This document shows, one piece after another, positions 1 to 64,000 of a stretch of 64,000 nt of DNA. The number at the start of each line of letters is the position of its first letter. The first letter of the stretch is position 1. This stretch comes from Hormiphora californensis (lineage: Eukaryota; Animalia; Ctenophora). The notes below the pieces were generated by a model. The model made no database searches. It saw nothing but the letters and a program-made list of their open reading frames with translations, and was not told the origin of the DNA. Location of the stretch: positions 6,634,001-6,698,000 of the forward strand of contig CM035350.1 of NCBI GenBank assembly GCA_020137815.1, given 5' to 3'. The translations under genes were made by a program, and so were the position numbers.

Positions 1-612
1 TGAATGAACTTGAAAACAGGAATGCTTTTTGGAACCGGAATTTCACAGTTGCCTTCGGGTATCGATTTCCTTTCAAACGCGACTAATTTGAGCTCAATTG
101 GACCACCACAAGAGACACAGTGTCTAGTTATCTAACCCTAGGTTTGGTCATCTGACACCTAATGAGACGATAGCGTCATTACTAAGTGCCAATAAGCAGG
201 TGTAACGGTCGAGTATCACGTATCACGTCTGCTAATGAGGATGGTGTACCGATACAGCATCCGTTAAAATGTAAGCTCTCTTGCTAACACGTCATAATTT
301 GATGGGGATCACATGACTTACCCTAGGCTTAGAAAACGGATCACTGTGATTCTTGTGGTGATCCAATTAAGCTCAAACTGGTCCCATTCGAAAGGAAATC
401 GATAGCCAAACAAATTTGTGAAACTTTGGTACCGAAATATGGTCCCATATTGGTGTTCATTCAATGTTCATTCGGTCGAAAAAAATGAACTTTTATCCAG
501 AGGGCTGAAACTTCGGATTCCTCGAATGAGTAACCATGCAGACATTGTGTCAAAATATCAGAGTGATTGAAATTAAAATTCTGGGTGAAAAGAAGGCCAA
601 CGTACCCTCCCT
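1..612. mobile_element. Degenerate palindromic non-autonomous DNA element, Kolobok-like right end; left end lies outside the window
   Basis: Imperfect inverted repeat 61-113 vs 351-403 (atcgatttcctttc...ccacaaga / tcttgtgg...gaaaggaaatcgat). Ends in ...cgtaccctccct followed by TTAA (613-616), which fits the TTAA|AG terminus of Kolobok. Superfamily call is inference. Confidence 0.45.
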
Positions 613-682
613 TTAATTTGGGCCAGGCGGTATCTCTCACTCTCTATCTTCCTATCACTGAGCCCTCACACGTGTGTTCTAG

Positions 683-3600
683 GAGTGCCAGTCACAATGT
701 TGTTGATAACCTAGTGCGACTGCTTGTTGATAAGTCCGAACGTGTCCAGGTTGCAGCAGCTGTCACGCTCCTCGCGATCGGGGCCTCCGTCGAAAAGGTA
801 AGGCGCGAACTACGAAAGTACCGTGCGCGCTCATTGTCAGCATTTAAATTTTCCGCGCGTCCCCGTAGCAACAACCTCCCCGAACATGTGCTTTTATTGA
901 TCCCCACGGCGGACAACTCACAACACCACCGCTTCCTTTTTCAGGCTAAATCCATCCTGCTGAAGTCATTGGGACGACCCGATACAATGCAAGCTGATGT
1001 GTGGGCGGCTGTGCAGTGTTTGGCTATGGAGAATGTAAATGAGAGGATCGTGATCGATAAGTTGATCATCATGACCCAGTCCCTCGACCCCCTAGTTCGT
1101 GTGACATCTACCAAGTTGCTTGTTAGACTGAGCCATCAAAGTGTACGTATAAAACATGGGGGGTCTTGCTGTCATAGTGATACCCGGGGTGGTATAGGAA
1201 ATGGGAGACAGGCCGGGAGGTAGGAGCGTCTGTGGGATGTTATAATACCATCTATTTTGTCCTGGCGAGGAGGTGACACTCTCAAACACATTGCTTCACA
1301 AAGGCATGGATGTCTAACTAAAGCTACTCTCTCAGAACGTTGTGCTGTTTATGGTAGCGGACATTCTGAACAATAAAATGTGGGCGAACAGATACATGGC
1401 CTGCAAAGTAATCCAGAAAATTAAAACTCGTAAGTGAAAAAAACATCATTTTCCAATGCTTTTTCTCCCTGTATGGCGGTGCCAGACCCCGATTTGATTC
1501 TCAGATCGACAGTACATGCAAATGGGGTCTGCGGCGCCAGACAACTATCTCCCTCATATCACTTCAAATATGAATTATTGAATTCGGTTTAATTCTGTCA
1601 ACAATGCCTCGAGAACAAATTGACAACAGAATTAGAGTGAGAGTGAGTAGTAGAGTCGATAACTACATCGACCTCTCCCAATTGTTCCAGTTTTTGTCAC
1701 ATCAGTTTGGAGCCTCGACACGACCTCTAAACAGGTGTTACTTTTTCACAAACTGTTTTCATCTTGGTGTAATCAGCAGTTGAAATGTTGTTGATCATAA
1801 CAAAAACCTGACTAAATTTTTTCAACTTGGGGTAAAACCATGGGTGTCAAAAGTTAGCTCTAGGTCCCCTGAGTAACCATCCGGAGACTCCAAGAGATAT
1901 TTCAAGCCGTTCTCCTGTAATCATTAATCCCGGTAGAGCACATATTTGAGTATGGACGTACGTGCAATTGCCTACAACCTCAACTTTAATGTATAACGTT
2001 AATGTGCGTCTCTCTCTTTTCTCCCCCTTGAGAAAGAGTTATCTCGCGCGGTGCAACCGCACGTGCGGTTTTTCCAGAGAGAGTGAGAGACATACAATAA
2101 CATGTAAACAGCCTGCCAGCGCTCACGTACGTCCGCATTGTATTTTTTTCTCCACCGGGATTAATGATTACGGGAGAACGGCTTGAAATATCTCTTAGAG
2201 TCTCCGGATGGTTACTCAGGGGACCTAGAGCTAACTTTTGACACCCATGGTTTTACCCCAAGTTGAAAAAATTTAGTCAGGTTTTTGTTATGATCAGCAA
2301 CATTTCAACTGCTGATTACACTAAGATGAAAACAGTTTGTGAAAAAGTAACACCTGTTTAGAGGTCGTGTCGAGGCTCCAAACAGATGTGACAAAAACTG
2401 GAACAATTGGGAGAGGTCGATGTAGTTATCGACTCTACTAGAGGAGATTCACGAGAAAGAGAGATTGAGGATGAATAAAATAATTGGATGGAGTGAAATG
2501 ATAATATTTCCACTACCTAGTGGCTAGTAACCAGCCTGCGAAAAGCTGCTTTTTCTTTTGCAGCTCTGGCTTGGGCAAGTCGCGCTATCCCCTGTGCGTG
2601 GCCAAAGCTCTGGCCTGCAAAGTAAATGGCATACTGTTTATTTTGATAGACGAGGACGCCCGCCAGATCGCTGGAATTCCCGCGAATTTTTTCCGATAGT
2701 TTTAACAATAAAATTCTTCTGGAGTATCCCCCGCCCCGCTAATAATTAGGAATACTATTACTCACACTAATCCTGGGGCCAGTGACCGCATTAAACGACA
2801 TTCCTTGTTTATACTATAACGAGATGAAGGCTGAGGGGGGTCGAGGGAGATAGATTGAGATGAGAAAAGAGCTAGAGAATTGATAGCTACCGGCCCCCTC
2901 CCCGTCTGAATATTTAACGGCTTAGTCTAACCGCATGTTAGAACAACAATAAATCGTCATAATATAGCAATACGAAAATGTCGCAACCTTCTTTCTCCAA
3001 TTTCTCATCTGTAATCTAAGCAGCTTTCCCTATAACTCTACCCGACCCTCAGCACAACAACACTCCTATCCCCTGAAATATTCCCCCCCCCCTCAGCGCT
3101 GAACAAGGACATTCTCCACAAGTTGCTGACAATTATGTGGACCGACTATTCTGAGAGCGTGAGATCTGTAGCAGCGGAGACAATTGGTGTAAAGGGTCAT
3201 GGGAACGTAAGTAACAAAAAAAAGTAATCAAACACCCTCAAAATTGTTTTTGCTGCACCCCGCCCAAGAGTTTAGTTTACATTCAAACTACAAATTCCAT
3301 AAGTAAGCACTCATATTGTCCTTGGTTGACCAGGTGTGAACCTATCCCACCCCATTTCCAACGTTATGTCCACGTGATCCATCATTTCCTGGGACAATGC
3401 CCCATATCCCGGTATCCAGGGTCGGTCTGGCCCAGTTGGGCTATCCACCCCACTGTCCACCCTCGGTGCAGACTGGTAGAACTCCGTCTGCGAGCTGTTG
3501 TTCCATCGTTTGGAGGGCAGTAGAGAGAGCATCTCCTCCTGTTCTCCCGGTCTGGACCGGAATGCCTGGAATGCGAGGAGAGAGGCGTAGGTGAGTTCCG

Positions 3601-6600
3601 CGGGGACCACCATGTTGTGAATGAGGTCCACCATGGTGTCAGAATTAAACAACCCTGCAGGTGGGATGAGGCCCATTAGACGGAGTAGACGTAGTAGGAA
3701 ACTTTGGAGACCAACCACAACGAACACTAACCGGACTGCCACCCATCTCTTCTTTATTCTCTGTCCAACGGAGGGGTAGAATTGTCGAGTGACGCTGATT
3801 AACCGTTTTATAGCCCTGATCCCCACAACAAACAGCACCACTCCAACACCCAGAATAGTGTTCTCCGCAGCGTCAGGAATGTTGAAGGATGCCGTGATCA
3901 TGATGGCGATCAGATAAGTTATAACTCCAGTATAGACGAGGGTTTTGTTAAATAGCAACCGTCGCCTAGTCAGGGTCACATATCGAGTCATCTTGCAGCA
4001 CCAGCAGCAAATTGTAGCCTCGTAGGTGAACCCTGGTAACAGGGATAAGAGGTCGTTCCACTGGCCGTAGAAAGAGGTGAGATGTTGGTAGAACTGCAGA
4101 ATACAGAACACCAGATAGAGGAATCTAAAGGAGGATAGCAGCTCTGTAGTGGATGGATTGTAGAGCTCGATCACACTAACTATCGAGGAGAAGGGAGCCA
4201 GGGAGGCTAGATATGGGATCTCCCTCCCGGTATCAGGAAGTGCACCAAACAGTAGGTACAGGAGCAGGAGGAGTTGTCCCGCCGCTAGGACCGAGTTGAG
4301 ACTAGTGAAGATGAGGTAGATAATGCTGGGACAGGATATGAAGGCATCCTGGAAGGTAGGGTAGGAGTCCAATTCTTGACAGGATTCATTAGCACCGTGA
4401 TATAGCATGATCTACTAGCTGCAGTAAAACACAGAGAGAGTTGGGTGTGTATTTGGTAGCATGAGTCAGGGGATCGTGTATTGTGTGTGCACGTGCACAG
4501 TATTGACAATGCGAATTAAATGCACTGGATCGACCAATCCGATGTCTCCTTATAGATCACGTGATCTCCATCCACCAATCAGATCTCTTCCTTCCTGTCA
4601 CATGATCTTACATCGTAGGATATGGGAATTACCTGTGCAGAGAGAGATTTTATGAGCACCAGTGGTGGTGGTGAGACTGTCGGTGCAAATTTACCCTCCT
4701 CAAACTATACTACTACACAATTTGCCCCTTGGCCCTTACCTATTATACACGCTGTGCAGTGTAAAAGCTGTTTAGTAAACACGCTGGTATACTGCAGTAT
4801 GGGAGTGGATATTGATATGATAATGGATAATAATGATCTGTTATCTGGGTTATCCTGGTCTGTCAATATCCCGGTTAATTATGAACATATATACTATAGA
4901 CTAGCATTAGGTATTTAGGGGTGACTTTGTAACCAATAGTAACGTAGCTTTAGTGAGTAGTGTCTTCAAAAGGGCCCATGTCTAGTGGACACAAACAGAC
5001 AAAAGCCTAAGTAAACACACAAAGCACTCGATATACGGCTAGCCTTTGTTGATTAATCTCTCACTCAACAAGCTAGCAGCTGGGATCGGGCCAAAATTCA
5101 GCCCTGCCAATACCACTCATGCATATCATAATCTACTCATATTATATTCCCTCTCCATTTTATCATTCAATTCTCCTTGTTGTGTCTCTTACACTCCCTG
5201 AACTTAACCCCCGCCCCATTCCCTAGTCCCCAACCTAGCCTAGCCCCCGATCCAACCCCCACCTAGTCTCCAACTCAACTTCCATACCCCAGCCTACTCC
5301 CCACACCCCAGGGCCCCCAACTAAACCTCCCCACACCCCAGGGCCCCCAACTAAACCCCCCCCCCCACCCTACTCCCCACACCCCAGGGCCCCCAACTAA
5401 ACCCCCCCCCACCCTACTCCCCACACCCCAGCCTACTCCCTGCACACCCCAGGGCCCCAACTCAACCCCCACACCCCAGCCTACTCCCCACACCCCAGGG
5501 CCCCCAACTAAACCTCCCCCCTGCCTACTCCCTGCACACCCCAGGGCCCCCAACTACTCCCCACACCCCAGGGCCCCCAACTACTCCCCACACCCCAGGC
5601 CCCCAACTACTCCCCACACCCCAGGGCCCCCAACTAAACCCCCCCCCCTGCAGGTTCTCCACGATGAGCTGTGTTGCCGGTTAAAAAGTGGCAGTGAGAC
5701 GGAGAGGGTAGACGCTCTTCATCGTGTTGTCCAACTCGGAATGATGACGGGTCGCATGAAGACCGTGTTTCTCCGCTGCTTCGTAGCTGATCACGTTTCA
5801 GTGCGATTTAATGCCGCCAAGGTCAGTAAAATTAGAGAATAAATGGATTATCGGGGTTCTGCTGGCATATTTCCGGGATTATTCTATTTTGGAAATATGC
5901 AGGCATGTTAATAGAATGGAGTCTGAAAGAAAAGTCGACATTTTTTTCTATCGAACAATAATAATCTTTGCGGACCTATATTTAATGCAATTCCCTTCTT
6001 CTGTACATGAACGGAATAGTAATATCCTAGCATCCTGGACCGTGCCTATCCGGTTCCATTCCTTTGAAGATATTCTACTTCTCTATCATATTCAGCTCTT
6101 TCCTAGAAATCCTTCCGACTATTTCCCCTCCTCCCCGCAGGCTGCAGGACAACTGAAATTCGCTGACAACGATGTTATCGAGGGATTAATCACATTAATA
6201 AGTGAGGACCATTCAGCTAAAGTCAAAACGGCAGCGATCGAAGGTATGGGTCATAATTCCCATATTCTATATCGCATCCTGGGCTTTTCTTGGATACGTG
6301 GCTTCCGTAGAACCCTGAAAACCCCTATTATACCCCTTGCAAGGCATTGCCTGCATAATTTGCGAAAAGTTTTCCAAGATGAAGAGCATTATTGGAGCCT
6401 TTCCCACTTCATATAAGACCCTTGGTTACGAAATAACCCCTCTAAAGACCTTCGCGCGCTGGCAAGGGAGGGGTAACTTCGTTATCAAATAAGACCCCTA
6501 TTATCCAGACCAGTTCACTCTATGTTACCATTGTTCAAGAGCCACACCTCTCTAACCCAGCTTATACCCCAATTCAGCCTTGGCGGATATTGGTGTAGTG

Positions 6601-7431
6601 ACGGATAACATTATATCCCAACTTGTGTGGTCGGCCCAGTACCAACAGGAGCCAGAGGTTCGGTCTGCCGCCTGTCTGGTTCTGGCCATGCTGGGAATAA
6701 GGACAGAGGAGGTGGTCAATGTGCTGCGGGACAGGCTAACTGCTGATGCCGAGAGTACTGTGAAACGGTGCGTGCAAGCGATGTGTGTTTTCAATATCAT
6801 GTAATGTTAATTAATGGATTAGTTAATTAATTAATTATCACACAATAAGTAACACCCCCGTATGTTGCTCAGGGCATCTACCCAAGCACTGCAGATGTTA
6901 GGATTGAAACCAGAAAAGGATGCCTCCCTGATCCTTGCCATCAAAGACGCTGTAAAGAAGTTGGGGTCCAAGGAGAGCATTCTGGCTGCTATTATTAACT
7001 CGGAGAACCCCCGACAGGGGACAACCGGAACACTGGGATCTCTAACCGACCTAGCTGGTTCAAAGTAAGTGTTGTAATGTAGCCAAAATTACCGGACCTT
7101 GATTTACCGCGTGTAAACTACTCTTGATTCCCACGAGGAGTCTTGTATTACCAGGGCATGGTACTGTCCTCGTTTTTTCTACACTTTGATTTTAGCAGCA
7201 TGTGTCTGCAGTTGTAACACACACACAAGGTTTCACATACACACACAGTATTTTAATGGCTCCTTCCGCCTCAGGACACGTCTGATGAAATCCCGCGAGA
7301 GGACTGGAGAGGGGGGAAGTAGGGTGGGCACCAGTGAGAGCCAGGTTAGAATGTGGCCGGCTGCTGACCGTGTCTTGGAAGCAGAGAGGGAGGCAACAGT
7401 CAAGAAGGAGAAGATCCAGGTGAGATTTTAA
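683..7431 (+). CDS. HEATR4: HEAT repeat-containing protein 4, 3' portion (5' exons outside the window). Exons 683-797, 945-1142, 1336-1429, 3097-3206, 5654-5821, 6141-6243, 6578-6767, 6873-7064, 7275-7419; last exon or stop uncertain
   Basis: GT-AG exons splice in frame into HEAT repeats (LTIMWTDYSESVRSVAAETIG, ERVDALHRVVQLGMMT..FLRCFVADHVSVRFNAAKAAGQL, LVWSAQYQQEPEVRSAAC) that closely follow the HEATR4 C-terminal region as recalled. Confidence 0.85.
1648..2440. mobile_element. 793-bp MITE with long terminal inverted repeats (TIRs, about 290 bp), Academ-like (TAG...CTA termini, 3-bp TSD GAG), in a HEATR4 intron
   Basis: Starts TAGTAGAGTCGATAAC and ends GTTATCGACTCTACTA, with gag on both flanks. 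A second copy is at 27117-27909. Confidence 0.85.
3311..4408 (-). CDS. Intronless organic solute transporter alpha (OSTalpha/SLC51A-TMEM184 family) membrane protein, 365 aa, nested antisense in HEATR4 intron 3207-5653
   Basis: About 7 hydrophobic segments and a Cys cluster ICCWCC like the OSTalpha CCCCC motif. Family-like QSFLLRLLRLMGLIP and HNMVVPAELTYASLLAFQAF segments. Acceptor-like ttttactgcag just upstream of the ATG. Confidence 0.75.
   Translation of the reverse strand: MLYHGANESCQELDSYPTFQDAFISCPSIIYLIFTSLNSVLAAGQLLLLLYLLFGALPDTGREIPYLASLAPFSSIVSVIELYNPSTTELLSSFRFLYLVFCILQFYQHLTSFYGQWNDLLSLLPGFTYEATICCWCCKMTRYVTLTRRRLLFNKTLVYTGVITYLIAIMITASFNIPDAAENTILGVGVVLFVVGIRAIKRLISVTRQFYPSVGQRIKKRWVAVRLVFVVVGLQSFLLRLLRLMGLIPPAGLFNSDTMVDLIHNMVVPAELTYASLLAFQAFRSRPGEQEEMLSLLPSKRWNNSSQTEFYQSAPRVDSGVDSPTGPDRPWIPGYGALSQEMMDHVDITLEMGWDRFTPGQPRTI
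5220..5645. repeat. C-rich minisatellite (ctactccccacaccccagggcccccaactaaacc variants), G-quadruplex-prone on the minus strand
   Basis: Directly visible tandem units immediately upstream of the acceptor at 5652-5653. Confidence 0.9.
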
Positions 7432-7492
7432 TATAGTGAGAAATTACTAAGTTTACTGAGTTGTTTTGTTCATGCATTGGGAAGCTGCACAT

Positions 7493-7870
7493 GACAGTCT
7501 GGACATGACAGTCTGGACAAGACAGTGTGGACAAGACAGTCTGGATAAGACAGTCTTGACAAGACAGTCTCGACAAGACAGCCTGAACAAGACAGTCTGG
7601 ACATGACAGTCTGGTTAAGACAGCCTGGACAAGACAGTCTAAACAAGACAGTCTAAACAAGACAGTCTGGACAAGACAGTCTTGACAAGACAGTCTCGAC
7701 AAGACAGCCTGGACAAGACAGTCTCGACAAGACAGTCTCGACAAGACAGTCTGGACAAGACAGTCTGGATAAGACAGTCTGGTTAAGACAGTCTGGACAA
7801 GACAGTCTGGTTAAGACAGTCTGGACAAGACAGTCTGGACAAGACAGTCTGGACAAAACAGTCTGGACAA
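7493..7870. repeat. 14-bp tandem repeat (gacaagacagtctg)n
   Basis: About 27 visible units. Explains the spurious Cys-rich ORFs 7400-7856. Confidence 0.95.
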
Positions 7871-8357
7871 ATCAGGTAATTTAACATCACACCGGCATTA
7901 GATTAAACATTTTCACACCTTCCAACGTCTTCCTAGTTCATTCTCTCCGTTGTTTGTGTGCCTACTACTCTAGCCCTCTTGGACGCTCAAATGTGCATTA
8001 GGAAGTATGCACCTTTGTAAAATGTCGTGTACATCTTCTATTCGGTGTGTCTCTTCTATTCTGTGTACCTCTTCTTTTCTGTCATGGAATTAATGTTAAT
8101 GAGGCATCATCACTTCTCCTTCACACTTGTGTTCACAGCTATTACCTACCAGCTAGCTGTCACTGCCAGCTGTCACTACCGGCACACTTCCTACGAGACA
8201 TAGTGGCTCCAGTACTGTCAGAGCTTTGGCCTGACCAATTCTCATTTCTTTTACGCGAGAACCATGTGGCCAGAGCATTTGCCTGACAGCTCCAGTACTA
8301 TAATGTACCGAGTTGTTTTCCTCCCCTACTCTTCTAATCTTATAGAATAACCACATT

Positions 8358-9807
8358 ATGCTATTTAGGAACAGCTGTATGGCACCTCTAATCACCCCGA
8401 CCCGGTTGCTCTATGTATCCGCGGCACTCTCCCGCTGGGGCGACCGAATGTGGAGTTTTGCCATTGGTATCTTCCTTATCAACCTGCATCCCACATCCCT
8501 GGCAGTGACGGCAGCCTACCAGCTGATAACCAATATCTTCACAGTGGCGTTATCGGGCAGTATCGGCCGGCTGATAGACAGGTCCGCCCGGTTACCAACA
8601 ATGCGGCTCACATTGTTAACCCAGAATACATCAGTAGCGCTGGCAAGTGGTTTAATGGTCGCTGCATTCCAATTGGAGATCTCATACTACTGTGATCGGG
8701 ACATATTCTTCCTGTTTATGGGGCTGGTTACAGTTCTGGGTGTCGTCTCCTCTCTCTCCTCCTCCTCCACCAACACTATAATTCAGCGGGATTGGATCGT
8801 CGTAATGGCAGGAGGGGACACGAGGAAGTTGGGGAATGTCAATGCCACAATGAGACGAATTGACCAGGTGTGCCTACTGCTTAGCTCCCATCCTATCGGG
8901 AGCGTTTGTCAGCGCTCTCAGTGCTTCCTGGGCTGCTGCACTCATAGCAGGGTGGAACGTGGTGTCACTGTTTTTCGAGTACACCCTGCTACGTTCAGTG
9001 TACTCCCGAGTACCAGGTCTGGCCAAAAAGAAAGAAGATGCTGCTGAAGAGACAACACCACCACCGCCATCATCGCCACTACAGACTATCAAATCAACCG
9101 TATCTGAGTACTTTGGTAGTTTCAAGATATTCTGCAACCAAAGTGTCGCTATCCCCGGGTTCTGTCTCTCCCTCGTATACCTAACTGTCCTCGGTTTCGA
9201 CTCCATTTTTGTGGGGTACCTCCGGATCAGTAGTGTGAAAGACTTTGCGATTGGGCTGGCTATGGCAGCCGGGGCAGTCTTTGGATTGATTGGTACGGTT
9301 GTGTATGCGCCGCTAAACAAGAAGAGCGGTGCCGCAGTTACTGGGATATTGGGTGCCGGTGGGCTGATTGTTTGTTATGGTCTGTGTGCTGGTTCCCTCC
9401 TCCTACCCACCTCCCACCTCAACATGACTACATTCCAGGATAATGGAACTGTGTGTCTCTCTGGATCTGAGGAGATATTACAAGGCACAGGCAGTGTCTC
9501 ACCCGCTACATACCTCCTCCTGACAGGCGTTATTACTATCAGATTCGGGCTCTGGGTGTTTGATCTGGGTATATCGCAGTTGTTCCAGGAGACTGTTCCT
9601 GAAGGACAGAGGAACACGGTGGGAGGCGTCCAGACGGCCCTGAATAGCTTCTTTAACTGTACCTACATCACCCTCACCCTTATCCTACCTAACGTGGAAC
9701 AGTTTGGAATTCTGATCGGAGTGTCCTGTGTGGCGTGTATTGGGAGTGCCTTGATTTACATAGCTTGGTTTACATGTGGTGGACATACAGGCAATCCCTG
9801 GAAGTGA
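8358..9807 (+). CDS. SLC40A1: Ferroportin (SLC40A1/FPN1) iron exporter, intronless, with one extra base near 8880
   Basis: Motifs LSRWGDRMWSFA, IQRDWIVV, NATMRRIDQ, LYLTVLGFD-like, RFGLWVFDL and QETVPEGQRNTVGGVQTALN. ORFs 8358-9047 and 8860-9807 join as IDQVCLL-LAPILSG if one base at about 8880 is removed. Confidence 0.92.
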
Positions 9808-11878
9808 TGATGGTCCCGAGGTTGGTAGAGTTGTGGCAAATAGGTCTCCAGACGGGGAGAAAGGAGAGGAGACTAGGGAGGTGGAAAAAGACAGTGAGAT
9901 CAAAGACAAGGTTGAAGAAGGATGAGATAAAGAATGTTGAGGCATATAAGCCTGCAACGACCTGGTGACCCTTGAAAGCGAATGGAATTGTGAAGTGCTA
10001 ACATTAATAACTTTCAACCTCGATAAAACCATTGTCAACTTTCTTTTATTTTGTTGTAATGGGTGAATTATGTCTTTTTTGTGTAAGCGAATTCCTAATT
10101 TTTTGTTCCAAGCTTCTCTAACTCCCCCTATTCCCTCCTACAGGCACTTCTCCGAGCGACAGACAAGGAGCCCCCCAAGGTAAAGTTCCTTTGGAGGAAA
10201 GACGCCTCAGAGAGTGATTCAAGTAGTTAGCTAGAAAGCTACCTTTTGGAATTAGTTCTGGGGAAACTGCGCCGGATGAAGAGCCGCGTGAGAGGCCAAG
10301 GTGTGTTCCCAAGAAAAATTCGTTTAACAAGGTCACCCCGCCCCCTTGATTTATTGAGAAAATCTCTTGGACCAGGCTTTGTGGAGGCAAATATATTGGA
10401 GACAATGATTATATTGAATCTCACTGATCGTAATCAGAAAAGAATCTATTACTGCGTGATTTTGTTGAGGTACAACAAGTGGCCGCGATGCTTTGTACAG
10501 AGCTTTTAATAAGTGTTTTATACAATGTACCTATAGTGTGTAATATAAGTGTAGACCATATGATTCAGGAACGGGTATGTTTTTACCAAATTCTTAACTA
10601 CCAAGTTTTTTATCGTACTGTCCCTGTTTACCCCTCCTCCATAACTTACCCTACCCCTGACCCTACCTCAGCTTATTCCCTCGCCCTACCCTTCACCCTA
10701 CCTCCTTCCCTCACCCTACCCCTCACCTTGTCTCATATAAGACCGTCCTCTTCGTAGCAGCCTCGTTCATCGAGGTTGCGCAGTGTACACTGTACAGTCA
10801 GTGTCTGACAACCCTCACCCTACCCCTCATCCTACCTCCTTCCCTCACCCTAACCCCATTAACCAGTGCCAAAACATTCATAGCAATGATCATGGTCATG
10901 AAAATAGAGAATCATATATGTGGAGACGGCCGAGGTTTGATCCAACGTGGTACCGATGACTAAACCAGAAACTATTATTGACACGGAGGACAGTGGATCA
11001 TGAAGTGAGGTAAGTGTTTATCCTTTGCTATCACTGAGAGGAAGGGGAGGTGTGTGCATGTGTGTGGTTGGGAGGTGCATTGGGATGTGCATTGGGATAT
11101 AGTTGTATCTGGGACAGGAGGTTCAATTGAGAAAATCTGAAACTCTAAAATTGTTAAAGAATGCAAATGATTTAGTTTGACAATATTACACTAAATAATA
11201 TAGTTCTACTCGCACCCTCTATTATAGAATGGCAGGCCGCGGGTATTATAGTACACAAAACTCCCATGATACCTATAATAATAAACCACTTACATATATC
11301 ACACATGTTCTATTCTCACATGAGAATGGTTTTCACAGAACTGGGTCCACCAGCAACTGCGTCACAACTCACTTTATCTTCTCAGGGGCGGGGTCCTGCC
11401 CTGTCAATCTCATTTACACATTCTATTTGGTAATAATTTACTAACTCTATATGTATAAATAAATAACGAACGTCACGCATGCAGGCCGTTACACGGTGTT
11501 CATGTCACAAACCCTTATCTCTTGGGGAACCGGCTCCCTATAAGATAAGAACATGTCAAAGAAAAATAAGTTGCTGACACATACTTAATTATATGGGTTC
11601 GATAAACAGTCATAGAGTGATATTTTAGGAACGTGTTAAAAGGACACGCCTGACAGAGGGGGCCGTGTAATATCTGAGAAAAAGATCAAATAAAAAAGTT
11701 TCACAATTAATCGTCTGTACATGGTTTAGATCGAGCTTGCTGGCCATCTAGCGGAGCTCAAGTTCTATTCTTTGCTCTGACATGAAATAGTTGTCCGAGG
11801 CGATAGCTGTCACCGCGAGAGCCCGATCTCGCGAATCTCTCTCAAATAGTGTTTATATTACACACACATGAAGCTGTT

Positions 11879-12500
11879 TTAGCGCTTGTTCTTTAGTTTT
11901 CTCCGCTGTATCCTGTTAGCAGCTCGGAGGGCCTTGGTCCGGTCCCTTCGTCTAGCCTTGGCTTGACTCGATGACCCATCTCGGACAATATCTAGCGGTG
12001 GAACCGAGAAAGGGCTCCCTCCCGAGAATAATTCTCTCTTAGTTTGGATTGCAGCCAGTGATCCACGGTCCCTGAATCGGATCCGTCGCTCTGTTTCGGT
12101 CTTGGGTCGAAGTTGGGGATTACACTTGGGGTCCTTGTCTTCCGGACATCTTGGTCGGTGAAACCACGCCTCCGCTTCTGAGAAAGCAGATTTGGTTAGT
12201 GATGACGTGTTTCCGGAACTATGGGCTAACACTGGTAACTAAGTTACCCCTCCCTTGCCAGCGCAACACCAATTTAGGAAGTGCAGCGCTGTGCGCCAGA
12301 CAATGTCTAGACAGAGGAGTCTGGTGAAAAAGATGGGCGTAAAACGAGACAGGATATTATAGTTGTAACTAATCGTAGGCTAATCCTGGACTAATTATCT
12401 TACCTGGAGTCAAGATGGCAGCTGTAAGAAGAACGAGTAATAGGGCTGCTCCTGTGGTGTTAGGGACAGCAGGGGTTCTGACAAGACAATGATAAGTCAT
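11879..12500 (-). CDS. Small secreted protein or candidate neuropeptide precursor, 131 aa; exons 12500-12404 and 12177-11879
   Basis: Exon 1 (97 nt) encodes MTYHCLVRTPAVPNTTGAALLLVLLTAAILTP and ends at a gtaag donor. It splices in phase at ctttctcag to EAEAWFHRPRC...KNKR-stop, 396 nt in total. Hydrophobic signal peptide, AEA cleavage motif, RR/KR/RRR sites. Confidence 0.65.
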
Positions 12501-15054
12501 ATTGCTATATTGGGGGAGTTGTTAGTGGTAGGGTACAGCTGGGGCGGGGACACTCAAGTACAAGTTCCGGTAGGAGGCATGCTACTTTGGGGCAATTTAT
12601 ACTGGACGGAAAGAGAGCAAACAAAATATAGGAACAAGCAACTGCAAAGGGCAACAGGAGAGGGCAACAGAGAAGAGAGAGAGAGGAGGAGAGGGAGAGA
12701 GATAGTAAATTGTCGGGCGTCTTACCAAACAAGCTAAAAGTCAGCTCCGGCCCGCAAATTGTACTCGTTTCCTTATAGCTTCGAATATATACCCTGCTCT
12801 TTCTGTCTCTCTCTCCCGCGGTAGTTGGCTGGGTCACGTGCCCATATAAACTAGGCACAGCTAGTAGTTACTACATGCTTTCTCCCTCTCTCTCTCTCTG
12901 TCTCACCCTCTCTCTCCCTCTCTCTCTATCTCTCAGCAGATATAATGAATTGAGAGCAGCAAACAGTGAAAGTAAGCGTAGTTAAACAAATGGAAATACT
13001 ACATTAGTATGGTACAAGATAGTTATATTTGGTCGGCCCGGGTAGTAACACATATATAATTCATTACCATTACCCGAGACAAAAGTTGGTTAGCGACGTG
13101 CGTCGGTCGTGAACACCTACTTCTGGTAGGGTGAGAGAGAGTGAGGGAGAGAGAGAGAGAGAGTGTGAGAGATAACGTATTTAGTAAACAATACAGGTAT
13201 TAGGGTTGATTACTAATAGACCACGCCAGACATCACCCATGTGACATGGCAGACTAGACCTGCTGCCCGTCGGCCTAAATGTCTGATGTCGCTGGCCCCC
13301 TCTAAACAGAGGAAGAGACAGAGAGGTTAGACTTGCAGTTTGACAGGTCTTATCAGTAGGAATGTTCTAAAATTGAAAGAAAGAGAGAGAGAAAGGGAGG
13401 GGAGAGAGAGAGAGAGACAAATGTCACGTGTTTTTGACATGATTCGATTGGAAGGTGAAACCACTAGAAACTGTGACCTCAGTTGAACTGACAGCCCCCC
13501 CCCCCCTCATGTAGCAGATTATGGGAAATCAGGTTAGAGACGAATTCAGTGCCTTGATTCGGCCAGTTAAACGGAATTTTGGTAGCAAGAAAGTATCGAT
13601 TACGATAAATCTGACAAAGCGTGTTCATCAAGTTACCAAGTGGCTCGGGTTCTTCTAACCAAGAAGAAGTTACCAAGTGTCATCACGACGTCACACATTC
13701 TATGAATCAATAAGGTGGGGTCACTTGACGTTCCATTATAGCAACGCTATCATCTAAAAGCAAGAAATAATATGCTTTTTATAATGTGTGTGTAGTACTG
13801 CTCTTATTATATGAGGCATATATGTTGTTAATTTGGTGATAAGAAAGACTGGCCTCACGGATAGGACGGGAAGGACTGGTTCGTAGTATAACTGAAGTAC
13901 TGGTCCTCCCTCGTACTCATGATCCTGCGACAGGTAGATCTTGGAAAGCGATATTGTTGTAAGCATTGAAAACTTAGACAGCATTTACGGTTGCCATGAC
14001 TCAAGATGTTCGTAAATTGATATTTTGAAGAAGACTGAAGGGGGTGGCACGGTTTGTTGAGAAAGGGGGGCTCACCAAGTCCACTAAGGTTGTGTGAATG
14101 AATCAGAATCACACTAGTTTTGGCATTAGTTTTGGCATTAGGGAAACTTTGCAAGTTCGACCATATTCAAAAGGTACAGAAGTTGACGTGATGTGATGTA
14201 GCTTTTTTATCGATTAGATCATTGCAGCTGTGAAAATGTGAAAGATTTCTCCGTGATGCAGTGAGACATGACATCATATTGTGCCGTTATGGGAAGAAAA
14301 AGAAAATGGAAATTGGAGGGTACCGTTTAGAGATAAGAAATATCCGTCTTGTTGTGTGGGGGAGGCCCGGTCTAAGTTTAGCTCGGACGTTATTCTCTTG
14401 TTGGCGCTAAATCTGGGACACTTCATTATCTTGTTAAAATGTACCCCGCCAGCCCACCCCCCCCCCCCAACACAAGGGTATAGATAGACAAAGTGGGTTT
14501 TATAAAGGGTATAATAAGGTTTTTAACGATCTACTACATCATTACATTGTGTTGATCGACACAATTCGATCACAAATCATAATAATAATAATACCCAGTA
14601 GTATAATGCCACTACGTCTGTCTCTCCATCTCTCGCTCTGTCACCGCTGAGAGAGACAGAGAGTGAGTCAAACCCTCTGTCTCTCTCCATCCCCTTCTGA
14701 TACTCGACAGCACTTCTTAAAACCATCAGTATATCTCATATTACAATTCAACTCTACAAAAAATATGTTGAACATAATATAATACTAGGACTCTTTAGAA
14801 AATGAAAAGTGTAAAAATATAAATATGCTAACCCTGGCCCGCCCTGGCCTCTACAAAAATACATATTAGGACACGGGTGATCGCTCATGTCTGGCGGCGC
14901 CGACCCGAGCTGACAATCAAAATTGGGTGTGGCGTCGCCTGACAGACTGATCGCACATGCAAAAAAAGATATGAAAATCCAGGCGGCGGTAGAAAGATTG
15001 AAAACTAGTCGCAGCTGAATATGCAGTGCAACCATGTCAGTGTCAGCTGGTGCG

Positions 15055-20274
<5,220 letters not shown>

Positions 20275-20286
20275 CTGTTAATTGGT

Positions 20287-20365
<79 letters not shown>

Positions 20366-20583
20366 CTGGGAGAGATAAAGCGAGAGGGCAAGAGAATGAT
20401 TGGGAGGGAGAGAGAGAGGTAGATCAGAATGGGGGAGAGCGAATGTTTGTTAACTTAATTTGGAACCATCTCCATTCGATTAAGAAAAAGTAAGATTAGG
20501 ATGTCCAGCAGAGAGAGTATTCTTTATTTCATGTAGCGGGTGGGGAATGAGATTGGGTAAAGATGCACTCTTGCGGAGAAAAA

Positions 20584-20614
<31 letters not shown>

Positions 20615-20739
20615 CTATAGAGGATATGATGAGAGAGAGTGGGTACCATGGGTTCGCTCAGAAAAAGAGAGATTTATAGAAAATATGAAAGAGAGAATTT
20701 AGGAGGGAGTCCCGGCCTAAAGTTCCACTCGTGATAGAC

Positions 20740-21180
20740 TGTGAATAATTTAATAGATTGTCAGGCCAATGCTCTGGCCACGTTCTTCACGCAATGGTTT
20801 CGTGTTCTGATTGGTTCTGATTGGCTCATGTCACAGCCGCTAAACCCAGAGTATGATCCCATCCGATGTCAGATTTCAGAGGTGGTGCAACCACTAATTG
20901 CTAGAAACAGTTCTGATTAGGATTCGAGTGTCAAGTGTCGGGCTATAAATGTGTGTCACTATGAACAGTTTATTTCTTTCACTGATGAGGGCTATTTTAC
21001 GCCGAAACGTCTGTTTTGCTATTGAAATTTGTTCACCTTTGTAACATCCCGAGTCTTCTATGCCTGACCAAACTTCGAACCACGTGAGATCAATACAGGG
21101 ATCATCCCCTCAACATGTCTCTACCACGGACGGTGTCATCAGCCCTACACAGCTGATCCAGAGATTCTTCACGCAGGCCT
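20740..21180 (+). mobile_element. Penelope-like element pseudo-LTR fragment; boundaries approximate
   Basis: Tandem ATTGG (CCAAT) boxes at about 20810-20824, TATAAAT at 20944, and a minimal hammerhead about 35 nt downstream. This is the typical pLTR layout. Confidence 0.55.
20978..21015 (+). ncRNA. Minimal type I hammerhead ribozyme
   Basis: ca-CTGATGA-g-GGC-tattttac-GCC-GAAAC-GTC-tg: conserved core boxes, stem II GGC/GCC, a palindromic short stem III and a short stem I. Confidence 0.65.
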
Positions 21181-21771
21181 TATTTGAAAGAAATTAAAGT
21201 AGGGTTAGGCTATGGTGCGGGTGATGGATGAGTTCTAAAGATCGCCAAAGGTATCATATTACTGACTGCAGCTCACTTTATCAGCGGCCCTACATGCGTG
21301 ATCAGCTACCTAGAAGGTCATGTGGTAGTATGAGCTGTCCCAGCTCCTGGTATGATGATAAGAACCCATTTTCTGCAGACTACATCCCGCTCAATTTGAA
21401 ACTGTACACTTCTGCTCACACCGCGCTCTGTGAGGGTTCGGTAGATCAACTCAATATATATATTTCTAGATTGAAGTAGAAAGCTCAAGAGATGGGAAAC
21501 TTTGTCTTGTTCCACCCTCTCTTCCCGGGAACAAAACAACTAAGGAAAAATGGGGGTCACAGCAACTTCAAATTTATAGAATTGAATCATTTACTGGCAT
21601 ATGAAACTAGGAAATCAAGTGAAATTCAAGATCATACTTCGCTACCTCTGACAGTAACAACAAGGTTGTGAAATATTGGTTGGTTAATTCAGAGCAAGCA
21701 GTAGCCTATATAGCCGCTGCAGCTAGGCAAATACCCGCCAAAAACCGTGGTGAGCTGAGAGAGAGAGAGAG

Positions 21772-21866
<95 letters not shown>

Positions 21867-23550
21867 AAGAGAAAATGGCGGACAGGAATATTGTGAAAAA
21901 TAAACATTTACACCCCAATCTAGAGAGAAATATACCCAGACCATGAGAGGGGGGGGGGGGCTAGTGTGTACTTAGCGAACGGAAGTGGTAATGTCGATTG
22001 TCATAATATCATAGGGATGAAAACATTGATGAAGTTACTGGAGCTGTAAATATATCTGGATTTCTTCTAAAAGTATATACCTAAAGCGTATCTAGAAGGT
22101 GCGAACTGCGAGTTATCGGTAAATCATTTAATAAATGCTGCCTCGATTTACTAAATCATTTAGACAAAATTTTGAAATTTTTGGTCATAACTGATAACTC
22201 GTCCCAGTCCATTTCTTGGCCAAATTGCATAATCTTTGGCTCGTTGGAATGAGAGCATCGAACTCGATCGAGTTCTTTCCTTGGCAGCCAACCCCGTATG
22301 AGGCCGGGATCGCCCTACGGGCACGTGAACAGGGGGCCTGCAAAGAGTTTAAGAAAATAATGTCAGAATTGGCTTGATCTTATTCTTTCAAGATCAAGGC
22401 TAATCAATTGAATTTCAATTATGCTTGAATTGATTACTATAGACACGCAGCCATCCAGGGAGGGTGAATTATACCCCATTCTCAGATCACTGACATATTA
22501 TATAAAGTAGCAAACGAAAAACAGTTAGATGACACTGATATTATATCTCTCTGATAAGCTGCAGTTTGTTTATCTACATGAATCAGGAATTTAGGCCAAT
22601 ATTGAGATCATATCTCAATATTGAAGGGCATAAATTCCTGATTTATGCCTCGTATGCCTTTATCACCACCCCCGCAGTTTACAAACTTATATTGCAAGTT
22701 TATAATATATCTCTATTATATCTAGCACATCCATTGGGTGTGCCTTAAGTAACAAGTAACACGGTTGCTTGTAGTGGGAAAACGGTAATGGAAAACGGAG
22801 ATACAGTAAGACGACACGCAACCGCGGCCAATCAGGGTGCTAGTACGTGCTGAACACATGCACTTTTTGCCATTTGTCTCATTACTGTATTTCCATTACG
22901 GTAATACGACTTACAACTACAAGCAGCACTGTAAGGGCTTTTTGATAACCCGGGTGGTTCTTTTCGCCCCTTTCAACGTCAATAACACGGTTGCCATGGC
23001 AACTGAATTGGTAACTATGGGGACTGGCATGTTAAAAGTCATTCGAAAATATTAACAAACTTCCACTGGAGATCGATGTAACAAAAATATCTCAGTGATG
23101 GATGGGTCGATTTTGAACGGCAAAAAGGCAAAATGCTCATAGAACTAATCTCTACAACCTCCAACAAACTTTTCCAATTCTGATTCTGTCCACTCTCACT
23201 TTAAATTCACATACTTAGATACTGCCTAACGAACGGCCATCACGTTGTTCATCTCCAAATTATAATAGAGATATTTTGGAGATGTCGCGTGGTGGTGGTT
23301 CGTTCAGTGCGTTTCTAAGCGACAGTGCTACTTCATAAAACACTTTATGTGACCAAAGCTGTAAAGCTGTCATTCACACTTTTGGGAGTCTGTACTTTCG
23401 GATGAATTTTAACAATTCAATCATGGTTACCGTTTCAGTTGCCATGGCAACCATAATTTTGGCGTATATGTGAATAAAGAGCGTCCCAGAGGGCCATGAT
23501 AATTTTACATACCGAGTAGCAATATTCTATAAGTAATACACATATTACTT

Positions 23551-23581
<31 letters not shown>

Positions 23582-23763
23582 CGAACAAGGCGAGAGTCGC
23601 AATATTCTATAAGTAATATATTACTAAGAGAGACGAGAGGGTCGAACAAGGGGACTCGCCAACTCCGAATCCGCTGTTTTCAGCACGGAAAGAACCCCAA
23701 AATCAAGAACTGAAAATATCGGAAGACATGCTATTTCAAATTTCGAATTATCTATAATTGTCT

Positions 23764-23921
23764 ATTTAGAGCAAAAACTAATTGAAATTAGTTCGCCAGA
23801 AAGGTGACCCATTTATCCGTAAACTTTTCCGCCTTCAACTCAAAGGTGACGGAAATGAAGGAGTAAGTTCAAAATGGGCCACCTTTCTGGCGAACTAATT
23901 TCAATTAGTTTTTGCTCTAAA
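23764..23921. repeat. Hairpin with near-perfect arms of about 45 bp (MITE remnant)
   Basis: tttagagcaaaaactaattgaaattagttcgccagaaaggtg ... cacctttctggcgaactaatttcaattagtttttgctctaaa. Confidence 0.8.
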
Positions 23922-25772
23922 TTTGTACTCTTCTTTTGGTCGTTTGAGGTCATTTATGACCTCAAACAACTAAGCTAATTGTCAACTAAAGTGTTCAAAT
24001 GTAATTCAAATGTACCTGGGTTGTAGGAAACTGATTTGACGAAATTTTCAAAATTTGACGTCGTGACGTCACATGTGACGTCACGACGACGTAAAAAAAT
24101 TATGACAGACTATTTGGCCAATGAAGCACTAAACGTGTGAAAAGTTTTAAAGGCCATGGTAGTCAAGAACTGAAGTTATTGCACGAAATGTGAGTTTTTA
24201 TGTGGATTTTCACATCAAATTTTTGAGTTCCGACGCGTTTTTTTTGCTCGAAACCTAATGCATGCCCCGAACGATTTCCCAACGGATAAAACTTGGTTCA
24301 AGTCTCCACGTGTATGGTGAGTTTGCTGTCATACTACTTACGGACCGGAAATGCAGCAGTCACTAAGCTTGAAATTTTTTCCCGCTTCAGTATACACAGT
24401 AGATGGCATATGTGAAGTTCTTATAAAATTTTGAAATCTAGCTCATCTGGTGTCTGGAGTTAGCGAAGGGTTTCAAAAGTGCAAAATGGGCAAAACAACT
24501 TAAAATTTTATACTCACACTTTGCAAGTCGCCCACTTATTTGAAAAGTTCTTTGCAGAGGGCACAGGTGTAGCCATATATGAGTATTGGGCACCTGTTTC
24601 GTCGGCTTCTGGACCAGTGCGCAAACTTGACCAACTGAACGCACATTGGACTTACTTCGTGATTTAAAACAGTATCCGTAGTTTGCCTGGCACCATATTT
24701 GCGTATGTGATCAAGCTCCAGGCCATGATATTTACATAAGTATTTATAGTAACACATTTTGAGAGAGAGGAGAGAGAGGGTTCACATATCGAGAGTGCAA
24801 TTCTACACTATAGCTTAGAGAGTAGGGTGACAGGCGACTCGCACTCGACCATGTTGTCAGCACGGAGAACAAATCAGGAACTTACATTGAAGACATGCTA
24901 TTTTCAATTTCGAATTAAAATATACTCACACGTGATGATTAATATCGTCACAATGTAATTGAGTTGTTTATGATGTGCCACCAAGATTTAGTAACCACCC
25001 AACGTCGCAGGCGTTTGTATTCATGACTGATGTAGGTGTACACTTGCCGTGCTTATTGAACTTCACAAAGAAGTGGTTAGTTGGCTATAGTCCAATATCG
25101 ACCGTTATGTGATAGTTTGCAATTGATCAGGTACTGAATTAGTAATTATTTATACTATGGGATTGTTATTTAGTGTCCTCAATGTATTGTCTCAAAGTTC
25201 ATGCGTATGTCTACACCGTATTGATAATTTGGATCAGGTATTTACAGCGTTTCATTGTTTTGACTCAGCTCAAATAGTTAAGTGAGAAGGATCATGAGGT
25301 ATAGTCTTAGGATTTTTACGAGAGTAAGACATAGACCGGATACTGAGATAAGTGAATTTCCGTGAAGAATCTATAGTTGGAAGCCTGGAGTCTTCCAGCA
25401 GAGAGAGAGAGCTAGAGGTAGTAAGATGATTGATAGAATTATGTCTCTGGTCTAGGGCATATATAAGTTAATAGTTAAAGGGTTTGAGATAATCTTGTTT
25501 TATCCAGGATCAATAGTGACGTAGGAACATGTAGGTTTTATTAGTATTAGGATTATTTCAGAGAGAGAGAGAGAGAGAGGTGAGAGTGAGAAAGAGTGAG
25601 CGTGAGGGGAAATATATTAGGAGTGGGAGAGGAACCGGGGGGGTCCTATTATTCTAACAAGAATGCAAGTGAGAGGGTTTAGAGGGTGCCGTTAAACAAA
25701 CATCACATCGTCATGGTCTAACCTATAATATTTTCATCACGTGACCCTGATAATAATCCTCCCCTCCGATAG

Positions 25773-28700
25773 GTGCCCGGCGACCAATCCGTTTCGTATA
25801 ATGTCATTAAGGAAACTGGCGACGATAACCCTGATGATCGGACTGCTACAGATCAAGGGATCAGGAGATTTCAGACGCTCGCTTCCGGTTCTCACTACGG
25901 TAAGATATGAACTTTCGCTCAATTTATATGCTGCGATTATGTAACGCGTGTTCTTCCCGTTAATCCCCCCGACTACAAATATACAGTGAACGGAGTTATA
26001 TGGAATATGTTTGTCTTAGGTTTCTCAGTCCTATATAGACTGCCCTAGATGCATACATAATTCGTTTTTATTCATTATCCGTCAACTTTAATCTGTTAAT
26101 TATTCCATTCCTAGAGACTTCCCACGGACCCCTTTCCTGCTGCTTATTCAGCACAGCGATCAGTTTGTCGCTAAGACAAATATGATATTATATTCTTTAA
26201 TTCCCAAATACTTCATACAATCCCATAATATGTGGGTATAAAAGGCACGGATTACCTTTTCTTAACCCTTTTTCCCCACCGCAATAGCTTGCTCCTGCCT
26301 CTATTACTGTATTTCCATCTTAATTTAACCATGTATGACCACAAACGTAAGTTAAACTTTGGGGCAGCTGGTATAAATCGTTGATCCAGGGTCACAATTA
26401 TTAGAGTGACCCTGAGTTCAAGGTTTATCCCAAATCATGCATGAATTCCATGGATTATACCGCGATTACTGCAACTGTACAACTAGTTATACAATTATTT
26501 TGCATCTCACGACCCATTCCTAACACCCCCTCCTCCTCCTTCAGAAGAACTCGAAAATGGTGTTCCCAAGAATAGTACACGACGTGGAAGTTACATACCC
26601 GAATCAGCCATGGTAAGTTTTGTCCGGTTCTCGTTTAGTAGAAGATATACAACACATCACAAGTGAATCCGTCCGTTGTGTGTGTTAACCCAATTCAAGG
26701 GACTAGCAAGGCAAATCCGTCCGTCATTATTATATGTGTTAATTTCACCTCATAGTAACTTCTGAATCTGCTTTCCATCGGGCACTTTACCACTGTAATT
26801 ATCCGTACCACAAGAGGTATACTGTATGAACCCATGGTGCCCACTCTGCAACCTTAACGGCTATAGATCATCAAAATATTATGTTCTACCACGGCCCATG
26901 TTGGCATATCATTCAGTGAATTCTGGGGAACTCATTCATTAACTGGTCCTTCGCCAGATCAGGACCCTTTGTCCGTTAAATAATCCTTTGCGGTCGACAA
27001 TAAATCGAGAAAAACGGGAGATTGAAAACTTAAATAGAAAGAAGGAGAGAAAGAGATAACTCTAAGTGTGAGAGATTATTTATTAAGATCCCTGAGGGGT
27101 GGCCGCAGGGTCTTATTAGTAGAGTCGATAACTACATCGACCTCTCCCAATTGTTCCAGTTTTTGTCACATCTGTTTGGAGCCTCGACACGACCACGAAA
27201 CAGGTGTTACTTTTTCACAAACTGTTTTCATCTTGGTGTAATCAGCAGTTGAAATGTTGTTAATCATAACAAAAACCTAACTATTTTTTTTCAACTTGGG
27301 GTAAAACCATGGGTGTCAAAAGTTAGCTCTAGGTCCCCTGAGTAACCATCCGGAGACTCTAAGAGATATTTCAAGCCGTTCTCCCGTAATCATTAATCCC
27401 GGTGGAGAAAAAAATACAATGCGGACGTACGTGAGCGCTGGCAGGCTGTTTACATGTTATTGTATGTCTCTCACTCTCTCTGGAAAAACCGCACGTGCGG
27501 TTGCGCCGCGCGAGATAACTCTTTCTCAAGGGGGAGAAAAGAGAGAGACGCACATTAACGTTATACATTAAAGTTGAGGTTGTAGGCAATTGCACGTACG
27601 TCCATACTCAAATATGTGCACTACCGGGATTAATGATTACAGGAGAACGGCTTGAAATATCTCTTAGAGTCTCCGGATGGTTACTCAGGGGACCTAGAGC
27701 TAACTTTTGACACCCATGGTTTTACCCCAAGTTGAAAAAAAATAGTTAGGTTTTTGTTATGATTAACAACATTTCAACTGCTGATTACACCAAGATGAAA
27801 ACAGTTTGTGAAAAAGTAACACCTGTTTCGTGGTCGTGTCGAGGCTCCAAACAGATGTGACAAAAACTGGAACAATTGGGAGAGGTCGATGTAGTTATCG
27901 ACTCTACTATATAGCCACGTGTTCTGGACATGATCTATTCAATATTATTGAGCATTCCTGAACACTCAGGGGCTATAAAAGGACACCTAAATAGAGCATA
28001 TATATACTATATATAGTTATAACTTTTAGATTTGATAGCTTCCCTTTAGATTCGACAATTGCAGCACCTACCTTACCACTGCATTCTATGTAATATTACG
28101 TTCTGTGGCTCACACCACGCTCTGTGAGGGTTCGGTAGATTACGTGCATTCTCCGCCCTATGACACATGTCACTTTAGAGTGACTATATCGCAATTGTTT
28201 AACTTTCAATTACTTGTAAGATCATACACTGTTCTCTCTCTGTGTGTGACGTAGCTGAACTTTTGTTTTAGCACCGCATCGTGAGGTGGTTTCACGCGGA
28301 AATGAGGTCTTTTGTCGAGTATTATAGTCTGTTTGGCAGGCGTATAAAATATATATACAGGCAACAGGCTCTTATCATTTCTCTATCTATTTTATGACTT
28401 TGAGAGTTGAAAATAGAGAAAGGGAGAGAGGGAGAGGGAGAGAGATCAGAGAGAGATAGAGAGAGATCAGAGAGAGAGGGATCAGAGAGAGAGAGAGATA
28501 GAGAGATAGAGAGATAGAGAGATAGAGAGATAGAGAGTGAGAGAGATAGAGAGAGAGAGAGAGATAGAGAGATAGAGACTCTATAATGACTCCCATTGTA
28601 CTATACACTGTCTAATCGTGGCTGTACTGATATACGTTTGCGTGTGTATAATATGTATTTTGTATACTAGGTATATTATTATGCTTGTTAGATCATGATA

Positions 28701-31700
28701 ACAACATGTACAGACCGCTCGGCTGCAGCACACGCACCGCCAATGTACTGTGTTTATCAGATCTTTCTTGTTCTGTTTTAATTTCCCTCAGTACCCTTAT
28801 TTTGAGGGTGTTATATTCAAGCGTCATATTCGCCTTTGTTAATCACCATTACATACATCATTTCCTGCAATGTGCTCTATTGTCGTTCCCTCTCCCTTTG
28901 TAATATATCTATCCCATTTGATCGCTCTACCGCAGCATTTGTTTCTTGAACCTTGCGTATAATAATAGAAAGAGAGGAAGGAAGAGGCATCCAGACCGCG
29001 TGACTATAAAAATATGGAAAGACACGAACAGATCGCACCACAAGCCCGTTTATCTCCTTTAAAGCATGTGGTTAATAATTCAACTATTAAGGACGCGTCT
29101 CGCCTCTCTTTGGCTACCTCCCCAAGTCTCAAAGTCACATACTCGAGATAGTAAAATGAAGCTTTCACAAATTATTATTGTTAATGTCTCAATGGCTTGA
29201 TGTCCTTAAATTCTTTTTGTCTGTTCGGAGTACCCCTTATATTGGCCCCACCGCATAGCGATACCTAGTTTTTCAAGTTCGCTAGCAGAATCCATACCTA
29301 TGGTGAAATCTGTTCTTTTTACTGACACCAGGCGATATTATTTCTATTTGTAAAAAAACGGTTGGAGTGTCAGAATCCATTCATATCGAAGCCCATGGTC
29401 TTACCTTGCCACCTAGTTGATGAAGGCATATATTAACTTGGTTACTTGATGAATTACTTCGCCTTGAAATCCGTTCTTTTGTAATAACCGACACCGGCAG
29501 ATATTATTTCAATTTGTGAAAAAAACGGTTGGAGTTTCTGTCAGAGAGTTGTGAAACACATGACATGTGTGAGATAGAACTAGAACTAGAAGTGAAATAC
29601 ACGTTTCTGGTATCGGACACGTCGACACGTCTCCCAAATCGAAACCTTATTATTCATTCTTGTTAAATTCAAATTTCCGTAATCCTTCCGCCCCTGATAT
29701 CTCTCTCGATTTTCACTTTTTACTGGTTTCTTCTGATTTGCATAATTACTATAAATAGTGCCCGTACTACGTTTTTAATATAGATCCGCCCAACACTTGT
29801 ACGCGGTTTACCAGCTGCTGCGGCGCGGGGGAGAATGATAAAGAGGATATTGAGAGAGGGAGAAGTGAATACCGCAATGTTTTTGTTTGTGTCTACTTGG
29901 TAGTTCTTCTCTTCATATGCTAATAATATTTTGAATCTGTCACTCCTCCCCCAGACCTGGAATTCCCCCGATCCTAAATAGTCAGCTTGAATAATTGCAT
30001 TATATATTTGTCGCCCTCTCCACCTTATAGCTAACTATTTACTAGTACTGCATATATTTCCCACTAGAATTATTTTCTAAGAAAATGGGCTATGATCCAG
30101 AGAAGGACTCCGCGGTACGCCGAGATAAAGTGGTAAGTAAATCAGTACCTCACCAAGAATGCAGTTCTTGGTGAAAATATATATCAAATATAATTATTAT
30201 TGACGGTCTAGACAGTACTTTAGATACCCACGCCCTAGGAAAAGTCTTGGAATTTACGGTATTTATTCCCGATGATTAGTTTAGAGTTTTTTCAATCCTC
30301 GAAGATATCTAGATATTGAGATACCCCTCGTACTAGCAAATTGGCTTGGTAATGAAATTACCCCTCTGCAATAATAGGGGTGACTTCGTAACCAACAAAT
30401 TGGCAATGCATGTCTTTTGTTTAAAAGACATGTACTATGTCCTATGATCACTCCTGCTCTTAGAGACTCATTGTACCTGCAGTAGGTCTGCTAGTGGTAA
30501 CAGGTTGGGGAGTGAGAGCCTAGCATGAAAACGAGGGTATGCGAGCCCATTAAGAGAGCTAGGGAGGGGTGTACTTGTTTAAACTCTGTCCCCCACCCTT
30601 TATCTCATTAGGGCGGGGTGTGATACGGGTATCACAGAACTCGGGTGCCGGTTAAGGTGAACTTTCAGCCAATTACCATGTCTAAAAAGAAGGGCCGGGC
30701 CGGAGGGAGGCCAATATAAAAAACCCCGTCGACACCTCACTCACCATTACAATCAGATCAGTTCTCTGATATCGCTCTGTCGATACTGCTCCCATATCTA
30801 CTACAGGGGGATTCAGTATACTGCTCCCACCGTATCTCTGTCCCAATGCTCCCAGCGGGGTCTATTATACATGTCGAGATTCAGTATTGTAGATTTGCTG
30901 CTCTCTCCCTCCACCTAGCTCTCACACGTCTCGGTCTACCTATCTTAACAACTACGCCCTGACATTATAGTAATGGTCCTCTAAGAAACAACCTTTTACA
31001 GGACTGTTACTGGGCGCCTTTCTCCCTCTTTATCGCTCTCTCTCTCCCTCATTATCGCTCTCTCTATATCGCTATCTCCATCTATCCTCACTCCATTAGG
31101 CACCTCATCCACAATTGCCATTTGCCTTCACAGATGTCATATTTTGTACTGTTTTGTCTGTTCCTTTATAGCTATAAAGCTAGCTGATTCAATTTCTAAA
31201 AAATCCAGTAAACTAACCCTCTCCCTCCCCTCCTAGGAGATGTTCGGTATTCGAGTACAGAAATATGTGGCGAACTTGTGTTCAAGGGAGAACCTCGGAG
31301 ATCTTTTCTTCGAGTACTTCCTCCCTGCATCACAGGTACGTAGTGTGACTGTGAGAACATCTATCAGGACAGATATTTGACTCTGATCCTCACCTAATTT
31401 TACCAATTGTTAATCGACCATGAGTAACTGCTAACCACTAAATTCTGTCCTGTCGACCACATGGTATATCATGCAACTCTCTCTCCCTCTCTGTCAGGTT
31501 ATAGCTATTGCGGAGCCCTTTATTTGGGCACGACCCGGAGCATACCTATCACAATACCCCACCATTGGCTTTGTGCTAATTGGAATTATATTCCTCGTCC
31601 TTGGTAAGCTTTACTTAGAAGTAAACACGTCCTGTACTTGATTTAGTAGACACTATACTAGACAAGTACGGCCGTGTTGTTCATTGTTTGTACTAAAGTA

Positions 31701-32737
31701 GTAACAAAGGAACTATAGTGTGTGTTTGTAAACACAACACCACTTCCGTCTATATATCTTAGTCCCCGGCCAGACCTAACTCTTTATATAAACTCTTGAA
31801 AGATTCTATAGAACTCAACAAACCTCAACTAACACGCCTCTCTCTCTCCCTCTCAGGACTAAAATTGAAAACAGACGAAATTAAGGACGCTCTGAGGAGT
31901 GGTCATGTATTCCTTGTTGGAATTATCTCCAGTCTTTTTATCACCGGAGTTATAGCTGCTGGACTCACCGGAGAGGTAGGAATTGTTGGAACAAAGAATT
32001 GAGCGGGAACTTGTCTCGCAAAATACTGTCCTCTCCGAACCTTGCGGGACATTGATCCAGTCAAACAGTTTGACAAGCTGGATCAATTGTTATAATAGCC
32101 AACGTGAAATCTGTTCATTAGACACACACACCTCACTTAACACCTTTCTTTCTCCAGTTACCGTTCGATGAACCGCACACGGCGGTAGAAAACAGGACAT
32201 CGATGTTTGGACCCTACGAGTTCAGGATTGGTGTTATGCTTTACTATTCTGTTCCCTGCACCATTACAGCTGGAATTGTGCTGGTGCAGCAAGCCGAAGG
32301 AAATCTGCCCATGGCTGGAGCCATAGCAACAGTTGCCAACGTCATTGGATGTTACACAACCCCCATCCTTCTGCAGCTGTTCCTCGCAAAAGGTAGGCAT
32401 CTAAAACACACCTATAACTTTCTGTCTGGCGGCGCCTACCCGATCTGATCGCGTGCTCAGATTCAAAATGAAGCCTGGCTAGTCAGGAATTTAATAATAA
32501 TCCTGTCCATCCGGACATGGCGTGCAAAGCTGCAGCATGGAAACTATATTCTCACAATGCAGAATTATCCACGTAATTTTATGCAGAACGGTAGTTAGTA
32601 GAAGACACGCTATCCTATCCGTTCCTCATATGCAAGTAAAACATGCTACACGATAGCCGCGAGAGAGCGAGAATCGAGAGAGCGCGCGCGTCATAGAGCT
32701 ATCTATAGCTCCATCTAGCTTGCTATATCTCTCTATA

Positions 32738-32810
<73 letters not shown>

Positions 32811-35673
32811 ATCTCTCCCCCTCACTAACCGTCCCATTTCAGCCGAGGGAAAGTTCGATGTAGCGAGTGTTTTGATCAAGCTAACATTCTCCATCCTGAT
32901 GCCCGTGATTGTCGGAAAGCTTCTCCAATGCATACCTGCAGTTCCTAAAGGCGTGAAGAAAGTCAAGAGGTGGATCAGTGTTGTTACCAGTACCTGCCTT
33001 GCTCTGATGCTGTGGATGAAGGTAATTGGAAACTTGCCATATAGTGTACCCACGTGTGGCCCATAAATTATGATAGCGGGGGACGAGCCGTACCTCCGAA
33101 ACGGTCAAAGTTGTGCAAAAACAAACTACGGGAACATGCTGGAACAATTCCTGGACGACTTTTTGCAAATTATGAAATTTTTATTCAAAAGTTCATTTTT
33201 CATTCATGAACTTTCTACACGTTCATTAATGAATTAAGGACTCTAATTTACCAAGAGTTAGGCATTTTGTTTGGGTTAAATTTATCTTTCCAATGAGCAC
33301 CATGAAAATCAAATTGAAGCACCAGGTCACATGGCAGTTGAGAAAATGCACATTCATGATTTTGGCTCTTCCTGCGACTTTCAATCGGCTGTATCACGGC
33401 TACCTTTTGTTCAATCGTTTTAAAAATTTGGGAGAACATCGGATAAGCAAAGATCTTTCCTCACAAGAAAAATCAGGGTCAAAACTCAAAGTTCATTTTC
33501 AAGTGTTGGTAGTTCATTCCACTCATTCAGGAACCAACATCCCTAAAGTGATGAAAAGTGATGGTTTTTGTTTGGCCCATACCCTGCAATGATAGAGAGG
33601 TGTAAAATTACGTTTCCGGGCTAGTTAGTGGGTGTCCATGTGATCATGATGATATCTGACACCTTTTCTGAGCCATAATTATGGGATTTTCTCAAATTCA
33701 AGCATGTGATTTGAGTTTTTGTGATTGGTATCGTGCAGCAATGTTGAGAGATCTCATAGCACCTCAAAAATGATGATCAGTTCAATGAAAGGAGTTGATT
33801 TATGATTTAAAATTATCGTTTAGTTCATTTTTACGTCTGTTTTAATCTTTTCTATCATAAATCAACTCCTTTCATTGAACTAATCATCATTTTTGAGGTG
33901 CTATGAGATCTCTCAACATTGCTGCACGATACCAATCACAAAAACTCAAATCACATGCTTGAATTTGAGAAAATCCCATAATTATGGCTCAGAAAAGGTG
34001 TCAGATATCATCATGATCACATGGACACCCACTAACTAGCCCGGAAACGTAATTTTACACCTCTCTATCATTGCAGGGTATGGGCCAAACAAAAACCATC
34101 ACTTTTCATCACTTTAGGGATGTTGGTTCCTGAATGAGTGGAATGAACTACCAACACTTGAAAATGAACTTTGAGTTTTGACCCTGATTTTTCTTGTGAG
34201 GAAAGATCTTTGCTTATCCGATGTTCTCCCAAATTTTTAAAACGATTGAACAAAAGGTAGCCGTGATACAGCCGATTGAAAGTCGCAGGAAGAGCCAAAA
34301 TCATGAATGTGCATTTTCTCAACTGCCATGTGACCTGGTGCTTCAATTTGATTTTCATGGTGCTCATTGGAAAGATAAATTTAACCCAAACAAAATGCCT
34401 AACTCTTGGTAAATTAGAGTCCTTAATTCATTAATGAACGTGTAGAAAGTTCATGAATGAAAAATGAACTTTTGAATAAAAATTTCATAATTTGCAAAAA
34501 GTCGTCCAGGAATTGTTCCAGCATGTTCCCGTAGTTTGTTTTTGCACAACTTTGACCGTTTCGGAGGTACGGCTCGTCCCCCGCTATCATAATTTATGGG
34601 CCACACGTATCCTGTCCCCTGATCCTATTCTCGAGAACTGCGGTCTGACCCCCCTCCCCGGTTCCACTGTGACTCTGTGTCTGGGCTTGAGATCAAAGAG
34701 CGGGCTGTTGTCTACGGAACAAGCTACATATTATTCTCCACATATGTTTCCAGTATTCACTTGTTATATGTTCCAACCGTGGGGCGGGGTGAGACAGGGT
34801 CGAACAAATATATTCAATAAATTCCCCCCTACAGGTGTCCAAAGCAGTTATTCAATAAATTCCCCCCTACAGGTGTCCAAAGCAGTTGAGGAAGATGCAT
34901 TTGCTGGCATGAAATGGCAGTCACTTCTGATCCTGGTGGGGATTGTGATTGTTATGTGCATGATCAATCTTACTGTCAACGTTAGCCTTTCTGCTCTACT
35001 CTGCCTGAGGCACGCCTACGTTCGAGTCATGATTCTCATGGTAAGTTAATAACACTATTACTGACTAGTATAATAGAAGTAGAACCGCTAGGAATTGCTG
35101 AGGATTGAAACTTCAACTGTTATACTTCTGAGTTCTTCTATATTTTAAAGTGAGGGTTAACACCTCCCTCCCATTTTCCCAGGTTAGTCAGAAGACACTT
35201 GTGATGGCTATCACACTGGTTCAGATTCTCCCTGAATCTATTGGAAATATTGGACTCATCATGGTACCCCTGTTCGTTGCACATCCCACACAGGTACATT
35301 TACTTCTTTGATCCTTCTTATAATCTGAAGTACAGATCATATATACATCATCTGTACTGTGTACTGTACTGTGTACAGTGTACATAATTTATACATCATC
35401 TGCGAAGTGTCTTTCTCAACAATTGGTCTAAAGTTGTAACTAACACGAATCCCTTTTCAGATCATGGTATTCAGTATGATTGCACCCCAGCTCAAAAAGC
35501 ACCCCTTTGATTTCAACTGTCCCCGATTCTTCCCCACCAAAATTGTCGCCTTGTGTGATTGGTTGAATAGCAAGAAAGAGGAAGAACCACCAGCCCTGTC
35601 GGGTGTTGTCATTGAGAACCCTGAGGCCGATGTGGTGACCACTCAACCGACCGCTCCCGTAGACAAAGTATAA
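25773..35673 (+). CDS. Sodium/bile-acid symporter-like transporter (SBF-like; BASS4/SLC10A7-related). Exons 25773-25899 and 26545-26612 (tentative 5' exons), 30082-30132 (contains an ATG at 30085), 31237-31335, 31498-31603, 31857-31975, 32158-32392, 32843-33021, 34873-35040, 35183-35293, 35461-35673
   Basis: Motifs EYFLP...IIFLVLGLKLKTDEI, VPCTITAGIVLVQQAEGN, ILMPVIVGK, WMKVS and SQKTLVMAITLVQILP..IGLIMVPLFVAHPTQI. All exon phases are compatible. Confidence 0.85.
27117..27909. mobile_element. Second copy of the 793-bp Academ-like MITE, core in the opposite orientation, 3-bp TSD TAT
   Basis: tat|TAGTAGAGTCG...CGACTCTACTA|tat. Near-identical to 1648-2440. Confidence 0.85.
30438..30950 (+). mobile_element. 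Solo LTR (513 bp), Gypsy-like, intronic
   Basis: TGT...ACA termini with a 4-bp TSD ACTA (30434-30437 and 30951-30954). Internal CCAAT and TATAAA near 30712-30721. Confidence 0.65.
33053..34607. mobile_element. 1555-bp foldback element: two 754-bp near-perfect inverted arms with a 47-bp spacer; Tc1/mariner-type TA target
   Basis: CGTGTGGCCCATAA...TTATGGGCCACACG|TA. The left flank reads CA. The same ORFs are mirrored on both strands. Confidence 0.9.
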
Positions 35674-36449
35674 GGAGAGATAGAGCGGACAATCCCATCA
35701 CCTATGTGAAATATATCCTCAACCCTCCCCCATACCATGACAGAGATCCGTGACAAGGTTCCAATACTTGCTCGTGCAAGAGAGAGAGAGAGACAATTAC
35801 TAATGTGAGAGAAAGAGAGAGGACAATGTATATATTATCTTGTTGAACATGAACTGATGCAATAAAAGCCTGTGGGAAGAACCAGAGAGAGAACTGAACG
35901 ACTTTTATTAGAGTTTTTCTTTTAACCGCTGTAATTACATTAACATGATTAAATGTGACATTAACATGTAACAGTAATGGTTTTCAGAAACTAACCAACT
36001 TTTTCAATGCTATTAACTAACTTGTTTTCAATTTCGTTTTGGTGTCCCACTCCCAGGCCATGTCAGTGCAGCACTGAGATATCTGAGTTCACTGAGTCAG
36101 TATTATCATGCCAGGACTGGCATGGTATGGTAATAATACCGGTGCAGGAACTGGGGATATCTGTTCCAAATCGAAGGAGGGCGGACAGTCACTCTCACTC
36201 TCACTCTCAGTGAGTCACTCACAGTTTGAGAACGGAGTACACTGATCGGTTCTCAAACTGTGAGTCACTCATTGAGAGTGAGACTGAGATCAGAGTTACT
36301 CACACTTCACAGTCACTGAGAGTGAGAGCCGAGTGCCGACTGGGAATTCGGGAACAACTCATTTTCTGCATGGCATGGCAATTCGGGTGTTGCCAGACCC
36401 CGATTTGACAGTGTGCTCTCTCAGATCAGATCGGCGACTTCAGACTAAC

Positions 36450-36650
36450 ATGGGTGCTTGTAGTGAGAATACAGTATCGGTTCAACACGGTATCAGTGAA
36501 AAACGGTAAGACGGGACCAATAAGAGCGCCAGATTGACAACACGTGACACCGAAATATATATGTATTTCAAATACATATGTATTTCAGAAACCGTAATGG
36601 TCAAATACCGTATTATTCAGACACCGTATTCTCACTACAAGCAGCACTGT
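36450..36650. mobile_element. Small MITE (gcttgtagtgagaatac...gtattctcactacaagc); a related copy is at about 22762-22931
   Basis: Terminal inverted repeat ending CAAGCAGCACTG|TA in both copies. Confidence 0.55.
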
Positions 36651-37004
36651 ATGCCTCAAGCTCAGGGCTCAGACAGATGCAAGCAGTCTATATGTATAGT
36701 GGCTGTAGTTTTAAGTGTTTAACTGGAAGGCGCACAACTTTTCAAAATAACTTGTTGCGCGCGAAAATAAAAGTTGTACTTCAGCGCGCCGCGCACTGAG
36801 CTGCAGCTCAATTTCGGAATCCCAAAAAAGTCAAAACAGGAAAATGTCAAAATTTGGGTGTTTTCTTGAAAAGCGCTGCCTTATCCCGTAACGTTTGCCA
36901 AGGTGTTTTCAGTTTTGAGTGTCAAAACTCACGGTTTTTAGGATTCGGGTTGAAAAGCTAAAATAGGGTTAGGGTTAGTACTGGGGTTGGGGTTAGGCCT
37001 GATC

Positions 37005-38002
37005 CAGATGGACAAGAAGTCAAAGGTGATTTTGGTTCTTTTGGACCTTTCTGCTGCCTAATGCCTTTGACACTATTTCGCATACTAAGCTGATCCATCG
37101 CTTGAAGCAGGATTATGGGGTGACTGGGAAAGTCCTCTGTTGGATTGAATCGTATCTCAAAGACCGCAAAGCAAAGGTGAAGATTGGGACAGCGGAATCG
37201 GAATCCAGGGCCATCGCTATTGGAGTGCCACAGGGATCTATTCTTGGGCCGCTCTTATTCATCCTATACACCAGAGACATGCAGAGAATTGCTGAAATGT
37301 ATGGCCTTAGCTTACATATGTATGCTGATGATAGTCAACTGGCCATTTCTTTCATCCCGAAAACCTTCAATGAAGTCGTCGAAAGAGTACAGAAGTGCGT
37401 GTCGCATATCAAAGTATGGATGGCACAGAACCTTCTAAAGCTGAACCCGAACAAAACTGAAATCCTTGTAATGAGAAACAAATGGGATAGATCTGATAAT
37501 CCAACGACCATAAAAATTGTTGATGAAGCCGATGAAGGTACTGAGGTTAAACTAACTGCGAAAAACCTTGGTGTCATTTTTGACAGCGAACTCACCATGT
37601 CCCAGCACATCTCTAGAGTGATTCAGTCGTGCAACTATCAGCTGATTAACATGTGGAGAGTTGCTGGCAATCTGACTAGGCAACAAAAGATCCAGCTTGT
37701 CAACTCATTAATTCATTCCAGAATTGACTACTGCAGCGCATTACTCGTTGGGATTAAAGACAGTGATGTGAGGCGCTTGCAGAAGCTACAAAATTCTGCA
37801 ACTCGTTTTATATTTGGCCAACGAAGTAGACGAGGTGTTACTGATCTCCGTAAGAAGTGCCACTTTCTACCCATTAGACACAGAGTCGAGTACAAGATAT
37901 GTCTGCTAGTCTATAAGTCACTTAACAACGACACACCCGGATACATGGCAGACATGGTTCAAAAGCGTAAACCAAAGGCTAAATGTCTGCGAGTGGATAC
38001 TG
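37005..38002 (+). mobile_element. 5'- and 3'-truncated CR1/L2-group LINE reverse transcriptase fragment
   Basis: LVLLDLSAA-FDT, GVPQGSILGPLLF, YADD, LKLNPNKTE, SRIDYC and HFLPI motifs. A small insertion creates a stop near 37060. Confidence 0.9.
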
Positions 38003-40277
38003 AGGACCCACTTTTTGGACGAAAAAAGAGAAGAAAATGGGAAAACATGCCAAAAAGTGAAAAAATCGTCGAAAAAAGTGAAAAAATGAGCCGATAAGGA
38101 ACCATAATAAAGTTCAAGAGCCTCCAAGAGCACCCAAGAGCGCACCCGATCGAAGAGAGACCACACCTGAGAGCGTACCACACCCAAAAGAGACCACATC
38201 CAAGAGCGCACCACCTCCAGAAGACACCACTTCAAGAGCGCACCACATCAAAGAGAGCTCCCCATCCAGAAGATACCACGCGCAGGGGACACCACGCGCA
38301 GAAGAGACCAGCGCGGCGTTGTATTTGCGCGTGCGGTCTCTTCTGCGCGTGGTGTCCCCTGCGCGCGGTATCTTCTGGATGGGGAGCTCTCTTTGATGTG
38401 GTGCGCTCTTGGAGTGGTGTCTTTTGGAGGTGGTGCGCTCTTGGATGGGGTGCGCTCTTGAACTTTATTATGGTTCCTTATTTTCAGTTTAAAAAACGAA
38501 TGCGCGCGGGAAAAAGCTGATGTGGCAGCGCTATTGACCAATATGGTCCAGACCACCCTTCGCGCGTTACATTTAAATGCATTTTCTGCAGCGCTGGACC
38601 CAAAAATTTTTTCGTGAATGAACGCCGCGCACCACCCCTGAAGGCTTGTTAGTGGTGGGGACGTTGTTTCGATAGGGATCCCTAAAAAAGTTCAGTATTT
38701 ACACAGCGTTTACACAGTCTTTACACAGTCGTTACACCCAGAGCGGCGCGTGCTGCGTTTTGCGGCTTTTTCTAAGAAAATATTGGATTGTGTGCTGCAC
38801 AATTGAGTAAATTGAGCGCTGTGGCGAAAAAAGTTTCCGAAAACGCTGCAAATCGAGTGCGAAAGACGCAGTCTTTACACCCAGAGCGGCGCGGGCGCTC
38901 TGGGTGTAACGACTGTGTAAAGACTGTGTAAACGCTGTGTAAATACTGAACTTTTTTAGGGATCCCTATCGACTGATCAAAACGGCGTTCTCCTAGCATT
39001 AACAATGTAAAGGGCTAAAAGCGGGATATAAACCATAAGGGACCAGTTACAGATTTGGAACCGGGCGTCAGTTTCCTGATGGGAGAATTTTTGCGCACTG
39101 CTGACAATGAATCCTGCTCAACTCCCAGGGGCGGTGCGCGGCGTTCATCCACGAAAAAAATTTTGGGTCCAGCGCTGCAGAAAATGTATCACGCGAGGTG
39201 GTTCTGGACCCTATTGGTCAATAGCGCTGCCGCGTAAGCTTTTTCTTGCGCGCATTCGTTTTTTCAATCGAAAATCGGCTCATTTTTTCACTTTTTTTGT
39301 GGGGGGGATCCCATGGCATACTTTGGTATACTTTGGCACTTTCCACGACTTTTTCAGCGATTTTCCATATACCAAAGTATACCAAAGTATACCAAAGTAT
39401 ACCAAGGTATACCAAAGTATACCATAAAAATTTTGAAAAAGGTAAAATTTAAGCGATAAGTTAACATAAATGACTAAATTTGTAAAACTACATCCTTATT
39501 TCTTTATAAGTTGGTAATATAACGCTTATTAAACCGATTTTTACGTTTTTGTTACATCATCCGGCTAGTGCTTCTAGGCTTGCCACTCGGGTTCGATTCC
39601 CGGTGAAGGCAATTTTTGAAAAATTTTTGGAGACTTTACCAAATACTATTTGAACATTTTCTTGACTTTTTAAAAGTTTTTTTTTTATCATACTCAAATG
39701 GGTCCCAATTTGTCAAACCCCAGTTTTCTGACTCACCATTTTATAGGTAATATTTTCCCTCGATTCTATGAATTTAGCCTATTTAGCACCATTGTCCAAT
39801 TTTATGAGTCAAGAAAGTTTATATAAAATGTTTTAAAGCCTTAACTGTTGTAAATTAACACTTTAAAGTACTTTAAAGTTATTAAAAAGATATGGTATAC
39901 TTTGGTATACTTTGGTACTTTCCACATATTTTTTTGGGATTTTCCATATACCAAAGTATACCAAAGTATACCAAAGTATACCATGGGATCCCCCCCTTTT
40001 TTGTTTGTTTTTACTGATTTTTTCACTTTTTAGCATGTTTTCCCATTTTCTTCTCCTCTCTCGTCCTAAAAGTGGGTCCTGGACCCAATGGACCCAGCCT
40101 TGCTTCGCACCTATGACAACTCCCCATTCATTCTAGCTGGATATTTCGTCGCGCAATGTAAATTATGACGCGCAGCATGATTCAATCGGGAATCTACCAT
40201 CAGGAATCTCACATCAGGAATCTCACATCAGGAATCTCCCATCAGGAAACTGACGTCCGGTTCCAAATCTGTAACTG
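38003..40277. mobile_element. Composite of nested and interleaved non-autonomous DNA elements
   Basis: Inverted-repeat pairs: AGGACCCACTTTT (38003 / 40080); TAAGGAACCATAATAAAGTTCAAGAGC palindrome (about 38096-38480); GGGATCCCTAAAAAAG MITE (38675-38966); CAGTTACAGATTTGGAACCGG (39044 / 40277). Also (accaaagtat)n arrays. Confidence 0.7.
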
Positions 40278-40662
40278 TATGTGTATATTTGAGTGAAGAT
40301 TAAGTCTATCTTATCAGGAACCGGAAATATCATAGAAGGGTTCACCCTTCTCCAAACTACTGTTACATACTATTAGGGGGCATTCTCCAAACTACTGTTA
40401 CATACTATTAGAGGCCATTATAGATGCAATAAATTGTCTAAATCATAAGATTACAGGAGTGAAAGGAGGGATCAATTCAACACATTTTAATATGCGGTTT
40501 TTTGCCGTGAGATGAACACAAGAGGGCAGGGCCGGGTGCTATCATGTGCATGTACGACGCCGCACACAAGGGCAGATACTTAGCTATCGATAGTTTTAAA
40601 ATGAGCATGTTTTAAACTAAGTATCCAAATTGTTATTTTCACTTCCCTTCCTTTAGTTAGTT

Positions 40663-43600
40663 ATGGATGTAACTCTCGACTACGATGAAAGTTTCAGTAA
40701 GTAACAAGTTTGTACTGATGTATGGGGGGACACGTCCGGGGCGCGAGAGGTCATACGAAGTCAAAACACGGTGGTTAGTACGAACGTTTCGGGGTTGTGC
40801 CCCTTCTTCAGCTCAAATTAATAGTGTTGAAAAGTTTGAAACTCTGAAAAGATTGAAACTCTGTTTCAAACTTTTCAACACTACTTTAAACAAATTAATT
40901 TGAGCTGAAGAAGGGGCACAACCCCGAAACGTTCGTACTAACCACCGTGTTTTGACTTGGTATGACCTCCCACGCCCCGGACGTGTCCCCCCACACACCA
41001 AGTTATCACCCCGTCCGCCTTTTCAACAACATGAAGTTTGTACTGACTCAAACAATTTGTTGCTGTGTGATTGTTGTGGTTGGGACGGGGGTGCAGGTGG
41101 GGGGGGGGGGGGGGGTCCCCCAACTGTATCAGACATCCATGACCCCAAATACCCCTAACTGTCCTGACACCTGAAAGTTGGGACCCACACCTATTTTTCC
41201 AGAAAATTTCTAATTCTTGACAGTTAGGGGTCAACCTCTCCCAAATTCTTGGACCCACCCCCAAAAATAGTGCGGGTAGAACCCCAAATCGTCAGTGTGA
41301 TGCCTGACCAAAATCATAGTGCGCAAAAATTGGTCACTGTGGTGCCTTCAGGACCCAAAATTCCCAAATATTGACCCAAATTTCCAAAACAGTTGGGTTG
41401 GACCCCCCCTCCCCCCCCCCCCCCCCCCCCCCGGTTGGGAGTTTGTTGTTTGATTATTGGTTTGTTGTTTGATTATTGGTGGCGCTGTCACCTCTCGCGG
41501 GCTTCGTTTGGCGTGCTACACACGCGATTTGTAAGGGTGACTGCGTCACCAAGTTTGATTACAAGTGGGCATATATCGGCGATATGTCTACACTTGTAAA
41601 CACTAAACATTTAGTCTAACATCTAGATTCTAGACTAATATAAATTCCCCTCTCTTCAGAAACGAGTGACGTCAGCAAATTAGATAACACACAAGAAGGT
41701 AAGTAAAGGAGGGTTAGAACTGGTGATTGTGTTATAGTATTTCTCTGTATAGCACAAGCTAGGCTGCTTATATGTATGCTCTGCTTTATTGTGTATGCTA
41801 CTTATATGGTAGCATGCTACTTATATTGTCCTAACACTGGTTATCTATTTTCAGAGTTGGAAGACTCGTCATCAGAGGTAACATTGGTGTCCCTAACCTC
41901 CATAACTGGCTCCCTAATATATCTCCATGATACTGTCATGATAACACTCAATAATTGACAGTGATTTGAATAACGTTTTCACATAGGCTGCAACTAAACT
42001 AGAGTTCATCTCAGGTGGATGCCTCTTCTCCCAACAAAACAGGTGATTGTTCAGACTGGGGAGTGGGGTTTGGTTTGGTTTGGGCTGCTCATCTGGGACT
42101 GTAAACAGTCACACAGCCAGCCAAGTCTCGCTGTTTGCTTTTGCATCTAACAATGTATTGACCTAGTGTATTCTCACTTACTAAAGATTTACATTCTCTA
42201 CTATTTGCAGACAAGGAAGTGATAGAAGAAGGGGAGAAGGAAACAGCAGAGGGGGACTCACAAAATGAGGAGGGAGAAAAGGAAGAACCAGAAGCGGATG
42301 GTGCCAAATCTGACAGTGAAGAAAAAGAAAACGTAACATTCTAAAACACAATCACCGTCTGTAACTATCTCTCTCCACTCTCTTTTTCCATTTAAATTTG
42401 TTTCCCAAAATAACAAGTTAACTCAGGCCGAAGACGCTGTTGAACTCACATCAAACGCTTTTGAAAACGACCTTTTAGGAGCTGAGAAGAGACCAGGTAA
42501 ATGTGATATACAGATTGAACACTCGACAGATGTAGTCTTTTATCAAATTGTTGTTAATACAACTATTCTCTTTCAGAAGAACCCAAGAAAGAAGAGCCCA
42601 AAAAAGAGGCCACCCCTCCTCCCCCTGCAGTGCCTAAGAAAATTGCACCGGTATGAAATATCTTCTATCGACAAAACAACATCCAAAACACACTTCCCCA
42701 ACCATATCTTCCCTCCAATTTAGCCGCCCAAGATCCACAAGAGAGACTACGAGGTGCCAGAATCAGCGCCAGCGAGACCACGAATAAAATGGTCACTTGG
42801 CATCGTCAAACAACTTGTGTCCACTGATCTTCTCTCGGTGAGCGCCAAACGAGTCCGATCAGTGAAAAGTACACTGCTTCAGCACTTCTACCTCTACACT
42901 CTAATGTTTGCGGCGCGCGATCCTTCTTTTATTTTGCTCAGCTCCAATTCAAAATATGCGAGTGAAATGAAAGCAATTAACTAGTGGAATGGAGGCAATT
43001 AACTAGTCCTAATTAAACCCTCTGTTTTCCCAGGGAATGGTTGAGACAAAGCTGGTGAAAGAGGAAGAGCCAGTTAAAAAGAGGACAACTTCTCGGAGCG
43101 AGCAAGCCCCATCAACCCAACCCAAAAAACAGGCAAAACGGGAGGAAGAGGACCTAGATTTTGAGGAATCTGAGAACGATAGTGCTGCCGAACAGGAGAT
43201 GGAGCCTGCCCGAGATCCCACAGCCTTCCCAGCCCCACCATCGGAGCCAGTTGGTAGATCAAGAAAGGAGGAAAATAGAGCTCTTCTAATTGCCAATCTG
43301 ATCAGACCCTTCACGGTCCTGCAGCTAAAAACAATGTTGTCACACTGTGGGAAAGTTAAAAGTATCTGGATAAATACCATCAAGAGCCGCTGCTATGTTG
43401 TGGTAGGTATTTAAATACATGGTAGGAGCAACTTCTCTTTTTTTTAGCACAATCTCTAGAACTTTTTTTACTTGTATTATTGTGTGATTCCCTACCACTG
43501 ATATGTTTATTTGTAGTTCGCCACGATTGAAGAAGCCCAGAGGGCCCGAGAGTCGTTGCATGGATCAGTGTGGCCAAGTACCAGCCCAAAAACACTCTCA

Positions 43601-44351
43601 GTGGATTTTGCAGAGGATGAAAGGGTATGAAATCTCTCCCTATCTCCCCCTCTCTCTATCTAGCTATCTGTATCTATCTAACTATCTATCTATCTCTCTG
43701 ATTTCAGATGTATAGCGAAACAGATGGTGAGCTAATTGGTGACAGTATCGACATTCAAGTGATTGAAGAACAGAAAAGAAAGAAGCCAAAAAGAGAAAAA
43801 GGTACCCATAAACTGTCCTAAATTCTGTCTTCGGTGGTTCTTTTTTATTGACTATAAACTATAACTCGTCTCATTTTCAGAAGCCAAAGAAACGAAGAAA
43901 TTGGATGATATATTCAAGAAGACAGCTGCAATTCCCTCAGTCTACTGGTTACCACTCTCAGAAACTGAGGTAAATTCAACTGAAACAGTGAAACACTTTG
44001 TTTGTTTGCTAGGGGTATCATTACGTGAAGCCTGGTGTGAACTACATTGCCTGTCAGAGCATTGGCCTTGACTTGTTTTGTTCAAACATAATAGTCTAAC
44101 TTGGCAAGGCCTGACCCTATTCCCATTTCTCTCAAATAAGCGTGCGAGAACTGTGGTCAGAGCATTGGCCATGACAGTACAATGCTTTCATTTTGTGCTA
44201 TATATTCCTTTCACAGGCGAAGGAGAGGGCTGAAGAGAGAGCAAAGGGGAAGCCCCGATACTTTGTACCCGAACCAGAGGTGGAAACGGAGTATGCTAAA
44301 CCTAGAGCCATTCCACGATGGAGGACACCAGAGAGATCCAGGAGGCGATAA
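40663..44351 (+). CDS. ACIN1: Acinus (apoptotic chromatin condensation inducer, ASAP complex subunit), about 13 exons; putative first coding exon 40663-40696
   Basis: RRM (ALLIANLIRPFT...IWINTIKSRCYVVFATIEEAQRARESLHGSVWPSTSPKTLSVDF) and RSB motif (KLDDIFKKTAAIPSVYWLPLSE). Acidic N-terminal micro-exons splice in phase from MDVTLDYDESF. Confidence 0.9.
40812..40844 (-). other. Spliced-leader exon, short variant (GAGTTTCAAACTTTTCAACACTATTAATTTGAG), fused to a hammerhead core; not an SL RNA gene
   Basis: Shares both ends with the long SL on the other strand. Followed by CTGAAGA rather than a GT donor. Confidence 0.7.
40863..40904 (+). other. Spliced-leader exon, long variant (GTTTCAAACTTTTCAACACTACTTTAAACAAATTAATTTGAG), fused to a hammerhead core
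   Basis: Matches the Pleurobrachia/Hormiphora SL as recalled, ending in AATTTGAG. No GT donor or Sm site follows. Confidence 0.8.
40905..40943 (+). ncRNA. Type I hammerhead ribozyme core; an identical copy is on the minus strand at 40773-40811
   Basis: CTGAAGA-a-GGGG-cacaa-CCCC-GAAAC-gttc-GTA-ctaacc: both conserved boxes, a 4-bp stem II, a short stem III and a GUA cleavage triplet. Confidence 0.75.
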
Positions 44352-44687
44352 AGAGAGAACTGTGTGATTAGTGATAGGGACAGTGTCGCGGAGAGCGAGA
44401 GAGAATGACAGTTGTTGTGCCAGTTGTTTTATTATATCATGTATCTGTTTATTCTTCAGGAAATATTGAGTATCTCTACTGCAAATAGGGTGCCATCTCA
44501 CGATATTCCATTTCCCTGTCTCTCTCTGATCTTGAGATGACATTCTAATTGTTGATTGAAAGGCTTGGATTTCACATAACTCACAAAAAAACATTGTAGA
44601 AACAATTACAAAACACTCACAATTAGAAGTAAAAATAAATCTTATATTTCTCCTCTAGTACCTAATAATTGTCTATCAATCTAAATT

Positions 44688-47600
44688 TTATTGGTCCTGC
44701 CACATGAGGAATAACGCTAGCTTGTTCATCATGGCTCTTCTCTGTTTGTCTGCAGATTTTCTCATCAGAAGCTTTTGTCTGTCCCGGAATCCAGCGTTCC
44801 CATTCCTTTCTAACCATATCCACATTAGTCTGTAGGTGTGGAAGTGGGTTATTAATTTCTATCCTAAAAAGGACCGCCTAACGAAGGGCATATCAATCAT
44901 AAATATTCAAGGACAAGATTGAAGATCACACAAAATTTCACTCACCGTTTCCTGTACTGGTTGTATTTGAGTTTTGAGATGTCCCAGAAGGTTTGTAAGA
45001 TTCTTGTTGTTCTGTCGAATAGCAGAATACTGAGTCTCCATCTCTCTAAACAACTCCACTTCTTTTCTAAAAAACGGGAGGTTTGTTGGGGGAGGGGGAT
45101 TGAGCGCTGACAAGGGGCGATTGTGTGAGCGCGCGGCGGTGTTACGGTCAATGCTAACAATTGCAACTTACCTTTGCACGGAGCGCAATATGTCCTCCAC
45201 CCGAGATAGCGTGTTTTCAACTTTGCTCTTGGACAGGGAAACCGCTGGACCACTGAAGAGAGATTTTGATGTTGGGTTTCGGGGTATTGGGTAAAACGGA
45301 AAACAGTGGAAACTAGAAGAGTTATCAAAATGAATCTTTACCTTCGAATATTGGAAATACAAGTTCTGAAGTGCTCCGAGATGGATGATATGAAGGCGTC
45401 TGTATCTTTTTTTAATGTCTGAAAGTAAATTCTTATCAGTTTCAACCGTTCCTTTTTGACAAAGGATAAAGAAGTGGTATATATGTGTAACACACAGCGT
45501 ACCTCTTGCTGCTTGCGTCTTTGGTTTTGGAAAGTTTGCAGTGGGTACTGTTCGAAGGACGCCATTTCGTTAAACGGATTTCTTACTGCTTCAGGGGGAG
45601 ATGCTGAAAAGGGTTGGTCTTAAATCTTCCGAAAGACGAGACGTAGAATTTTTAAGATTTGTGAAAACCAGATTTACCTTGTGTTGGTTGGGTGTCCCAG
45701 AATGCCCCTGTAGTGCTGCTACAGCTCTCAGGAACTACTGGCTCAGAGGTGGACCGGCAAATCATCTGGAAGCAGTTCTCCAAATTAAACTCCCCTGCAG
45801 CCCGAATAGGAGCAACATCGGAAGGAGGAGAGGGGGTTATTGGGGCTTCCTCCTCTTCCTCTGGGGACGGTATAACCAGGGGTGACATCTCTTCAACTGG
45901 CCCTAGTGCCGGGAGAGCTGGAGAATCAACCATGTACCGATTAGTTGGAGAGGGATGGAACTGGGATGAAGCAGCAGTTGGAGAGGGATGGAACTGGGGT
46001 GAAACAACTGTTGGAGAGGAAGAGCGGCCAAACCCAAGAAGAGAAGGAGGGGAGTCGTGTTTGACAGGTGAACTAACAAGGTCCATGGATGAATGCCCCT
46101 CCTCCTCTGGTTCTGCAGTAGGTGGTGTTGGGGAGGGTGGACCGAGTGCCCTGGACACGATATAAGAGAAGGGATCTGCAGCGGGGGGTGTGGCACTGTC
46201 CTCTATCTCCTCCCCTAGATGTACCCCACCGGCCTCCATACAGTCAGTTAGTTCTCTAAACTGGGCCACTATCTCTTGTTCCGTCACCTGTGCTGTGGGC
46301 CTCATTTGTACAGTGGTGTTCCTGGGCCGGCCCCATACCTCCTTTAGGGGTGACGTCTCACGGGCTGATGGTTCTACCACCCCTCGACACGACTTGCCAA
46401 CCTCTACCTCTAGTGAGGTTGAACTGTTGATGAAGTTTAGCATCTCCTGGACAACGTCCAGATTCCTGTTGACCTCTTCATCATTCAGTGTAGGGGTGCG
46501 TTTATCTGCTTTAGAGCGCTTCCGTTTCCTCTGGTATACTTTGTCACAAAGCCGTTTTGAGGTTGCCTCCTCGGCTCCTAACATGCTTGTCTCTACTGCC
46601 TCGATTGGAGATTCAAGTTTCTTTAACAGTTGTTCAGCTGCCGCAGCACCTCTTTCTGCAGCCCGTTTTGTTCCAGTCCGTTCAGTTGGTGTTACTTTAG
46701 GAGACTTCCTCGCCTTGTTTTTGGGTTTCAGTATGTTAGGAGAGGTCTCTTCTGCCGGTTTACTAGTTTGTTTGGTTGGAGGCGATGTTTGGGGTGGCTG
46801 TTTGTTTCTTTGCTGTGGTGGATGTGAGATCTTTACGTCTTTTAGGGGTGACAGCAAGGTTTCCTGATTTTCTTTATCCTCCTCTTCCACTCCTTCCAAT
46901 TCCTCCTCCTCTACCTCCATCTCATGAAGCTCCATGAGTTCGGGCGGGGGTGTCATTATAACACCTCCTAGATCCTCCTGGGACGGCGGGGAGGGGGCAT
47001 CAGCGGGGGTTATATCCTGTAGCACCCTCGTCTCTAGCACTGGGCTGGGATCCCTTGTCCTCGCGCTGCTGAAAGCTGATTCAACCCCCGTCTTGAAGGA
47101 GAATGGAATTCCAGTGGTATCAGTAGAGGGAATAACTCGTGGAGGAGGTTGGACTGAGATGCTGGTTGTGGTGGAGAATTCAGAGGGTGCTTCCGTGTCT
47201 GAGCCTGCCTCTTTGTAACATATCTTTTTGGATTTGGCGGCCCTCTGAAAGAAAGGAGGTGTTAGATATGTGTGTCCTACTGCAACCGCCCTGTTTATAA
47301 AAGGGGTCTTTCTTGGCCAAAGGAACCAAAGGAATTACAGTAGACGATGGAAAACGTACCCTTGAGCTAGCTCGTGTTCCTCTTGTGGGCGGTGGGGGTG
47401 TTGGGGACCGGGATCTTACTTTCTGAAAAAGGGTGGGGTGTTGGGGAATCAGGATCTAACTTTCTGAAAAAGGGTGGGATGTTGGGGACCGGGATCTAAC
47501 TTTCTGAAAAAGGGTGGGATGTTGGGGACCGGGATCTAACTTTCTGAAAAAGGGTGGGATGTTGGGGACCGGGATCTAACTTTCTGAAAAAGGGTAGGGT

Positions 47601-50600
47601 GTTTGGAATCGGGATCTAACTTTCTGAAAAAGGATATTGGGAAAGAGTGGTAAGCAAAAGTAAATTCTCATAATTAGTAGAAATTTTATCATCAGATTAT
47701 TGAGTAGTACAAGGTGGGCCACGGATTGTTGGTAAGGGTTAGCGAGTTGTCCCGTCAAAACGGTGATAGTTACGAGAATAAAAATCATGGGAGCACTCTG
47801 GATCAATTTCTTGGTAACTTTTTCCATAATTTTTTGTCAAAAATTCGAAAATTCATTTTTCATTCCTTCATTCATTTCTCGTTCATTTATGATGTGAGCA
47901 TCCTAATTTTCTATCATGGTGCTATTTTTCTTTGGCTTGAATTTATCTTTCCAATGAACACCATAAAAATGAAATTGAAGCACCAGGTCACGCTGCAGTT
48001 GAGAAAATGCTCATGCATGATTTTGGCTCTTCCTGCGACTTTCAATGAGCTGTATCACGGCTCCCTTTTGTTCAATCTTTTTCAAAATTTGGGTGAACAT
48101 TGGATAAACAAAGATCTTTGCTCACAAGAAAAATCAAGGTCAAAACTCAAAGTTCATTTTTCATTTTTGGTAGTTCATTCCACTCATTCAGGAACTAACA
48201 TCCCTAAAGTCATGAAAAGTTTTGGGTTTTGTTTGGCCTATGCTCTGCAATGCCAGAGAGGTGTAGTAGCGTGTTTCCGGGCTAGTTTTTGGGTGTCCAT
48301 GTGATCATGATGATACCTGACACCTTATTTGGGCCATAATTAAGAGATTTTCTCAAGTTGAAGCATGTGACTTGGGTTTTCTGTGATTGATATCGTGAAA
48401 CAATGTTATGGGATCCCATAGCACCCCTAAAATGATGATTAATTCAACAAAACGAGTTGATTTATGATCGAAATTGTTCGTTTAGTTGAGTTTGTCTTCG
48501 GTTTAAATCTTTTCAATAATAAATCAACTCGTTTTGTTGAATTAATCATCATTTTAGGGGTGCTATGGGATCCCATAACATTGTTTCACGATATCAATCA
48601 CAGAAAACCCAAGTCACATGCTTCAACTTGAGAAAATCTCTTAATTATGGCCCAAATAAGGTGTCAGGTATCATCATGATCACATGGACACCCAAAAACT
48701 AGCCCGGAAACACGCTACTACACCTCTCTGGCATTGCAGAGCATAGGCCAAACAAAACCCAAAACTTTTCATGACTTTAGGGATGTTAGTTCCTGAATGA
48801 GTGGAATGAACTACCAAAAATGAAAAATGAACTTTGAGTTTTGACCTTGATTTTTCTTGTGAGCAAAGATCTTTGTTTATCCAATGTTCACCCAAATTTT
48901 GAAAAAGATTGAACAAAAGGGAGCCGTGATACAGCTCATTGAAAGTCGCAGGAAGAGCCAAAATCATGCATGAGTATTTTCTCAACTGCAACGTGACCTG
49001 GTGCTTCAATTTCATTTTTATGGTGTTCACTGGAAAGATAAATTCAAGCCAAAGAAAAATAGCACCATGATGGAAAATTAGGATGCTCACATCATAAATG
49101 AACGAGAAATGAATGAAGGAATGAAAAATAAACTTTCGAATTTTTGACAAAAAATTATGGAAAAAGTTACCAAGAAATTGATCCAGAGTGCTCCCATGAT
49201 TTTTATTCTCGCAACTTTCACCGTTTTGACGGGACAACTCGCTAACCCTTACCAACAATCCGTGGCCCACCTTGTAGAAACTTACAACTTGGCTAATTCT
49301 AGGTGGAGAAATTTCCGTTCCCGAGTCGTCTGAGAGTTCCACATCTTCAGATACCTTCCTTTTTTTCTGTTTAGGTTTCTGAAAAAAAGAAAGGGGGTCA
49401 AATAAATACGCGCCAGAGAATAAGATGATATTATTCAAAGATCAATAATTTGGTAAAACTATCAAAATTTCCAGTGTTTCACTACCAAATTTACCTTATC
49501 TTTTTCGGCATCACGAAGAGTCTTCTTTGCACGTTTCTCTGCAGCCTGTTTCTCCTTCTTTGTTTTGAACCCTCCCTTTTTCCGCCTGCTCTTTCCCCAT
49601 GAATTGTCTGATTCACAAGGACTCTGTAGATCAAATCTGGATAGACTGGGACTAAACAGCTCCACAGGCTTAGATTTATCTAGGAATTTCTTTTTCAGAA
49701 TTGATTTCCGTTTTGTTTGAGATGCAGTAGGAGCTGCTGATTCCTTTCTTCTAATAGGTTTTGCTGGTGACATGTCCACAACCTCCTCAAGCTGGTCCTC
49801 TTCTTTTTTCTCATTTCTGGATCTGGAGAGAACAAACCCAGCAGATGAGTTCATTAGTTTCTTCACATCCCTTTCCCTTTGTGAGAAAGGGGATGGGAGA
49901 GAAGACAGGAATTCGTCCTCTACGTTCATCAGCTTCCTTTTGAAGGACCTGTCTTTTTCGAGGAGAGGTTCTGGGGACTTCTCCTGCTTAGGTAGTGCAG
50001 GATAACTCAGGGCAGCAATCTCGTGATTGATCATTTCCAGGTCTGGGGAACTCTCTAGACTAACTGCAGGCTTCTTCTTCTTCTTTCCCTTGGGATTGTT
50101 GGTTATTGTCAACTTTTCCTCTGGAGTTTTGACCTTTTCCCCTCCGACGCGAATGACAGGATTTTCAGCGAACTCAAGAGACTTTTTCCGGCCTCTCGTT
50201 TTCCTAGCAGGCGATCCTTTCTTTTCCTTTTTTACCTCAGCTTTCACTACCTCGCGCCTCGATTTGATTTTCTCTTGTTTTATCTTCTCGATCTTGTTTT
50301 CCTCTTTAATCTTTAATTCCTCCTTCAATTTCGCAACCTCTTTCTCCATCTCCACCTGGTCTCCTTTCATCTGATCTCCCTCCTCCACACACGGCATCAT
50401 ATCTTGAATAGTGTCATTCAACTCCAGACCACTGTCGTCTAATTGAGGTTTCGTGTAGTCGAAGGAGCTTGACATCCACTCTGACTGGGGACAGGAGTCA
50501 GGAACTCTCTGTGTTTCAGGAACTGCGCCTGCAGTGAGGTCTACAGCGGGCAATGATTCTTCTTCATCCTGAGACTGGGGTAGGGTCTCTGCTACTACCT

Positions 50601-53600
50601 CATCTTGAGACTGGGCTAAGGTCTCTTCCACTACCTCATCTTGAGACTGGGCCAAGGTCTCTGCCACTACCTGGGACCGAGATCCAGACTGAGAGAAAGG
50701 CCTGGGTTGGGTGCCACATTGAGAGGAAGGCCGAGATGGCTGGGAGGGTGGTATTGGTTGCGATCCTTCTGAGCTAGGTTTAACTGGTCTGCTAACAACG
50801 GATGATTTCATATCCTTGATACTGATACATTCTAGAGAAACATCACACCTGGAGCCCTTCCTCTCATCCTGAGATGACATGGTCACCTGGTGGGGTCCAA
50901 TCAGCCCCAAAATAGGACCCTTAGGATCGGGGTCGGCTGCCAAAACGAAGTGTAGTGATTTGCAGTCGCCCTTTACAGAATCCAGGAGGGCACTAACAGG
51001 AACTTTTAGCTGTAATGCCAGATGGAAATGTCCGCTCTGGACTGCGTGTTCGTGTTTTGTAATATCAACTGGACGAACTTGCAGTGTCTCATATTCCCCC
51101 TGAAAGAATAAATTTGAAATTAGGGTAGCTGTAGACCGGGAGAGGGGTCAGGGGACCTATCATGAAACTTTGTTTATTAGGTGGGTCAAAGTGAGAAAGT
51201 GGGTCAAAGTGGGAAAGTTTCTTAGAAATTAGGAGGGTTAAGGTGGGGAAGTTCTTAGAGATTAGGGGGGGGGGGTTCAAAGTTTCTTAGAAATCAGTTG
51301 GGACAGTTTCTTAGAGATCAGGTGGGTCAAAGCGAGAAAGTTGATCAAAGTGGGAAGGTTTCTTAGAGATTGGAAAAGTTTCTTAGAGATTGGGAAAGTT
51401 TCTTTGAGATTAGATAGGTCAAAGTGGGAAAGTTTCTTAGAGATTAGGGGGTCAAAGTGGAAAAGTTTCTTTGAGATTAGGTGGGTCAAAGTGGGAAAGT
51501 TTCTTGGAGATAAGATGAGTCAAAGTGAGAATGTTTCTTAGAGATCAGATGGGTCAAAGTGGGAAAGTTTCTTAGAGATGAGGATTGAGGTGGGTCAAAG
51601 TGGGAAAGTTTCTTGGAGATAAGATGAGTCAAAGTGAGAAAGTTTCTTAGACATTAGATGGGTCAAAAAGAGAAGGTTTCTTTGAAATAAGGTTTCTTAG
51701 AGATAAAGTTTCTTAGAGATAAAGTTTCTTAAAGAAAAAGTTTCTTAGAGATAAAGTTTCTTAGAGATAAAGTTTCTTAGAGATAAAGTTTCTTAGACAT
51801 AAAGTTTCTAAGAGATAAGATGGGTCAAAGTGAGAAGGTTTCTTAGAGATTGGGTTGGTCAAAGTGGGAAAGTTTCTTAGAGATAAGATGGTTCAAAGTG
51901 AGAAGGTTTCTTAGAGATGAGGATTGAGATATTATGTACTAAACAGCTTTTAAATGTTGATAACAAAATAAATAGTTTACCACTCACATCACCCTCCCCA
52001 GAGTTGACATAAATTGAAAGGGATTGTGATCCAAAGTTGATGTCCAGCCATTGCTGGTGTTCTGGAATTTGCAGCTCCCCTTTGGGTGTATAAACTCTCT
52101 CACATTTGAATGAGTATACCCTGTGGGGATAACATGGGTTACATTTTGTGAGAATTGTATGGGGCTACTGGCTACTGGGGATGGGGGGCTACTGGGGATG
52201 GGGGGCTACTGGGGATGGGGGGCTGCTAGGGTGGAGGGGGGCTGCTGGGGTGGAGGAGGCTGCCGGGGTGGAGTGGCGGAGGGGGGCTGCTGCTGGGGTG
52301 GAGGGGGGGGGGCTGCTGGGGTGGAGGGGGGCTGCTGGGGTGGAGGTTGGTTACGAAGTCACCCCTGTTATTAATATTGCATATAATTAGGGCTTTTTAC
52401 CAAGGGTGGATGGGGCTGCTCGTTAGAACGGAGAGAACGTGGGATTAATGATTATTGGAGCTGCCTAGCTACTTACATTCTCTTTTCCACAGTAGAATTT
52501 AGAACATTCAGGAAGACCCGGCAATCCTTCTCAAACTGAGCATCAGATATCTTAGTGAGAAGTTCACTCAGTTCCCGTTTTTTAAACAGTTTGGAGGCAT
52601 ACTTGGCTCGTTTAGCGACCCCAAACATACGGCAGGTCAGCTCCACGAGGCTGGTCTGTAGTTCCATGTCACCCGCGGAGAGGACACACTCTCCTAACTG
52701 TAGCCACGTTCCCTTTATCTCGCTGTGAGTGGAGAGAAACTTGTGGAACTCCGCACCTTGGACATCCAATGTTTCATTTAGTAGTCGAGCAGCCTAGGAG
52801 GGTGAGTATAATTTGTATTTGAGCAGCATAGGAGGGTAGAAAGATTTAGTATTCGACCAGCCTAGGAGGGTGAGTGCTGGGCATGGAAGATAGCAATCAA
52901 AAGTTCAACAAGAACCAAAATCTAACCGAATTATTTACCTCTAGTCGGATGTCGTATTCCAGCTTCCCCTCTTGGTCGATTGTCAGTGAGAATAGTAGTG
53001 GAGCGAACAGATGCGATACTTTAGGTGTTCTCTTCAGGTGAATAACTCCCTGAAAATGTGAATGGAAAAACAATGAAAAACAAAATCAGTCTAGAAGTGC
53101 TCTGAAACACAACAGACAACAAAAGTAACTAAGCAAAGGATGAATTTCCTGTAGCAAATTGAAACATGGAGTGGAAATTACATCTCTCGTTAGGCACATA
53201 CCAGGATGAGCTCTAGATAGAGATTGTATGCGTGATGTTGGTGTTTCGCCCCTCTAAGACAGGACAGAGGCACAGCTCTAAAGGCAGATACCACTTGATC
53301 GTCAACAGCTTGGTAGTTTTTGTAGGGAAACAGAGAGAGAAGAAGTGTAAAGAGTTGGCAGACAGCTTCTCCGTCTCGTGATTTACAGGCCTGGATAGAG
53401 AATGAGAAAGACGTTTAGTGTTTACACCTATAATACCAACTGCAGTGGGTTAGATATCACTCAATCACTGTGTTTAATTTTGTAAACAAATTCCAATGGG
53501 GTTTTACCAACACAATTACCTCTTGAACAAGGGAGATAGCTTTGATAAGGCATCGTGGTGTGGTGAGTGGGACGATTCCTTTACTGGTGGCTCTTAGAAG

Positions 53601-53789
53601 TGAGGCTTTGTTCTCTTGGAAGTTACATAGTAGATTGTACAACTGTAATAGGGCAAATTAGCTACTTTGAAAATGGGTCGGATTGGGGCAGTTGCTTGCC
53701 TAGCTAGACTCTGTTTACAAATGTTAAGGAGGGCAGAACATAACAAGCAGTTGCCAGGATATTTATTAACTCACATGGTCATCATTCAT
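44688..53789 (-). CDS. SYCP2: Synaptonemal complex protein 2 (SYCP2/SYCP2L-like), multi-exon, with large low-complexity central exons and a C-terminal coiled coil
   Basis: ARLD/SLD motifs LGECVLSAGDMELQTSLVELTCRM, FEKDCRVFLNVLN and VYSFKC...ELQIP..WLDINFGSQSLSIYV. Putative start MNDDH at 53789. The C-terminus KLLMRKSADKQRRAMMNKLALFLMWQDQ needs one base removed near 44800. Confidence 0.85.
47390..47632. repeat. Six 40-bp tandem copies of a SYCP2 acceptor plus the start of the exon
   Basis: ctgaaaaa at 47423, 47464, 47504, 47544, 47584 and 47624. The minus strand reads tttttcag|AAAGT. Confidence 0.9.
47710..49274. mobile_element. 1565-bp foldback element (756-bp arms, about 53-bp spacer), TA TSD, related to 33053-34607
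   Basis: TA|CAAGGTGGGCCACGG...CCGTGGCCCACCTTG|TA. The inner ~500 bp of each arm is clearly homologous to the 33-kb element. Confidence 0.9.
51180..51920. repeat. Intronic satellite (gggtcaaagtgggaaagtttcttagagat variants)
   Basis: Directly visible. A separate G-rich repeat lies at 52160-52345. Confidence 0.9.
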
Positions 53790-54035
53790 TGTCACGTGAT
53801 GTTCATTGGTTTTCCTAAGCTGTAAAAAGTCAGTTTTCAGTTATCAGTCAAATACATCACAAGAGGACGACAGGTTGATGATTAAATATTCATGAAGCCC
53901 TTGAATTATTACGAATTGAGTTTCTCTCCTAGCATCTAGAATTACAGTAAGGCAACTTGCAATAATCGAGGATCGATGAATCGCCTCGAACATCGGCTCG
54001 CTTACGCTTTCGGCCCGGTGTGAGAAACAACCGGT

Positions 54036-57000
54036 TACAAATACAAATACAAATACAAATATACATTTATTGTCCGCTTTTCATTGTTCATATTTTAAAG
54101 AACAACACGAGTTCTGTTAGGTCTTGACTACTTGCATCACTTGGTGCGGACTTCGTCTCACTAACTCTCGTTTCAAAAGCGGTTAGTTCTATACCAAGGA
54201 TTTCCAGATGTTATTTCAAGATGATATTTTTTCTGAAGGTAGGTCTTGTTAGTTAAACGATATTTAAATCGGATGATGAAATATATAATACTGTCTCTGC
54301 TTACTGCAGATTGATAAGATATGCTCTTGGATCTAGGGATCCAGAAATAAATACTTTAGCACCAGGGCTTTAGCCCTTAAACAATCGATACTGTCTTATA
54401 CAACCTGGGTGAGGACTGATGATCCGACTACTTCACCTGTAGGAGAACCAAGGAGCGGGAGAGAAGTCATACTCGTTGTAGCCTGCATCTCACCACACTG
54501 GCTGTACTTCTATAAGTAAAGCCCATCACACTCCACTGCACCACACCATACCGACTGTACTTCTATAAGTAAAGCCCAACACACTCCACTGCACCACACC
54601 ATACTGGCTGTACTTCTATAAGTAAAGCCCAACACACTCCACTACACTACACCATACTGGCTTCACTTCTTTAAGTAAAGCCCAACACACTCCACTGCAC
54701 TACACCATACTGGCTGCACTTCTATAAGTAAAGCCCAACACGCTCCACTACACTACACCATACTGGCTGCACTTCTATAAGTGAAGCCCAACATGCTCCA
54801 CTGCGCAACACCTCACTGGAACCCTTCCACCCCCATACCCCCAATTTTGGTGTCCATTTATAATTTATATCCCCCTTTTTTCTTTGCCCCTTTTTTGTTG
54901 TCTTTTTTCTTCTTTTTTTTTTGGATCTTTTCTGCTTTTTTTTTTTTTTTTGATTTTTTAACCCAGGCTCTTTTTTTACCGAGTTCTGGAGATCCGTCAC
55001 ATAAAAAGAACAAGTATTAAATATAAATTAGTAAGAAAGACCAGTTTAGAAAGAGTGAGTGAAAAGAGTACTGGTCGTTCTAACTTCGCGGTATCACACT
55101 CTAATTCGGGATCCTCAATTCTCTCTCATCTCTCTACCACAATTCTCATAGTATAAATTGTCTTCACACATTGTTTTTTTTTAGCACTCGTATGCCTTTC
55201 GGAAGAAGTGGGTTTTCAGGTTGGATTTGAATGATGTGATGGATGAGCTTTCCCGAAGAGAAGAAGGTAAGCTATTCCATATTTCCGGAGCAGCGACACT
55301 AAACGCACCTTTACTCGAACAATATCTGGCATAGTTCTTGTCAAGTAAGGTTTTGTCAGCATCCCTTCGTAGACTTTTTAACTTCGGTTGACGGAGTGTT
55401 ATCATCTTCGATAGGTAAGGTGGGGCTATACCATTCAGTGTTTTGTATGTCAGTAGACACAACTTGTACTGCACTCTTTCTCGAACGGGTAGGAAATGAA
55501 GCTGTTTGCGAAGGTTTGTGGTGCCTTGGTAGAGGCGTTGTCCAAAGACGAAACGGGCTGCAGAGTTTTGAATTTTCTGTAATCGACCTATGTCTTTGGC
55601 AGAAGAACCAGCAAGGAGGCTGTTACAGTAGTCCAGTCTGCTGTGTATTAAACTGTTAACGAGTTTGACTTTCAGATTAACACCCAACATTCTGTGGATT
55701 TTCCAAAGATTCATAAGGGCTAGTTGACACGTCCTTACGGTTCTGGATACGTGCCCAGATAGGGAGAGCTCTGAGTCCAGAAATACACCAAGGTTCCTTA
55801 CTAATGTAAGTGGCTTTGTAGATTCATGGTTGCTCATCGTTTGAAGGCTTTCAGGGTTTTCTGTTTTATCATGTTTGTTGTTTAACACGATTATTTCAGT
55901 TTTGCTGGGGTTGAGTCTGAGGAAGTTCTTGGACATCCACGCTTTGATGTGGTTTAAGCAACCCTGCAGTTTCGTCTCGAGGTCTAGGAGAGAATCGTTG
56001 CTGAAAGAAACATACAACTGAGTATCGTCAGCGTAGAGCTCCACCATTAGTCCATAGTGCCTAGCAATACTTTCCAACTCTTTTGTGTACAGAATGAACA
56101 ACAGTGGTCCAAGTATAGAGCCCTGTGGCACTCCGATGTTGATGGCTAAGGGCGAGGATGTAGAGGTCTCAATTTCACAGAAGCTTTCCTATCTTTGAGG
56201 TAGGAGGCAAACCATTCAAGGGCAGTACCTTCAACGCCATAATTCCTCCTCAGTTTCCCAAGTAACAATTCATGGTTAATCGTGTCGAAGGCAGCACTGA
56301 GGTCTAGCAATACAAGTACCGCCTTCGACTTCGTGTCTGTAATTAGAAGAAGATCATTCACTACTTTTACCAGTGTGGTCTCGGTGCTATGATGTTTCCG
56401 GTACGCCGATTGAACTCCTGGAAACAGTTCGTTCGTCTCAAGGTGCTCCGTAAGCTGTATAGACGCACATTTTTTCAATTAGCTTGGATATAAAAGCTAA
56501 GTTGGATACCGGTCTGTAGTTATTTAGTTCTTCCGGGCTTCCTTTCTTCTTGAACGAGGGTCGAATCAGTGATTGCTTCAGCTGTTCAGGAACTAAACCT
56601 TCTTGTAGGCTTTTGTTGACAATGTCAGAGATAAGAGGAAGTAACTTCGGGAGAACACCTACGAGTTTGCTGGTAGGGATAGGATCGAGATCACAGTGCT
56701 TTTTCTCCATAGATTGAATTATAGCACTGAGTTCCTCTTCAGTTACTTTACGGAAGGATGAAAATGTGGCACCAGTGTAGTCAGTTTGTGGTAGTTCTGG
56801 CAATGGTTCAGATTGTTCGTTTTCAACTCTGATCGTCTCGTAGATATCCTCGATTTTCGATTTGAAGAAAGTGCCAAAGTTTTCTGCTGTTTCACTCGAA
56901 GAATTCCCGTTAGGAAGCTCCTGTGGGATCTTGTCTTTTCCCAGTAGTTTGTTGATTAACCCACTGACAGCAGCTGGATCATCAGCCACGTAGTCAAGCT

Positions 57001-59660
57001 TTCCACGATAGAAATTTATCCTGGTTTTCATGAGAAATCTGGATGTTTCTTTCATAGCTTTATTCAGAGCTGTTCTAGCTTCTTGTGTTCTTCTTCTTCG
57101 TGGAGTCTTTCAAGGTCGTCTTCAGAGCTCTTTCTCGTGTCCTGCGGGAGGTTTTAGCTTCCTCACATAGAGTATCATACCAAGGTGGGTGATCCGAGTC
57201 TTTAATAACCTTTTCCTGTAGTGGAGCTATCTCATCCCGTATTTATCGAAGTGAGACGTTGTACAGGTTGAGACACCCTTCCAGTGTAGAGGGACGTGGG
57301 ATTGACATCAGCTGTGACTCATCTATTTTCATAGATAGGACCTCAACAGTGAGCTTTTTCATGTTTCTGCACAGAACAGCTTTTCTTTCTTGCTGAATTG
57401 GTTTTCCGACGTGTAAGTAGAATGTGACAGCATAATGGTCTGAAACGGAGGATTTTGCAACCTCGACTGCACTAATCCTAGGTGAAGCTTCATCATCTCT
57501 GCTTATCACTAAGTCCAATGTACCGCCACTTTCGTGGGTTGGATCCTCGACATGCTGTGTCCATCTCTCATCTACAAGCAAATCACGGAAGGAGTTTGAA
57601 GTATGATCATCGTCATCCTCAGTATGGATATTGAAATCGCCCAAGATAACAGGGTGTCCACTGAGGCCGTTTAGTGACGATATGTACTCTTCGAATTCTA
57701 CCAAGAAATCCTTTTTGGAAGAGGAAGGAGGTCTGTATACCACCACCAATCTAGTTTTCTGAAGATACCCGCCTTCGATCGTAGCTTCGATACATTCAAA
57801 AGTTGTTGGTTTGTTCTTAGTCTTGATAGGTATTACACGTAATGCTTTCCTCGCTAAGATAGCGACGCCGCCTCCTCTTGCCCCTCTTGCCGAACTATAG
57901 AGATTGTATCCTAATTCTTTCATCAGTGCAGGGGTGACTACGTCACCGTCTTCTAGCCAGGTTTCTGTCAAACCGAGTACGTCAAGGTCAAGATCGCAGC
58001 ACGCCCCGTAGATTTCACCAAGTTTGTTGTTCATCGATCTGCAGTTTAGATTGCCGTATTTGAGAGCAAGGTGCTGCGTTGACGGTAGTTTTTTGAAATA
58101 CGATCATAGTGCTCTTTGTACGTTGGGCATTTAGGTGAGCCAGCATGGTGAGGTTGAACATCTGAGGAGAGTCCTGAATTGTTGATACAGTTTTTACAGC
58201 GGTGTTTCTCAGTGTCCTCTTTCAGTGAACAGCTTTCAGTAGAATGCTCTTCTGCACAATACATACATGTCGCTGGATGGGATTTCTTCGGGCATTTATC
58301 AGGGTAGTGGCCAAGGGCTTGGCAGTGAGGACATCTCTTGATGTGTACACGATGAGACACTCTGACGGAAGACATTTGGAAGAAGACCCTACCGTCAGAC
58401 ATAAGCTTGTCCTTCAGCTGCACTGGTAGTTTCAGGACAACTGTGGCTAGGTCCGGGTCTGTATGCATGCGTTTGAAATAGACAACGGAAAGGTCTTTGC
58501 AGGTTCTCAGAACTTCATTCTTCGCTGTTAGCTTTTCGAGACAGAATTTTCTACATTCCTCCGTTGTGGCATCTCTTGGGAGTGACTCAACAGGGACAAA
58601 CCTGAGTTCTACTTTTGACATTACCTCAGCGGACACTCTGGCAGTTTGCTCTAGCACTCCTGCAGTCTTCAAACATTCTGTGGCCAATTGTTGACATTCC
58701 TCATTGGGAAACCACACTCTTACCGAGGAAGAAAAGTTCCTTGCTTGAGAGATAGGTATATTTTCCAAGGCTTTGTCGATAGCATTCCTCGTCTCCTTCA
58801 CATCATCACAGTGGATCGTCAATCGAGGCTGGGGTGGAAGTACTTTTCTCGGTGTAACCTTAGGAGGGGTTTGGTTTTGGACACCTGAACGAGTTGTATC
58901 ATTGTTAGTTCTGTCGGTGGATGTTGTGCCGGTGCGTTGAAGTGAGGAGCTACTGTTGGATGAGGGTAGCGGTGGAAAATGTTCATTGTTCAAGATGCCC
59001 ATAGTGGTTTCAGATTGAACGGGAGTGGTTGTTGGTTGCCATGCGTTAACAGTTGAATCAAGGTGAGAGTTGTTATGGATGTTTGATTGGTCAGCCATCA
59101 GTTTAGCTGCTTTAGTCGCAATAGCGTCAAACAAGGGACTACCGGCTCGAAGAAGCTGGGCAGTAACGATACACTCCGGGCAAACCCAGTCATCAACGCA
59201 TAAAAGGCCCTCTTCAGAGATTTCAAGGAATTTGCTCAGGGATTTCAAGCTAACGCACTCGTCATGGTAGCAGCATTTGCACGTGATACACTTGATCATA
59301 CGCCCACTTGATTTGGTCCCATTGCATAGACATTGTTGAGCGGATGTGAAATGGCGTGGAGTTTGAATTGGCATTGAAAAGTTATTGGTTCGTGGAGGCG
59401 TTGATAGATGATTTGCAGGGTTGGGATGGGCAAGGGTTTGGACAGTGATTGCCTTAGGGGTGGTGGTTGGATCATCGAACGGTGAAAATTCCGTCCCACT
59501 TCTTGTCGTGGACATGATGGATATGCAGGATTCACTAGTGGAGTGGGGATCGAGGGGATTGTGTGTACTCACAGTTGTCGTTGTTGGCTGCAAAAGGAGT
59601 AGATACCAGTGACTTGATCGTAATTATCACAGGATATCTCAGGTTATCTCAGGTTATCGA
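54036..59660 (-). mobile_element. Near full-length CR1/L2-group LINE. ORF1 58046-59593; ORF2 (APE endonuclease + RT) 58034-55181, split by frameshifts
   Basis: ORF1 has a PHD finger (CLC..CITC..YHDECV..WVCPEC) and three CCHC knuckles. APE motifs LTETWL, GDFNIH, TLDLV and SDHY. RT motifs NYRPVSNL, LDLSAAFDT, PQGSILGP and YADD. AATAAA plus an (ATTTGT)n tail at 54036-54071; whether 54036-54480 belongs to the element is less certain. Confidence 0.92.
54490..54810. repeat. 53-bp tandem repeat, about 6 copies, in the LINE 3' region
   Basis: acttctataagtaaagcccaacacactccactgcaccacaccatactggctg units. Confidence 0.9.
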
Positions 59661-60155
59661 CGTATCACATATCTATGGCTTTCGCCTCAATAAATAGTTT
59701 TACGTTGTAGTTGATGAAAGTTTGAAACCGGGCCCACTGCGTGCGTGCTAAAAACATCATCCCGGGTGATTGCCTTCGGCAATCACCCAGACAGGGAAAA
59801 AAATGCCAGTTATCAATACAAATCAGCATTATATTAGCAACCGTGAACCCATAGTCCCAAGGTCGGTGAGCGAAGTTGCCAGCGGAAGCCTTATCGAAAA
59901 TATGATTGCTTGCGGAGGCCTGTGAAACTTTCTTTTTTATCAAACTGGTTTTCCGCATTGCATTCGCGCGCTACGTTTAAAATGATAAAATGCGTCGCAG
60001 TTTGTCAGGCCAAGACGCCAACGCGCCGCGCGGCCCAGCTCAGCGCGCGGCCGGGGACATTTGGGCGCGATTATAATCTGGGTGCCTTGCAGCCTGTTTA
60101 CAGGTGCGCGCTGCCAAAAGAGTATACTTAGACCGACTTTTTTCAAACGGCTATA

Positions 60156-60670
60156 GGGATCCCTAAAAAAGTTCAGTAAAGTCGGATTTTTTGAAACTGT
60201 CACCCCCCTGGGTATTTTCAAATTTCGTAAATGACCATAAATCCGGTTCCTGACGAGATAGAGACTTGAAATTTGGAGGTTACGAAGATCTTGCTAAGTT
60301 CTTCCGAACCTCCAAATTTCAAGTCTCTATCTCATCAGGAACCGGAGATATGGCAAATTTTGTTATTTCAGGGGGTGACAGTTTCAAAAAATCCGACTTT
60401 ATTTACACAGAGTTTACACAGTCTTTACTCAGTCGTTACACCCAGAGCGGCGCGTGCTGCGCACAGTGGCTTTTTCCAAGAAAATATTGGATAGTGTGCT
60501 GCACAATTGACAAAATTGAGCGCCGCGGCGAAAAAAGTTTCCGAAAACGCTGCAAATCGAGTGCGAAAGACGCAGTCGTTACACCCAGAGCGGCGCGGGC
60601 GCTCTGGGTGTAACGACTGAGTAAAGACTGTGTAAACTCTGTGTAAATACTGAACTTTTTTAGGGATCCC
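60156..60670. mobile_element. MITE with GGGATCCCTAAAAAAGTTCAGTA TIRs and TA TSD; longer relative of 38675-38966
   Basis: Shares TIRs and the internal block ttacacccagagcggcgcg. Carries an extra internal inverted repeat at 60178-60400. Confidence 0.8.
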
Positions 60671-60719
60671 TATAGCCATGGAACCACATGGCCGATTTGT
60701 GTAAACTAAACGGTATCAG

Positions 60720-61475
60720 TTAGAGAATCGATAGCCCTAACCGGTAACCCCAAACCAAACCCTAACCAGACCCTAACGGATAGCCCTAACCCGTCGCGCG
60801 CGCCAAAACTACGAATTGTTAGCAATGAAAGGCACCCAGATTTTAACGTTTTCCGGGACATTTTGGGTGTTCCGCGAGTGCTGACAAACGGTTTTTTAGG
60901 GTTTTTTCCCTTTTTTTTAGGGTTTTTTTTCTGTTTTTTAGGGTTAGGGCTAAAGTAGGGTTAGGGTTAGTTTTGGGGTTTGGGTGGGGTTAGGCCTTGA
61001 CATTTCCTACCAGATAAACTTTGAATTAGCCAAAACGGTTGAGTGGTTTGGCGGTTTGGGGTGGGGTTAGGCTTTGACATTTCCTACCATATAAACTTTG
61101 AATTAGCCAAAACGGTTGAGTGGTTTGGAGGTTAGAGCCATTTTAGTGAATCAACTTTTTTGGAAGCGCGCACCTGTAAACAGGCCACCAAACACCCAGA
61201 TAATCTGGGTCAGATCGTAACGGCGCCCGTTCCGTGAGTGCTGACGATTTTTAGGGTTAGGGCTAAAGTAGGGCTAGGATTAGAGCTGTGGTTTGAGTTG
61301 GAGTTAGGGCTTGTAAACACCCAGATCTTACTGCCGTCGTATGGGGCCGGGTGAACTGTGAACATGGCAAACGTTAAAATCTGGGTGTTTTGAGTGTCAG
61401 CATCGCACTCACGGTTTTCACTGTGTTATGACTAAAGTAGGATTAGGATAACCGGTTAGGCCTTAGGGTTTTAAC
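60720..61475. repeat. Repeat family with short degenerate TTAGGG-like tracts; a related stretch is at 36720-37000
   Basis: ccctaacc/ggttaggg tracts mixed with shared motifs (ctgggtg, ctcacggtttt, ctaaagtagggttagg). Confidence 0.55.
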
Positions 61476-61757
61476 CAATCACAGCTCAGAACAGCTCTTG
61501 CACACACACGTGACCTATTTCATAAGATCTGTTCTGAGCTGTGCATACCTGAACATTTCCGAGATTCCTGATGGCATTGGATATATGCGTTTTTGGAGCA
61601 TGCTGCATGAATCATCTTATTTTGTGTCTGACGAATCCCCGGATATCAGACGTTCCACAACTGACATGCCAGATCAGTGATCAGTCGGATCTAACTTTAT
61701 AGATTTTCCAAATCCCATTGCTACGGTAACCTTTATCCCTTCTCTCCTTCCCAGGAC

Positions 61758-63442
61758 ATGGATACAGAACTAGCAGACAAACTTCTCGAAGACTCAGATG
61801 TACACCACTCTGATCTCCCACTCAACTTCGGCGAGGACTTACAGGACGTGACAAGGATGAATGACATATCCATCACCACGAAGGAAGGGACGATCGTCTT
61901 GGCCAATTCCATGATTCTCTCCCTGAATAGCGCTGTGGTCTTAACCAGGGTTTTGGAGCAAGAAAAGGTGACTGGGCAAAAAAGAACTCGCTCCAGTGTC
62001 ACTCTACCAAAGCCGCTGGAGCTTGATTTAACAGAGTTCACTGAGAAAACTGTCCGTGATTTTGTCAGTCTTTGCTACGGCGGAGGTCATTCCACCATGT
62101 ATATTGGAGAAGAAAACCGCCGAGAGTTTTTCAAGATTGCTAAAGATCTAAAGGTCGAATGGATGGTTAGACATGTCTTAGAGGAATACGAGGAAGGTTG
62201 GTGGACCCAGACGTTTGAAAAGGACTGGAGTAGGTTCTGTGAGGCAGCCTGAGTTACTTCACATGTACGGCTGGGACAGTGAACTTTTTATTACACCATT
62301 AATTACCGAAGAGGACACAACTTTAGCGTAATAAGCTAATCAACCATGCTATGCAAAAGAGGAACGAGCTGCCGGGAAACTGCATAACTCTGTGTACACG
62401 GTTATCTCTTTTGCAAACGTTCACCTGAGTTCCTCACGCTAAAAGTTCCGAATGAACCACTGTACAGTGAACGAGCGACTCCTTTTCACAGAGAGATACC
62501 TTGGGGATCTGAAACTTGTTGAAAGATGGAAATGAGGTTTTCAAAAAGGTCGTGGAGTTGGCTAAGACTTTTAACGATATAGAGACCAAAGCAGCGGTTC
62601 AGAAAGCTCTCAAGCGCAAGCGATTGCCTACAAAGAAAGGCGGACCGAAATCTCTAACATCATCATCTAAGCGTACAGTTCCAGTTCCAACTTTTCTAAA
62701 TGGAGCCGAGTTGCTAAAGTGTACCAATCCGGTCGACCTACTTGAGGCGTTGCTTAAGGATAAACGAGTGACCACATTCCAATTATTTATTGATGCTGTT
62801 CTTTTCTGGGAGTTTTTCAAGGGGTTTGAGTTTGATAGGAGCACCGGTAAATCGTCATTAAAAAGTCTTCTATGGTTATTCAGCCCAGATGCACGGCGGC
62901 TTCTGGCGAAAGCGGCGGCGGATAATAAACTTGGGATAACTAAAACTTCGGTTCCCTTTGAGCTATTTAATAACAACGGGCAGACTTTCAGTAGAAAATG
63001 CTGGAATCTCTTTCGTCCTTCGAATGATTGTAAAATGAGTTGCTTTACTGCTCTGAAGGGAACCTTAAAATTTTCGATTTCGGACTGGATGATACAGATG
63101 GCTTACGGATTCCCACTTACTCGGACGGAAAAGAAGGGTGAACCTTGCGAAGCGGGATCTGGGGAGTGCCGAGTAATGTTTTATTTCAATTGTGGACACT
63201 CCAAACCTATCATTATCAGAAATTTGGGGCATGATGATCCAGCAAAGGACTGCCACTATCACAAGTTAGAGAACTTTCATCTCTATCTTCATATTACGGG
63301 TGTTGAAGATGGTTTCACTTATCTGCTACCACTTTCCTGGTGGAATGGAGACTGGCAAGTCTTTGAAAAGATTGTTCAGATCCCAGGGATGGAAGCTGAG
63401 CTGTACTTGTGCCTGCCAGAAAACTCCTGGGACGATAACTAG
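61758..63442 (+). CDS. BTB/POZ-like domain protein, two coding blocks (61758-about 62250 and about 62492-63442); junction disrupted or unresolved
   Basis: DISITTKEGTIVLANSMILSLNS...LDLTEFTEKTVRDFVSLCY...FFKIAKDLKVEW is a BTB-like pattern. Acceptors at ttcccag (61755) and ttttcacag (62491). A 308-aa ORF lies downstream. Confidence 0.55.
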
Positions 63443-63614
63443 TAGAGCGTTCTAGTCGGACAGGCGGTTTTATAGGTGTTTCATGAAATACGTTTTAAAA
63501 TCTGTTTTATAAAGCCTGTTGTCTGGCTCCAATTAGACTGGTAGCATGGTATTCAAAGCAGGACAGATGATCTGGGCCGGGGCATGATGATCCAGCGGAT
63601 AACTGCCACTATCA

Positions 63615-63835
63615 CAGGTAGCATACAATAATGCCTACGGTCAATAATGCCTACACCCTAAAACACCTAATTAGAGGTGGAGGGTAGGCAAAACTGCTTG
63701 TAGGCATTATCGTCAACACCAGGGGGGTAAACCGCAGTTTTGCCTACGGTACATAATGCCTACCATGTAGGCAAAACTGTGATTTTACCACTGATGTTGA
63801 CAATAATGCCTACGAGCAGTGTAGGCAGTATTGCA
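63615..63835. repeat. MITE-like cluster of aataatgcctac / gtaggcatta subterminal repeats
   Basis: Direct and inverted copies of the motif are visible. Confidence 0.5.
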
Positions 63836-64000
63836 TTGCAGTTGACAACTCGCTAAGGATATCTCGATTCGGTATATATTTACCAATCTTTCATTCTCTT
63901 TTCTATCAATATATAGAAATATATATATTGATAGAGACTGAAATAGAAGAGAGAGAGAGAGAGAGACTGAAAATAGAAGAGAGAGAGGAGGAGGAGATAG

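Follow-up and report, generated by a model that had tools for sequence, protein, structure and literature searches.

We analyzed a 64,000-nucleotide stretch of the Hormiphora californensis genome (contig CM035350.1, positions 6,634,001 to 6,698,000; hereafter the window, in whose coordinates positions are given) and focused on a 315-bp insertion at 40719-41033, which is enclosed by the 13-nt direct repeat AAGTTTGTACTGA (Table 1). The insertion lies close to a putative short first coding exon of a host gene, the GTAAGT donor of which, at 40697, is 9 nt ahead of the left AAGTTTGTACTGA repeat; Pfam scans of the ORFs neighboring this exon were uninformative. An earlier interpretation made from the letters of this DNA (the sequence-only reading) had described a 315-bp insertion between 13-bp direct repeats, the left of which starts 9 nt into intron 1 of a gene that it took for ACIN1 (a putative identity), and two divergent arms in which a leader is joined to the following sequence with no spacer. 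The repeats, arms and joins, with their coordinates, were recovered in our analysis.

Table 1. Features of the insertion and of its immediate surroundings, in window coordinates.
Feature	Coordinates	Strand	Remarks
Putative short first coding exon of host gene	40658..40696	+	ATG at 40664; acceptor-like ...cctttag upstream; assigned from sequence
Left target-site duplication AAGTTTGTACTGA, 13 bp	40706..40718	.	Repeat family D7
Short arm, unit positions 1 to ~93-96	40719..40811	-	AC-rich tract at its end; lacks the 32-nt tail
Short-arm hammerhead-like core	40782..40811	-	CUGAAGA, extra A, stem II GGGG/CCCC, then GAAACGUU
Short-arm spliced leader, 32 nt	40812..40843	-	Begins at leader A(+1); internal 11-nt deletion
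Additional 19-nt fragment	40844..40862	-	Like the leader 5' end, with one extra G
Long-arm spliced leader, 42 nt	40863..40904	+	Same sequence as the published leader (44 nt) from nt 3 to nt 44
Long-arm hammerhead-like core	40905..40934	+	Core C3 is the first base past the leader
Long-arm section common to the short arm, unit positions 1-97	40905..41001	+	
Tail of 32 nt, unit positions 98-129	41002..41033	+	Restricted to one insertion end
Right target-site duplication, 13 bp	41034..41046	.	

The inverted arms (40716-40822 and 40894-41000) are complementary at 95% of 107 nt. They diverge from each other by about 5% although the insertion is polymorphic, a point against the reading that we favor below. 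In both arms ...AATTTGAG directly adjoins CTGAAGA-A-GGGG-CACAA-CCCC-GAAAC, and the junction between the spliced leader (SL) and the unit that follows it reads SL-CTGAAGAAGGGG in these copies. The short-arm leader was compared with the leader published in PMC8527503 and with SL RNA genes. At the head-to-head junction, the additional 19-nt fragment belongs to a 17-nt tandem duplication (family D5, 40828-40861). The boundary between the short arm and the adjacent target-site duplication is ambiguous by an overlap of 2-3 nt.

Contigs from two samples (runs X1 and X5) run from 40718 directly into the right flank, omitting 331-340 nt. These contigs represent the empty site with a single copy of the duplication, an allele for which the sequence-only reading had advised a search, and the insertion is polymorphic. 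Four further insertions with the same arm pair, three of the window's family and one of another hammerhead family, have their own flanking duplications of 11-13 bp (L003, L004, L012 and L046). All five arm pairs examined consist of one long and one short arm, with tails of 32-40 nt (40 nt in L046) and duplications of 11-13 bp. Because sister insertions with their own duplications exist and contigs carry the empty site, the structure is beyond chance. Palindromes are prone to misassembly, which favors an artefact, as does the finding that no short-read contig bridged the filled junctions among the contigs displayed. We nevertheless consider it extremely improbable that the structure in the window was produced by faulty assembly or by contaminating cDNA, or that it represents a variant of the SL RNA genes: target-site duplications border it, its sister insertions occupy other chromosomal sites with duplications of their own, the empty-site allele stops exactly at the duplication, and the layout of SL RNA genes is different.

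The H. californensis leader, printed as 44 nt, is present on 56% of Iso-Seq reads (PMC8527503), and the match of the long-arm sequence to it identifies the joined segment as the mRNA leader of this species, which the sequence-only reading had matched to the Pleurobrachiidae SL. In one probable RNA run, contigs match the leader alone and then split into many different sequences. In genuine SL RNA genes, the leader is followed by GTAAGCTGAG, with its GTAAG donor, and by an Sm-like CUUUUGG, and a conserved box lies upstream. In the window insertion the leader continues into CTGAAGA instead, which agrees with the earlier claim that the arms are not such genes. The genome contains 626 matches to the leader's 3'-terminal 29 nt, and approximately 14 leader loci resemble SL RNA genes in having the donor, the Sm-like site and the conserved upstream box. 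In a 30-locus sample on C1, the 29-mer occurred 32 times and was followed by GT twice (L032 and L055), neither of these leaders going on with GTAAGCTGAG; repeat or ORF sequence lies downstream of the remaining sampled copies. At other loci, ORFs downstream of the leader yielded only PHD and weak CCCH matches in Pfam; as there was no RT or endonuclease match within 1.5 kb, we did not call them LINEs. The published genome study (PMC8527503) listed 718 'leader sequences', along with first exons that are shared. These are the same sequence and the same class of loci as those in the window, but that study counted leader sequences as spliced-leader loci, whereas only the approximately 14 mentioned above look like SL RNA genes. 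Most of the hundreds of published leader loci and shared first exons look instead like the 5' ends of retroposed repeats.

In the genome (110.7 Mb, 45 contigs), the unit matched at least 48 further places, so that other copies do exist, and copies were sorted by their upstream sequence, as had been suggested. Among the 19 that are complete at the 5' end, 14 carry the SL and five carry genomic sequence at the same nucleotide, in which a branch-point-like CTAAC and an AG acceptor (TATTAG, followed by CTGAAGA) lie exactly at the junction; the latter, AG-type loci include C12:5959288, C3:148102, C6:5502265 and C4:4475682. Over unit positions 1-97 the AG-type and SL-type copies are identical, and the units of SL-bearing copies are nearly identical among themselves. 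At many independent loci, the leader begins at nt +1 or +2 and ends at its splice junction, while in SL-less copies 260 nt of other sequence takes its place. No ORF of at least 105 aa was found in the long SL-less copies, which makes the element non-autonomous. Its copies lie scattered, singly or as inverted pairs, rather than in head-to-tail tandems, and solo arms and 5'-truncated copies are present. Some copies begin at unit position 30 or 33, close to where cleavage is predicted, but we rejected them as evidence for self-cleavage: L017 carries a deletion when compared with L004, and in L012 the junction is rearranged. Separately, a possible tandem relative was noted at C1:157479-161088.

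The distribution of these copies bears on how the leader and the unit came to be joined. A foldback or MITE-type DNA transposon with 107-nt terminal inverted repeats, in which the leader-like sequence arose by chance, would account for the long inverted repeat with its flanking direct repeat and for the long-hairpin matches that are all Rfam returns. It would not account for the asymmetric ends, with a tail on one side in every pair, for the solo arms, 5'-truncated copies and duplications varying from 11 to 13 bp, or for a center that is the mature leader exon, which is formed at the RNA level only; furthermore, the place of the leader is held by unrelated sequence in SL-less copies. We thus give this explanation hardly any weight.

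Alternatively, the leader may have been captured once and have since been heritable element DNA, later copies arising from read-through transcripts without fresh trans-splicing. Retrocopies do have the leader in their DNA, and the near identity of units among SL-bearing copies would be consistent with this history. We consider it unlikely, however, as copies begin at leader +1/+2 without upstream flank, which is not expected from read-through, and as they coexist with SL-less copies that have an identical unit and, at the same base, an acceptor that is intact. In addition, an SL lies 0-8 nt upstream of CTGANGA..GAAA in 129 genomic cases (none in a reversed control), covering at least 12 hammerhead families, all with this spacing, and genome-wide no SL was found 9-38 nt upstream of a hammerhead core. 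Since the leader ends in AG, an SL-bearing copy would itself need re-splicing to give a precise 5' end.

The remaining alternative holds that the reverse transcriptase switched templates from the 5' end of element RNA to SL RNA or to an SL-capped mRNA, with no splice. U6-LINE1 chimeras are a precedent for template switching, and switching gives variable junctions. The third, partial leader fragment and the 17-nt duplication at the junction in the window would fit such an event. In contrast, switching onto SL RNA would copy the intron half, GTAAGCTGAG, which never follows the leader in these copies, and the junction is invariant, running from the leader 3' end to C3 at the very place where the AG acceptor ends in SL-less copies. 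Template switching is therefore very unlikely in our view. The reading that we favor, trans-splicing at the first core base followed by retroposition, had been put forward in the sequence-only reading and draws its support from the CTAAC...TATTAG acceptors of the five SL-less copies, from a Penelope-like element (PLE) family described below, from the 129 cases of an SL beside a hammerhead core and from the different continuation of SL RNA genes. No SL-bearing read that derives from a master copy was found; in the one probable RNA run the unit had a depth of 7-20, in Logan contigs, which cannot show RNA ends. Because SL-bearing copies keep AG before CTGAAGA, new SL captures would be indistinguishable from re-splicing of older SL copies.

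Judged from its sequence, the unit carries a minimal hammerhead motif with putative ribozyme activity. Across the families aligned, the core columns (CUGANGA ... GAAA) are invariant. For stem II, 91% of cells pair versus 29-55% in slid controls, with double changes in 4 of 5 pairs, and at least 12 variants of this stem were seen. The nucleotide added after CUGANGA is A or U in most families and G in a few. An extra nucleotide after A9, a G10.1-C11.1 pair and a palindromic 15.2-16.2 are known from PLE minimal hammerheads (PMC4209133), and we observed the extra nucleotide, G10.1-C11.1 and a palindromic ACGU in GAAA-CG-U. The motif claimed earlier stood as far as CTGAAGA-a-GGGG-cacaa-CCCC-GAAAC, but its continuation, 'gttc-GTA' as stem III and cleavage triplet, depends on three substitutions private to the two arms of the window insertion; the family consensus is GAAA-CG-UU/C, a minimal hammerhead without loop 3. 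Stem I, for which about 4-6 bp are expected, is weak in the window family: a hand count gave 3 pairs of 6 when the genomic flank was used and 2 of 6 when the leader was. In the L046 family, a stem I of 4 bp lies inside the 6-nt linker. The check with Infernal and Rfam that had been recommended went against the motif, as no hammerhead match was obtained at E<=10 in window 40300-41500; the Rfam hammerhead models likewise had no match at E<=10 in eight loci of other families. At permissive thresholds, Rfam returned just long-hairpin, miRNA-type matches far under gathering scores; we read the palindrome as their cause and rejected a miRNA gene. Folding of the SL-plus-unit RNA was no better than that of shuffled sequences (z = 0.15), nor was that of the unit RNA. 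The PLE hammerheads for which cleavage has been published cut poorly, either as dimers or when assisted by protein (PMC11167929, PMC4209133).

Elsewhere in the genome, one Penelope family has the arrangement ...CTAAC...TATAG directly followed by cCTGAAGATGGTGC..., approximately 350 nt 3' of its GIY-YIG domain, and copies of this RT/GIY-YIG family in which the SL is joined to CCTGAAGATGGTGC also exist. The Penelope ORF has a GIY-YIG match in Pfam (4.5e-6) and an RT motif, YIDD, recognized by eye; searches of this ORF against Pfam RVT_1 and PDB sequences gave no match. PLE loci L086-L094 have the layout of acceptor plus hammerhead 3' of a GIY-YIG ORF, and GIY-YIG matches occur in inverted pairs as well. 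On the suggested check for links to RT/GIY-YIG ORFs, a PLE family shares the layout, and the unit itself matched none of the PLE loci searched by BLAST at E<=1. In DNA contigs of a second organism, we also saw a hint of SL-CTGATGATGA joins.

The insertion resembles PLEs and non-LTR retrozymes (PMC8557442, PMC11167929, bioRxiv 10.64898/2026.07.22.740005) in having a minimal hammerhead in a pseudo-LTR and an abutting inverted copy. PLEs are recognized by a neighboring copy in inverted orientation, together with a tail at one end (PMC8557442), the tail being described in PMC11167929 also, and a 30-40-bp tail at one end, variable target duplications and 5' truncation are further traits in common. 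In vitro, extension of both strands by a PLE protein begins at two internal start sites, which lie in an AC-rich loop (PMC11167929), and with two internal RT start sites one would expect a short arm that stops in an AC-rich tract. Unlike PLEs, the window unit has no RT/GIY-YIG ORF, and both of its arms reach the SL-marked RNA 5' end, whereas PLE copies are 5'-truncated; the cited PLE literature makes no mention of trans-splicing. Animal non-LTR retrozymes form head-to-tail tandem arrays, which the window unit does not. Drosophila virilis Penelope has a cis-spliced intron, the 3' end of which falls where helix I of the hammerhead has its 5' end (PMC4209133), so that a 3' splice site at the 5' edge of a PLE hammerhead is common to both systems, and in both the spliced and unspliced RNAs differ in the 5' strand of stem I. 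In D. virilis the splice is in cis and removes an intron, whereas in Hormiphora the leader would be added in trans and fix the RNA 5' end. By analogy, the presence of a splice site at this edge in both cases hints that a link between splicing and the ribozyme may be conserved.

Spliced-leader relics on dinoflagellate retrogenes are comparable: there too, retroposed copies carry at their 5' ends a leader encoded in DNA, which is proof that the RNA intermediate had been SL-trans-spliced (PMC5585692, PMC12014239). The window insertion shows the marks of such an SL-tagged retrocopy, namely the mature leader encoded in DNA at the 5' end, the target duplications and the empty site. The dinoflagellate relics stem from host mRNAs that happened to be copied; in Hormiphora, many families of one retroelement class are concerned, the acceptor is fixed beside a ribozyme motif, and the host is an animal.

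Altogether, our results indicate that window 40719-41033 is, with good probability, a polymorphic insertion of a non-autonomous PLE, the unit of which is a 129-nt pseudo-LTR fragment with a minimal hammerhead motif, and which was reverse-transcribed from RNA bearing the host spliced leader. A master copy with a 3' splice site (a CTAAC branch and then TATTAG) directly before core C3 would be transcribed, and a 43-nt capped leader trans-spliced there would give an RNA of approximately 170 nt, consisting of the SL plus the unit. A PLE RT/GIY-YIG protein acting in trans could then nick both target strands, 13 bp apart, each 3'-OH priming reverse transcription on such an RNA. The first start would be at the end of the unit (position 129) and the second some 32 nt inward, in the AC-rich tract (positions 93-99), and both cDNAs would extend to the 5' end of the leader before being joined head to head. 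We infer both the splicing event and the mobilizing protein, and the two-primer mechanism is proposed by analogy with the in vitro work on another PLE.

Retention of the 5' end of a retroelement after each jump is a long-standing question. For these PLEs, the RNA 5' end appears to be provided by trans-splicing in the host, and a trans-splice acceptor at the first functional base of the element would be a promoter-free answer. None of the literature searched describes such an answer or any coupling between SL and PLE, in keeping with the earlier claim of no prior description. We tentatively suggest, as a possibility short of an even chance, that SL trans-splicing by the host is part of the life cycle of ctenophore PLEs, with an acceptor kept 0-8 nt from the core. 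If true, splicing would supply a cap, an exact 5' end without a promoter of the element's own and a replaced 5' strand of stem I, and trans-splicing and self-cleavage would be alternative fates of one transcript. Since the leader ends in AG, each retrocopy would rebuild an acceptor that could be re-spliced wherever it is transcribed, e.g. in a host intron. As the leader shows exactly where the RNA 5' end lay, the insertions would also preserve a record, made naturally and in vivo, of how Penelope elements integrate, in which both strands appear to have been primed from two start sites to leave a tail, as was known until now from one in vitro system only.

The insertion lies in an intron of a host gene, putatively ACIN1, and comprises two head-to-head arms, each with a leader and a hammerhead-like core. 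The layout that the sequence-only reading had given for 40706-41046, i.e., direct repeats, two arms and leader-core joins, was present in every part. On the plus strand, CTGAAGA-A-GGGG-CACAA-CCCC-GAAAC starts at 40905 with no spacer after the leader, and the equivalent join on the minus strand is at 40811/40812, where the leader of the left arm carries an internal deletion of 11 nt. Previous work showed that H. californensis has a 44-nt trans-spliced leader, present on 56% of the Iso-Seq reads and located at 718 sites in the genome (PMC8527503). The long-arm leader in the window is identical to nt 3-44 of this published sequence and is thus the spliced leader (SL) of the species; the sequence-only reading had matched it to the Pleurobrachiidae SL. 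Furthermore, in a single read run presumed to be RNA (X12), contigs matched only 40861-40912 and then diverged into many different sequences, as expected where many mRNAs share one leader.

Features of the window insertion and of related loci elsewhere in the genome
Feature	Position	Detail
Direct repeat AAGTTTGTACTGA	40706-40718 and 41034-41046	13 nt; encloses 315 bp
Inverted arms, facing away from centre	40716-40822 and 40894-41000	107 nt, 95% complementary
Long-arm leader, ending AATTTGAG	40863-40904	42 nt, plus strand
Tail, right arm only	41002-41033	32 nt beyond left-arm extent
Fragment between both leaders	40844-40862	19 nt; resembles leader 5' end; within 17-nt tandem duplication
Own duplication GGGCCTCGATTT	L003	12 bp
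Own duplication AAAAACTGCCA	L012	11 bp
Own duplication ACCCTTTGGAGG	L004	12 bp
AG-type copies	C12:5958974, C12:5959288, C3:148102, C6:5502265, C4:4475682	
Apparent true SL RNA genes, ~14 (L061-L075)	C13:3181665-3195356; C5:6431354/6431975; C9:4528298/4528842; C11:221870/222491	GTAAG donor, terminal stem-loop

Other repeats were observed nearby. Another retroelement has left a reverse-transcriptase fragment, a 331-aa open frame (37102-38094, plus strand; Pfam RVT_1 match, 2.7e-14), 2.6 kb upstream, and a 35-nt sequence stands twice in tandem (40348-40417, 94% identical) upstream of the host exon. Just downstream, runs of ~20 G (41087-41136) and ~25 C (41380-41433) form inverted repeats around a ~250-nt segment. 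Near 41098, read contigs are interrupted or resume; the segment could be a further foldback-type repeat or a site liable to misassembly.

The window insertion is real and polymorphic. The empty site anticipated by the sequence-only reading was found in two read runs, X1 and X5, which differ in sample and study. A 177-nt contig of X1 covers 40580-40718, continues with CTCAAATC and resumes at 41059, while one contig of X5 joins 40718 to 41050 and a second stops exactly at 40718. In the joining contigs of both runs, the left flank leads through one duplication copy into the right flank, whose haplotype differs slightly. The filled allele rests on the assembly, because no short-read contig across its junctions was among the matches listed. 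Read evidence in all four runs consisted of Logan contigs, which hold no information on RNA ends, strand or expression level.

An exact search for the leader followed by GTA returned 15 places in the genome, 14 of which have a common layout in which the leader runs into GTAAGCTGAG..., with stem-loops, an Sm-like CUUUUGG and, upstream, a conserved box. These apparent SL RNA genes form a tandem cluster on contig C13 and divergent pairs, ~550-620 bp apart, on C5, C9 and C11. The window insertion as an SL RNA gene was ruled out, since it has none of these layout features; the earlier distinction, drawn from the missing GT donor and Sm site, was correct. A search of the genome with the 3'-terminal 29 nt of the leader gave 626 matches. 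Among 30 sampled C1 loci (L031-L060), open frames of 320-490 aa from several families directly follow most leaders, with one PHD finger match and weak CCCH matches, and GTAAGCTGAG followed the leader at 0 of the 30. Therefore, most of the published leader loci may correspond to the 5' termini of retroposed repeats or of retrogenes.

The 129-nt unit with the hammerhead-like motif (40905-41033) gave at least 48 genome matches, and its family is small and young. A complete unit 5' end is preceded by AG at 19 places. Sorting of these copies by upstream sequence, as the sequence-only reading had proposed, revealed both kinds: 14 carry the leader (one of them its last 11 nt only), and the other five (AG-type) have no leader, genomic ...tcCTAACacaccatttatattAG or ...tactAG ending at the identical junction nucleotide. 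Judging by its form, this upstream sequence is a putative branch point and 3' splice site. The units of the two types are identical or nearly so, with no difference between L003 and the AG-type L004 over positions 1-97. L004 is a 513-bp insertion with its own duplication and long and short inverted arms, and its centre holds 260 nt of unique sequence where two leaders would stand. This internal sequence is found at only four places in the genome and contains no ORF; the unit family is therefore non-autonomous. A template switch onto SL RNA is an unlikely source of the leader: the intron half of the SL RNA never appears, and the leader-core junction never varies. On the minus strand of C1, three stretches match unit positions 13-90 at 77% identity and lie ~1.75 kb apart (157479-157559, 159232-159312, 161007-161088); these repeats (C1:157479-161088) may form a tandem relative of the unit, possibly its larger parent.

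The pattern "leader 3' end, 0-8 nt, CTGANGA, 9-24 nt, GAAA" occurs 129 times genome-wide (65 plus, 64 minus) and its reversed control 0 times, and the matches represent at least 12 sequence families, with at least 23 head-to-head pairs among the 100 matches listed. A leader 9-38 nt before a hammerhead core was found 0 times genome-wide, and the leader thus always joins the core directly or within a few bases upstream of it. The acceptor-hammerhead layout is general. DNA contigs from a second organism (organism B, run X7) matched 40813-40913, where the summed depth over the leader is very high, and some pass from leader plus CTGA into TGATGACC...; leader-hammerhead joins may exist in organism B too.

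Stem II covariation was tested in 11 sequences from 6 families. Core columns were invariant, 91% of stem II cells pair versus 29-55% with the partner slid, and four of the five pairs showed both-sided changes; further stem II variants were found among the leader-hammerhead families of the genome-wide pattern search. Traits listed for minimal hammerheads of Penelope-like elements (PLEs) (PMC4209133) were also present, namely one base left unpaired between A9 and 10.1, the G10.1-C11.1 pair, and a palindrome at 15.2-16.2 with no loop 3. In the unit family, stem I is weak (counted by hand, 3/6 pairs with the genomic flank and 2/6 with the leader), and the unit and SL-plus-unit RNA folded no more stably than shuffles. 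The Infernal check proposed earlier was negative: Rfam hammerhead models had no match to the unit region or to the other-family loci examined. Nor did the GUUC loop and GUA triplet of the sequence-only reading hold for the family, as they hang on three substitutions private to the two arms of the window insertion; the predicted cleavage point of the family consensus would be after GAAACGUU. Because these private substitutions are common to both arms, the arms derive from one source sequence. PLE hammerheads described so far cleave poorly and depend on dimers or protein (PMC11167929, PMC4209133).

Previous studies showed that PLE insertions carry a hammerhead in a pseudo-LTR, that their main copy directly adjoins an inverted one, and that a 30-40-bp "tail" is confined to one end (PMC8557442). 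A PLE protein in purified form acts on both DNA strands, nicking and extending each, and initiates reverse transcription at two internal sites in an AC-rich stem-loop, the tail being the stretch between the sites (PMC11167929). One long and one short arm were found in every examined pair (the window, L003, L004, L012, and L046, which belongs to a different hammerhead family), and the short arm terminates at unit positions 93-99, inside CCCCCCACACACCAA. In L046 the tail is 40 nt and the duplication 13 bp, and solo short arms with leader occur at L010 and L015. That the insertion is instead a DNA foldback transposon is unlikely, given that the tail is asymmetric, solo and truncated copies exist, and the centre is an RNA-made leader.

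The genome contains at least 66 GIY-YIG matches, with open frames up to 1039 aa, many as inverted pairs. One such ORF has a Pfam GIY-YIG match (4.5e-6) and RT motifs including YIDD by eye; its Pfam RVT_1 score was below threshold. The sequence-only reading had asked about links to RT/GIY-YIG ORFs. At nine PLE loci an acceptor and core, ...ttCTAACatgtatattccgtatattatAG directly followed by cCTGAAGATGGTGC...GAAAT, stand ~350 nt 3' of the GIY-YIG domain; copies with the leader joined to CCTGAAGATGGTGC lie at other places, some head to head.

Trans-splicing followed by retroposition, in three steps, is the simplest account. A master or pseudo-LTR transcript would be trans-spliced at the AG directly before core position C3. 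A PLE protein acting in trans would nick both strands, 11-13 bp apart, and each nicked end would prime on SL-capped RNA, with the far start site used by one end and the near start site by the other. Both cDNAs would then extend to the first bases of the leader and be joined. Leader-bearing copies start at leader +1 or +2, and in L003 two complete leaders adjoin, centred on one base. The additional partial leader and the deletions within leaders resemble the products of jumping or slippage at the point of joining. The first nine bases of the leader, GTTTCAAAC (40863-40871; L003/L046 junctions), form a near-palindrome, so that two leader-copied cDNA ends could pair (8/9), and such pairing may promote the head-to-head joining that recurs at many loci.

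Earlier literature covers PLEs with their hammerheads, tail and inverted copies, and also leader relics on dinoflagellate retrogenes (PMC5585692, PMC12014239). The Penelope element of Drosophila virilis has a cis-spliced intron whose 3' end coincides with the 5' edge of hammerhead helix I (PMC4209133). No description of SL trans-splicing of PLEs was found in the literature, with subscription journals mostly outside coverage. Newly added here are the SL-less sister copies with an acceptor, the 129-versus-0 position constraint, the match of the tail and two start sites to PLE integration, the empty-site allele, and the separation of ~14 true SL RNA genes from hundreds of leader loci.

What the first reader, a model, noticed from the sequence alone, without database searches (positions are those of the whole stretch)
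40899..40946. Predicted switch: the trans-splice acceptor is also the 5' strand of hammerhead stem I
Seen: the sequence after the GUA cleavage site is CTAACCACC. Its stem I partner should sit just before CUGAAGA and would read (GGT)GGTTAG, which ends in TAG, a splice acceptor. The SL end TTTGAG pairs only partly with it (AG/CU, then a bulge). Inference: the unspliced precursor has a full stem I and self-cleaves, while trans-splicing replaces that strand and weakens the ribozyme. One RNA would then have two exclusive fates, cleaved template or capped stable RNA.
Basis: inference. Interest (0 to 1): 0.85.

Follow-up and report, generated by a model that had tools for sequence, protein, structure and literature searches.

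The report
Spliced-leader-capped Penelope hammerhead retrocopy; switch unsupported
This stretch is where the comb jelly's spliced leader was joined to the small hammerhead-ribozyme motif of a Penelope-type jumping element before the RNA was copied back into the genome; the splice site does sit at the edge of the ribozyme, but the predicted full stem I, and so the proposed on/off switch, is not found in the source copies.

Summary
TTTGAG (40899-40904) is the 3' end of the published Hormiphora californensis spliced leader (SL). It is fused to CUGAAGA-A-GGGG/CCCC-GAAAC (40905-30), then GTTC-GTA-CTAACCACC.

It lies in a 315-bp head-to-head double retrocopy (40719-41033). The insert has a 13-bp target-site duplication, and empty-site contigs in two DNA runs show it is polymorphic. 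One arm carries a 33-nt tail. Together with the minimal hammerhead, this is the insertion signature of Penelope-like elements (PLEs).

The prediction is half right. All six non-SL copies end in TAG exactly at the SL junction, and two other hammerhead families do the same. They read ATATTAG or ACTAG, not GGTGGTTAG. No upstream partner for the 3' strand exists beyond chance. GUA/CUAACC occurs only in this insertion's two arms genome-wide. The family-wide reading is a dimer-type minimal hammerhead, GAAA-CG-UU|C. Its helix I pairs at 3 of the first 4 positions unspliced and 2 of 4 SL-led.

In another family the SL junction lies just outside an intact 4-bp helix I. The largest family carries a U4-to-C core change.

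The scan had already reported SL-capped Penelope hammerhead retrocopies elsewhere in this genome. A cis-splicing precedent is published for Drosophila virilis Penelope. The switch remains an untested idea, and no self-cleavage data were obtainable.

The parts
40706..40718 (.). Left copy of the 13-bp target-site duplication AAGTTTGTACTGA
   Evidence: Sequence. Empty-site contigs in runs X1 and X5 join 40718 directly to about 41050-41059 (table 5).
40719..40811 (-). Left arm: the retroelement unit read on the minus strand, 'short' form of about 93 nt without the tail. Its hammerhead core is 40786-40811.
   Evidence: Inverted repeat I1, 107 nt, 95% complementary. Core match. 3' end at reference position about 96.
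40812..40844 (-). Left arm's spliced leader: a 33-nt variant that lacks 11 internal nucleotides of the published SL
   Evidence: (L033) compared with the SL in PMC8527503.
40845..40862 (-). Extra 17-nt fragment of the SL 5' end, plus the junction at the axis of the palindrome
   Evidence: Direct repeat D8; sequence. Consistent with template switching at the RNA 5' ends (inference).
40863..40904 (+). Right arm's spliced leader, positions 3-44 of the published 44-nt SL, ending in TTTGAG
40905..40933 (+). Penelope-type minimal hammerhead motif. It reads C3-U-G-A-A-G-A9, an extra A, helix II GGGG/CCCC with loop CACAA, G12-A-A-A15.1, C15.2-G16.2 (palindromic), U16.1, U17. Predicted cleavage is between 40933 and 40934 under the family-wide reading.
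   Evidence: Features match the min-HHR description of Cervera and de la Pena 2014. Self-cleavage was not tested.
40935..40946 (+).
   Evidence: only the two arms genome-wide; other copies read CCAACCAACCACC and similar.
40934..41000 (+). Body of the unit, with the motifs GUGUUUUGAC and AUGACCUCCCAC conserved across subfamilies, up to the 'short' 3' end in an AC-rich stretch
41001..41033 (+). About 33-nt 3' 'tail', present only on the right arm
   Evidence: 3' ends fall into two classes, about 95-98 and about 124-132. Each of three inverted pairs has one short and one long arm. This matches the PLE tail that lies between two reverse-transcription start sites (PMC11167929; PMC8557442).
41034..41046 (.). 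Right copy of the 13-bp target-site duplication

Best explanation
Positions 40899-40946 are the junction between the host spliced leader and the minimal hammerhead motif at the 5' end of a short (about 97 or 130 nt), non-autonomous element mobilised by Penelope-like machinery. The element's RNA has a good 3' splice site (AU/Y-rich tract + UAG) directly 5' of C3 of the hammerhead core. SL trans-splicing at that site made a capped RNA of the form SL-hammerhead-3' module. Two such RNAs, or one used twice, were reverse-transcribed from the two nicked target strands up to their capped 5' ends. They were joined head to head, giving the 315-bp palindrome with a 13-bp target-site duplication and a tail on one arm only.

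Shown: the fusion, the acceptor in non-SL copies, the duplication and the empty allele, and the tail asymmetry. Inferred: the trans-splicing event itself, the double priming, and the use of Penelope-type reverse transcriptase.

The hammerhead is of the dimer-dependent Penelope type, with helix III reduced to the self-complementary ACGU and cleavage predicted after GUU. Its helix I is rudimentary in both the unspliced and the SL-led RNA. So in this family trans-splicing does not convert a complete ribozyme into a crippled one. This genomic copy is a fossil of an RNA, not a working switch.
For: SL identity: PMC8527503.

Family: 21 core copies, 14 with a recognisable SL, one with only its last 11 nt, and 6 non-SL ending in TAG at the same nucleotide.

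Same pattern in family 2 and family 3. Genome-wide there are 176 SL-hammerhead junctions against 2 for the control. They span at least 12 families whose helix II differs in sequence but always pairs, and nearly all have one extra nucleotide after A9.

Insertion: empty-site contigs in X1 and X5.

PLE signatures:
- one short and one long arm in all three inverted pairs;
- non-SL copies form the outer ends of head-to-head palindromes of up to 3.1 kb;
- GIY-YIG domains in 800-950-aa open frames in about 3.3-kb tandems elsewhere in the genome;
- published PLE features.

Minimal-hammerhead reading: GAAACGUU|C is kept in most copies, including diverged ones (L039, L048, L049-, L051-). It parallels GAAACGUC|U at window 20982 and GAAACGUU|U in L022.

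Helix I counts. No distal partner. GUA variant unique.
Against: No RNA evidence was obtained. The one putative RNA run (X22) covers only the SL part, and all runs are contigs, so starts and ends cannot be seen. No reverse-transcriptase ORF adjoins any copy of this family, so the link to Penelope machinery rests on structural signatures. Self-cleavage was not tested and Rfam models do not recognise the motif. One arm elsewhere (L013, minus strand) starts exactly at the nucleotide after GUU and is joined to an SL fragment. That could mean that cleaved RNAs exist.
Confidence: 0.8

Rival explanations
1. The reader's switch, in a weaker and more general form. In Penelope-type elements the 3' splice site at the edge of helix I lets splicing status tune hammerhead competence. 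Unspliced RNA cleaves better, while spliced and capped RNA is protected and serves as mRNA or as a full-length template.
For: The acceptor lies 0-6 nt from C3 in every family seen. In subfamily 2b the non-SL strand gives 5 of 7 pairs against 3 of 7 for the SL. In families 1 and 3 it gives one more pair. [quoted passage not shown] All SL-led retrocopies are by necessity uncleaved.
Against: There is no full stem I in any source copy. The SL's own terminal AG restores the core-proximal positions. In subfamily 2a pairing is equal in both forms. In the L067 family helix I lies wholly within the retained 6-nt spacer. Unspliced copies are also read through the cleavage site. Most family-2 copies carry U4C, a change at an invariant core position. 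In a vertebrate PLE, hammerhead mutants did not affect insertion and no RNA ends were found at the cleavage site (PMC11167929).
Confidence: 0.12
2. The hammerhead-like core is not a ribozyme in this family. It is kept because the reverse transcriptase or another protein recognises it, or it is an inert relic.
For: The 26-nt core is identical in 16 copies, including two (L035, L043) whose downstream sequence has diverged. That shows constraint, but not necessarily catalytic constraint. Helix I is rudimentary. The most amplified sister family has U4C. Metazoan PLE hammerheads have low activity in vitro and are dispensable for insertion in vitro.
Against: All invariant core positions are canonical here. 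The extra nucleotide, the G10.1-C11.1 pair and the self-complementary ACGU all fit the published minimal hammerhead. Many families show helix II covariation.
Confidence: 0.3
3. The locus is an SL RNA gene or gene pair, or a transposon that inserted into an SL gene (as NeSL or SLACS do), rather than a retrocopy of a trans-spliced RNA.
For: The genome holds 571 copies of the SL 3' part, and the genome paper counted them as leader loci.
Against: No GT donor follows TTTGAG here, whereas L053 has SL|GT. The empty allele contains no SL at all. The target-site duplication is unique sequence. The SL 5' ends abut with no room for promoters.
Confidence: 0.02
4. A DNA-level foldback element or MITE whose arms merely contain SL-like and hammerhead-like strings.
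For: A near-perfect 107-nt inverted repeat with a target-site duplication.
Against: The arms point outward from the RNA 5' ends. Across copies the arms have unequal 3' ends (tail) and variable 5' truncation. The SL boundary is exact to the nucleotide in 15 copies. The same junction type recurs in more than 12 unrelated hammerhead families.
Confidence: 0.03

Closest known systems
Minimal hammerhead ribozymes of Penelope-like elements (Cervera and de la Pena 2014, PMC4209133)
   Same: CUGANGA and GAAA core, one unpaired nucleotide between A9 and G10.1, a G10.1-C11.1 pair, helix III reduced to a palindromic 15.2-16.2 (here ACGU), and a short, poorly defined helix I. It occurs in dispersed, often inverted retroelement copies.
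   Different: No adjoining RT/GIY-YIG ORF. Helix I is weaker here (3 of the first 4 positions pair, with a mismatch at 2.2-1.2) than the 4-5 bp usual in that set. The 5' flank is a host spliced leader. Activity was not tested.
Drosophila virilis Penelope: spliceosomal intron ending at the 5' end of hammerhead helix I (Arkhipova 2003; Cervera and de la Pena 2014)
   Same: A 3' splice site sits at the 5' edge of the hammerhead, so spliced and unspliced RNAs have different helix I 5' strands.
   Different: Here the acceptor is used for SL trans-splicing, which also supplies the cap and defines the 5' end of the RNA that is copied. A functional consequence has not been shown in either system.
PLE insertion architecture: pLTRs, inverted 5'-truncated partner copy, 30-40-bp tail (Craig 2021, PMC8557442; Frangieh 2024, PMC11167929)
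   Same: Head-to-head inverted copies, a 33-nt tail on one arm only, two alternative 3' ends in an AC-rich region about 95 and 130 nt downstream of the hammerhead, and a target-site duplication.
   Different: Both arms reach a complete, capped 5' end (the SL) instead of being 5'-truncated. The unit is only about 100-130 nt plus the SL.
Relict spliced leaders in dinoflagellate retrogenes (e.g. PMC5585692, PMC6050394)
   Same: An SL found in genomic DNA marks retroposition of a trans-spliced RNA.
   Different: There the retroposed RNAs are host mRNAs. Here the RNA belongs to the mobile element itself, and the junction is tied to a ribozyme motif.
Non-LTR retrozymes and satellite type-I hammerheads of animals (PMC7229834)
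   Same: Small non-autonomous hammerhead-bearing repeats, probably PLE-dependent, with dimer-type hammerheads that have a short helix III.
   Different: Retrozymes are tandem repeats expressed as circular RNAs. These copies are dispersed, SL-capped and palindromic, with no evidence of circles.

Membership tests
Hammerhead ribozyme, Penelope-type minimal variant (min-HHR) | Catalytic core C3-U4-G5-A6-N7-G8-A9 ... G12-A13-A14 | tested here: met
   CUGAAGA at 40905-40911 and GAAA at 40926-40929. Identical in 16 copies.
Hammerhead ribozyme, Penelope-type minimal variant (min-HHR) | Helix II closed by a loop, with a G10.1-C11.1 pair and one unpaired nucleotide between A9 and G10.1 | tested here: met
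   A + GGGG-CACAA-CCCC, scored as a 4-bp stem with offset 1. The same layout is seen in 12 or more other families with different helix II sequences.
Hammerhead ribozyme, Penelope-type minimal variant (min-HHR) | A15.1, palindromic 15.2-16.2, U16.1, H17 (helix III formed only in dimers) | tested here: met
GAAA-CG-U-U|C, where ACGU is self-complementary. It is kept in most family copies.
Hammerhead ribozyme, Penelope-type minimal variant (min-HHR) | Helix I of about 4-5 bp (2 bp in D. virilis) between the strand 5' of C3 and the strand 3' of the cleavage site | tested here: inconclusive
   Non-SL copies: G-C, mismatch, U-A, U-A. SL-led copies: G-C, mismatch, mismatch, U-A. No distal partner beyond chance.
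Hammerhead ribozyme, Penelope-type minimal variant (min-HHR) | Mg-dependent self-cleavage 3' of H17 | not testable with these tools
   Only contigs were available, so RNA ends are not visible.
Rfam hammerhead families (type I/II/III, HH9, HH10) | Score at or above the gathering threshold of a curated covariance model | tested here: not met
   No hit even at E<=10. The same models miss all other PLE-type motifs in this genome, so this does not weigh against the minimal-hammerhead reading.
Penelope-like element insertion (non-autonomous) | Inverted or tandem partial copies with a 30-40-bp tail at one end and a target-site duplication | tested here: met
   Palindrome. One short and one long arm in 3 of 3 pairs, differing by about 33 nt. 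13-bp duplication and an empty allele.
Penelope-like element insertion (non-autonomous) | RT plus GIY-YIG ORF, in the element or supplied in trans by elements in the same genome | tested here: inconclusive
   No RT ORF in or beside family copies. GIY-YIG hits in 800-950-aa open frames in 3.3-kb tandems exist elsewhere in the genome, but no link to this family was shown.
SL trans-splicing acceptor | AG preceded by a U/Y-rich tract in the unspliced copy, at exactly the nucleotide where the SL's 3' end is joined | tested here: met
   Family 1: 6 of 6 non-SL copies. Family 2: TTTTTGTAG|. Family 3: TTCTATTTATAG|.
SL trans-splicing acceptor | SL-joined RNA observed | tested here: inconclusive
   X22 contigs carry the SL on other mRNAs, but none covers the unit. 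Trans-splicing is inferred from the DNA copies.
   Counter-example in L067, where helix I lies inside the retained spacer.

The most novel reading that the evidence does not exclude
A 3' splice site abutting hammerhead helix I may be an ancient, conserved feature of Penelope-type elements: a cis-intron in a fly, an SL acceptor in at least three ctenophore families. It would couple RNA processing to ribozyme competence. Splicing would give a capped, ribozyme-dampened mRNA or full-length template, while unspliced multimeric RNA would remain cleavable.
Probability: 0.12. Interest if true: 0.8.

Novelty: new variant of a known kind. Interest (0 to 1): 0.42.

Why it matters
What the hammerheads of Penelope-like elements are for is still open. 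They are conserved, yet barely active in vitro and dispensable for insertion in vitro.

This genome adds a clean natural record. In at least three families the host's trans-splice acceptor sits within 0-2 nt of the ribozyme core, and across 176 SL-hammerhead junctions it sits within 0-6 nt. The resulting SL-capped RNAs are templates that were successfully copied back. That makes the link between splicing and ribozyme directly testable with four short transcripts per family.

It also means that a large share of the '718 leader loci' reported for Hormiphora are probably retrocopies rather than SL genes. In a sample of 30 on chromosome 1, only one had a GT donor. This matters for annotating SL genes and 'shared first exons'.

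The specific switch proposed for this locus is not borne out by the source copies.

Tried and rejected
- Rfam at gathering and at E<=10 gave only palindrome-driven miRNA look-alikes and no hammerhead. The control on four other loci shows that Rfam misses this class altogether.
- The monomer fold of 40890-40955 is no more stable than shuffles (z = 0.64).
- I searched for a distal helix-I partner in 200 nt upstream of five non-SL copies. Nothing exceeded shuffles.
- I looked for an RT or endonuclease ORF next to family copies in L082-L084 and found none.
- I looked for retrocopies 5'-truncated exactly at the predicted cleavage site. Truncation points are scattered. Only one arm (L013, minus strand) starts at C1.1, and L015 starts 2 nt later. 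That is too few to count.
- RNA evidence: every run offered was Logan contigs, and the only putative RNA run covers just the SL.
Families 2 and 3 were therefore read only from the strings printed by pattern searches, and I could not check whether their 3.2-3.5-kb tandems encode RT/GIY-YIG.
- The SL-gene and MITE readings were considered and rejected (see rivals).
Full report
**What is at the coordinates.**
- TTTGAG, 40899-40904
- CTGAAGA, 40905-40911
- A-GGGG-CACAA-CCCC, then GAAAC, 40926-40930
- GTTC, GTA (40935-40937), CTAACCACC (40938-40946)

The genome is 110.69 Mb in 45 pieces, 13 of them large. This fits Hormiphora californensis. Its genome paper gives a 44-nt spliced leader (SL) ending in AATTTGAG, found on 56% of Iso-Seq reads and at 718 genomic places (PMC8527503). 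Window 40863-40904 matches positions 3-44 of that SL.

**The structure around it.** The segment is the right half of a palindrome. The arms are 40716-40822 and 40894-41000, 95% complementary. Each arm carries the same 26-nt core (2 matches, 0 expected).

The SLs lie at the centre with their 5' ends facing each other. There are three SL pieces:
- a 33-nt SL variant on the minus strand (40812-40844)
- a further 17-nt fragment of the SL 5' end (40845-40861)
- the 42-nt SL on the plus strand

The insert (40719-41033) is flanked by the 13-bp direct repeat AAGTTTGTACTGA (40706-40718 and 41034-41046).

Contigs of two DNA runs of the same species, from different samples and studies, join 40718 straight to about 41050-41059. 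An empty allele therefore exists. The insertion is polymorphic and so recent, and both SLs arrived with it. This rules out an SL gene or an insertion into one.

**The family.** The core occurs 21 times in the genome at up to 2 mismatches, against 0 for the control. By 5' context:
- 14 copies are preceded by a recognisable SL
- one copy has only the last 11 nt of the SL
- six copies have other sequence that ends in TAG at exactly the same nucleotide: CATTTATATTAG| (four copies), GTGTTGTATTAG| and CCATTACTAG|

The non-SL copies are the outer 3' ends of longer head-to-head palindromes, up to 3.1 kb in L082, without long ORFs.

The 3' ends fall into two classes, at about 95-98 nt and about 124-132 nt from the start of the core. 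In all three inverted pairs one arm is short and the other long. This is the 30-40-bp 'tail' at one end that is peculiar to Penelope-like elements (PLEs). It has been traced to two internal reverse-transcription start sites roughly 110 nt downstream of the hammerhead region (PMC8557442; PMC11167929).

GIY-YIG domains sit in 800-950-aa open frames in about 3.3-kb tandems elsewhere in this genome. The enzymatic machinery is therefore plausibly present, although I could not tie it to this family.

**Is it a hammerhead, and where would it cut?** Rfam gives nothing. It also misses every other motif of this kind here.

The motif matches the published description of metazoan PLE minimal hammerheads (PMC4209133):
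- canonical CUGANGA and GAAA
- one extra nucleotide between A9 and G10.1
- a G10.1-C11.1 pair
- helix III reduced to a palindromic 15.2-16.2
- a short helix I
- activity expected only in dimers, and low

In this family that reading is GAAA-CG-U-U|C. ACGU is self-complementary, and cleavage would fall between 40933 and 40934. Most copies keep it, including diverged ones. It parallels GAAACGUC|U at window 20982 and GAAACGUU|U in L022.

Other copies read GTTC-CAA/GAC/AAC/AAA there. The model's cleavage site and its 'CUAACC' strand are therefore a private variant with no source copy on record.

**Testing the prediction.** The AG at the junction is confirmed. The complementary GGUGGUUAG is not.

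Pairing in register:

| 5' strand | 3' strand | Pairing from 2.1-1.1 outward |
|---|---|---|
| non-SL | family-wide (CCAACC...) | G-C, mismatch, U-A, U-A, then nothing |
| SL | family-wide (CCAACC...) | G-C, mismatch, mismatch, U-A |

The last combination exists in no copy. No better partner lies within 200 nt upstream in five non-SL copies; 13-99% of shuffles did as well or better. Because the SL itself ends in AG, the core-proximal positions are the same before and after trans-splicing.

**Does the idea hold in sister families?** The pattern SL + 0-8 nt + CYGANGA + 9-20 nt + GAAA occurs 176 times, against 2 for the control. These fall into at least 12 families whose helix II sequences differ but always pair. 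Examples are GACG/CGUC, GCCG/CGGC, GUCGA/UCGAC, GGUGC/GCACC, GAUGC/GCAUC, GGCG/CGCC and GGGG/CCCC.

The SL is always joined 0-6 nt from C3. For two further families I read the non-SL copies:
- ATTTATTTTTGTAG|CC(C/T)GATGA, about 31 copies, against SL|CC(C/T)GATGA, about 25
- CTTTTCTATTTATAG|CTGATGA, about 10 copies, against about 40 SL-led

So a strong 3' splice site abutting the core is general.

The effect on helix I is small and inconsistent (my counts):
- family 2b: 5 of 7 pairs unspliced, 3 of 7 SL-led
- family 2a: 4 of 7 in both
- family 3: 4 of 7 against 3 of 7
- L067 family: the 6-nt spacer CUACUA retained after the SL holds a 4-bp helix I (against UGGU after GAAAUAUC|), so trans-splicing leaves it intact

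Most copies of family 2, including the youngest identical ones, carry U4-to-C at an invariant core position. Amplification therefore does not need catalysis. This agrees with the in vitro result for a lizard PLE. Finally, unspliced copies are themselves read through the cleavage site for more than 1 kb, so unspliced RNA was not efficiently cut either.

**Mechanism I commit to (confidence about 0.8).** The element RNA carries a 3' splice site at the 5' edge of its hammerhead. The host trans-splices the SL there. The short capped RNA keeps the 3' module that the PLE reverse transcriptase starts on. Both nicked target strands prime cDNA synthesis to the capped 5' ends. The cDNAs are joined head to head, with template switching leaving extra SL fragments.

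Shown: the fusion, the acceptor, the target-site duplication and empty site, and the tail asymmetry. Inferred: the trans-splicing, the double priming, and the enzyme.

The hammerhead is a dimer-type motif with a rudimentary helix I. Whether it cleaves at all is untested.

**Comparison with what is known.** Hammerheads in PLE terminal repeats, inverted partner copies and tails are all published. [quoted passage not shown]

I found no paper that links SL trans-splicing to PLEs or to hammerheads. Relict SLs in retrogenes are known from dinoflagellates.

The scan itself had already reported SL-capped Penelope hammerhead retrocopies at several other places in this genome, with about 140 fusions. 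My count with a looser pattern is 176.

**Limits.**
- No RNA ends could be seen.

**Verdict.** This is a new variant of a known kind. Interest is moderate for this specific claim.

Noticed in passing
window 20982-21011 (+): A second Penelope-type minimal hammerhead motif, not SL-led: CTGATGA-G-GGC...GCC-GAAA-CG-TC|TG. It lies about 30 nt downstream of a TATAAA at 20945-20950. A relative in L022 reads GAAACGTT|TG. In both, only a 2-bp helix I (CA/UG) is apparent.
   Followed up: partly
G000 genome-wide; loci L052-L081: The 32-nt 3' part of the SL occurs 571 times (283 + and 288 -). Of 30 copies sampled on chromosome 1, only one (L053, C1:428037) is followed by GT and a U-rich Sm-like site. The rest are fused to repeat families. 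Many of the '718 leader loci' of the genome paper are therefore probably retrocopies, often as head-to-head pairs 50-120 nt apart.
   Followed up: partly
L052, L054, L060, L062, L065, L069, L070, L073, L076, L079, L081 (just after the SL): Other SL-led repeat families start with a recurring GCCC-N4-GGGCAG hairpin (for example SL|CAGGAAGATGAATCCGATGTAACAGCCCCGAAGGGCAGAA...GAAACGTT). It may be a degenerate hammerhead or a different 5' module. I did not analyse it.
   Followed up: no
G000, family 2 (e.g. C2:2115900-2121933, C6:6711449-6718153): The most amplified hammerhead family reads CCGATGA, a U4-to-C change at an invariant core position, in both non-SL and SL-led copies. Only about 7-10 older copies keep CTGATGA. 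Non-SL copies lie as one inverted copy plus tandem copies spaced 3.2-3.5 kb apart, the arrangement expected of a full-length PLE.
   Followed up: partly
L013 minus strand (C3:2966545-2966607): One arm of an inverted pair begins exactly at the nucleotide after GUU (CCA-CCAACCACCG) and is joined to an internal SL fragment. This may be a copy of a hammerhead-cleaved RNA. It is a single case.
   Followed up: no
window 40861-41033 and L036 (folds): In the minimum-energy folds of the SL-led RNAs, the SL segment UUUUCA pairs with the core bases UGAAGA (6 bp including one G-U). It is not general, because CUGAUGA cores would have a central mismatch. I did not test it against shuffles.
   Followed up: no
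run X7 (organism B) laid on window 40863-40958: DNA contigs of a second species also carry SL-hammerhead fusions: SL followed by ...TGATGACGTTAAACGTCGAAAC, and a 347-nt contig covering the SL plus this family's core. The association therefore predates the split of the two species.
   Followed up: partly
window 41087-41136 / 41380-41432: A run of 17 G and a run of about 20 C form an inverted repeat about 270 bp apart, just right of the insertion. This may be another foldback element or an assembly-prone site.
   Followed up: no
window 37102-38097 (+); 55181-59593 (-): Reverse-transcriptase (RVT_1) ORFs: 331 aa at 37102-38097, and a string of minus-strand ORFs at 55181-59593. Their type (LINE, LTR or PLE) was not determined. 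Host genes also lie in the window: ferroportin (8860-9807) and an Ost-alpha-like transporter (3311-4408).
   Followed up: partly
window 39892-39992 and 40171-40260: A palindromic (TATACCAAAG)n microsatellite and a 14-nt tandem repeat (ATCAGGAATCTCAC)n lie upstream of the insertion.
   Followed up: no
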